A stretch of 64,000 nucleotides of DNA. Origin: Eledone cirrhosa (Eukaryota). Positions 1 through 64,000 of this stretch are shown piece by piece. The stretch covers positions 106,330,001 through 106,394,000 of the forward strand of contig OZ024740.1 in assembly GCA_964016885.1 (NCBI GenBank), read 5' to 3'. Under the pieces are notes generated by a model. The model searched no databases, was not told where the DNA came from, and was given only the letters and a program-made list of their open reading frames with translations. Within the stretch, counting starts at the first letter, position 1; each line of letters begins with the position of its first letter. The position numbers and the translations under genes are program-made.

Positions 1-3000
1 AGTTGTGTTACTTTACCTTGTCAGGTGTTAATTACATTTATGATGGTAGGTAGTTTAACATACCTGGAATAGTTGTGTTACTTTACCTCGTCAGGCGTTA
101 ATTACATTGATGATGGTAGGTAGTTTAACATACCTGGAACAGTTGTGTTACTTTACCTGTATCAGGTGTTAATTACATTGATGATGGTAGGTAGTTTAAC
201 ATACCTGGAACAGTTGTGTTACTTTACCTTGTCAGGTGTTAATTACATTTATGATGGTAGGTAGTTTAACATACCTGGAATAGTTGTGTTACTTTACCTC
301 GTCAGGCGTTAATTACATTGATGATGGTAGGTAGTTTAACATACCTGGAACAGTTGTGTTACTTTACCTGTATCAGGTGTTAATTACATTGATGATGGTA
401 GGTAGTTTAACATACCTGGAACAGTTGTGTTACTTTACCTCGCCAGGTGTTAATTACATTGATGATGGTAGGTAGTATAACATACCTGGAACAGTTGTGT
501 TACTTTACATGTATCAGGTGTTAATTACATTGATGATGGTAGGTAGTTTAACATACCTGGAACAGTTGTGTTACTTTACCTGTATCAGGTGTTAATTACA
601 TTGATGATGGTAGGTAGTTTAACATACCTGGAACAGTTGTGTTACTTTATATGTATCAGGTGTTAATTACATTGATGATGGTAGGTAGTATAACATACCT
701 GGAACAGTTGTGTTACTTTACCTTGTCAGGTGTTAATTACATTGATGATGGTAGGTAGTTTAACATACCTGGAACAGTTGTGTTACTTTACCTGTATCAG
801 GTGTTAATTACATTGATGATGGTAGGTAGTTTAACATACCTTGAACAGTTGTGTTACTTTACCTTGTCAGGTGTTAATTACATTGATGATGGTAGGTAGT
901 TTAACATACCTGGAACAGTTGTGTTACTTTACCTTGTCAGGTGTTAATTACATTGATGATGGTAGGTAGTTTAACATACCTGGAACAGTTGTGTTACTTT
1001 ACCTGTATCAGGTGTTAATTACATTGATGATGGTAGGTAGTTTAACATACCTTGAACAGTTGTGTTACTTTACCTTGTCAGGTGTTAATTACATTGATGA
1101 TGGTAGGTAGTTTAACATACCTGGAACAGTTGTGTTACTTTATCTTGTCAGGTGTTAATTACATTGATTATGGTAGGTAGTATAACATACCTGGAACAGT
1201 TGTGTTACTTTATCTTGTCAGGTGTTAATTACATTGATGATGGTAGGTAGTATAACATACCTGGAACAGTTGTGTTACTTTACCTTGTCAGGTGTTAATT
1301 ACATTGATGATGGTAGGTAGTTTAACATACCTTGAACAGTTGTGTTATTTTACCTTGTCAGGTGTTAATTACATTGATGATGGTAGGTAGTTTAACATAC
1401 CTGGAACAGTTGTGTTACTTTACCTTGTCAGGTTTTAATTACATTGATGATGGTAGGTAGTTTAACATAACTGGAACAGTTGTGTTACTTTACCTGTATC
1501 AGGTGTTAATTACATTGATGATGGTAGGTAGTTTAACATACCTTGAACAGTTGTGTTACTTTACCTTGTCAGGTGTTAATTACATTGATGATGGTAGGTA
1601 GTTTAACATACCTGGAACAGTTGTGTTACTTTATCTTGTCAGGTGTTAATTACATTGATGATGGTAGGTAGTATAACATACCTGGAACAGTTGTGTTACT
1701 TTACCTTGTCAGGTGTTAATTACATTGATGATGGTAGGTAGTATAACATACCTGGAACAGTTGTGTTACTTTACCTGTATCAGGTGTTAATTACATTGAT
1801 GATGGTAGGTAGTATAACATACCTGGAACAGTTGTGTTACTTTACCTTGTCAGGTGTTAATTACATTGATGATGGTAGGTAGTATAACATACCTGGAACA
1901 GTTGTGTTACTTTACCTTGTCAGGTGTTAATTACATTGATGATGGTAGGTAGTATAACATACCTGGAACAGTTGTGTTACTTTACCTGTATCAGGTGTTA
2001 ATTACATTGATGATGGTAGGTAGTTTAACATACCTGGAACAGTTGTGTTACTTTACCTGTATCAGGTGTTAATTACATTGATGATGGTAGGTAGTATAAC
2101 ATACCTGGAACAGTTGTGTTACTTTACCTCGCCAGGTGTTAATTACATTGATGATGGTAGGTAGTTTAACATACCTGGAACAGTTGTGTTACTTTACCTC
2201 GCCAGGTGTTAATTACATTGATGATGGTAGGTAGTTTAACATACCTGGAACAGTTGTGTTACTTTACCTTGTCAGGTGTTAATTGCATTGATGATGGTAG
2301 GTAGTATAACATACCTGGAATAGTTGTGTTACTTTACCTCGTCAGGCGTTAATTACATTGATGATGGTAGGTAGTTTAACATACCTGGAACAGTTGTGTT
2401 ACTTTACCTTGTCAGGTGTTAATTACATTTATGATGGTAGGTAGTTTAACATACCTGGAATAGTTGTGTTACTTTACCTCGTCAGGCGTTAATTACATTG
2501 ATGATGGTAGGTAGTTTAACATACCTGGAACAGTTGTGTTACTTTACCTGTATCAGGTGTTAATTACATTGATGATGGTAGGTAGTTTAACATACCTGGA
2601 ACAGTTGTGTTACTTTACCTTGTCAGGTGTTAATTACATTTATGATGGTAGGTAGTTTAACATACCTGGAATAGTTGTGTTACTTTACCTCGTCAGGCGT
2701 TAATTACATTGATGATGGTAGGTAGTTTAACATACCTGGAACAGTTGTGTTACTTTACCTGTATCAGGTGTTAATTACATTGATGATGGTAGGTAGTTTA
2801 ACATACCTGGAACAGTTGTGTTACTTTACCTCGCCAGGTGTTAATTACATTGATGATGGTAGGTAGTATAACATACCTGGAACAGTTGTGTTACTTTACA
2901 TGTATCAGGTGTTAATTACATTGATGATGGTAGGTAGTTTAACATACCTGGAACAGTTGTGTTACTTTACCTCGCCAGGTGTTAATTACATTGGTGATGG

Positions 3001-6000
3001 TAGGTAGTATAACATACCTGGAACAGTTGTGTTACTTTACCTCGCCAGGTGTTAATTACATTGTTGATGGTAGGTAGTATAACATACCTGGAACAGTTGT
3101 GTTACTTTACCTTGTCAGGTGTTAATTACATTGATGATGGTAGGTAGTATAACATACCTGGAACAGTTGTGTTACTTTACCTTGTCAGGTGTTAATTACA
3201 TTGATGATGGTAGGTAGTTTAACATACCTGTAACAGTTGTGTTACTTTACCTTGTCAGGTGTTAATTACATTGATGATGGTAGGTAGTTTAACATACCTG
3301 GAATAGTTGTGTTACTTTACCTTGTCAGGTGTTAATTACATTGATGATGGTAGGTAGTATAACATACCTGGAACAGTTGTGGTACTTTACCTTGTCAGGT
3401 GTTAATTACATTGATGATGGTAGGTAGTTTAACATACCTGGAATAGTTGTGTTACTTTACCTCGTCAGATGTTAATTACATTGATGATGGTAGGTAGTAT
3501 AACATACCTTGAACACTTGTGTTACTTTACCTCGTCAGGTGTTAATTACATTGATGATGGTAGGTAGTTTAACATACCTGGAACAGTTGTGTTACTTTAC
3601 CTGTATCAGGTGTTAATTACATTGATGATGGTAGGTAGTTTAACATACCTGGAATAGTTGTGTTACTTTACCTCGTCAGGTGTTAATTACATTGATGTTG
3701 GTAGGTAGTATAACATACCTGGAACAGTTGTGTTACTTTACCTCGTCAGGTGTTAGTTACTTTGATGATGGTAGGTAGTTTAACATACCTGGAACAGTTG
3801 TGTTACTTTACCTTGTCAGGTGTTAATTACATTGATGATGGTAGGTAGTATAACATACCTGGAACAGTTGTGTTACTTTACCTCGTCAGGTGTAAATTAC
3901 ATTGATGATGGTAGGTAGTATAACATACCTTGAACAGTTGTGTTACTTTACCTCGTCAGGTGTTAATTACATTGATGATGGTAGGTAGTTTAACATACCT
4001 TGAACACTTGTGTTACTTTACCTTGTCAGGTGTTAATTACATTGATGATGGTAGGTAGTTTAACATACCTGGAATAGTTGTGTTACTTTACCTTGTCAGG
4101 TGTTAATTACATTGATGATGGTAGGTAGTATAACATACCTTGAACAGTTGTGTTACTTTACCTTGTCAGGTGTTAATTACATTGATGATGGTAGGTAGTA
4201 TAACATACCTGGAATAGTTGTGTTACTTTACCTCGCCAGGTGTTAATTACATTGATGATGGTAGGTAGTTTAACATACCTGGAACAGTTGTGTTACTTTA
4301 TATGTATCAGGTGTTAATTACATTGATGATGGTAGGTAGTATAACATACCTGGAACAGTTGTGTTACTTTACCTTGTCAGGTGTTAATTACATTGATGAT
4401 GGTAGGTAGTTTAACATACCTGGAACAGTTGTGTTACTTTACCTTTTCAGGTGTTAATTACATTGATGATGGTAGGTAGTATAACATACCTGGAACAGTT
4501 GTGGTACTTTACCTTGTCAGGTGTTAATTACATTGATGATGGTAGGTAGTTTAACATACCTGGAATAGTTGTGTTACTTTACCTCGTCAGGTGTTAATTA
4601 CATTGATGATGGTAGGTAGTATAACATACCTTGAACACTTGTGTTACTTTACCTCGTCAGGTGTTAATTACATTGATGATGGTAGGTAGTTTAACATACC
4701 TGGAACAGTTGTGTTACTTTACCTGTATCAGGTGTTAATTACATTGATGATGGTAGGTAGTTTAACATACCTGGAATAGTTGTGTTACTTTACCTCGTCA
4801 GGTGTTAATTACATTGATGATGGTAGGTAGTATAACATACCTGGAATAGTTGTGTTACTTTACCTCGTCAGGTGTTAATTACATTGATGTTGGTAGGTAG
4901 TAAAACATACCTGGAAGAGTTGTGTTACTTTACCTGTATCAGGTGTTAATTACATTGATGATGGTAGGTAGTATAACATACCTGGAACAGTTGTGTTACT
5001 TTACCTGTATCAGGTGTTAATTACATTGATGTTGGTAGGTAGTATAACATACCTGGAACAGTTGTGTTACTTTACCTGTATCAGGTGTTAATTACATTGA
5101 TGTTGGTAGGTAGTATAACATACCTGGAACAGTTGTGTTACTTTATCTCGTCAGGTGTTAATTACATTGATGATGCTAGTTAGTATAACATACCTGGAAC
5201 AGTTGTGTTACTTTACCTCGTCAGGTGTTAATTACATTGATGATGGTAGGTAGTTTAACATACCTGGAACAGTTGTGTTACTTTACCTGTATCAGGTGTT
5301 AATTACATTGATGATGGTAGGTAGTATAACATACCTGGAACAGTTGTGTTACATTACCTGTATCAGGTGTTAATTACATTGATGATGGTAGGTAGTTTAA
5401 CATACCTGGAACAGTTGTGTTATTTTACCTCGCCAGGTGTTAATTACATTGATGCTGGTAGGTAGTTTAACATACCTTGAACAGTTGTGTTACTTTACCT
5501 TGTCAGGTGTTAATTACATTGAAGATGGTAGGTAGTATAACATACCTGGAACAGTTGTGTTACTTTACCTGTATCAGGTGTTAATTACATTGATGATGGT
5601 AGGTAGTTTACATACCTGAAACAGTTGTGTTACTTTACCTGTATCAGTTGTTAATTACATTGATGATGGTAGGTAGTTTAACATACCTGGAACAGTTGTG
5701 TTACTTTACCTGTATCAGGTGTTAATTACATTGATGTTGGTAGGTAGTATAACATACCTGGAACACTTGTGTTACTTTACCTCGTCAGGTGTTAATTACA
5801 TTGATGATGGTAGGTAGTTTAACATACCTGGAACAGTTGTGTTACTTTAACTGTATCAGGTGTTAATTACATTGATGATGGTAGGTAGTTTAACATACCT
5901 GGAACAGTTGTGTTACTTTACCTTGTCAGGTGTTAATTACATTGATGATGGTAGGTAGTTTAACATACCTTGAACAGTTGTGTTACTTTACCTGTATCAG

Positions 6001-9000
6001 GTGTTAATTACATTGATGTTGGTAGGTAGTTTAACATACGTGGAACACTTGTGTTACTTTACCTGTATCAGGTGTTAATTACATTGATGATGGTAGGTAG
6101 TATAACATACCTGGAACAGTTGTGTTACTTTACCTGTAAAAGGTGTTAATTACATTGATGATGGTAGGTAGTTTAAGATACCTGGAACAGTTGTGTTACT
6201 TTACCTGTATCAGGTGTTAATTACATTGATGATGGTAGGTAGTTTAACATACCTGGAACAGTTGTGTTAATTTACCTGTATCAGGTGTTAATTACATTGA
6301 TGATGGTAGGTAGTTTAACATACCTGGAACAGTTGTGTTACTTTACCTCGCCAGGTGTTAATTACATTGATGATGGTAGTATAACATACCTGGAACAGTT
6401 GTGTTACTTTACCTCGCCAGGTGTTAATTACATTGATGATGGTAGGTAGTATAACATACGTGGAACAGTTGTGTTACTTTACCTTGTCAGGTGTTAATTA
6501 CATTGATGATGGTAGGTAGAATAACATACCTGGAACAGTTGTGTTACTTTACCTGTATCAGGTGTTAATTACATTGATGATGGTAGGTAGAATAACATAC
6601 CTGGAACAGTTGTGTTACTTTACCTTGTCAGGTGTTAATTACATTGATGATGGTAGGTAGTTTAACATACCTGGAACAGTTGTGTTACTTTACCTCGTCA
6701 GGTGTTAATTACATTGATGATGGTAGGTAGTTTAACATACCTGGAACAGTTGTGTTACTTTATATGTATCAGATGTTAATTACATTGATGATGGTAGGTA
6801 GTATAACATACCTGGAACAGTTGTGTTACTTTACCTTATCAGGTGTTAATTACATTGATGATGGTAGGGAGTTTAACATACCTGGAACAGTTGTGTTACT
6901 TTACCTTGTCAGGTGTTAATTATATTGATGAAGGTAGGTAGTATAACATACCTGGAACAGTTGTGTTACTTTACCTTGTCAGGTGTTAATTACATTGATG
7001 ATGGTAGGTAGTTTAACATACCTTGAACAGTTGTGTTACTTTACCTGTATCAGGTGTTAATTACATTGATGATGGTAGGTAGTTTAACATACCTTGAACA
7101 GTTGTGTTACTTTACCTGTATCAGGTGTTAATTACATTGATGATGGTAGGTAGTATAACATACCTGGAACAGTTGTGTTACTTTACCTCGTCAGGTGTTA
7201 ATTACATTGATGATGGTAGGTAGTTTAAGATACCTGGAACAGTTGTGTTACTTTACCTGTAAAAGGTGTTAATTACATTGATGATGGTAGGTAGTATAAC
7301 ATACCTGGAACAGTTGTGTTACTTTACCTTGTCAGGTGTTAATTACATTGATGATGATAGGTAGTTTAACATACCTTGAACAGTTGTGTTACTTTACCTT
7401 GTCAGGTGTTAATTACATTGATGATGGTAGGTAGTTTAACATACCTTGAACAGTTGTGTTACTTTACCTCGTCAGGTGTTAATTACATTGATAATGGTAG
7501 GTAGTATAACATACCTGGAACAGTTGTGTTACTTAACCTATATCAGGTGTTAATTACATTGATGTTGGTAGGTAGTTTAACATATCCAGGTATGTTAAAC
7601 AGTTCTGTTACTTTACCTATATCAGGTGTTAATTACATTGATGATGGTAGGTAGTTTAACATATCCAGGTATGTTAAACAGTTGTGTTACTTTACCTGTA
7701 TCAGGTGTTACTTACATTGATGATGATAGGTAGTTTAACATACCTGGAACAGTTGTGTTACTTTACCTTTAACAGGTGTTAATTACATTCATGTTGGTTG
7801 GTAGTATAACATACCTGGAACAGTTGTGTTACTTTACCTATATCAGGTGTTAATTACATTGATGTTGGTAGGTAGTTTAACATATCCAGGTATGTTAAAC
7901 AGTTGTGTTACTTTACCTATATCAGGTGTTAATTACATTGATGATGGTAGGTAGTTTAACATATCCAGGTATGTTAAAAAGTTGTGTTACTTTACCTGTA
8001 TCAGGTGTTAATTACATTGACGATGATAGGTAGTTTAACATACCTGGAACAGTTGTGTTACTTTACCTTTAACAGGTGTTAATTACATTGATGTTGGTAG
8101 GTAGTATAACATACCTGGAACAGTTGTGTTACTTTACCTATATCAGGTGTTAATTACATTGATGTTGGTAGGTAGTTTAACATATCCAGGTATGTTAAAC
8201 AGTTGTGTTACTTTACTTGTATCAGGTGTTAATTACATTGATGATGGTAGGTAGTTTAAGATACCTGGAACAGTTGTGTTACTTTACCCATATCAGGTGT
8301 TAATTACATTGATGATGGTAGGTAGTATAACATACCTGGAACAGTTGTGTTACTTTACCTCGCCAGGTGTTAATTACATTGATGATGGTAGGTAGTTTAA
8401 CATACCTGGAACAGTTGTGTTACTTTACCTCGTCAGGTGTTAATTACATTGATGATGGTAGGTAGTATAACATACCTGGAACAGATGTGTTACTTTACCT
8501 GTATCAGGTGTTAATTACATTGATGATGGTAGGTAGTATAACATACCTGGAACAGTTGTGTTACTTTACCTTGTCAGGTGTTAATTACATTGATGATGGT
8601 AGGTAGTTTAACATACCTGGAACAGTTGTGTTACTTTACCTCGCCAGGTGTTAATTACATTGATGATGATAGGTAGTATAACATACCTGGAACAGTTGTG
8701 TTACTTTACCTGTATCAGGTGTTAATTACATTGATGATGGTAGGTAGTTTAACATACCTGGAACAGTTGTGTTACTTTACCTGTATCAGGTGTTAATTAC
8801 ATTGATGATGGTAGGTAGTTTAACATACCTTGAACAGTTGTGTTACTTTACCTGTATCAGGTGTTAATTACATTGATGATGGTAGGTAGTTTAACATACC
8901 TTGAACAGTTGTGTTACTTTACCTTGTCAGGTGTTAATTACATTGATGATGGTAGGTAGTTTAACATACCTGGAACAGTTGTGTTACTTTACCTTGTCAG

Positions 9001-12000
9001 GTGTTAATTACATTGATGATGGTAGGTAGTTTAACATACCTGGAACAGTTGTGTTACTTTACCTGTATCAGGTGTTAATTACATTGATGATGGTAGGTAG
9101 TTTAACATACCTGGAACAGTTGTGTTACTTTACCTGTATCAGGTGTTAATTACATTGATGATGGTAGGTAGTTTAACATACCTTGAACAGTTGTGTTACT
9201 TTACCTTGTCAGGTGTTAATTACATTGATGATGGTAGGTAGTTTAACATACCTGGAACAGTTGTGTTACTTTACCTGTATCAGGTGTTAATTACATTGAT
9301 GATGGTAGGTAGTTTAACATACCTGGAACAGTTGTGTTACTTTACCTGTATCAGGTGTTAATTACATTGATGATGGTAGGTAGTTTAACATACCTTGAAC
9401 AGTTGTGTTACTTTACCTTGTCAGGTGTTAATTACATTGATGATAGTAGGTAGTTTAACATACCTGGAACAGTTGTGTTACTTTACCTTGTCAGGTGTTA
9501 ATTACATTGATGATGGTAGGTAGTTTAACATACCTGGAACAGTTGTATTACTTTACCTGTATCAGGTGTTAATTACATTGATGATGGTAGGTAGTTTAAC
9601 ATACCTGGAACAGTTGTGTTACTTTACCTGTATCAGGTGTTAATTACATTGATGATGGTAGGTAGTTTAACATACCTTGAACAGTTGTGTTACTTTACCT
9701 TGTCAGGTGTTAATTACATTGATGATGGTAGGTAGTTTAACATACCTGGAACAGTTGTGTTACTTTACCTTGTCAGGTGTTAATTACATTGATGATGGTA
9801 GGTAGTTTAACATACCTGGAACAGTTGTGTTACTTTACCTCGCCAGGTGTTAATTACATTGATGATGGTAGGTAGTTTAACATACCTTGAACAGTTGTGT
9901 TACTTTACCTTGTCAGGTGTTAATTACATTGATGATGGTAGGTAGTTTAACATACCTTGAACAGTTGTGTTACTTTACCTTGTCAGGTGTTAATTACATT
10001 GATGATGGTAGGTAGTTTAACATACCTGGAACAGTTGTGTTACTTTACCTTGTCAGGTGTTAATTACATTGATGATGGTAGGTAGTTTAACATACCTGGA
10101 ACAGTTGTGTTACTTTACCTGTATCAGGTGTTAATTACATTGATGATGGTAGGTAGTATAACATACCTGGAACAGTTGTGTTACTTTACTTCGTCAGGTG
10201 TTAATTACATTGATGATGGTAGGTAGTTTAATATACCTTGAACAGTTGTGTTACTTTACCTTATCAGGTGTTAATTACATTGATGATGGTAGGTAGTTTA
10301 ACATACCTGGAACAGTTGTGTTACTTTATCTTGTCAGGTGTTAATTACATTGATGATGGTAGGTAGTATAACATACCTGGAACAGTTGTGTTACTTTACC
10401 TTGTCAGGTGTTAATTACATTGATGATGGTAGGTAGTTTAACATACCTGGAACAGTTGTGTTACTTTACCTGTATCAGGTGTTAATTACATTGATGATGG
10501 TAGGTTGTTTAAGATACCTGGAACAGTTGTGTTACTTTACCTGTAAAAGGTGTTAATTACATTGATGATGGTAGGTAGTATAACATACCTGGAACAGTTG
10601 TGTTACTTTACCTGTATCAGGTGTTAATTACATTGATGATGGTAGGTAGTATAACATACCTGGAACAGTTGTTTTACTTTACCTGTATCAGGTGTTAATT
10701 ACATTGATGATGGTAGGTAGTATAACATACCTGGAACAGTTGTGTTACTTTACCTGTATCAGGTGTTAATTACATTGATGATGGTAGGTAGTATAACATA
10801 CCTGGAACAGTTGTGTTACTTTACCTGTATCAGGTGTTAATTACATTGATGATGGTAGGTAGTTTAAGATACCTGGAACAGTTGTGTTACTTTACCTTGT
10901 CAGGTGTTAATTACATTGATGATGGTAGGTAGTTTAACATACCTGGAACAGTTGTGTTACTTTACCTCGTCAGGTGTTAATTACATTGATGATGGTAGGT
11001 AGTATAACATACCTGGAACAGTTGTGTTACTTTACCTGTATCAGATGTTAATTACATTGATGATGGTAGGTAGTTTAACATACCTTGAACAGTTGTGTTA
11101 CTTTACCTGTATCAGGTGTTAATTACATTGATGATGGTAGGTAGTATAACATACCTGGAACAGTTGCGTTACTTTACCTGTATCAGGTGTTAATTACATT
11201 GATGATGGTAGGTAGTATAACTCACCTGGAACAGTTGTGTTACTTTACCTGTATCAGGTGTTAATTACATTGATGATGGTAGGTAGTATAACATACCTGG
11301 AACAGTTGTGTTACTTTACCTGTATCAGGTGTTAATTACATTGATGATGGTAGGTAGTATAACATACCTGGAACAGTTGTGTTACTTTACCTGTATCAGG
11401 TGTTAATTACATTGATGATGGTAGGTAGTATAACATACCTGGAACAGTTGTGTTACTTTACCTGTATCAGGTGTTAATTACATTGATGATGGTAGGTAGT
11501 ATAACATACCTGGAACAGTTGTGTTACTTTACCTGTATCAGGTGTTAATTACATTGATGATGGTAGGTAGTATAACATACCTGGAACAGTTGTGTTACTT
11601 TACCTGTATCAGGTGTTAATTACATTGATGATGGTAGGTAGTATAACATACCTGGAACAGTTGTGTTACTTTACCTGTATCAGATGTTAATTACATTGAT
11701 GATGGTAGGTAGTTTAACATACCTTGAACAGTTGTGTTACTTTACCTGTATCAGGTGTTAATTACATTGATGATGGTAGGTAGTATAACATACCTGGAAC
11801 AGTTGCGTTACTTTACCTGTATCAGGTGTTAATTACATTGATGATGGTAGGTAGTATAACATACCTGGAACAGTTGTGTTACTTTACCTGTATCAGGTGT
11901 TAATTACATTGATGATGGTAGGTAGTATAACATACCTGGAACAGTTGTGTTACTTTACCTGTATCAGGTGTTAATTACATTGATGATGGTAGGTAGTATA

Positions 12001-12449
12001 ACATACCTGGAACAGTTGTGTTACTTTACCTGTATCAGGTGTTAATTACATTGATGATGGTAGGTAGTATAACATACCTGGAACAGTTGTGTTACTTTAC
12101 CTGTATCAGGTGTTAATTACATTGATGATGGTAGGTAGTATAACATACCTGGAACAGTTGTGTTACTTTACCTGTATCAGGTGTTAATTACATTGATGAT
12201 GGTAGGTAGTATAACATACCTGGAACAGTTGTGTTACTTTACCTGTATCAGGTGTTAATTACATTGATGATGGTAGGTAGTATAACATACCTGGAACAGT
12301 TGTGTTACTTTACCTGTATCAGGTGTTAATTACATTGATGATGGTAGGTAGTATAACATACCTGGAACAGTTGTGTTACTTTACCTGTATCAGGTGTTAA
12401 TTACATTGATGATGGTAGGTAGTATAACATACCTGGAACAGTTGTGTTA
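1..12449. repeat. Satellite A: 70/71-bp tandem array, ~177 monomers, running off the left edge
   Basis: Monomer agttgtgttactttacc(ttg|tcg|tgta)tcaggtgttaattacattgatgatggtaggtagt(t|a)taacatacctggaac recurs at 1, 71, 141 and onward. The tgta variant is 71 bp. The array ends abruptly at ...gttgtgtta 12449. Confidence 0.98.
7575..8200. repeat. 300-bp higher-order repeat (79+79+71+71) in satellite A, containing fold-back 79-bp monomers
   Basis: gtttaacatatccaggtatgttaaa(c) occurs at 7575, 7654, 7875, 7954 and 8175, with the same context at 300-bp offsets. Confidence 0.9.
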
Positions 12450-12856
12450 ATCAATTCAGAAATTTAGGGTTGCTAATGTTTTAAAAGTAATCTTCTGTTG
12501 ATTTCTACTGTTGTCTTTATTAGTGTTCTTGTTTCCATTCATGCTGTTGTTTCCATTGATGCTGTTGCTATAGTTGAAGTGATGTCCTAACAACCTTCCT
12601 GGATTTTCTTTCCTTCATCTTCCTTTTTTCCCTCACCTTTCATCCTTCCTTACTTCATTTTCTTCCTTCGATCTTCTACTTCCATCTCCTACTTTCTTGC
12701 AGGGTGTCTTCCCAATATCTAGGACAGAAGAACTCACTGCATACATTCATAAGCCACACAAAAATAAGCATACCATATTGTTCATAACACACTACATAAC
12801 TACAAATATATCATTTGCTTTATAAATGTGCACATCATGTTTAAAATCATATTTAC

Positions 12857-13036
12857 AACATAATTGTTTCTACTATTGGCACAAGGCCAGCAATTACTCA
12901 GTACATTACTGGTACTTTATATTATCGACCCCGTAAGGATAAAAGGTAGGATTTGAACTCAGAATTGCAAGGGCCGTAACTCTATGCGTCAAAGCATGGC
13001 GTCCGACCCTCTCCCGATACTTCCAATTCACCGCCC
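12857..13036 (-). mobile_element. tRNA-derived SINE, near full length with an internal deletion
   Basis: The minus strand starts gggcggtgaattggaag, has B-box gagttcaaatcc, core atccttacggggtcgataa..aaagtaccag and tail gctggccttgtgccaatagtagaaacaattat. It is homologous to the two neighbouring copies. Confidence 0.8.
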
Positions 13037-13107
13037 TAACATAATTGTTTCTACTTTTGGCATAAGGCCAGCAATTATCCAGTACTGGTATTTTATATTA
13101 TCGACCC
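13037..13107 (-). mobile_element. 5'-truncated copy of the same SINE, directly abutting the first
   Basis: taacataattgtttctacttttggcataaggccagcaatta...ttatattatcgaccc repeats 12857-12931 with a small deletion. Confidence 0.8.
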
Positions 13108-13360
13108 TAACATAATGATGTTCAATCATATAAGAGCGTTCGATTATTTACAACTTACAAAATGGTGGGATATAGTCAAATAAAGATTGTATGTAAAAAA
13201 AATTACATGTAGGATTATCATTCTCACAACAATAGTGATCTTCTCAATGAGCGTGCCGTATCAGTTAAAACAATTTTTGGCACTTTCTGCAATGATGATA
13301 AACCAGGCATCATTCTCAAATAATTTTCTGTTCCTCTTTTTATCATTTATATTGCTCCTA

Positions 13361-13527
13361 TAATAACTGTTTCTACTTTTGGCACAAGGCCAGCAATTCA
13401 CCAGTGTATTACTGGTACTTTATTTTATCGACCCCGTAAGGATGAAAGGCAAAGTTAATCTCGGCGGGATTTGAACTCAGATCATAAAGGGGCGTAACTC
13501 TATGCGTCAAAGCATGGCGTCCGACTC
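13361..13527 (-). mobile_element. Third copy of the same SINE family
   Basis: tgtttctacttttggcacaaggccagcaatt...ttatcgaccccgtaaggatgaaaggcaaagttaatctcggcgggatttgaactcag...tatgcgtcaaagcatggcgtccgac aligns with 12865-13007 and retains the segment deleted there. Confidence 0.85.
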
Positions 13528-13892
13528 TGTTAGTGTAACCACCTTGAGATGCAACATGTTTTCAATTTCAATGAACAAATCTTTATATTTTCTGAGCTTG
13601 TCTAAATCGTTTGCCGCAATATTGTGATCACATGGGATCCTCATATCAAACAATAAACAAACTTTGTTTTTTTTTTAACTTTTACAATAATATCTTGACT
13701 ATTAGCCTTTATGGTTCTGTATGTATGTACAGGAAACTCCCAAAGAATCGTTACATGTTCTCCCTCATTTACAGCTTCGGGGTAATGTTTATAATGCCGA
13801 CATATTAACCTGTGTAGATATTGACCAATTCTGCCATGCCTTCATACATACTCTACTAGTGCTAAAACTTTACATCCAGAAATTAAGCGTTA

Positions 13893-15710
13893 TTATTCGG
13901 TCTTTGACGGGCCGAGACAAACACGAGCGGAACAATTCCAGGCAGATTTATGAGGCCTTTCACCAGCACTTTGCTCGGCAGTTCTGGGGAAGCGGGGAGT
14001 CGGAGACGGTGGCAGATTTCAGTCCCTACCTCGAAAGCCTACTGCAAGTGATCCGCTCCGATCTCCTCGAAGCGCTCTACTGCAACTGGCAGCAGAACGG
14101 GAGTATTCCCAGTTCTGTGAGCCGGGACGTAATGACGGTAATAAGGAAAGACCAGAATAAGAGTGATATATGAGACAACTTCATGCCCATAACTCTGCTA
14201 AACACAGAGTTTTAGATTTTGACCAAGGTGTTAGTGAAGAGGTTGGCGTTTGTCGTCGGGGATTTGGTAGGTGAGGCGCAAACATGCGAAATCCCAACCA
14301 GGTCCATACATGACAATCTCCGCCACATGCGATACATCAAAGAGAGAGTAGGGTGTAAACCAGGCTTCGGTGGAGTTCTGATCAATTTAGATCAATCGAA
14401 CGCTTTCGATATGGTCGACTAACGATACCTGGAGGCTGTCCTCAAGGCAGCTGACTTCGGTCCCGTCTTCAAAGGCTAGATCGTTTCAACGCACAGCGGC
14501 ATCTGTTTAGTGATCGAAGTTAATGGCTATCTTTCGGAACCGTTTCAGATCACCCGATCGGTCCGTCAAGTGTGTCTTCTCTCCTCCCTTCTGTATGTAC
14601 TGACTCTCGAGCGTTTACTGTGGCAGATGGAGCTGTTTTAGGACATCCCGCTCGAACCAGGACGTGGAATGGCTGTCGGCATATGCGGATGACATCAACG
14701 TGATAGTGTCGAACATCTCGGAAATCGAGATTGTAGGCAGCTGTTTGGAGGAATATGAAAGGTTGACAGGAGCAAAACTAAACCCGGAAAAGTCGGTGGG
14801 TTTGCAGCTCGACAACTGGAAAGTCAAGTCCATGCTGTTCAACAGAGTCGTCGGGAGCTGGACAGGTAAAGTTGCTCTGGATCTGGTTCGGCCCAGATCT
14901 CCAGGTGGATAAAGAATTGGGAAGAGGTTACGATCAGGGTAGCCACTCTCACCCAGAAATCGGTCGAAAGGAAGCTATCACTGAAAGGTCATATATTACC
15001 GCCTGACCGTTATGCCTTGCCCCCGTTCGTGCCTCGCCAAATTGGAACGGTTCCTCTTCAACTTCTTATGGAGGGGACAGATTCTGTTAGTGAACCGGTC
15101 CATCTGCTGCCAGCACTCTCCACATGGTGGGCTGGACATGCCTTGGCTAATGATCCGCGAACATACGCTGCGGATCTGGCATCTCCAGACATTCTGCCTA
15201 AACGTTGAACAGGTGTGGTCGTCGTTTGTGAGACAGGCCTTTCCACAGCTCTTCTCTTTGACTGTACTGCACTCCTCGGTCAAGACGAGACAGAGGCTGG
15301 ATGCCTGACATCTGGAATATTGCCAGGCGCTCATTGCCCTATACCAGTCGGGCAATGCGGTCAGTGAAACTTCCACTCTCGCGTTCTATAGAGAATTAGT
15401 GGTGAGTAAGTGCGATGACGCACTCGGTGAGGCTCTACGCGTAGACAAAGTCGGACTGACCAGTCTGTTCCGGAGGACTTTCGAGTCAGGGACTAAGAAT
15501 AACTTCCAGGAATCCCTCGCTTGACAGTGCTACCGGGGAGCACTGCCGGTTCGAGATAAATTCTACAGGCATGGAAGTACTGTCAGACGGATGTGTCCGA
15601 GATGCGCGAAGAGCGACGAAAGCGTTCTGTACGCACTCGTTCAATATCCATGCATTACTGACTTGCGGAGTTATGTTGAACAGCTATTGTCACATGTAAG
15701 ATGGATCCGG

Positions 15711-15711
<1 letters not shown>
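13893..15711 (+). mobile_element. Decayed L1/Tx1-type non-LTR retrotransposon ORF2 fragment (RT plus C-terminal zinc-binding region)
   Basis: ORF pieces give ordered LINE RT motifs: VIRKD..DNFMPITLLN, LTKVLVKRL, SIHDNL, LDQSNAFDMVD, SVRQ(V)C, SAYADD (14682-14693), GAKLNPEKS, FNFLWRG, HGGLDMP and CPRC....ESVLYAL. There are many stops and frameshifts, and the KSPGxDG segment appears deleted near 14050. GC content is clearly higher than in the flanks. Confidence 0.93.

Positions 15712-15759
<48 letters not shown>
15712..15759. repeat. (TA)24 microsatellite
   Basis: Perfect TA run between the truncated LINE and the hammerhead repeat. Confidence 0.97.
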
Positions 15760-15762
<3 letters not shown>

Positions 15763-15931
15763 AAGTATATATGCAAAATGCATATAGCAACACATGTATT
15801 ATCCAACCGTATGCCAATGTGGTTCTATGGCAGGTTAATAAATTAACAATTGAACATATATAATCAAGGTTTAGCAAATAAGAAAAAGTTTTAAAATAAA
15901 TTTTAAAAAGTTCACTGTACCTGCTATAATT

Positions 15932-16001
15932 ACCCTTACCGCGCAGTTTCAAGTCTCAAAATAAATGGATAATCCATGCGGAAATCCATTCGTCAGCGGG
16001 T
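15932..16001 (-). ncRNA. Type I hammerhead ribozyme, degenerate second copy
   Basis: Minus strand reads acccg CTGACGA atggat...atccat ttattttgagactt GAAA ctgcgcgg TA agggt. The core boxes are intact, but a ~14-nt deletion removes the 5' arm of basal stem II and stem I has a mismatch. Confidence 0.75.
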
Positions 16002-16399
16002 TCTTCTCACTCGGAGAATATAAAATTCCTGAGTTCAAATCACGAACTGGTGCCATACAGAACTGTTCCTGGATGAGAGTGTATGATGAAGAAACAATTT
16101 TGTCTAGTGCCGTGTGTAAAGATAGAAGGCAGGGGCGGAAAGGTCAATGTACTTCCACTAGAAATAGCAGCAGTTAAAACGACCAAAATGTTATCTCGAC
16201 CAGGGGAAATTAATAATAATAAAGTATGTTTCCCTACATGCAAAATGCATATAGCGACACATGTATTATCCAACCGTATGCCAATGTGGTTCTATGGCAG
16301 GTTAATAAATTAACGAGCCAGAACATATATAAGCAAGGTTTAGAAAATAGGAAAAAGTTTTTTTAAAATGTTTTAAAGTTCACTGTACCTGCTATAATT

Positions 16400-16483
16400 A
16401 CCCTTACCGCGCGGTTTCAAGTCTCAAAATAAATGGATAATCCATGGGGAAATCCATTGAGAAGAAGACTTTCGTCAGAGGGT
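16400..16483 (-). ncRNA. Type I hammerhead ribozyme, intact motif
   Basis: Minus strand reads accct CTGACGA aagtct [tcttctc aatggat ttccccatggatt atccatt tattttg] agactt GAAA ccgcgcgg TA agggt. Stem I is accct/agggt, stem II is aagtct/agactt with an inner aatggat/atccatt helix, and stem III is palindromic. Confidence 0.9.
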
Positions 16484-16564
16484 TCTTCTATAATTACCCT
16501 TACCGCGCAGTTTCGAGTCTCAGTTGTTCTGGCTCGTTAATTTATTAACCTGCCATAGAATCAC

Positions 16565-17782
16565 ATTAAAAATACTTCTGAAAGTGGAATTTGGGCCATG
16601 TCTGCAACTAGAAAATAAGATTTTTTTTAAGATTAATAGAGTTTTGACAGTTAATTATATAAAAAATATTCCTCGATACACAAGTTACAGAATCTTGAGA
16701 AAGCCATATTTCGGTATGCAGGTGCTTTCGAAATCGTTCCCCAAGATATCGAATAGTCTATATTGTTGTCTTTTAAGTTCCAAATTAAATGTGAAACTGA
16801 AGTGGAAGATTTTTTATCGGATCTATTAAATGTGTGTTTATGGTTATACCAGTGTTCTCTGAATTTTGTAGAAGTGGCACCAATATAGTTGAATACTTTG
16901 ACTCTAGTTTTAACTGTGCATTTATAAATTATGTCTTTGTCTAAGCAATTATTTTGTAAAGGGCAGTTTGATTTAATTCTAAAGTTACATTTTCTGGAGT
17001 TGTTGTTGTTCGGAACGGTACTATTATTCTGAATATTGTTGTTAGAAATATTATTATTGCTATCTTGGTTAGTTTGGTTAGGGTTTAAATTTAAGTTTCT
17101 ATTATTAATTCTATTTATATTTTGTGCTATGTTCATAGTAGTAGAGTAGGATAGTTTTATAGTGTGCTTGTTAAAAATAGAGTGGTATCTGTGGGCTTTA
17201 GGAAAACATTTATCTAGTTCTTTAAAAAATAGCTTTGCTAAAGGTGTTTTAACGCTTAATGAGAATGGAGGAGAGTACCAAATAATATATCTAGTTCTAG
17301 TTTTTTTGTTTGGTTTAGTGTTTAAGTTAAATTGTTTATTATTATTATAATTAATTCTAGGATGATTTGTTATATTATTGTTATCTATGTATTTAATTTT
17401 ATTCGAGTATCCTGCTCTATGTAAAGCTTCATTGTAATATTCTGCGTTATCATCAAAAATATTTTTATTAGCAGAGATGCGTGAAATCCGTCGTTTGACG
17501 CTATTGACAATAGTATTTTTAATACTTCTAGGATGATTAGAATTGAAACTTACGTAATTTAGATTTTCGTTAATTTTATGGAATGGATAGTAAAGACCTG
17601 TGCTAAGGTTTAAGGTTACATCTAAGAAGTTAACGATTTTGTAATTATTCTCGATTTCTAAATTAAGGTTGTAGTTGTTGAAAAATTGTATTATGGATTT
17701 CCTTTTCCTATTAATTTCACTATTGCTATAGTTTTCAATTAAAAGTAACATATCGTCGCGATATAAACCTCCGGTCATCATC
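16565..17782 (-). mobile_element. 5'-truncated Penelope-like element ORF (RT C-terminal part, thumb, GIY-YIG endonuclease), probably Naiad-type
   Basis: ORF 16651..17832 contains GLYRDD (YRDD 17752-17763), VNFLDVTLNL, SNHP, WYSPPFS..VKT, IFNKHTIKLSYS, C(N)FR...CPL...C, IIYKC...YIGAT (GIY-YIG), NHKHTF and CNLC. The terminal SCRH follows a frameshift. Clade is assigned from recalled motifs. Confidence 0.92.
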
Positions 17783-17814
17783 CTTAAAATACAACAATAT
17801 AGACTATATATATT

Positions 17815-19360
17815 GAACTTAAAAGACAACAATATAGACTATTCAATATCTTGGGGAACGATTTCGAAAGCACCTGTATACCGAAATATGGCTTTCTCAA
17901 GATTCTGTAACTAGTGTATCGAGGAAATTTTTTATATAATTAACTGTCAAAACTCTATTAATCTTAAAACAGAATTATTTTTTAGTTGCAGACATCGCCA
18001 AAATTCCACTTTCAGAAGTATTTTTAATTTATGATATTCATTACACTTGACTATATCTTATACACCTTCAAAATGATCCTATTTTCTTTAAAAATTTAAA
18101 TTTAAATTTTTTTAAATGATCTTCCTTCTTAATTTTTTTAATATTTCTACTATTTTTACCATTTGACATTAATTTTTTAATTTTTTAATATATTCTTTTA
18201 CTATTTTTACCTTTTGACATTATTTTCTTAATGATACCCCTCTCTAAATATATTCTTTTAGATGTAGATTGATAATCTTTAATTGACATTCTGAAAGTTT
18301 ATCCTCTTTACGATAGTTCTTCCAAATGCACATTACTTTTTTTCCTTTTCTTTGGTCTTCAAACTTTCACACATCTTTCGACTAAAATAATATATAATTG
18401 AAATTAATCTCACACAAAACAATATATAATTTTCTCTATATATTTTCTGAGTAAATCATTCATCAAATTTAACGGTTAACAAACAAGCTTGGAGTTATCT
18501 TTCCCTTTTCAATCGTGCAAACATAAACATTATATTATAATATTATATGTATGATAAACTATATAACTTCGCTAAATTAACAATATTCTTAAAACATTTT
18601 CAATGCTGGAACAAAATATTTGAATCTACAAATTGTTCTCCTCTTACAACTTGAACTACCTGTTTTTTATGTAAATCCAAAATCAACATCCTTCGTAACT
18701 AGAAATGTAAACAACTTATTATTAGAAATGTAAACAACTAATAATTGTAAATTATTTATATTTCTATAATACTTATACATGCACAATTATTAATCTATAT
18801 AGATATTTATATACTTACAACCTATTGTAATGTAATAAGATAAAATCTACTTACAACCATAATTCTTCATATAATCTAGTTGATTATATATACAATATTA
18901 TAACTCATAATATAGCTAAATAAATGTAAATTCTGGAAACATATTCCACCATTCCGGCAAACTGTTAATTCCTTTTTAAATTAATTATTCTCGATTTATA
19001 AATTTGTAAATTAACGTAAATACAAGCTCTTCTTTCTTTTCTTTCTTCTTCCTACTCATACATACATATATCCTAATTATTTAAATTCTGCATAGCGTCT
19101 AAAATAACGCCTTTTCAGCCCTATACCTCAAACTCATTTGCATACTCATCTTAATAATTTGAAATATCTGACTTTTCTTCTCTTTTCCTTCACTATTCAA
19201 GAAAAACTTGAACCGTTAAGGTATCTTTTCTTGGTCAAAATTTATAAAACAGACTTTGTATTTTATCTGATGAAAGCGTACTAAAGTTTTGGTGCCCTTG
19301 AAATATATATAATAGAATAAATATGGTTTTATAAATATAGTTTCCATTTATTTAATATCA
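17815..19360 (+). mobile_element. Inverted pseudo-LTR of the same Penelope-like element (ORF 3' end plus long AT-rich 3' UTR)
   Basis: 17815-18028 is the reverse complement of 16565-16780 (LKDNNIDYSISWGTISKAP..SCRH). It continues as AT-rich non-coding DNA to a hammerhead and a short TA run near 19363. The right boundary is inferred. Confidence 0.78.
19259..19319 (+). ncRNA. Minimal type I hammerhead ribozyme at the end of the pLTR
   Basis: tattttat CTGATGA aagcgtacta aagttt tggtgccctt GAAA tatata TA atagaata. Stem I is 8 bp (one G-U), stem II is 10 bp (one C-C mismatch, two G-U), and stem III is short and palindromic as in PLE hammerheads. Confidence 0.85.
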
Positions 19361-19839
19361 TTGTATATATATGTATAGATAGACGGAAGGGAGTGGGGCG
19401 TTGTAGAGTGGTGGTTGTGCCATTTAACAATTAACTAACACAAGGATATTTTGAACAGTTTGAAGTGTTAGTAAACAAAACATACAGGAATAACAGCTTT
19501 AAAGATCTATGTAATCCTCTATTGAAAATTTTCAATAGCCAGATTAAGAGTAAAAAAAGAAACTATATCTAATTAAAATATTTGAATTGATAAAACAATT
19601 TGAGTGGAATTTTAAATAAGCTTCTTAGATCTCATTGACGGGCAGAATGTATATAACATTGAACGTATAATTCATAAATTTTTATTTATCTTATTCTATG
19701 CCTGAATTTTATGTATTATTTTGTTGTTTTCAATAGCGTATTGTTGTTATTCGTCTTAATAATAATCATTTCTGGCATAAACATCAATGTGTTGTATGAA
19801 AGAGAAATAGTTGGCCATTTTGACTGGAAATAGTAAAAG

Positions 19840-19840
<1 letters not shown>

Positions 19841-19876
<36 letters not shown>

Positions 19877-19913
19877 GCTGCTGCTGCTGTTGCTGTTGTT
19901 GTTATTGTTGTTG
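19841..19913. repeat. (GTT)n/(GCT)n microsatellite, probably the (AAC)n tail of the adjacent SINE
   Basis: Trinucleotide run directly adjoining the 3' end of the minus-strand SINE. Confidence 0.93.
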
Positions 19914-20200
19914 ACTTTGGACCTCCATCAGTTCCGACGACGGGTGCTCCAATTTTTTTACCAACGGAACAGCTTGACCATGAATTTAATGTGCAAGTGG
20001 CGAAGCAATCTTCAGATATGAGTAATTTTAACTAAGATCTCATAGTTATTCACTGTCATGACTGGCCCTTTGAATTACTGGTACAGCTCATTTTTGCCAG
20101 CTGGGTAGACAGGAATAATGTGATAATCAAGGACAAAACGCAATGCCGAATATCGAATTTACGATCGTATGATCGATAGCCGATTACCCTTACCGCTACA
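19914..20200 (-). mobile_element. Diverged tRNA-derived SINE of a second family
   Basis: The minus strand has a degenerate tRNA-like head (gtagcggtaagggtaatcggctatcgatcatacgatcgtaaattcgatattc), then gtccttga, ctacccagctggcaaaaatgagctgtacc and an (AAC)n tail. It resembles cephalopod SINEs as I recall them; not verified by search. Confidence 0.6.
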
Positions 20201-20307
20201 ACAAAGATAAAGCATAGACCTATACAGAACCTATCCCAGGCATCAACATGTAACTGCCGAAATCAATCCCACTGATCACTTGCGAGATTCTGTAGTTCCA
20301 ACACAGA

Positions 20308-23300
20308 GGTTTATTAGGTCACACCTGCTAATTAACAACTACCATCATGCCCAAGGTAGTGGTTTATAAAGTCACTCCTGCTAAATAACAACTACCATCA
20401 TGTCCAAGGTAGTGGTTTATAAAGTCACTCCCGCTAAATAACAACTACCATCATGTCCAAGGTAGTGGTTTATAAGGTCAATCCTGCTAAATAACAACTA
20501 CCATCATGTCCAAGGTAGTGGTTTATAAGGTCACTCCTGCTAAATAACAACTACCATCATGTCCAAGGCAGTGGTTTATAAAGTCACTCCTGCTAAATAA
20601 CAACTACCATCATGTCCAAGGTAGTGGTTTATAAGGTCACTCCTGCTAAATAACAACTACCATCATGTCCAAGGAAGTGGTTTATAAGTTCACTCCTGCT
20701 AAATAACAACTACCATCACGTCCAAGGTAGTGGTTTATAAGGTCAATCCTGCTAAATAACAACTACCATCATGTCCAAGGTAGTGGTTTATAAGGTCACT
20801 CCTGCTAAATAACAACTACCATCATGTCCAAGGTAGTGGTTTATAAGGTCACTCCTGCTAAATAACAACTACCATCATGTCCAAGGTAGTGGTTTATAAG
20901 GTCACTCCTGCTAAATAACAATTATCATCATGTCCAAGGTAGTGGTTTATAAAGTCACTCCCGCTAAATAACAACTACCATATTGTCCAAGGTAGTGGTT
21001 TATAAGGTTACACCTGCTAAATAACGACTACCATCATGTCCAAGGCAGTGGTTTAAAAAGTTACTCTTGCTAAATAACAACTACCATCATGTCCAAGGTA
21101 GTGGTTTATAAGGTCACTCCTGCTAAATAACAACTACCATCATGTCCAAGGCAGTGGTTTATAAAGTTACTCTTGCTAAATAACAACTACCATCATGTCC
21201 AAGGTAGTGGTTTATAAGGTCAACCCTGCAAATTAACAACTACAATCATGTCCAAGTTAGTTGTTTATAAGATCACTCCTGCTAAATAACAACTACCATC
21301 ATGTCCAAGGCAGTGGTTTATAAAGTCACTTCTGCTAAATAACAACTACCATCATGTCCAACGTAGTGGTTTATAAGGTCACTCCTGCTAAATAACAACT
21401 ACCATCATGTCCAAGGCAGTGTTTTATAAAGTCACTCCTGCTAAATAACAACTACCATCATGTCCAAGGCAGTGGTTTATAAGGTCACTCCTGCTAAATA
21501 ACAACTACCATCATGTCCAAGGCAGTGTTTTATAAGGTCACTCCTTCTAAATAACAACTACCATCATGTCCAAGGCAGTGGTTTATAAGGTCACTCCTGC
21601 TAAATAACAACTACCATCATGCCCAAGGTAGTGGTTTATAAAGTCACTCCTGCTAAATAACAACTACCATCATGTCCAAGGTAGTGGTTTATAAGGTCAC
21701 TCCTGCTAAATAACAACTACCATCATGTCCAAGGCAGTGGTTTATAAGGTCACTCCTGCTAAATAACAACTACCATCATGCCCAAGGTAGTGGTTTATAA
21801 AGTCACTCCTGCTAAATAACAACTACCATCATGTCCAAGGAAGTGGTTTATAAGTTCACTCCTGCTAAATAACAACTACCATCACGTCCAAGGTAGTGGT
21901 TTATAAGGTCAATCCTGCTAAATAACAACTACCATCATGTCCAAGGTAGTGGTTTATAAGGTCACTCCTGCTAAATAACAACTACCATCATGTCCAAGGT
22001 AGTGGTTTATAAGGTCACTCCTGCTAAATAACAACTACCATCATGTCCAAGGTAGTGGTTTATAAGGTCACTCCTGCTAAATAACAATTATCATCATGTC
22101 CAAGGTAGTGGTTTATGAAGTCACTCCCGCTAAATAACAACTACCATATTGTCCAAGGTAGTGGTTTATAAGGTTACACCTGCTAAATAACGACTACCAT
22201 CATGTCCAAGGCAGTGGTTTATAAAGTTACTCTTGCTAAATAACAACTACCATCATGTCCAAGGTAGTGGTTTATAAGGTCACTCCTGCTAAATAACAAC
22301 TACCATCATGTCCAAGGCAGTGGTTTATAAAGTTACTCTTGCTAAATAACAACTACCATCATGTCCAAGGTAGTGGTTTATAAGGTCAACCCTGCAAATT
22401 AACAAATACAATCATGTCCAAGTTAGTTGTTTATAAGATCACTCCTGCTAAATAACAACTACCATCATGTCCAAGGCAGTGGTTTATAAAGTCACTTCTG
22501 CTAAATAACAACTACCATCATGTCCAACGTAGTGGTTTATAAGGTCACTCCTGCTAAATAACAACTACCATCATGTCCAAGGCAGTGTTTTATAAAGTCA
22601 CTCCTGCTAAATAACAACTACCATCATGTCCAAGGCAGTGGTTTATAAGGTCACTCCTGCTAAATAACAACTACCATCATGTCCAAGGCAGTGTTTTATA
22701 AGGTCACTCCTTCTAAATAACAACTACCATCATGTCCAAGGCAGTGGTTTATAAGGTCACTCCTGCTAAATAACAACTACCATCATGCCCAAGGTAGTGG
22801 TTTATAAAGTCACTCCTGCTAAATAACAACTACCATCATGTCCAAGGCAGTGGTTTATAAGGTCACTCCTGCTAAATAACAACTACCATCATGTCCAAGG
22901 TAGTGGTTTATAAGGTCAATCCTGCTAAATAACAACTACCATCATGTCCAAGGTAGTGGTTTATAAGGTCACTCCTGCTAAATAACAACTACCATAATGT
23001 CCAAGGCAGTGGTTTATAAAGTCACTCCTGCTAAATAACAATTACCATCATGTCCAAGGTAGTGGTTTATAAGGTCACTCCTGCTAAATAACAACTACCA
23101 TCATGTACAAGGCAGTGGTTTATAAGGTCACTCCTGCTAAATAACAACTACCATGATGTCCAAGCCAGTGGTTTATACGGTCACTCCTGCTAAATAACAA
23201 CTACCATAATGTCCAAGGCAGTGGTTTATAAAGTCACTTCTGCTAAATAACAACTACCATCATGTCCAAGGCAGTGGTTAATAAGGTCACTCCTGCTAAA

Positions 23301-26300
23301 TAACAACTACCATCATGTCCAAGGCAGTGGTTTATAAGGTCACTCCTGCTAAATAACAACTACCATCATGCCCAAGGTATTGGTTTATAAAGTCACTCCT
23401 GCAAAATAACAACTACCATCATGTCCAAGGTAGTGGTTTATAAAGTCACTCCCGCTAAATAACAACTACCATCATGTCCAAGGTAGTGGTTTATAAGGTC
23501 ACTCCTGCTAAATAACAATTACCATAACGTCCAAGGTAGTGGTTTATAAGGTCACTCCTGCTAAATAACAAATACCATCATGTCCAAGGTAGTGGTTTAT
23601 AAGGTCACTCCTGCTAAAAAACAACTACCATGATGTCCAAGCCAGTGGTTTATAAGGTCACTCCTGCTAAATAACAACTACCATCATGTCCAAGGCAGTG
23701 GTTTATAAAGTCACTCCTGCTAAATAACAACTACCATCATGTCCAAGGCAGTGGTTTATAAAGTTACTCTTGCTAAATAACAACTACCATCATGTCCAAG
23801 GTAGTGGTTTATAAGGTCAACCCTGCAAATTAACAACTACAATCATGTCCAAGTTAGTTGTTTATAAGGTCACTCCTGCTAAATAACAACTACCATCATG
23901 CCCAAGGTAATGGTTTATAAAATCACTCCTGCTAAATAACAACTACCATCATGTCCAAGGTAGTGGTTTATAAAGTCACTCCCGCTAAATAACAACTACC
24001 ATATTGTCCAAGGTAGTGGTTTATAAGGTTACTTCTGCTAAATAACGACTACCATCATGTCCAAGGTAGAGGTTTATAAGGTCACTCCTGCTAAATAACA
24101 ACTACCATCATGTCCAAGGCAGTGTTTTATAAGGTCACTCCTGCTAAATAACAACTACCATCATGTCCAAGGTAGTGGTTTATAAAGTCACTCCCGCTAA
24201 ATAACAACTAACATCATTCCAAGGTAGTGATTTATAAGGTCACTCCTGCTAAATAACAACTACCATCATGTCCAAGGTAGTGGTTTATAAAGTCACTCTT
24301 GCTAAATAACAACTACCATCATGTCCAACGTAGTGGTTTATAAGGTCAATCCTGCAAATTAACAACTGCCATCATGTCCAAGTTAGTGGTTTATAAGATC
24401 ACTCCTGCTAAATAACAACTACCATCATGTCCAAGGTAGTGGTTTATAAAGTCACTCCTGCTAAATAACAACTGCCATCATGTCCAAGGTAGTGGTTTAT
24501 AAGGTCACTCCTGCTAAATAACAACCACCATCATGTCCAAGGCAGTGGTTTATAAGGTCACTCCTGCTAAATAACAACTACCATCATGTCCAAGGCAGTG
24601 GTTTATAAAGTCACTTCTGCTAAATAACAACTACCATCATGTCCAAGCCAGTGGTTTATAAGGTCACTCCTGCTAAATAACAACTACCATCATGTCCAAG
24701 GCAGTGGTTTATAAGGTCACTCCTGCTAAATAACAACTACCATCATGCCCAAGGTAGTGGTTTATAAAGTCACTCCTGCTAAATAACAACTACCATCATG
24801 TCCAAGGTAGTGGTTTATAAAGTCACTCCCGCTAAATAACAACTACCATCTTGTCCAAGGTAGTGGTTTATAAGGTTACTTCTGCTAAATAACGACTACC
24901 ATCATGTCCAAGGTAGAGATTTATAAGGTCACTCCCGCTAAATAACAACTACCATCATTCCAAGGTAGTGATTTATAAGGTCACTCCTGCTAAATAACAA
25001 CTACCATCATGTCCAAGGTAGTGGTTTATAAAGTCACTCCCGCTAAATAACAACTACCATCTTGTCCAAGGTAGTGGTTTATAAGGTCACTCCTGCTAAA
25101 TAACGACTACCATCATGTCCAAGGTAGTGGTTTATAAGGTCACTCCTGCTAAATAACAACTACCATCATGTCCAAGGCAGTGGTTTATAAGATCACTCCT
25201 GCTAAATAACAACTACCATCATGTCCAAGTTAGTGGTTTATAAGATCACTCCTGCTAAATAACAAATACCATCATGTCCAAGGCAGTGGTTTATAAGGTC
25301 ACTCCTGCTAAATAACAACTACCAGTATGTCCAAGGCAGTGGTTTATAAGGTCACTCCTGCTAAATAACAACCACCATCATGTCCAAGGCAGTGGTTTAT
25401 AAAGTGACTCTTGCTATATAACAACTACCATCATGTCCAAGGTAGTGGTTTATAAGGTCACTCATGCTAAATAACGACTACCATCATGTCCAAGGTAGTG
25501 GTTTATAAGGTCACTCCTGCTAAATAACAACTACCATCATGTCCAAGGCAGTGTTTTATAAGGTCACTCCTGCTAAATAACAGATACAATCATGCCCAAG
25601 GTAGTGGTTTATAAAGTCACTTCTGCTAAATAACAATTAACATCATGTCCAAGGCAGTGGTTTATAAGGTCACTCCTGCTAAATAACAACTACCATCATG
25701 TCCAAGACAGTGGTTTATAAGGTCACTCCTGCTAAATAACAACTACCATCATGTCCAAGGTAGTGGTTTATAAAGTCACTCCCGCTAAATAACAACTACC
25801 ATCTTGTCCAAGGTAGTGGTTTATAAGGTTACTCCTGCTAAATAACGACTACCATCATGTCCAAGGCAGTGGTTTATAAGGTCACTGCTGCTAAATAACA
25901 ACTACCATCATGTCCAAGGTAGTGGTTTATAAAGTCACTCCCGCTAAATAACAACTACCATCTTGTCCAAGGTAGTGGTTTATAAGGTTACTCCTGCTAA
26001 ATAACGACTACCATCATGTCCAAGGTAGTGGTTTATAAGGTCAATCCTGCTAATTAACAACTGCCATCATGTCCAAGTTAGTGGTTTATAAGATCACTCC
26101 TGCTAAATAACTACTACCATCATGTCCAAGGCAGTGGTTTATAAAGTCACTCCTGCTAAATAACAACTACCATCATGTCCAAGGTAGTGGTTTATAAGGT
26201 CACTCCTGCTAAATAACAACTACCATCATGTCCAAGTCAGTGGTTTATAAGGTCACTCCTGCTAAATAACAACTACCATCATGCCCAAGGTAGTGGTTTA

Positions 26301-29300
26301 TAAAGTCACTCCTACTAAATAACAACTACCATCATGTCCAAGGTAGTGGTTTATAAAGTCACTCCCGCTAAATAACAACTACCATCTTGTCCAAGGTAGT
26401 GGTTTATAAGGTTACTCCTGCTAAATAACGACTACCATCATGTCCAAGGTAGTGGTTTATAAGGTCACTCCTGCTAAATAACAACTACCATCATGTCCAA
26501 GGTAGTGGTTTATAAAGTCACTCCCGCTAAATAGCAACTACCATCTTGTCCAAGGTAGTGGTTTATAAGGTTACTTCTGCTAAATAACGACTACCATAAT
26601 GTCCAAGGTAGTGGTTTATAAGGTCACTCCTGCTAAATAACAACTACCATCATGTCCAAGGCAGTGGTTTATAAGATCACTCCTGCTAAATAACAGCTAC
26701 AATCATGCCCAAGGTAGTGGTTTATAAAGTCACTTCTGCTAAATAACAGCTAACATCATGTCCAAGGCAGTGGTTTATAAGGTCACTCCTGCTAAATAAC
26801 AACTACCATCATGTCCAAGGCAGTGGTTTATAAGGTCACTCCTGCTAAATAACAACTACCATCATGCCCAAGGTGGTGGTTTATAAAGTCACTCCTACTA
26901 AATAACAACTACCATCATGTCCAAGGTAGTGGTTTATAAAGTCACTCCCGCTAAATAACAACTACCATCTTTTCCAAGGTAGTGGTTTATAAGGTTACTC
27001 CTGCTAAATAACGACTACCATCATGTCCAAGGTAGTGGTTTATAAGGTCAATCCTGCTAAATAACAACTACCATCATGTCCAAGGCAGTGGTTTATAAGG
27101 TCACTCCTGCTAAATAACAACTACCATCATGTCCAAGGCAGTGGTTTATAAGGTCACTCCTGCTAAATAACAACTACCATCATGTCCAAGGCAGTGGTTT
27201 ATAAGGTTACTCCTGCTAAATAACAATTACCATCATGGCCAAGGTAGTGGTTTATAAAGTCACTCCTGCTAAATAACAACTACCATCATTTCCAAGGTAG
27301 TGGTTTATAAAGTCACTCCCGCTAAATAACAACTACCATCATTCTAAGGTAGTGATTTATAAGGTTACTCCTGCTAAATAACAACTACCATCATGTCCAA
27401 GGTAGTAGTTTATAAAGTCACTCCCGCTAAATAACAACTACCATCTTATCCAAGGTAGTGGTTTATAAGGTTACTCCTGCTAAATAACGACTACCATCAT
27501 GTCCAAGGTAGTGGTTTATAAGGTCACTCCTGCTAAATAACAACTACCATCATGTCCAAGGCAGTGTTTTATAAGGTCACTCCTGCTAAATAACAACTAC
27601 CATCATGTCCAAGGCAGTGGTTTATAAGGTCACTCCTGCTAAATAACAACTACCAGTATGTCCAAGGCAGTGGTTTATTAGGACACTCCTGCTAAATAAC
27701 AACTACCATGATGTCCAAGGCAGTGGTTTATAAAGTCACTTCTGCTAAATAACAACTACCATCATGTCCAAGGCAGTGGTTAATTAGGTCACTCCTGCTA
27801 AATAACAACTACCATAATGTCCAAGGCAGTGGTTTATAAAGTCACTTCTGCTAAATAACAACTACCATCATGTCCAAGGCAGTGGTTTATAAGGTTACTC
27901 CTGCTAAATAACGACTACCATCATGTCCAAGGTAGTGGTTTATAAGGTCACTCCTGCTAAATAACAACTACTATCATGTCCAAGGCAGTGTTTTATAAGG
28001 TCACTCCTGCTAAATAACAACTACCATCATGTCCAAGGCAGTGGTTTATAAGGTCACTCCTGCTAAATAACAACTACCAGTATGTCCAAGGCAGTCGTTT
28101 ATAAGGTCACTCCTGCTAAATAACAACTACCATCATGTCCAAGGCAGTGGTTTATAAAGTCACTCTTGCTAAATAACAACTACCATCATGTCCAAGGTAG
28201 TGGTTTATAAGGTCAATCCTGCTAAATAACAACTACCATCATGTCCAAGTTAGTGGTTTATAAGATCACTCCTGCTAAATAACAACTACCATCATGTCCA
28301 AGGCAGTGGATTATAAAGTCACTCCTGCTAAATAACTACTACCATCATGTCCAAGGTAGTGGTTTATAAGGTCACTCCTGCTAAATAACAACTAACATCA
28401 TGTCCAAGGTAGTGGTTTATAAGGTCACACCTGCTAAATAACAACTACCAACATGTCCAAGGCAATGTTTTATAAGGTCACTCCTGCTAAATAACAACTA
28501 CCATGATGTCCAAGGCAGTGGTTTATAAGGTCACTCCTGCTAAATAACAACTACCATCATGCCCAAGGTGGTGGTTTATAAAGTCACTCCTACTAAATAA
28601 CAACTACCATCATGTCCAAGGTAGTGGTTTATAAAGTCACTCCCGCTAAATAACAACTACCATCTTGTCCAAGGTAGTGGTTTATAAGGTTACTCCTGCT
28701 AAATAACGACTACCATCATGTCCAAGGTAGTGGTTTATAAGGTCACTCCTGCTAAATAACAACTACCATCATGTCCAAGGCAGTGGTTTATAAGGTCACT
28801 CCTGCTAAATAACAACTACCATCATGTCCAAGGCAGTGGTTTATAAGGTTACTCCTGCTAAATAACAATTACCATCATGGCCAAGGTAGTGGTTTATAAA
28901 GTCACTCCTGCTAAATAACAACTACCATCATTTCCAAGGTAGTGGTTTATAAAGTCACTCCCGCTAAATAACAACTACCATCATTCCAAGGTAGTGATTT
29001 ATAAGGTCACTCCTGCTAAATAACAACTACCATCATGTCCAAGGTAGTGGTTTATAAAGTCACTCCCGCTAAATAACAACTACCATCTTGTCCAAGGTAG
29101 TGGTTTATAAGGTTACTCCTGCTAAATAACGACTACCATCATGTCCAAGGTAGTGGTTTATAAGGTCACTCCTGCTAAATAACAACTACCATCATGTCCA
29201 AGGCAGTGTTTTATAAGGTCACTCCTGCTAAATAACAACTACCATCATGTCCAAGGCAGTGGTTTATAAGGTCACTCCTGCTAAATAACAACTACCAGTA

Positions 29301-32300
29301 TGTCCAAGGCAGTGGTTTATTAGGACACTCCTGCTAAATAACAACTACCATCATGTCCAAGGCAGTGGTTTATAAAGTCACTCTTGCTAAATAAAAACTA
29401 CCATCATGTCCAAGGCAGTGGTTTATAAGGTCACTCCTGGTAAATAACAACTACCATCATGTCCAAGGTAGTGGTTTATAAGGTCAATCCTGCTAATTAA
29501 CAACTGCCATCATGTCCAAGTTAGTGGTTTATAAGATCACTCCTGCTAAATAACTACTACCATCATGTCCAAGGCAGTGGTTTATAAAGTCACTCCTGCT
29601 AAATAACAACTACCATCATGTCCAAGGTAGTGGTTTATAAGGTCACTCCTGCTAAATAACAACTACAATCATGCCCAAGGTAGTGGTTTATAAAGTCACT
29701 TCTGATAAATAACAACTAACATCATGTCCTAAGGCAGTGGTATATAAGGTCACTCCTGCTAAATAACAACTACCATCATGTCCAAGGCAGTGGTTTATAA
29801 GGTCACTCCTGCTAAATAACAACTACCATCATGCTCAAGGTAGTGGTTTATAAAGTCACTCCCGCTAAATAACAACTACCATATTGTCCAAGGTAGTGGT
29901 TTATAAGGTTACTTCTGCTAAATAACGACTACCATCATGTCCAAGGTAGAGGTTTATAAGGTCACTCCTGCTAAATAACAACTACCATCATGTCCAAGGC
30001 AGTGTTTTATAAGGTCACTCCTGCTAAATAACAACTACCATCATGTCCAAGGTAGTGGTTTATAAAGTCACTCCCGCTAAATAACAACTAACATCATTCC
30101 AAGGTAGTGATTTATAAGGTCACTCCTGCTAAATAACAACTACCATCATGTCCAAGGTAGTGGTTTATAAAGTCACTCTTGCTAAATAACAACTACCATC
30201 ATGTCCAAGATAGTGGTTTATAAGGTCAATCCTGCAAATTAACAACTGCCATCATGTCCAAGTTAGTGGTTTATAAGATCACTCCTGCTAAATAACAACT
30301 ACCATCATGTCCAAGGTAGTGGTTTATAAAGTCACTCCTGCTAAATAACAACTGCCATCATGTCCAAGGTAGTGGTTTATAAGGTCACTCCTGCTAAATA
30401 ACAACCACCATCATGTCCAAGGCAGTGGTTTATAAGGTCACTCCTGCTAAATAACAACTACCATCATGTCCAAGGCAGTGGTTTATAAGGTCACTCCTGC
30501 TAAATAACAACTACCATCATGTCCAAGGTAGTGGTTTATAAAGTCACTCCCGCTAAATAACAACTACCATCTTGTCCAAGGTAGTGGTTTATAAGGTTAC
30601 TTCTGCTAAATAACGACTACCATCATGTCCAAGGCAGAGATTTATAAGGTCACTCCCGCTAAATAACAACTACCATCATTCCAAGGTAGTGATTTATAAG
30701 GTCACTCCTGCTAAATAACAACTACCATCATGTCCAAGGTAGTGGTTTATAAAGTCACTCCCGCTAAATAACAACTACCATCTTGTCCAAGGTAGTGGTT
30801 TATAAGGTCACTCCTGCTAAATAACGACTACCATCATGTCCAAGGTAGTGGTTTATAAGGTCACTCCTGCTAAATAACAACTACCATCATGTCCAAGGCA
30901 GTGGTTTATAAGATCACTCCTGCTAAATAACAACTACCATCATGTCCAAGTTAGTGGTTTATAAGATCACTCCTGCTAAATAACAAATACCATCATGTCC
31001 AAGGCAGTGGTTTATAAGGTCACTCCTGCTAAATAACAACTACCAGTATGTCCAAGGCAGTGGTTTATAAGGTCACTCCTGCTAAATAACAACCACCATC
31101 ATGTCCAAGGCAGTGGTTTATAAAGTGACTCTTGCTATATAACAACTACCATCATGTCCAAGGTAGTGGTTTATAAGGTCACTCATGCTAAATAACGACT
31201 ACCATCATGTCCAAGGTAGTGGTTTATAAGGTCACTCCTGCTAAATAACAACTACCATCATGTCCAAGGCAGTGTTTTATAAGGTCACTCCTGCTAAATA
31301 ACAGATACAATCATGCCCAAGGTAGTGGTTTATAAAGTCACTTCTGCTAAATAACAATTAACATCATGTCCAAGGCAGTGGTTTATAAGGTCACTCCTGC
31401 TAAATAACAACTACCATCATGTCCAAGGCAGTGGTTTATAAGGTCACTCCTGCTAAATAACAACTACCATCATGCCCAAGGTGGTGGTTTATAAAGTCAC
31501 TCCTACTAAATAACAACTACCATCATGTCCAAGGTAGTGGTTTATAAAGTCACTCCCGCTAAATAACAACTACCATCTTGTCCAAGGTAGTGGTTTATAA
31601 GGTTACTCCTGCTAAATAACGACTACCATCATGTCCAAGGCAGTGGTTTATAAGGTCACTGCTGCTAAATAACAACTACCATCATGTCCAAGGTAGTGGT
31701 TTATAAGGTCAATCCTGCTAATTAACAACTGCCATCATGTCCAAGTTAGTGGTTTATAAGATCACTCCTGCTAAATAACTACTACCATCATGTCCAAGGC
31801 AGTGGTTTATAAAGTCACTCCTGCTAAATAACAACTACCATCATGTCCATGGTAGTGGTTTATAAGGTCACTCCTGCTAAATAACAACTACTATCATGTC
31901 CAAGTCAGTGGTTTATAAGGTCACTCCTGCTAAATAACAACTACCATCATGCCCAAGGTAGTGGTTTATAAAGTCACTCCTACTAAATAACAACTACCAT
32001 CATGTCCAAGGTAGTGGTTTATAAAGTCACTCCCGCTAAATAACAACTACCATCTTGTCCAAGGTAGTGGTTTATAAGGTTACTCCTGCTAAATAACGAC
32101 TACCATCATGTCCAAGGTAGTGGTTTATAAGGTCACTCCTGCTAAATAACAACTACCATCATGTCCAAGGTAGTGGTTTATAAAGTCACTCCCGCTAAAT
32201 AACAACTACCATCTTGTCCAAGGTAGTGGTTTATAAGGTTACTTCTGCTAAATAACGACTACCATAATGTCCAAGGTAGTGGTTTATAAGGTCACTCCTG

Positions 32301-35300
32301 CTAAATAACAACTACCATCATGTCCAAGGCAGTGGTTTATAAGATCACTCCTGCTAAATAACAGCTAGAATCATGCCCAAGGTAGTGGTTTATAAAGTCA
32401 CTTCTGCTAAATAACAGCTAACATCATGTCCAAGGCAGTGGTTTATAAGGTCACTCCTGCTAAATAACAACTACCATCATGTCCAAGACAGTGGTTTATA
32501 AGGTCACTCCTGCTAAATAACAACTACCATCATGTCCAAGGTAGTGGTTTATAAAGTCACTCCCGCTAAATAACAACTACCATCTTGTCCAAGGTAGTGG
32601 TTTATAAGGTTACTCCTGCTAAATAACGACTACCATCATGTCCAAGGCAGTGGTTTATAAGGTCACTGCTGCTAAATAACAACTACCATCATGTCCAAGG
32701 TAGTGGTTTATAAGGTCAATCCTGCTAATTAACAACTGCCATCATGTCCAAGTTAGTGGTTTATAAGATCACTCCTGCTAAATAACTACTACCATCATGT
32801 CCAAGGCAGTGGTTTATAAAGTCACTCCTGCTAAATAACAACTACCATCATGTCCAAGGTAGTGGTTTATAAGGTCACTCCTGCTAAATAACAACTACCA
32901 TCATGTCCAAGTCAGTGGTTTATAAGGTCACTCCTGCTAAATAACAACTACCATCATGCCCAAGGTAGTGGTTTATAAAGTCACTCCTACTAAATAACAA
33001 CTACCATCATGTCCAAGGTAGTGGTTTATAAAGTCACTCCCGCTAAATAACAACTACCATCTTGTCCAAGGTAGTGGTTTATAAGGTTACTCCTGCTAAA
33101 TAACGACTACCATCATGTCCAAGGTAGTGGTTTATAAGGTCACTCCTGCTAAATAACAACTACCATCATGTCCAAGGTAGTGGTTTATAAAGTCACTCCC
33201 GCTAAATAGCAACTACCATCTTGTCCAAGGTAGTGGTTTATAAGGTTACTTCTGCTAAATAACGACTACCATAATGTCCAAGGTAGTGGTTTATAAGGTC
33301 ACTCCTGCTAAATAACAACTACCATCATGTCCAAGGCAGTGGTTTATAAGATCACTCCTGCTAAATAACAGCTACAATCATGCCCAAGGTAGTGGTTTAT
33401 AAAGTCACTTCTGCTAAATAACAGCTAACATCATGTCCAAGGCAGTGGTTTATAAGGTCACTCCTGCTAAATAACAACTACCATCATGTCCAAGGCAGTG
33501 GTTTATAAGGTCACTCCTGCTAAATAACAACTACCATCATGCCCAAGGTGGTGGTTTATAAAGTCACTCCTACTAAATAACAACTACCATCATGTCCAAG
33601 GTAGTGGTTTATAAAGTCACTCCCGCTAAATAACAACTACCATCTTTTCCAAGGTAGTGGTTTATAAGGTTACTCCTGCTAAATAACGACTACCATCATG
33701 TCCAAGGTAGTGGTTTATAAGGTCAATCCTGCTAAATAACAACTACCATCATGTCCAAGGCAGTGGTTTATAAGGTCACTCCTGCTAAATAACAACTACC
33801 ATCATGTCCAAGGCAGTGGTTTATAAGGTCACTCCTGCTAAATAACAACTACCATCATGTCCAAGGCAGTGGTTTATAAGGTTACTCCTGCTAAATAACA
33901 ATCACCATCATGGCCAAGGTAGTGGTTTATAAAGTCACTCCTGCTAAATAACAACTACCATCATTTCCAAGGTAGTGGTTTATAAAGTCACTCCCGCTAA
34001 ATAACAACTACCATCATTCTAAGGTAGTGATTTATAAGGTTACTCCTGCTAAATAACAACTACCATCATGTCCAAGGTAGTAGTTTATAAAGTCACTCCC
34101 GCTAAATAACAACTACCATCTTATCCAAGGTAGTGGTTTATAAGGTTACTCCTGCTAAATAACGACTACCATCATGTCCAAGGTAGTGGTTTATAAGGTC
34201 ACTCCTGCTAAATAACAACTACCATCATGTCCAAGGCAGTGTTTTATAAGGTCACTCCTGCTAAATAACAACTACCATCATGTCCAAGGCAGTGGTTTAT
34301 AAGGTCACTCCTGCTAAATAACAACTACCAGTATGTCCAAGGCAGTGGTTTATTAGGACACTCCTGCTAAATAACAACTACCATGATGTCCAAGGCAGTG
34401 GTTTATAAAGTCACTTCTGCTAAATAACAACTACCATCATGTCCAAGGCAGTGGTTAATTAGGTCACTCCTGCTAAATAACAACTACCATAATGTCCAAG
34501 GCAGTGGTTTATAAAGTCACTTCTGCTAAATAACAACTACCATCATGTCCAAGGCAGTGGTTTATAAGGTTACTCCTGCTAAATAACGACTACCATCATG
34601 TCCAAGGTAGTGGTTTATAAGGTCAATCCTGCTAATTAACAACTGCCATCATGTCCAAGTTAGTGGTTTATAAGATCACTCCTGCTAAATAACTACTACC
34701 ATCATGTCCAAGGCAGTGGTTTATAAAGTCACTCCTGCTAAATAACAACTACCATCATGTCCAAGGTAGTGGTTTATAAGGTCACTCCTGCTAAATAACA
34801 ACTACCATCATGTCCAAGTCAGTGGTTTATAAGGTCACTCCTGCTAAATAACAACTACCATCATGCCCAAGGTAGTGGTTTATAAAGTCACTCCTACTAA
34901 ATAACAACTACCATCATGTCCAAGGTAGTGGTTTATAAAGTCACTCCCGCTAAATAACAACTACCATCTTGTCCAAGGTAGTGGTTTATAAGGTTACTCC
35001 TGCTAAATAACGACTACCATCATGTCCAAGGTAGTGGTTTATAAGGTCACTCCTGCTAAATAACAACTACCATCATGTCCAAGGTAGTGGTTTATAAAGT
35101 CACTCCCGCTAAATAGCAACTACCATCTTGTCCAAGGTAGTGGTTTATAAGGTTACTTCTGCTAAATAACGACTACCATAATGTCCAAGGTAGTGGTTTA
35201 TAAGGTCACTCCTGCTAAATAACAACTACCATCATGTCCAAGGCAGTGGTTTATAAGATCACTCCTGCTAAATAACAGCTACAATCATGCCCAAGGTAGT

Positions 35301-38300
35301 GGTTTATAAAGTCACTTCTGCTAAATAACAGCTAACATCATGTCCAAGGCAGTGGTTTATAAGGTCACTCCTGCTAAATAACAACTACCATCATGTCCAA
35401 GGCAGTGGTTTATAAGGTCACTCCTGCTAAATAACAACTACCATCATGCCCAAGGTGGTGGTTTATAAAGTCACTCCTACTAAATAACAACTACCATCAT
35501 GTCCAAGGTAGTGGTTTATAAAGTCACTCCCGCTAAATAACAACTACCATCTTTTCCAAGGTAGTGGTTTATAAGGTTACTCCTGCTAAATAACGACTAC
35601 CATCATGTCCAAGGTAGTGGTTTATAAGGTCAATCCTGCTAAATAACAACTACCATCATGTCCAAGGCAGTGGTTTATAAGGTCACTCCTGCTAAATAAC
35701 AACTACCATCATGTCCAAGGCAGTGGTTTATAAGGTCACTCCTGCTAAATAACAACTACCATCATGTCCAAGGCAGTGGTTTATAAGGTTACTCCTGCTA
35801 AATAACAATTACCATCATGGCCAAGGTAGTGGTTTATAAAGTCACTCCTGCTAAATAACAACTACCATCATTTCCAAGGTAGTGGTTTATAAAGTCACTC
35901 CCGCTAAATAACAACTACCATCATTCTAAGGTAGTGATTTATAAGGTTACTCCTGCTAAATAACAACTACCATCATGTCCAAGGTAGTAGTTTATAAAGT
36001 CACTCCCGCTAAATAACAACTACCATCTTATCCAAGGTAGTGGTTTATAAGGTTACTCCTGCTAAATAACGACTACCATCATGTCCAAGGTAGTGGTTTA
36101 TAAGGTCACTCCTGCTAAATAACAACTACCATCATGTCCAAGGCAGTGTTTTATAAGGTCACTCCTGCTAAATAACAACTACCATCATGTCCAAGGCAGT
36201 GGTTTATAAGGTCACTCCTGCTAAATAACAACTACCAGTATGTCCAAGGCAGTGGTTTATTAGGACACTCCTGCTAAATAACAACTACCATGATGTCCAA
36301 GGCAGTGGTTTATAAAGTCACTTCTGCTAAATAACAACTACCATCATGTCCAAGGCAGTGGTTAATTAGGTCACTCCTGCTAAATAACAACTACCATAAT
36401 GTCCAAGGCAGTGGTTTATAAAGTCACTTCTGCTAAATAACAACTACCATCATGTCCAAGGCAGTGGTTTATAAGGTTACTCCTGCTAAATAACGACTAC
36501 CATCATGTCCAAGGTAGTGGTTTATAAGGTCACTCCTGCTAAATAACAACTACTATCATGTCCAAGGCAGTGTTTTATAAGGTCACTCCTGCTAAATAAC
36601 AACTACCATCATGTCCAAGGCAGTGGTTTATAAGGTCACTCCTGCTAAATAACAACTACCAGTATGTCCAAGGCAGTCGTTTATAAGGTCACTCCTGCTA
36701 AATAACAACTACCATCATGTCCAAGGCAGTGGTTTATAAAGTCACTCTTGCTAAATAACAACTACCATCATGTCCAAGGTAGTGGTTTATAAGGTCAATC
36801 CTGCTAAATAACAACTACCATCATGTCCAAGTTAGTGGTTTATAAGATCACTCCTGCTAAATAACAACTACCATCATGTCCAAGGCAGTGGATTATAAAG
36901 TCACTCCTGCTAAATAACTACTACCATCATGTCCAAGGTAGTGGTTTATAAGGTCACTCCTGCTAAATAACAACTAACATCATGTCCAAGGTAGTGGTTT
37001 ATAAGGTCACACCTGCTAAATAACAACTACCAACATGTCCAAGGCAATGTTTTATAAGGTCACTCCTGCTAAATAACAACTACCATGATGTCCAAGGCAG
37101 TGGTTTATAAGGTCACTCCTGCTAAATAACAACTACCATCATGCCCAAGGTGGTGGTTTATAAAGTCACTCCTACTAAATAACAACTACCATCATGTCCA
37201 AGGTAGTGGTTTATAAAGTCACTCCCGCTAAATAACAACTACCATCTTGTCCAAGGTAGTGGTTTATAAGGTTACTCCTGCTAAATAACGACTACCATCA
37301 TGTCCAAGGTAGTGGTTTATAAGGTCACTCCTGCTAAATAACAACTACCATCATGTCCAAGGCAGTGGTTTATAAGGTCACTCCTGCTAAATAACAACTA
37401 CCATCATGTCCAAGGCAGTGGTTTATAAGGTTACTCCTGCTAAATAACAATTACCATCATGGCCAAGGTAGTGGTTTATAAAGTCACTCCTGCTAAATAA
37501 CAACTACCATCATTTCCAAGGTAGTGGTTTATAAAGTCACTCCCGCTAAATAACAACTACCATCATTCCAAGGTAGTGATTTATAAGGTCACTCCTGCTA
37601 AATAACAACTACCATCATGTCCAAGGTAGTGGTTTATAAAGTCACTCCCGCTAAATAACAACTACCATCTTGTCCAAGGTAGTGGTTTATAAGGTTACTC
37701 CTGCTAAATAACGACTACCATCATGTCCAAGGTAGTGGTTTATAAGGTCACTCCTGCTAAATAACAACTACCATCATGTCCAAGGCAGTGTTTTATAAGG
37801 TCACTCCTGCTAAATAACAACTACCATCATGTCCAAGGCAGTGGTTTATAAGGTCACTCCTGCTAAATAACAACTACCAGTATGTCCAAGGCAGTGGTTT
37901 ATTAGGACACTCCTGCTAAATAACAACTACCATCATGTCCAAGGCAGTGGTTTATAAAGTCACTCTTGCTAAATAAAAACTACCATCATGTCCAAGGCAG
38001 TGGTTTATAAGGTCACTCCTGGTAAATAACAACTACCATCATGTCCAAGGTAGTGGTTTATAAGGTCAATCCTGCTAATTAACAACTGCCATCATGTCCA
38101 AGTTAGTGGTTTATAAGATCACTCCTGCTAAATAACTACTACCATCATGTCCAAGGCAGTGGTTTATAAAGTCACTCCTGCTAAATAACAACTACCATCA
38201 TGTCCAAGGTAGTGGTTTATAAGGTCACTCCTGCTAAATAACAACTACAATCATGCCCAAGGTAGTGGTTTATAAAGTCACTTCTGATAAATAACAACTA

Positions 38301-41300
38301 ACATCATGTCCTAAGGCAGTGGTATATAAGGTCACTCCTGCTAAATAACAACTACCATCATGTCCAAGGCAGTGGTTTATAAGGTCACTCCTGCTAAATA
38401 ACAACTACCATCATGCTCAAGGTAGTGGTTTATAAAGTCACTCCCGCTAAATAACAACTACCATATTGTCCAAGGTAGTGGTTTATAAGGTTACTTCTGC
38501 TAAATAACGACTACCATCATGTCCAAGGTAGAGGTTTATAAGGTCACTCCTGCTAAATAACAACTACCATCATGTCCAAGGCAGTGTTTTATAAGGTCAC
38601 TCCTGCTAAATAACAACTACCATCATGTCCAAGGTAGTGGTTTATAAAGTCACTCCCGCTAAATAACAACTAACATCATTCCAAGGTAGTGATTTATAAG
38701 GTCACTCCTGCTAAATAACAACTACCATCATGTCCAAGGTAGTGGTTTATAAAGTCACTCTTGCTAAATAACAACTACCATCATGTCCAAGATAGTGGTT
38801 TATAAGGTCAATCCTGCAAATTAACAACTGCCATCATGTCCAAGTTAGTGGTTTATAAGATCACTCCTGCTAAATAACAACTACCATCATGTCCAAGGTA
38901 GTGGTTTATAAAGTCACTCCTGCTAAATAACAACTGCCATCATGTCCAAGGTAGTGGTTTATAAGGTCACTCCTGCTAAATAACAACCACCATCATGTCC
39001 AAGGCAGTGGTTTATAAGGTCACTCCTGCTAAATAACAACTACCATCATGTCCAAGGCAGTGGTTTATAAGGTCACTCCTGCTAAATAACAACTACCATC
39101 ATGTCCAAGGTAGTGGTTTATAAAGTCACTCCCGCTAAATAACAACTACCATCTTGTCCAAGGTAGTGGTTTATAAGGTTACTTCTGCTAAATAACGACT
39201 ACCATCATGTCCAAGGCAGAGATTTATAAGGTCACTCCCGCTAAATAACAACTACCATCATTCCAAGGTAGTGATTTATAAGGTCACTCCTGCTAAATAA
39301 CAACTACCATCATGTCCAAGGTAGTGGTTTATAAAGTCACTCCCGCTAAATAACAACTACCATCTTGTCCAAGGTAGTGGTTTATAAGGTCACTCCTGCT
39401 AAATAACGACTACCATCATGTCCAAGGTAGTGGTTTATAAGGTCACTCCTGCTAAATAACAACTACCATCATGTCCAAGGCAGTGGTTTATAAGATCACT
39501 CCTGCTAAATAACAACTACCATCATGTCCAAGTTAGTGGTTTATAAGATCACTCCTGCTAAATAACAAATACCATCATGTCCAAGGCAGTGGTTTATAAG
39601 GTCACTCCTGCTAAATAACAACTACCAGTATGTCCAAGGCAGTGGTTTATAAGGTCACTCCTGCTAAATAACAACCACCATCATGTCCAAGGCAGTGGTT
39701 TATAAAGTGACTCTTGCTATATAACAACTACCATCATGTCCAAGGTAGTGGTTTATAAGGTCACTCATGCTAAATAACGACTACCATCATGTCCAAGGTA
39801 GTGGTTTATAAGGTCACTCCTGCTAAATAACAACTACCATCATGTCCAAGGCAGTGTTTTATAAGGTCACTCCTGCTAAATAACAGATACAATCATGCCC
39901 AAGGTAGTGGTTTATAAAGTCACTCCTGCTAAATAACAACTACCATCATGTCCATGGTAGTGGTTTATAAGGTCACTCCTGCTAAATAACAACTACTATC
40001 ATGTCCAAGTCAGTGGTTTATAAGGTCACTCCTGCTAAATAACAACTACCATCATGCCCAAGGTAGTGGTTTATAAAGTCACTCCTACTAAATAACAACT
40101 ACCATCATGTCCAAGGTAGTGGTTTATAAAGTCACTCCCGCTAAATAACAACTACCATCTTGTCCAAGGTAGTGGTTTATAAGGTTACTCCTGCTAAATA
40201 ACGACTACCATCATGTCCAAGGTAGTGGTTTATAAGGTCACTCCTGCTAAATAACAACTACCATCATGTCCAAGGTAGTGGTTTATAAAGTCACTCCCGC
40301 TAAATAACAACTACCATCTTGTCCAAGGTAGTGGTTTATAAGGTTACTTCTGCTAAATAACGACTACCATAATGTCCAAGGTAGTGGTTTATAAGGTCAC
40401 TCCTGCTAAATAACAACTACCATCATGTCCAAGGCAGTGGTTTATAAGATCACTCCTGCTAAATAACAGCTAGAATCATGCCCAAGGTAGTGGTTTATAA
40501 AGTCACTTCTGCTAAATAACAGCTAACATCATGTCCAAGGCAGTGGTTTATAAGGTCACTCCTGCTAAATAACAACTACCATCATGTCCAAGACAGTGGT
40601 TTATAAGGTCACTCCTGCTAAATAACAACTACCATCATGTCCAAGGTAGTGGTTTATAAAGTCACTCCCGCTAAATAACAACTACCATCTTGTCCAAGGT
40701 AGTGGTTTATAAGGTTACTCCTGCTAAATAACGACTACCATCATGTCCAAGGCAGTGGTTTATAAGGTCACTGCTGCTAAATAACAACTACCATCATGTC
40801 CAAGGTAGTGGTTTATAAGGTCAATCCTGCTAATTAACAACTGCCATCATGTCCAAGTTAGTGGTTTATAAGATCACTCCTGCTAAATAACTACTACCAT
40901 CATGTCCAAGGCAGTGGTTTATAAAGTCACTCCTGCTAAATAACAACTACCATCATGTCCAAGGTAGTGGTTTATAAGGTCACTCCTGCTAAATAACAAC
41001 TACCATCATGTCCAAGTCAGTGGTTTATAAGGTCACTCCTGCTAAATAACAACTACCATCATGCCCAAGGTAGTGGTTTATAAAGTCACTCCTACTAAAT
41101 AACAACTACCATCATGTCCAAGGTAGTGGTTTATAAAGTCACTCCCGCTAAATAACAACTACCATCTTGTCCAAGGTAGTGGTTTATAAGGTTACTCCTG
41201 CTAAATAACGACTACCATCATGTCCAAGGTAGTGGTTTATAAGGTCACTCCTGCTAAATAACAACTACCATCATGTCCAAGGTAGTGGTTTATAAAGTCA

Positions 41301-44300
41301 CTCCCGCTAAATAGCAACTACCATCTTGTCCAAGGTAGTGGTTTATAAGGTTACTTCTGCTAAATAACGACTACCATAATGTCCAAGGTAGTGGTTTATA
41401 AGGTCACTCCTGCTAAATAACAACTACCATCATGTCCAAGGCAGTGGTTTATAAGATCACTCCTGCTAAATAACAGCTACAATCATGCCCAAGGTAGTGG
41501 TTTATAAAGTCACTTCTGCTAAATAACAGCTAACATCATGTCCAAGGCAGTGGTTTATAAGGTCACTCCTGCTAAATAACAACTACCATCATGTCCAAGG
41601 CAGTGGTTTATAAGGTCACTCCTGCTAAATAACAACTACCATCATGCCCAAGGTGGTGGTTTATAAAGTCACTCCTACTAAATAACAACTACCATCATGT
41701 CCAAGGTAGTGGTTTATAAAGTCACTCCCGCTAAATAACAACTACCATCTTTTCCAAGGTAGTGGTTTATAAGGTTACTCCTGCTAAATAACGACTACCA
41801 TCATGTCCAAGGTAGTGGTTTATAAGGTCAATCCTGCTAAATAACAACTACCATCATGTCCAAGGCAGTGGTTTATAAGGTCACTCCTGCTAAATAACAA
41901 CTACCATCATGTCCAAGGCAGTGGTTTATAAGGTCACTCCTGCTAAATAACAACTACCATCATGTCCAAGGCAGTGGTTTATAAGGTTACTCCTGCTAAA
42001 TAACAATTACCATCATGGCCAAGGTAGTGGTTTATAAAGTCACTCCTGCTAAATAACAACTACCATCATTTCCAAGGTAGTGGTTTATAAAGTCACTCCC
42101 GCTAAATAACAACTACCATCATTCTAAGGTAGTGATTTATAAGGTTACTCCTGCTAAATAACAACTACCATCATGTCCAAGGTAGTAGTTTATAAAGTCA
42201 CTCCCGCTAAATAACAACTACCATCTTATCCAAGGTAGTGGTTTATAAGGTTACTCCTGCTAAATAACGACTACCATCATGTCCAAGGTAGTGGTTTATA
42301 AGGTCACTCCTGCTAAATAACAACTACCATCATGTCCAAGGCAGTGTTTTATAAGGTCACTCCTGCTAAATAACAACTACCATCATGTCCAAGGCAGTGG
42401 TTTATAAGGTCACTCCTGCTAAATAACAACTACCAGTATGTCCAAGGCAGTGGTTTATTAGGACACTCCTGCTAAATAACAACTACCATGATGTCCAAGG
42501 CAGTGGTTTATAAAGTCACTTCTGCTAAATAACAACTACCATCATGTCCAAGGCAGTGGTTAATTAGGTCACTCCTGCTAAATAACAACTACCATAATGT
42601 CCAAGGCAGTGGTTTATAAAGTCACTTCTGCTAAATAACAACTACCATCATGTCCAAGGCAGTGGTTTATAAGGTTACTCCTGCTAAATAACGACTACCA
42701 TCATGTCCAAGGTAGTGGTTTATAAGGTCACTCCTGCTAAATAACAACTACTATCATGTCCAAGGCAGTGTTTTATAAGGTCACTCCTGCTAAATAACAA
42801 CTACCATCATGTCCAAGGCAGTGGTTTATAAGGTCACTCCTGCTAAATAACAACTACCAGTATGTCCAAGGCAGTCGTTTATAAGGTCACTCCTGCTAAA
42901 TAACAACTACCATCATGTCCAAGGCAGTGGTTTATAAAGTCACTCTTGCTAAATAACAACTACCATCATGTCCAAGGTAGTGGTTTATAAGGTCAATCCT
43001 GCTAAATAACAACTACCATCATGTCCAAGTTAGTGGTTTATAAGATCACTCCTGCTAAATAACAACTACCATCATGTCCAAGGCAGTGGATTATAAAGTC
43101 ACTCCTGCTAAATAACTACTACCATCATGTCCAAGGTAGTGGTTTATAAGGTCACTCCTGCTAAATAACAACTAACATCATGTCCAAGGTAGTGGTTTAT
43201 AAGGTCACACCTGCTAAATAACAACTACCAACATGTCCAAGGCAATGTTTTATAAGGTCACTCCTGCTAAATAACAACTACCATGATGTCCAAGGCAGTG
43301 GTTTATAAGGTCACTCCTGCTAAATAACAACTACCATCATGCCCAAGGTGGTGGTTTATAAAGTCACTCCTACTAAATAACAACTACCATCATGTCCAAG
43401 GTAGTGGTTTATAAAGTCACTCCCGCTAAATAACAACTACATCTTGTCCAAGGTAGTGGTTTATAAGGTTACTCCTGCTAAATAACGACTACCATCATGT
43501 CCAAGGTAGTGGTTTATAAGGTCACTCCTGCTAAATAACAACTACCATCATGTCCAAGGCAGTGGTTTATAAGGTCACTCCTGCTAAATAACAACTACCA
43601 TCATGTCCAAGGCAGTGGTTTATAAGGTTACTCCTGCTAAATAACAATTACCATCATGGCCAAGGTAGTGGTTTATAAAGTCACTCCTGCTAAATAACAA
43701 CTACCATCATTTCCAAGGTAGTGGTTTATAAAGTCACTCCCGCTAAATAACAACAACCATCATTCCAAGGTAGTGATTTATAAGGTCACTCCTGCTAAAT
43801 AACAACTACCATCATGTCCAAGGTAGTGGTTTATAAAGTCACTCCCGCTAAATAACAACTACCATCTTGTCCAAGGTAGTGGTTTATAAGGTTACTCCTG
43901 CTAAATAACGACTACCATCATGTCCAAGGTAGTGGTTTATAAGGTCACTCCTGCTAAATAACAACTACCATCATGTCCAAGGCAGTGTTTTATAAGGTCA
44001 CTCCTGCTAAATAACAACTACCATCATGTCCAAGGCAGTGGTTTATAAGGTCACTCCTGCTAAATAACAACTACCAGTATGTCCAAGGCAGTGGTTTATT
44101 AGGACACTCCTGCTAAATAACAACTACCATCATGTCCAAGGCAGTGGTTTATAAAGTCACTCTTGCTAAATAAAAACTACCATCATGTCCAAGGCAGTGG
44201 TTTATAAGGTCACTCCTGGTAAATAACAACTACCATCATGTCCAAGGTAGTGGTTTATAAGGTCAATCCTGCTAATTAACAACTGCCATCATGTCCAAGT

Positions 44301-47300
44301 TAGTGGTTTATAAGATCACTCCTGCTAAATAACTACTACCATCATGTCCAAGGCAGTGGTTTATAAAGTCACTCCTGCTAAATAACAACTACCATCATGT
44401 CCAAGGTAGTGGTTTATAAGGTCACTCCTGCTAAATAACAACTACAATCATGCCCAAGGTAGTGGTTTATAAAGTCACTTCTGATAAATAACAACTAACA
44501 TCATGTCCTAAGGCAGTGGTATATAAGGTCACTCCTGCTAAATAACAACTACCATCATGTCCAAGGCAGTGGTTTATAAGGTCACTCCTGCTAAATAACA
44601 ACTACCATCATGCTCAAGGTAGTGGTTTATAAAGTCACTCCCGCTAAATAACAACTACCATATTGTCCAAGGTAGTGGTTTATAAGGTTACTTCTGCTAA
44701 ATAACGACTACCATCATGTCCAAGGTAGAGGTTTATAAGGTCACTCCTGCTAAATAACAACTACCATCATGTCCAAGGCAGTGTTTTATAAGGTCACTCC
44801 TGCTAAATAACAACTACCATCATGTCCAAGGTAGTGGTTTATAAAGTCACTCCCGCTAAATAACAACTAACATCATTCCAAGGTAGTGATTTATAAGGTC
44901 ACTCCTGCTAAATAACAACTACCATCATGTCCAAGGTAGTGGTTTATAAAGTCACTCTTGCTAAATAACAACTACCATCATGTCCAAGATAGTGGTTTAT
45001 AAGGTCAATCCTGCAAATTAACAACTGCCATCATGTCCAAGTTAGTGGTTTATAAGATCACTCCTGCTAAATAACAACTACCATCATGTCAAAGGTAGTG
45101 GTTTATAAAGTCACTCCTGCTAAATAACAACTGCCATCATGTCCAAGGTAGTGGTTTATAAGGTCATTCCTGCTAAATAACAACCACCATCATGTCCAAG
45201 GCAGTGGTTTATAAGGTCACTCCTGCTAAATAACAACTACCATCATGTCCAAGGCAGTGGTTTATAAGGTCACTCCTGCTAAATAACAACTACCATCATG
45301 TCCAAGGTAGTGGTTTATAAAGTCACTCCCGCTAAATAACAACTACCATCTTGTCCAAGGTAGTGGTTTATAAGGTTACTTCTGCTAAATAACGACTACC
45401 ATCATGTCCAAGGCAGAGATTTATAAGGTCACTCCCGCTAAATAACAACTACCATCATTCCAAGGTAGTGATTTATAAGGTCACTCCTGCTAAATAACAA
45501 CTACCATCATGTCCAAGGTAGTGGTTTATAAAGTCACTCCCGCTAAATAACAACTACCATCTTGTCCAAGGTAGTGGTTTATAAGGTCACTCCTGCTAAA
45601 TAACGACTACCATCATGTCCAAGGTAGTGGTTTATAAGGTCACTCCTGCTAAATAACAACTACCATCATGTCCAAGGCAGTGGTTTATAAGATCACTCCT
45701 GCTAAATAACAACTACCATCATGTCCAAGTTAGTGGTTTATAAGATCACTCCTGCTAAATAACAAATACCATCATGTCCAAGGCAGTGGTTTATAAGGTC
45801 ACTCCTGCTAAATAACAACTACCAGTATGTCCAAGGCAGTGGTTTATAAGGTCACTCCTGCTAAATAACAACCACCATCATGTCCAAGGCAGTGGTTTAT
45901 AAAGTGACTCTTGCTATATAACAACTACCATCATGTCCAAGGTAGTGGTTTATAAGGTCACTCATGCTAAATAACGACTACCATCATGTCCAAGGTAGTG
46001 GTTTATAAGGTCACTCCTGCTAAATAACAACTACCATCATGTCCAAGGCAGTGTTTTATAAGGTCACTCCTGCTAAATAACAGATACAATCATGCCCAAG
46101 GTAGTGGTTTATAAAGTCACTTCTGCTAAATAACAATTAACATCATGTCCAAGGCAGTGGTTTATAAGGTCACTCCTGCTAAATAACAACTACCATCATG
46201 TCCAAGGCAGTGGTTTATAAGGTCACTCCTGCTAAATAACAACTACCATCATGCCCAAGGTGGTGGTTTATAAAGTCACTCCTACTAAATAACAACTACC
46301 ATCATGTCCAAGGTAGTGGTTTATAAAGTCACTCCCGCTAAATAACAACTACCATCTTGTCCAAGGTAGTGGTTTATAAGGTTACTCCTGCTAAATAACG
46401 ACTACCATCATGTCCAAGGCAGTGGTTTATAAGGTCACTGCTGCTAAATAACAACTACCATCATGTCCAAGGTAGTGGTTTATAAGGTCAATCCTGCTAA
46501 TTAACAACTGCCATCATGTCCAAGTTAGTGGTTTATAAGATCACTCCTGCTAAATAACTACTACCATCATGTCCAAGGCAGTGGTTTATAAAGTCACTCC
46601 TGCTAAATAACAACTACCATCATGTCCATGGTAGTGGTTTATAAGGTCACTCCTGCTAAATAACAACTACTATCATGTCCAAGTCAGTGGTTTATAAGGT
46701 CACTCCTGCTAAATAACAACTACCATCATGCCCAAGGTAGTGGTTTATAAAGTCACTCCTACTAAATAACAACTACCATCATGTCCAAGGTAGTGGTTTA
46801 TAAAGTCACTCCCGCTAAATAACAACTACCATCTTGTCCAAGGTAGTGGTTTATAAGGTTACTCCTGCTAAATAACGACTACCATCATGTCCAAGGTAGT
46901 GGTTTATAAGGTCACTCCTGCTAAATAACAACTACCATCATGTCCAAGGTAGTGGTTTATAAAGTCACTCCCGCTAAATAACAACTACCATCTTGTCCAA
47001 GGTAGTGGTTTATAAGGTTACTTCTGCTAAATAACGACTACCATAATGTCCAAGGTAGTGGTTTATAAGGTCACTCCTGCTAAATAACAACTACCATCAT
47101 GTCCAAGGCAGTGGTTTATAAGATCACTCCTGCTAAATAACAGCTACAATCATGCCCAAGGTAGTGGTTTATAAAGTCACTTCTGCTAAATAACAGCTAA
47201 CATCATGTCCAAGGCAGTGGTTTATAAGGTCACTCCTGCTAAATAACAACTACCATCATGTCCAAGGCAGTGGTTTATAAGGTCACTCCTGCTAAATAAC

Positions 47301-50300
47301 AACTACCATCATGCCCAAGGTGGTGGTTTACAAAGTCACTCCTACTAAATAACAACTACCATCATGTCCAAGGTAGTGGTTTATAAAGTCACTCCCGCTA
47401 AATAACAACTACCATCTTGTCCAAGGTAGTGGTTTATAAGGTTACTCCTGCTAAATAACGACTACCATCATGTCCAAGGTAGTGGTTTATAAGGTCAATC
47501 CTGCTAAATAACAACTACCATCATGTCCAAGGCAGTGGTTTATAAGGTCACTCCTGCTAAATAACAACTACCATCATGTCCAAGGCAGTGGTTTATAAGG
47601 TCACTCCTGCTAAATAACAACTACCATCATGTCCAAGGCAGTGGTTTATAAGGTTACTCCTGCTAAATAACAATTACCATCATGGCCAAGGTAGTGGTTT
47701 ATAAAGTCACTCCTGCTAAATAACAACTACCATCATTTCCAAGGTAGTGGTTTATAAAGTCACTCCCGCTAAATAACAACTACCATCATTCTAAGGTAGT
47801 GATTTATAAGGTCACTCCTGCTAAATAACAACTACCATCATGTCCAAGGTAGTGGTTTATAAAGTCACTCCCGCTAAATAACAACTACCATCTTGTCCAA
47901 GGTAGTGGTTTATAAGGTTACTCCTGCTAAATAACGACTACCATCATGTCCAAGGTAGTGGTTTATAAGGTCACTCCTGCTAAATAACAACTACCATCAT
48001 GTCCAAGGCAGTGTTTTATAAGGTCACTCCTGCTAAATTACAACTACCATCATGTCCAAGGCAGTGGTTTATAAGGTCACTCCTGCTAAATAACAACTAC
48101 CATCATGTCCAAGGCAGTGGTTTATTAGGACACTCCTGCTAAATAACAACTACCATCATGTCCAAGGCAGTGGTTTATAAAGTCACTTCTGCTAAATAAC
48201 AACTACCATCATGTCCAAGGCAGTGGTTAATAAGGTCACTCCTGCTAAATAACAACTACCATAATGTCCAAGGCAGTGGTTTATAAAGTCACTTCTGCTA
48301 AATAACAACTACCATCATGTCCAAGGCAGTGGTTTATAAGGTTACTCCTGCTAAATAACGACTACCATCATGTCCAAGGTAGTGGTTTATAAGGTCACTC
48401 CTGCTAAATAACAACTATTATCATGTCCAAGGCAGTGTTTTATAAGGTCACTCCTGCTAAATAACAACTACCATCATGTCCAAGGCAGTGGTTTATAAGG
48501 TCACTCCTGCTAAATAACAACTACCAGTATGTCCAAGGCAGTCGTTTATAAGGTCACTCCTGCTAAATAACAACTACCATCATGTCCAAGGCAGTGGTTT
48601 ATAAAGTCACTCTTGCTAAATAACAACTACCATCATGTCCAAGGTAGTGGTTTATAAGGTCAATCCTGCTAAATAACAACTACCATCATGTCCAAGTTAG
48701 TGGTTTATAAGATCACTCCTGCTAAATAACAACTACCATCATGTCCAAGGCAGTGGATTATAAAGTCACTCCTGCTAAATAACTACTACCATCATGTCCA
48801 AGGTAGTGGTTTATAAGGTCACTCCTGCTAAATAACAACTAACATCATGTCCAAGGTAGTGGTTTATAAGGTCACACCTGCTAAATAACAACTACCAACA
48901 TGTCCAAGGCAATGTTTTATAAGGTCACTCCTGCTAAATAACAACTACCATGATGTCCAAGGCAGTGGTTTATAAGGTCACTCCTGCTAAATAACAAATA
49001 CCATCATGCCCAAGGTGGTGGTTTATAAAGTCACTCCTACTAAATAACAACTACCATCATGTCCAAGGTAGTGGTTTATAAAGTCACTCCCGCTAAATAA
49101 CAACTACCATCTTGTCCAAGGTAGTGGTTTATAAGGTTACTCCTGCTAAATAACGACTACCATCATGTCCAAGGTAGTGGTTTATAAGGTCACTCCTGCT
49201 AAATAACAACTACCATCATGTCCAAGGCAGTGGTTTATAAGGTCACTCCTGCTAAATAACAACTACCATCATGTCCAAGGCAGTGGTTTATAAGGTTACT
49301 CCTGCTAAATAACAATTACCATCATGGCCAAGGTAGTGGTTTATAAAGTCACTCCTGCTAAATAACAACTACCATCATTTCCAAGGTAGTGGTTTATAAA
49401 GTCACTCCCGCTAAATAACAACTACCATCATTCCAAGGTAGTGATTTATAAGGTCACTCCTGCTAAATAACAACTACCATCATGTCCAAGGTAGTGGTTT
49501 ATAAAGTCACTCCCGCTAAATAACAACTACCATCTTGTCCAAGGTAGTGGTTTATAAGGTTACTCCTGCTAAATAACGACTACCATCATGTCCAAGGTAG
49601 TGGTTTATAAGGTCACTCCTGCTAAATAACAACTACCATCATGTCCAAGGCAGTGTTTTATAAGGTCACTCCTGCTAAATAACAACTACCATCATGTCCA
49701 AGGCAGTGGTTTATAAGGTCACTCCTGCTAAATAACAACTACCAGTATGTCCAAGGCAGTGGTTTATTAGGACACTCCTGCTAAATAACAACTACCATCA
49801 TGTCCAAGGCAGTGGTTTATAAAGTCACTCTTGCTAAATAAAAACTACCATCATGTCCAAGGCAGTGGTTTATAAGGTCACTCCTGCTAAATAACAACTA
49901 CCATCATGTCCAAGGTAGTGGTTTATAAGGTCAATCCTGCTAATTAACAACTGCCATCATGTCCAAGTTAGTGGTTTATAAGATCACTCCTGCTAAATAA
50001 CTACTACCATCATGTCCAAGGCAGTGGTTTATAAAGTCACTCCTGCTAAATAACAACTACCATCATGTCCAAGGTAGTGGTTTATAAGGTCACTCCTGCT
50101 AAATAACAACTACCATCATGTCCAAGGCAGTGTTTTATAAGGTCACTCCTGCTAAATAACAACTACAATCATGCCCAAGGTAGTGGTTTATAAAGTCACT
50201 TCTGATAAATAACAACTAACATCATGTCCTAAGGCAGTGGTATATAAGGTCACTCCTGCTAAATAACAACTACCATCATGTCCAAGGCAGTGGTTTATAA

Positions 50301-53300
50301 GGTCACTCCTGCTAAATAACAACTACCATCATGCTCAAGGTAGTGGTTTATAAAGTCACTCCTACTAAATAACAACTACCATCATGTCCAAGGTAGTGGT
50401 TTATAAAGTCACTCCCGCTAAATAACAACTACCATCTTGTCCAAGGTAGTGGTTCATAAGGTTACTCCTGCTAAATAACGACTACCATCATGTCCAAGGT
50501 AGTGGTTTATAAGGTCACTCCTGCTAAATAACAACTACCATCATGTCCAAGGCAGTGGTTTATAAGGTCACTCCTGCTAAATTACAACTACCAGTATGTC
50601 CAAGGCAGTCGTTTATAAGGTCACTCCTGCTAAATAACAACTACCATCATGTCCAAGGCAGTGGTTTATAAAGTCACTCTTGCTAAATAACAACTACCAT
50701 CATGTCCAAGCTAGTGGTTTATAAGGTCAATCCTGCTAAGTAACAACTACCATCATGTCCAAGTTAGTGGTTTATAAGATCACTCCTGCTAAATAACAAC
50801 TACCATCATGTCCAAGGCAGTGGATTATAAAGTCACTCCTGCTAAATAACTACTACCATCATGTCCAAGGTAGTGGTTTATAAGGTCACTCCTGCTAAAT
50901 AACAACTAACATCATGTCCAAGGTAGTGGTTTATAAGGTCACACCTGCTAAATAACAACTACCAACATGTCCAAGGCAATGTTTTATAAGGTCACTCCTG
51001 CTAAATAACAACTACCATGATGTCCAAGCCAGTGGTTTATAAGGTCACTCCTGCTAAATAACAACTACCAGTATGTCCAAGGCAGTGGTTTATAAGGTCA
51101 CTCCTGCTAAATAAAAACTACCAGTATGTCCAAGGCAGTGGTTTATAAGGTCAATCCTGCGAAATAACAACTACCATCATGTCCAAGGCAGTGGTTTATA
51201 AAGTCACTCCTGCTAAATAACAATTACCATCTTGTCCAAGGTAGTGGTTTATAAGGTCACTCCTGCTAAATAACAACTACCATCATGTCCAAGGTAGTGG
51301 TTTATAAGGTCAAACCTGCTAAATAACAACTACCATCATGTCCAAGGTAGTGGTTTATAAGGTCACTCCTGCTAAATAACAACTACCATCATGTCCAAGG
51401 AAGTGGTTTATAAGTTCACTCCTGCTAAATAACAACTACCATCATGTCCAAGGTAGTGGTTTATAAGGTCAATCCTGCTAAATAACAACTACCATCATGT
51501 CCAAGGTAGTGGTTTATAAGGTCACTCCTGCTAAATAACAACTACCATCATGTCCAAGGCAGTGGTTTATAAAGTCACTCCTGCTAAATAACAATTACCA
51601 TCATGTCCAAGGTAGTGGTTTATAAGGTCACTCCTGCTAAATAACAACTACCATCATGTACAAGGCAGTGGTTTATAAGGTCACTCCTGCTAAATAACAA
51701 CTACCATGATGTCCAAGGCAGTGGTTTATAAAGTCACTTCTGCTAAATAACAACTACCATCATGTCCAAGGCAGTGGTTAATAAGGTCACTCCTGCTAAA
51801 TAACAATTACCATAATGTCCAAGGCAGTGGTTTATAAAGTCACTTCTGCTAAATAACAACTACCATCATGTCCAAGGCAGTGGTTAATAAGGTCACTCCT
51901 GCTAAATAACAACTACCATCATGTCCAAGGCAGTGGTTTATAAGGTCACTCCTGCAAAATAACAACTACCATCATGCCCAAGGTAGTGGTTTATAAAGTC
52001 ACTCCTGCTAAATAACAACTACTATAATGTCCAAGGTAGTGGTTTATAAAGTCACACCCGCTAAATAACAACTATCATCATGTCCAAGGTAGTGGTTTAT
52101 AAGGTCACTCCTGCTAAATAACAATTACCATAACGTCCAAGGTAGTGGTTTATAAGGTCACTCCTGCTAAATAACAACTACCATCATGTCCAAGGTAGTG
52201 GTTTATAAGGTCACTCCTGCTAAATAACAACTACCATCATGTACAAGGCAGTGGTTTATAAGGTCACTCCTGCTAAAAAACAACTACCATGATGTCCAAG
52301 CCAGTGGTTTATAAGGTCACACCTGCTAAATAACAACTACCATCATGTCCAAGGCAGCGGTTTATAAAGTCACTTCTGCTAAATAACAACTACCATCATG
52401 TCCAAGGTAGTGGTTTATAAGGTCAATCCTGCTAAATAACAACTACCATCATGTCCAAGTTAGTGGTTTATAAGGTCACTCCTGCTAAATAACAACTACC
52501 ATCATGTCCAAGGCAGTGGTTTATAAGGTCACTCCTGCTAAATAACAACTACCATCATGTCCATGGTAGTGGTTTATAAAGTCACTCCCGCTAAATAACA
52601 ACTACCATCATGTCCAAGGCAGTGTTTTATAAGGTCACTCCTGCTAAATACCAACTACAATCATGCCCAAGGTAGTGGTTTATAAAGTCACTTCTGATAA
52701 ATAACAACTAACATCATGTCCTAAGGCAGTGGTTTATAAGGTCACTCCTGCTAAATAACAACTACCATCATGTCCAAGGCAGTGGTTTATAAGGTCACTC
52801 CTGCTAAATAACAACTACCATCATGCCCAAGGTAGTGGTTTATAAAGTCACTCCTACTAAATAACAACTACCATCATGTCCAAGGTAGTGGTTTATAAAG
52901 TCACTCCCGCTAAATAACAACTACCATCTTGTCCAAGGTAGTGGTTTATAAGGTTACTCCTGCTAAATAACGACTACCATCATGTCCAAGGTAGTGGTTT
53001 ATAAGGTCACTCCTGCTAAATAACAACTACCATCATGTCCAAGGCAGTGTTTTATAAGGTCACTCCTGCTAAATAACAACTACCATCATGTCCAAGGCAG
53101 TGGTTTATAAGGTCACTCCTGCTAAATAACAACTACCAGTATGTCCAAGGCAGTCGTTTATAAGGTCACTCCTGCTAAATAACAACTACCATCATGTCCA
53201 AGGCAGTGGTTTATAAAGTCACTCTTGCTAAATAACAACTACCATCATGTCCAAGGTAGTGGTTTATAAGGTCAATCCTGCTAAATAACAACTACCATCA

Positions 53301-56300
53301 TGTCCAAGTTAGTGGTTTATAAGATCACTCCTGCTAAATAACAACTACCATCATGTCCAAGGCAGTGGATTATAAAGTCACTCCTGCTAAATAACTACTA
53401 CCATCATGTCCAAGGTAGTGGTTTATAAGGTCACTCCTGCTAAATAACAACTAACATCATGTCCAAGGTAGTGGTTTATAAGGTCACACCTGCTAAATAA
53501 CAACTACCAACATGTCCAAGGCAATGTTTTATAAGGTCACTCCTGCTAAATAACAACTACCATGATGTCCAAGCCAGTGGTTTATAAGGTCACTCCTGCT
53601 AAATAACAACTACCAGTATGTCCAAGGCAGTGGTTTATAAGGTCACTCCTGCTAAATAAAAACTACCAGTATGTCCAAGGCAGTGGTTTATAAGGTCAAT
53701 CCTGCTAAATAACAACTACCATCATGTCCAAGGCAGTGGTTTATAAAGTCACTCCTGCTAAATAACAATTACCATCTTGTCCAAGGTAGTGGTTTATAAG
53801 GTCACTCCTGCTAAATAACAACTACCATCATGTCCAAGGTAGTGGTTTATAAGGTCACACCTGCTAAATAACAACTACCATCATGTCCAAGGTAGTGGTT
53901 TATAAGGTCACTCCTGCTAAATAACAACTACCATCATGTCCAAGGAAGTGGTTTATAAGTTCACTCCTGCTAAATAACAACTACCATCATGTCCAAGGTA
54001 GTGGTTTATAAGGTCAAACCTGCTAAATAACAACTACCATCATGTCCAAGGTAGTGGTTTATAAGGTCACTCCTGCTAAATAACAACTACCATCATGTCC
54101 AAGGCAGTGGTTTATAAAGTCACTCCTGCTAAATAACAATTACCATCATGTCCAAGGTAGTGGTTTATAAGGTCACTCCTGCTAAATAACAACTACCATC
54201 ATGTACAAGGCAGTGGTTTATAAGGTCACTCCTGCTAAATAACAACTACCATGATGTCCAAGGCAGTGGTTTATAAAGTCACTTCTGCTAAATAACAACT
54301 ACCATCATGTCCAAGGCAGTGGTTAATAACGTCACACCTGCTAAATAACAACTACCATAATGTCCAAGGCAGTGGTTTATAAAGTCACTTCTGCTAAATA
54401 ACAACTACCATCATCTCCAAGGCAGTGGTTAATAAGGTCACTCCTGCTAAATAACAACTACCATCATGCCCAAGGTAGTGGTTTATAAAGTCACTCCTGC
54501 TAAATAACAACTACCATCATGTCCAAGGTAGTGGTTTATAAAGTCACACCCGCTAAATAACAACTATCATCATGTCCAAGGTAGTGGTTTATAAGGTCAC
54601 TCCTGCTAAATAACAATTACCATAACGTCCAAGGTAGTGGTTTATAAGGTCACTCCTGCTAAATAACAACTACCATCATGTCCAAGGTAGTGGTTTATAA
54701 GGTCACTCCTGCTAAATAACAACTACCATCATGTACAAGGCAGTGGTTTATAAGGTCACTCCTGCTAAAAAACAACTACCATGATGTCCAAGCCAGTGGT
54801 TTATAAGGTCACACCTGCCAAATAACAACTACCATCATGTCCAAGGCAGCGGTTTATAAAGTCACTTCTGCTAAATAACAACTACCATCATGTCCAAGGC
54901 AGTGGTTTATAAGGTCACTCGTGCTAAATAACAACTACCATCATGTCCAAGGCAGTGGTTTATAAGGTCACTCCTGCTAAATAACAACTACCATCATGTC
55001 CAAGGTAGTGGTTTATAAAGTCACTCCCGCTAAATAACAACTACCATCATGTCCAAGGCAGTGTTTTATAAGGTCACTCCTGCTAAATAACAACTACAAT
55101 CATGCCCAAGGTAGTGGTTTATAAAGTCACTTCTGATAAATAACAACTAACATCATGTCCTAAGGCAGTGGTTTATAAGGTCACTCCTGCTAAATAACAA
55201 CTACCATCATGTCCAAGGCAGTGGTTTATAAGGTCACTCCTGCTAAATAACAACTACCATCATGCCCAAGGTAGTGGTTTATAAAGTCACTCCTACTAAA
55301 TAACAACTACCATCATGTCCAAGGTAGTGGTTTATAAAGTCACTCCCGCTAAATAACAACTGCCATCTTGTCCAAGGTAGTGGTTTATAAGGTTACTCCT
55401 GCTAAATAACGACTACCATCATGTCCAAGGTAGTGGTTTATAAGGTCACTCCTGCTAAATAACAACTACCATCATGTCCAAGGCAGTGTTTTATAAGGTC
55501 ACTCCTGCTAAATAACAACTACCATCATGTCCAAGGCAGTGGTTTATAAGGTCACTCCTGCTAAATAACAACTACCAGTATGTCCAAGGCAGTCGTTTAT
55601 AAGGTCACTCCTGCTAAATAACAACTACCATCATGTCCAAGGCAGTGGTTTATAAAGTCACTCTTGCTAAATAACAATTACCATCATGTCCAAGGTAGTG
55701 GTTTATAAGGTCAATCCTGCTAAATAACAACTACCATCATGTCCAAGTTAGTGGTTTATAAGATCACTCCTGCTAAATAACAACTACCATCATGTCCAAG
55801 GCAGTGGATTATAAAGTCACTCCTGCTAAATAACTACTACCATCATGTCCAAGATAGTGGTTTATAAGGTCACTCCTGCTAAATAACAACTAACATCATG
55901 TCCAAGGTAGTGGTTTATAAGGTCACACCTGCTAAATAACAACTACCAACATGTCCAAGGCAATGTTTTATAAGGTCACTCCTGCTAAATAACAACTACC
56001 ATGATGTCCAAGCCAGTGGTTTATAAGGTCACTCCTGCTAAATAACAACTACCAGTATGTCCAAGGCAGTGGTTTATAAGGTCACTCCTGCTAAATAAAA
56101 ACTACCAGTATGTCCAAGGCAGTGGTTTATAAGTTCAATCCTGCTAAATAACAACTACCATCATGTCCAAGGCAGTGGTTTATAAAGTCACTCGTGCTAA
56201 ATAACAATTACCATCTTGTCCAAGGTAGTGGTTTATAAGGTCACTCCTGCTAAATAACAACTACCATCATGTCCAAGGTAGTGGTTTATAAGGTCACACC

Positions 56301-59300
56301 TGCTAAATAACAACTACCATCATGTCCAAGGTAGTGGTTTATAAGGTCACTCCTGCTAAATAACAACTACCATCATGTCCAAGAAAGTGGTTTATAAGTT
56401 CACTCCTGCTAAATAACAACTACCATCATGTCCAAGGTAGTGGTTTATAAGGTCAATCCTGCTAAATAACAACTACCATCATGTCCAAGGTAGTGGTTTA
56501 TAAGGTCACTCCTGCTAAATAACAACTACCATCATGTCCAAGGCAGTGGTTTATAAAGTCACTCCTGCTAAATAACAATTACCATCATGTCCAAGGTAGT
56601 GGTTTATAAGGTCACTCCTGCTAAATAACAACTACCATCATGTACAAGGCAGTGGTTTATAAGGTCACTCCTGCTAAATAACAACTACCATGATGTCCAA
56701 GGCAGTGGTTTATAAAGTCACTTCTGCTAAATAACAACTACCATCATGTCCAAGGCAGTGGTTAATAAGGTCACTCCTGCTAAATAACAACTACCATCAT
56801 GTCCAAGGCAGTGGTTTATAAGGTCACCCCTGCTAAATAACAACTACCATCATGCCCAAGGTAGTGGTTTATAAAGTCACTCCTGCTGAATAACAACTAC
56901 CATCATGTCCAAGGTAGTGGTTTATAAAGTCACACCCGCTAAATAACAACTACCATCATGTCCAAGGTAGTGGTTTATAAGGTCACTCCTGCTAAATAAC
57001 AATTACCATAACGTCCAAGGTAGTGGTTTATAAGGTCACTCCTGCTAAATAACAACTACCATCATGTCCAAGGTAGTGGTTTATAAGGTCACTCCTGCTA
57101 AATAACAACTACCATCATGTACAAGGCAGTGGTTTATAAGGTCACTCCTGCTAAAAAACAACTACCATGATGTCCAAGCCAGTGGTTTATAAGGTCACAC
57201 CTGCTAAATAACAACTACCATCATGTCCAAGGCAGCGGTTTATAAAGTCACTTCTGCTAAATAACAACTACCATCATGTCCAAGGCAGTGGTTTATAAGG
57301 TCACTCCTGCTAAATAACAACTACCATCATGTCCAAGGCAGTGGTTTATAAGGTCACTCCTGCTAAATAACAACTACCATCATGCCCAAGGTAATGGTTT
57401 ATAAAATCACTCCTGCTAAATAACAACTACCATCATGTCCAAGGTAGTGGTTTATAAAGTCACTCCCGCTAAATAACAACTACCATCATGTCCAAGGTAG
57501 TGGTTTATAAGATCACTCCTGCTAAATAACAACTACCATCATGTCCAAGGCATTTGTTTATAAGGTCACTCCTGCTAAATAACAACTACCATCATGTCCA
57601 AGGTAGTGGTTTATAAGGTCAATCCTGCTAAATAACAACTACCATCATGTCCAAGGTGGTGGTTTATAAGGTCACTCCTGCTAAATAACAACTACCATCA
57701 TGTCCAAGGCAGTGGTTTATAAAGTCACTCCTGCTAAATAACAACTACCATCATGTCCAAGGCAATGTTTTATAAGGTCACTCCTGCTAAATAACAACTA
57801 CCATGATGTCCAAGCCAGTGGTTTATAAGGTCACTCCTGCTAAATAACAACTACCAGTATGTCCAAGGCAGTGGTTTATAAGGTCACTCCTGCTAAATAA
57901 AAACTACCAGTATGTCCAAGGCAGTGGTTTATAAGGTCACTCCTGCTAAATAACAACTACCATCATGTCCAAGGCAGTGGTTTATAAAGTCAATCCTGCT
58001 AAATAACAATTACCATCTTGTCCAAGGTAGTGGTTTATAAGGTCACTCCTGCTAAATAACAACTACCATCATGTCCAAGGTAGTGGTTTATAAAGTCACG
58101 CCTGCTAAATAACAACTACCATCATGTCCAAGGCAGTGGTTTATAAAGTCACACTTGCTAAATAACAACTACCATCATGTCCAAGGTAGTGGTTTATAAG
58201 GTCAGTCCTGCTAAATAACAACTACCATCATGTCCAAGGTAGTGGTTTATAAGATCACTCCTGCTAAATAACAACTACCATCATGTCCAAGGCAGTGGTT
58301 TATAAAGTCACTCCTGCTAAATAACAACTACCATCATGTCCAAGGTAGTGGTTTATAAGGTCAATCCTGCTAAATAACAACTACCATCATGTCCAAGGTA
58401 GTGGTTTATAAGATCACTCCTGCTAAATAACAACTACCATCATGTCCAAGGCAGTTGTTTATAAGGTCACTCCTGCTAAATAACAACTACCATCATGTCC
58501 AAGGTAGTGGTTTATAAGGTCAATCCTGCTAAATAACAACTACCATCATGCCCAAGGTAGTGGTTTATAAAGTAACTCCTGCTAAATAACAACTACCATC
58601 TTGTCCAAGGTAGTGGTTTATAAAGTCACTCCCGCTAAATAACAACTACCATCATGTCCAAGGTAGTGGTTTATAAGGTTACTCCTGCTAAATAACGACT
58701 ACCATCATGTCCAAGGTAGTGGTTTATAAGATCACTCCTGCTAAATAACAACTACCATCATGTCCAAGGCAGTGTTTTATGAGGTCACTCCTGCTAAATA
58801 ACAACTACCATCATGTCCTAGGCAGTGGTTTATAAGGTCACTCCTGCTAAATAACAACTACCAGTATGTCCAAGGCAGTCGTTTATAAGGTCACTCCTGC
58901 TAAATAACAACTACCATCATGTCCAAGGCAGTGGTTTATAAAGTCACTCCTGCTAAATAACAACTACCATCATGTCCAAAGTAGTGGTTTATAAGGTCAC
59001 TCCTGCTAAATAACAATTACCATCATGTCCAAGGTAGTGGTTTATAAGGTCACACCTGCTAAGTAACAACTACCATCATGTCCAAGGCAATGTTTTATAA
59101 GGTCACTCCTGCTAAATAACAACTACCATGATGTCCAAGCCAGTGGTTTATAAGGTCACTCCTGCTAAATTACAACTACCAGTATGTCCAAGGCAGTGGT
59201 TTATAAGGTCACTCCTGCTAAATAAAAACTACCAGTATATCCAAGGCAGTGGTTTATAAGGTCACTCCTGCTAAATAACAACTACCATCATGTCCAAGGC

Positions 59301-62300
59301 AGTGGTTTATAAAGTCACTCCTGCTAAATAACAATTACCATCTTGTCCAAGGTAGTGGTTTATAAGGTCACTCCTGCTAAATAACAACTACCATCATGTC
59401 CAAGGTAGTGGTTTATAAAGTCACGCCTACTAAATAACAACTACCATCATGTCCGAGGCAGTGGTTTATAAAGTCTCTCTTGCTAAATAACAACTACCAT
59501 CATGTCCAAGGTAGTGGTTTATAAGGTCAATCCTGCTAAATAACAACTACCATAACGTCCAAGGTAGTGGTTTATAAGGTCACTCCTGCTAAATAACAAC
59601 TACCATCATGTCCAAGGTAGTGGTTTATAAGGTCACTCCTGCTAAATAACAACTACCATCATGTACAAGGCAGTGGTTTATAAGGTCACTCCTGCTAAAA
59701 AACAACTACCATGATGTCCAAGCCAGTGGTTTATAAGGTCACACCTGCTAAATAACAACTACCATCATGTCCAAGGCAGCGGTTTATAAAGTCACTTCTG
59801 CTAAATAACAACTACCATCATGTCCAAGGCAGTGGTTTATAAGGTCACTCCTGCTAAATAACAACTACCATCATGTCCAAGGCAGTGGTTTATAAGGTCA
59901 CTCCTGCTAAATAACAACTACCATCATGCCCAAGGTAATGGTTTATAAAATCACTCCTGCTAAATAACAACTACCATCATGTCCAAGGTAGTGGTTTATA
60001 AAGTCACTCCCGCTAAATAACAACTACCATCATGTCCAAGGCAATGTTTTATAAGGTCACTCCTGCTAAATAACAACTACCATGATGTCCAAGCCAGTGG
60101 TTTATAAGGTCACTCCTGCTAAATAACAACTACCAGTATGTCCAAGGCAGTGGTTTATAAGGTCACTCCTGCTAAATAAAAACTACCAGTATGTCCAAGG
60201 CAGTGGTTTATAAGGTCACTCCTGCTAAATAACAACTACCATCATGTCCAAGGCAGTGGTTTATAAAGTCACTCCTGCTAAATAACAATTACCATCTTGT
60301 CCAAGGTAGTGGTTTATAAGGTCACTCCTGCTAAATAACAACTACCATCATGTCCAAGGTGGTGGTTTATAAGGTCACTCCTGCTAAATAACAACTACCA
60401 TCATGTCCAAGGTAGTGGTTTATAAGATCACTCCTGCTCAATAACAACTACCATCATGTCCAAGGCAGTGGTTTATAAAGTCACTCCTGCTAAATAACAA
60501 CTACCATCATGTCCAAGGTAGTGGTTTATAAGGTCAGTCCTGCTAAATAACAACTACCATCATGTCCAAGGTAGTGGTTTATAAGATCACTCCTGCTCAA
60601 TAACAACTACCATCATGTCCAAGGCAGTGGTTTATAAAGTCACTCCTGCTAAATAACAACTACCATCATGTCCAAGGTAGTGGTTTATAAGGTCAATCCT
60701 GCTAAATAACAACTACCATCATGTCCAAGGTAGTGGTTTATAAGATCACTCCTGCTAAATAACAACTACCATCATGTCCAAGGCAGTTGTTTATAAGGTC
60801 ACTCCTGCTAAATAACAACTACCATCATGTCCAAGGTAGTGGTTTATAAGGTCAATCCTGCTAAATAACAACTACCATCATGTCCAAGGTGGTGGTTTAT
60901 AAGGTCACTCCTGCTAAATAACAACTACCATCATGTCCAAGGCAGTGGTTTATAAAGTCACTCCTGCTAAATAACAACTACCATCATGTCCAAGGCAGTG
61001 GTTTATAAGGTCACTCCTGCTAAATAACAACTACCATCATCTACAAGGCAGTGGTTTATAAGGTCACTCCTGCTAAATAACAACTATCATGATGTCCAAG
61101 GCAGTGGTTTATAAGGTCACTCCTGCTAAATAACAACTACCATCATGTACAAGGCAGTGGTTTATAAGGTCACTCCTGCTAAATAACAACTACCATCATG
61201 TCCAAGGCAGTGGTTTATAAAGTCACTCCTGCTAAATAACAACTACCATCATGTCCAAGGCAGTGGTTTATAAGGTCACTCCTGCTAAATAACAACTACC
61301 ATCATGTACAAGGCAGTGGTTTATAAGGTCACTCCTGCTAAATAACAACTACCATCATGTCCAAGGCAGTGGTTTATAAGGTTACTCCTGCTAAATAACA
61401 ACTACCATCATGTCCAAGGTAGTGGTGTATAAGGTTACTCCTGCTAAATAACGACTACCATCATGTCCAAGGTAGTGGTTTATAAGATCACTCCTGCTAA
61501 ATAACAACTACCATCATGTCCAAGGCAGTGTTTTATAAGGTCACTCCTGCTAAATAACAACTACCATCATGTCCTAGGCAGTGGTTTATAAGGTCACTCC
61601 TGCTAAATAACAACTACCAGTATATCCAAGGCAGTGGTTTATAAGGTCACTCCTGCTAAATAACAACTACCATCATGTCCAAGGCAGTGGTTTATAAAGT
61701 CACTCCTGCTAAATAACAATTACCATCTTATCCAAGGTAGTGGTTTATAAGGTCACTCCTGCTAAATAACAACTACCATCATGTCCAAGGTAGTGGTTTA
61801 TAAAGTCACGCCTACTAAATAACAACTACCATCATGTCCGAGGCAGTGGTTTATAAAGTCTCTCTTGCTAAATAACAACTACCATCATGTCCAAGGTAGT
61901 GGTTTATAAGGTCAATCCTGCTAAATAACAACTACCATCATGTCCAAGGTAGTGGTTTATAAGATCACTCCTGCTAAATAACAAATACCATCATGTCCAA
62001 GGCAGTGGTTTATAAAGTCACTCCTGCTAAATAAAAACTAACATCATGTCCAAGGTAGTGGTTTATAAGGTCAATCCTGCTAAATAACAACTCCCATCAT
62101 GTCCAAGGCAGTGGTTTATAAAATCTCTCTTGCTAAATAACAACTACCATCATGTTCAAGGTAGTGGTTTATAAGGTCAATCCTGCTAAATAACAACTAC
62201 CATCATGTCCAAGGCAGTGGTTTATAAAGTCACGCCTGCTAAATAACAACTACCATCATGTCCAAGGCAGTGGTTTATAAGGTCACTCCTGCTAAATAAC

Positions 62301-64000
62301 AACTACCATCATGCCCAAGGTAGTGGTTTATAAAGTCACTCCTGCTAAATAACAACTACCATCATGTCCAAGGTAGTGGTTTATAAAGTCACTCCCGCTA
62401 AATAACAACTACCATCTTATCCAAGGTAGTGGTTTATAAGGTTACTTCTGCTAAATAACGACTACCATCATGTCCAAGTTAGTGGTTTATAAGATCACTC
62501 CTGCTAAATAACAACTACCATCATGTCCAAGGCAGTGGTTTATAAAGTCACTCCTGCTAAATAACAACTACCATCATGTCCAAGGTAGTGGTTTATAAGG
62601 TCACTCATGCTAAATAACAACTACCATCATGTCCAAGGTAGTGGTTTATAAGGTCACTCCTGCTAAATAACAACTACCATCATGTCCAAGGCAGTGTTTT
62701 ATAAGGTCACTCCTGCTAAATAACAACTACAATCATGCCCAAGGTAGTGGTTTATAAAGTCACTTCTGCTAAATAACAACTACCATCATGTCCAAGGCAG
62801 TGGTTTATAAGGTCACTCCTGCTAAATAACAACTACCATGATGTCCAAGGCAGTGGTTTATAAGGTCACTCCTGCTAAATAACAACTACCATCATGCCCA
62901 AGGTAGTGGTTTGTAAAGTCACTCCTGCTAAATAACAACTACCATCATGTCCAAGGTAGTGGTTTATAAAGTCACTCCCGCTAAATAACAACTACCATCT
63001 TGTCCAAGGTAGTGGTTTATAAGGTTACTCCTGCTAAATAACGACTACCATCATGTCCAAGATAGTGCTTTATAAGGTCACTCCTGCTAAATAACAACTA
63101 CCATCATGTCCAAGGCAGTGTTTTATAAGGTCACTCCTGCTAAATAACAACTACCATCATGTCCAAGGCAGTTGTTTATAAGGTCACTCCTGCTAAATAA
63201 CAACTACCAGTATGTCCAAGGCAGTCGTTTATAAGGTCACTCCTGCTAAATAACAACTACCATCATGTCCAAGTTAGTGGTTTATAAGATCACTCCTGCA
63301 AAATAACAACTACCATCATGTCCAAGGCAGTGGATTATAAAGTCACTCCTGCTAAATAACAACTACCATCATGTCCAAGGTAGTGGTTTATAAGGTCACT
63401 CCTGCTAAATAACAACTACCATCTTGTCCAAGGTAGTGGTTTATAAAGTCACTCCCGCTAAATAACAACTACCATCTTGTCCAAGGTAGTGGTTTATAAG
63501 GTTACTCCTGCTAAATAACGACTACCATCATGTCCAAGGTAGTGGTTTATAAGATCACTCCTGCTAAATAACAACTACCATCATGTCCAAGGCAGTGTTT
63601 TATAAGGTCACTCCTGCTAAATAACAACTACCATCATGTCCAAGGCATTGGTTTATAAAGTCACTCCTGCTAAATAACAACTACCATCATGTCCAAAGTA
63701 GTGGTTTATAAGGTCACTCCTGCTAAATAACAATTACCATCATGTCCAAGGTAGTGGTTTATAAGGTCACACCTGCTAAGTAACAACTACCATCATGTCC
63801 AAGGCAATGTTTTATAAGGTCACTCCTGCTAAATAACAACTACCATGATGTCCAAGCCAGTGGTTTATAAGGTAACTCCTGCTAAATTACAACTACCAGT
63901 ATGTCCAAGGCAGTGGTTTATAAGGTCACTCCTGCTAAATAAAAACTACCAGTATAACCAAGGCAGTGGTTTATAAGGTCACTCCTGCTAAATAACAACT
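20308..64000. repeat. Satellite B: 53-bp tandem array, ~820 monomers, running off the right edge
   Basis: Monomer ggtcactcctgctaaataacaactaccatcatgtccaagg(t|c)agtggtttataa, with rare 52-bp (catcattcc) and 54-bp (gtcctaagg) variants and no interruptions seen. Confidence 0.98.

What the first reader, a model, noticed from the sequence alone, without database searches (positions are those of the whole stretch)
15712..19375. Composite insertion: ribozyme repeat fused to a Penelope-like RT/GIY-YIG element between TA runs
Seen, in order: (TA)24, hammerhead repeat (minus), scrambled junction, PLE ORF (minus, lacking its own 3' UTR), inverted pLTR with its own hammerhead (plus), short TA run. Inference: one reverse-transcription event primed at (TA)n copied the small ribozyme RNA ~1.5 times (consistent with a circular template), jumped onto the PLE mRNA and finished with the inversion. 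This would physically link a retrozyme to its mobilising enzyme, a relationship usually only inferred.
Basis: partly seen in the sequence, partly recalled or inferred. Interest (0 to 1): 0.75.

Follow-up and report, generated by a model that had tools for sequence, protein, structure and literature searches.

The report
Retrozyme and Penelope insertions stuck together
This 3.7-kb stretch joins a repeat predicted to encode a self-cutting RNA to a broken Penelope-type jumping gene, but it most likely comes from two separate insertions at one TA-rich spot with loss of the DNA between them, so it probably does not prove that this enzyme copied the small RNA.

Summary
The anatomy is real: (TA)24, 1.5 units of a 483-nt type I hammerhead repeat (at least 2,566 candidates in the genome), a scrambled TA-free joint, a 5'-truncated Hydra-type Penelope-like (PLE) ORF cut just before its stop codon, an inverted PLE 3' arm with its own hammerhead, and (TA)4. 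The one-event reading is weakened. Both families insert as one arm or as two head-to-head arms with a single strand switch (272 of 273 clusters). The window has three switches and two arm-to-arm joints, so it parses as two two-armed insertions abutting, minus the tail-TA-3'UTR stretch between them. Intact tail-to-tail neighbours sharing a TA run occur at 8 other loci. No second TA-free joint turned up in 354 loci, and chance predicts about 2 in the genome. The ages match (4.8% vs 4.2% internal divergence), but the whole families are coeval. The repeat shares no sequence with this PLE, and other PLE families are present. What holds is indirect: both families share TA targeting and the pairing of one short with one long 3' end. 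The scan noted that footprint before for other retrozymes in this genome.

The parts
13706..15710 (+). Decayed LINE-like host element (weak RVT_1 and zf-RVT matches), cut about 600 nt before the family's 3' end
15712..15759 (.). (TA)24; none of 19 other host copies has a TA run at this point
15757..16240 (-). Retrozyme main arm, 3' unit, ending at the family's long (B) 3' site; its hammerhead (core at 15996) lacks 14 nt of stem II
16241..16489 (-). Retrozyme main arm, 5' half unit (unit positions 234-483) with an intact type I hammerhead: core at 16478-16472, palindromic stem III, predicted cleavage between 16405 and 16404
16485..16522 (-). 38-nt re-copied piece (unit positions 297-334), a same-strand template jump at the 5' end of the main arm
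16525..16567 (+). 43-nt inverted retrozyme piece (unit positions 399-441), read here as the short second arm; 2-nt gap to the main arm, 3-nt overlap with the PLE
16565..17779 (-). PLE left arm: RT motif 5 (YRDD), thumb, linker, GIY-YIG endonuclease; N-terminal half absent, frameshifted near the C-terminus, cut just before the stop codon, 3' region missing
17780..17814 (.). PLE arm-to-arm joint with a 25-nt duplicated filler
17815..19368 (+). PLE right arm: last 214 coding bases, 1.3-kb 3' region, type I hammerhead (core 19267-19273, predicted cleavage after 19311), ending at the family's short (A) 3' site
19364..19371 (.). (TA)4, followed by flank unrelated to the left host element

Best explanation
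The locus is most likely two separate, similarly old insertions, a hammerhead retrozyme and a Hydra-type Penelope-like element, that landed at the same TA-rich spot, with the DNA between them likely lost during the second insertion or afterwards. Inferred mechanism for each: a PLE protein nicks both strands near (TA)n and primes two cDNAs, one from each side, usually one at the long and one at the short 3' start site of the RNA; the two cDNAs are joined head to head. The retrozyme event gave the 1.5-unit left arm and the 43-nt right arm (joint at 16522/16525). The PLE event gave the ORF arm and the 3' arm (joint at 17779/17815). The sub-route I favour: the PLE came first with a normal long-ended left arm; the retrozyme then inserted at that end, its second cDNA primed on three bases of PLE DNA at the ORF end, removing about 1.4 kb of PLE 3' region. 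The reverse order, or a later deletion across a tail-TA-tail stack, gives the same sequence. Shown: parts, strands, joints, family statistics. Inferred: order, priming, the deletion, the enzyme.
For: Strand pattern: 114 of 114 retrozyme clusters and 158 of 159 PLE clusters have at most one strand switch; the window reads -,-,+,-,+, that is two two-armed units. The joint at 16522/16525 (gap +2) falls inside the range of 36 retrozyme arm-to-arm joints, 31 of which lie between -7 and +6. Short second arms of 34-38 nt that end directly on non-TA foreign DNA exist at 2 of those 36 (L171, L177), and short same-strand jump pieces at the joint at 3 more (L003, L138, L339). All 12 other retrozyme-PLE neighbours within 350 nt in 354 loci have a TA run between them; 9 junctions at 8 loci are tail to tail, and L341 has the same -,+,-,+ layout with tails and TA intact. 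Target loss is needed anyway, since the host's last 600 nt are missing; the host's other half was not found near 13 of 16 testable insertions. Chance estimate (my arithmetic): 2,566 copies x 20 of 80 with a TA-free 5' end x about 0.3% of flanking DNA from this PLE family gives about 2 TA-free joints in the genome.
Against: The outer ends are one long (retrozyme) and one short (PLE) site, the pairing that a single two-armed event gives (41 of 61 PLE, 9 of 17 retrozyme), while only 7 of 97 single-armed retrozymes end at the long site. The two parts have equal internal divergence (11 of 230 vs 9 of 214 sites, P=0.82). No allele with only one part was seen, and the deletion size (1.4 kb or more) could not be measured elsewhere. 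The favoured sub-route alone is rare (short TA-free second arm at 2 of 36 joints).
Confidence: 0.66

Rival explanations
1. One insertion event used both RNAs: the left cDNA started at the retrozyme's long site, ran 1.5 times along or round it, folded back on itself for 43 nt, jumped to PLE mRNA at the ORF end, and was joined to a right cDNA primed at the PLE's short site.
For: Long plus short outer ends as in single events; equal divergence; no TA at the joint and a 3-nt overlap; one template for the 1.5 units; template jumps within arms are common in this family; both families coeval (rare substitutions 2.5% and 2.3% median).
Against: Needs a fold-back without base pairing at its start plus a jump between unrelated RNAs; fold-backs seen in 0-1 of 273 clusters (upper 95% bound 1.1-1.7%). 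No second case in 109 retrozyme loci (upper bound 2.7%), in three searches with mixed queries (40 best scored of 3,761, 4,828 and 2,182 candidates) or in 354 loci. No shared target duplication.
Confidence: 0.22
2. The hammerhead repeat is only the terminal repeat (pLTR) of this or another autonomous PLE, so the locus is an ordinary PLE partial tandem.
For: Type I hammerhead directly behind a PLE ORF end; retrozymes are proposed to derive from pLTRs (bioRxiv 10.64898/2026.07.22.740005).
Against: None of 29 other copies of the ORF continues into the repeat; they continue into the 1.3-kb region seen in the right arm. Best repeat-versus-PLE match E=0.24. In 109 loci the repeat's 5' side is its own unit, TA or unrelated DNA, never a PLE ORF end.
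Confidence: 0.05
3. The central joint is an assembly error between two collapsed repeat loci.
For: Contigs of runs X1 and X2 show almost no coverage at 16490-16519 and none bridges the joint; the island lies between two satellite arrays.
Against: The tool states that holes prove nothing, and short low-depth links between high-copy repeats are expected to drop out of such contigs (my knowledge of graph cleaning). The joint pieces carry the local subfamily variant and private changes at the same rate as the rest, and look like natural joints elsewhere. Both flanks are matched by contigs without differences, the right one up to 19348.
Confidence: 0.05

Closest known systems
Hydra-clade Penelope-like elements (Craig et al. 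2021, PMC8557442; section 11 and passages read)
   Same: C-terminal GIY-YIG, RWR (for RWK) and DKT motifs, CxCX5C linker, CxxC and CxH around the conserved E and N, hammerhead, insertion into (TA)n, inverted 5'-truncated arm, tail at one end only.
   Different: About 3.7-3.8 kb with a 1.4-kb 3' region (paper: generally under 3 kb); tail about 93 nt (paper: 30-40 bp, given for PLEs in general); no tree built here.
Metazoan non-LTR retrozymes (Cervera and de la Pena 2020, PMC7229834, passages read; Li et al. 2026, bioRxiv 10.64898/2026.07.22.740005, parts 1-3 of 5 read)
   Same: Non-coding unit with a type I hammerhead and short palindromic stem III, permuted 1-2-unit copies, thousands of loci, co-occurring with PLEs.
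   Different: 483-nt unit with a long insertion in stem II; mostly dispersed 1-1.5-mers with two fixed 3' ends 106 nt apart and two-armed insertions; no homology to the neighbouring PLE's terminal region; circles and cleavage not tested.
Anolis PAc PLE in vitro (Frangieh et al. 2024, PMC11167929; parts 1-2 of 4 read)
   Same: Both strands nicked and extended, AT-rich cleavage (ATT preferred), two internal RT start sites that define the tail.
   Different: There the start sites did not differ between strands and were not homologous to the target; here the two arms nearly always use different sites (41 long+short, 1 short+short among 61 complete PLE clusters) and both sites are TA-like.
L1 template-switch chimeras and twin priming (PMC4476161, PMC13174262, PMC2837659; search listing and start of abstract only, details recalled)
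   Same: Two RNAs or an inversion in one insertion.
   Different: Those have one joint per switch and one target duplication around the whole; here there are two arm-to-arm joints, no duplication and no recurrence.

Membership tests
Hydra-clade PLE | RT followed by C-terminal GIY-YIG endonuclease in one ORF | tested here: met
   (by motif; Pfam silent)
Hydra-clade PLE | RWK motif and DKT in place of DKG | tested here: met
   RWR and DKT in family copy L035; this part is absent from the window copy
Hydra-clade PLE | CxCX5C linker; CxxC and CxH around E and N; no CCHH | tested here: met
   read by eye in L032, L035, L038, L040; the window copy has one linker Cys changed
Hydra-clade PLE | Hammerhead in the terminal region and insertion into (TA)n | tested here: met
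Hydra-clade PLE | Generally shorter than 3 kb (a tendency, not a rule) | tested here: not met
   about 3.7-3.8 kb in L035/L040
Hydra-clade PLE | Placement in the clade by RT phylogeny | not tested
   no reference set on hand
Non-LTR retrozyme | Type I hammerhead core with paired stems | tested here: met
   Rfam silent
Non-LTR retrozyme | Short non-coding unit in tandem or permuted copies at many loci | tested here: met
Non-LTR retrozyme | Expressed as circular RNA | not tested
Non-LTR retrozyme | Self-cleavage | not testable with these tools
   only predicted; dimer fold forms stems I-III
Non-LTR retrozyme | Homology to the pLTR of a PLE (24 of 57 families matched a known element in the preprint) | tested here: not met
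   for this PLE family only, best E=0.24; other PLE families not surveyed in full
Template-switch chimera (single event) | One target duplication enclosing both parts | tested here: inconclusive
   none here, but duplications of 25 nt or more flank only 3 of 178 clusters of these families
Template-switch chimera (single event) | Parts in an order that one or two growing cDNAs give without fold-back | tested here: not met
   pattern -,-,+,-,+
Template-switch chimera (single event) | Recurrence at other loci | tested here: not met
   0 TA-free joints in 354 loci; sample is a few percent of the copies

The most novel reading that the evidence does not exclude
One Hydra-type PLE complex held both a circular retrozyme RNA and its own mRNA, started one cDNA at the retrozyme's long site and the other at the PLE's short site, and switched templates, leaving a fossil that names the enzyme family that moves this retrozyme.
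Probability: 0.22. Interest if true: 0.62.

Novelty: new member of a known kind. Interest (0 to 1): 0.3.

Why it matters
Mobilisation of animal retrozymes by PLEs is proposed from co-occurrence and pLTR similarity (PMC7229834; bioRxiv 10.64898/2026.07.22.740005); I found no report of a retrozyme-PLE chimera in five searches (the preprint's supplements were closed). A true single-event chimera would be physical evidence, but this locus is better read as two stacked insertions. The usable result is the side-by-side footprint in one genome: an autonomous Hydra-type PLE and an unrelated retrozyme of the same age both target TA and both pair one long with one short 3' start in two-armed insertions. 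That gives a testable prediction for an in vitro assay and a rule (count the arm-to-arm joints) for telling real chimeras from stacks.

Tried and rejected
Rfam at gathering score and at E<=10: no hammerhead hit. Pfam on the ORF: none. Monomer folding: no significant z-score. Empty-site reconstruction from the host element: right flank is not its continuation. Searches for other chimeras with three mixed queries: only TA-bridged neighbours; each scores only 40 candidates. Public runs: three contig sets of one sample hold 0.38-0.48 of the words; three RAD runs of other samples hold only repeat-derived reads; nothing bridges the central joint, which is uninformative either way, and no empty or partial allele could be read. 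Age ordering: rare substitutions 18 of 713 (retrozyme) vs 50 of 2,696 (PLE), P=0.29, so no order. A start signal shared by the two tails: both fold into hairpins before the long site, but no shared sequence. Clean insertions into TA-free hosts: the 3 of 16 candidates did not hold up as clean cases where inspected (L055, L270), so de novo TA synthesis stays unproven. A protein alignment failed on a frame error; motifs were read from translations instead. Caveats on counts: retrozyme loci L111-L190 were chosen by an exact 25-nt hammerhead motif, so crossing the cleavage site is built in; pieces under 28 nt were dropped, so some 'internal' ends are really short canonical arms; PLE loci mix similarity hits with 60 motif-chosen loci from one chromosome; duplicate loci were merged before counting.
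Full report
Setting. The window is G000:C1:106330001-106394000 of a 3.0-Gb animal genome. An 8-kb island of transposon pieces lies between two satellite arrays. The finding covers 15712-19375.

Observation. Everything listed is there. (TA)24 at 15712-15759 is followed by 1.5 units of a 483-nt repeat on the minus strand (15757-16489), a 38-nt re-copied piece (16485-16522), a 43-nt inverted piece (16525-16567), a PLE ORF fragment on the minus strand (16565-17779), a filler, and a plus-strand PLE arm (17815-19368) that ends in (TA)4. Three hammerhead cores were found by motif. Rfam and Pfam are silent, so both identities rest on motifs and on relatives in the genome. The repeat's hammerhead is type I with a 10-nt palindromic stem III; 15 of 25 cores pair fully in all three stems, and the predicted dimer forms stems I-III, as described for metazoan hammerheads (PMC4209133, passages). 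The copy in the left unit has lost 14 nt of stem II.

The two families. The repeat has at least 2,566 candidates. In 80 loci chosen by an exact hammerhead motif it is a dispersed, permuted 0.2-2-unit element, with TA near the 5' end in 60 of 80 and near the 3' end in 72 of 80. The PLE has at least 4,558 candidates for the query, and near-complete copies (L035, L040) show RWR, DKT, a CxCX5C linker, CxxC and CxH, the marks of the Hydra clade in PMC8557442 section 11. The window copy lacks the N-terminal half and is frameshifted near its end, so it encodes no working enzyme. The two families share no sequence (best E=0.24). None of 29 other ORF copies runs into the repeat. Other PLE families lie near 14 of 80 repeat loci.

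Shared footprint. Each family has two fixed 3' ends, a short (A) and a long (B) one, 93 nt apart in the PLE and 106 nt in the repeat. This is the PLE 'tail', which PMC11167929 traces to two RT start sites. Insertions are one arm or two head-to-head arms. Of 61 complete two-armed PLE clusters, 41 pair A with B, 15 pair B with an internal end, 3 pair A with an internal end, 1 is A+A and 1 has two internal ends. Of 17 two-armed repeat clusters, 9 are A+B, 3 B+internal, 2 A+internal, 2 internal only, 1 A+A. Single-armed repeats end at A in 77 and at B in 7 of 97. Median rare substitutions are 2.5% and 2.3%, so the families are coeval. This is indirect evidence that a PLE of this kind moves the repeat. 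Earlier notes of this scan report the same footprint for other retrozymes here; I took the two-armed wording from them and tested it on these two families.

One event or two. For one event: the outer ends are B (repeat) and A (PLE); internal divergence is 11 of 230 sites between the repeat units and 9 of 214 between the PLE arms (P=0.82); there is no TA at the joint. The two units share a variant found in 0 of 72 other copies, so they come from one template, circle or tandem RNA. Against: a two-primed event yields one strand switch, and 272 of 273 clusters have at most one. The window has three, with two arm-to-arm joints. The joint at 16522/16525 has the usual size (31 of 36 such joints lie between -7 and +6), short second arms ending on non-TA DNA occur at 2 of 36, and short jump pieces at the joint at 3 more. 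Read so, the 43-nt piece is the repeat's second arm, B+internal is an ordinary pairing, and the PLE is an ordinary two-armed copy whose left end is gone. The age match has little power because any two copies of these families would match.

Other loci. No TA-free repeat-PLE joint was found in 109 repeat loci (upper 95% bound 2.7%), in three searches with mixed queries or in all 354 loci outside the window. All 12 neighbours within 350 nt are separated by TA; 9 junctions at 8 loci are tail to tail, 2 of them among the 80 motif-chosen repeat loci. L341 shows the window's layout with tails and TA intact. My chance estimate for TA-free joints is about 2 in the genome (2,566 x 20/80 x 0.3%), so one case needs no special mechanism. 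Loss of target DNA is also ordinary here: the host element at the left lacks its last 600 nt and is not continued on the right, the host's other half was missing near 13 of 16 testable insertions, and long target duplications flank only 3 of 178 clusters.

Mechanism proposed. Inferred: a PLE protein, probably a dimer (predicted in PMC11167929), nicks both strands at or near TA, primes one cDNA at B and the other at A or at an internal AT-rich site, and the cDNAs are end-joined; DNA between widely spaced nicks is lost. First the PLE inserted (B left, A right). Then the retrozyme was primed at its B site on the left, copied 1.5 times with one back-jump, while its second cDNA was primed on three bases at the PLE's ORF end (ATT is the preferred cut of the Anolis enzyme) and ran 43 nt; about 1.4 kb of PLE 3' region went. 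The reverse order or a later deletion across a stack cannot be excluded (ages do not order them, P=0.29). Together these two-event routes get 0.66, the single event 0.22, assembly error 0.05, pLTR of a PLE 0.05.

Alleles. Runs X1-X3 (one sample) match both flanks and the right end but no contig bridges the central joint; RAD runs give only repeat reads. This is uninformative.

Literature seen. bioRxiv 10.64898/2026.07.22.740005: parts 1-3 of 5, supplements closed. PMC8557442: passages and section 11. PMC11167929: parts 1-2 of 4. PMC7229834 and PMC4209133: passages. L1 chimera and twin-priming papers: search listing only. Five searches showed no report of a retrozyme-PLE chimera or of the A+B pairing in retrozymes; a tail at one end only is already described for PLEs.

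Verdict. A real and well-read anatomy made of new members of two known kinds. The composite is probably a stack with a deletion, not a captured template switch. Interest 0.3; the single-event reading stays open at about 0.2 and can be settled by one population or sister-species allele.

Noticed in passing
window 1-12449 and 20308-64000: The 8-kb transposon island lies between a 70-bp and a 53-bp satellite array.
   Followed up: no
window 12857-13528: Three pieces of a very common short repeat; retrozyme 5' ends join its ATT-rich tail directly at L163, L170 and L182, and at L016 it sits between two retrozyme pieces.
   Followed up: partly
L221-L280: Many short PLE arms begin within about 25 nt of one point, roughly 100-130 nt upstream of the predicted cleavage site; a fixed stop or a short derived element, unexplained. 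The 40-nt motif there has 3,743 exact matches in the genome.
   Followed up: no
loci; window 15710-15712: In 17 of 71 testable cases the TA run behind a 3' end abuts an internal point of another repeat whose other copies have no TA there, as in the window; the runs may be made at insertion (telomerase-like slippage) or brought there by deletion.
   Followed up: partly
L341 (G000:C1:178456800-178460300): Intact two-armed retrozyme and two-armed PLE end joined tail to tail by a short TA run, the undeleted analogue of the window.
   Followed up: yes
L115, L118, L127, L132, L143, L144, L147, L148, L152, L153, L172, L175, L182, L190: Other PLE families (26-71% amino-acid identity to this one) within 3 kb of 14 of 80 retrozyme loci.
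   Followed up: no
window 19840-19913: (TGT)n run of about 25 units.
   Followed up: no
L017/L018 and L166/L167: Near-identical locus pairs, probably segmental duplications.
   Followed up: no
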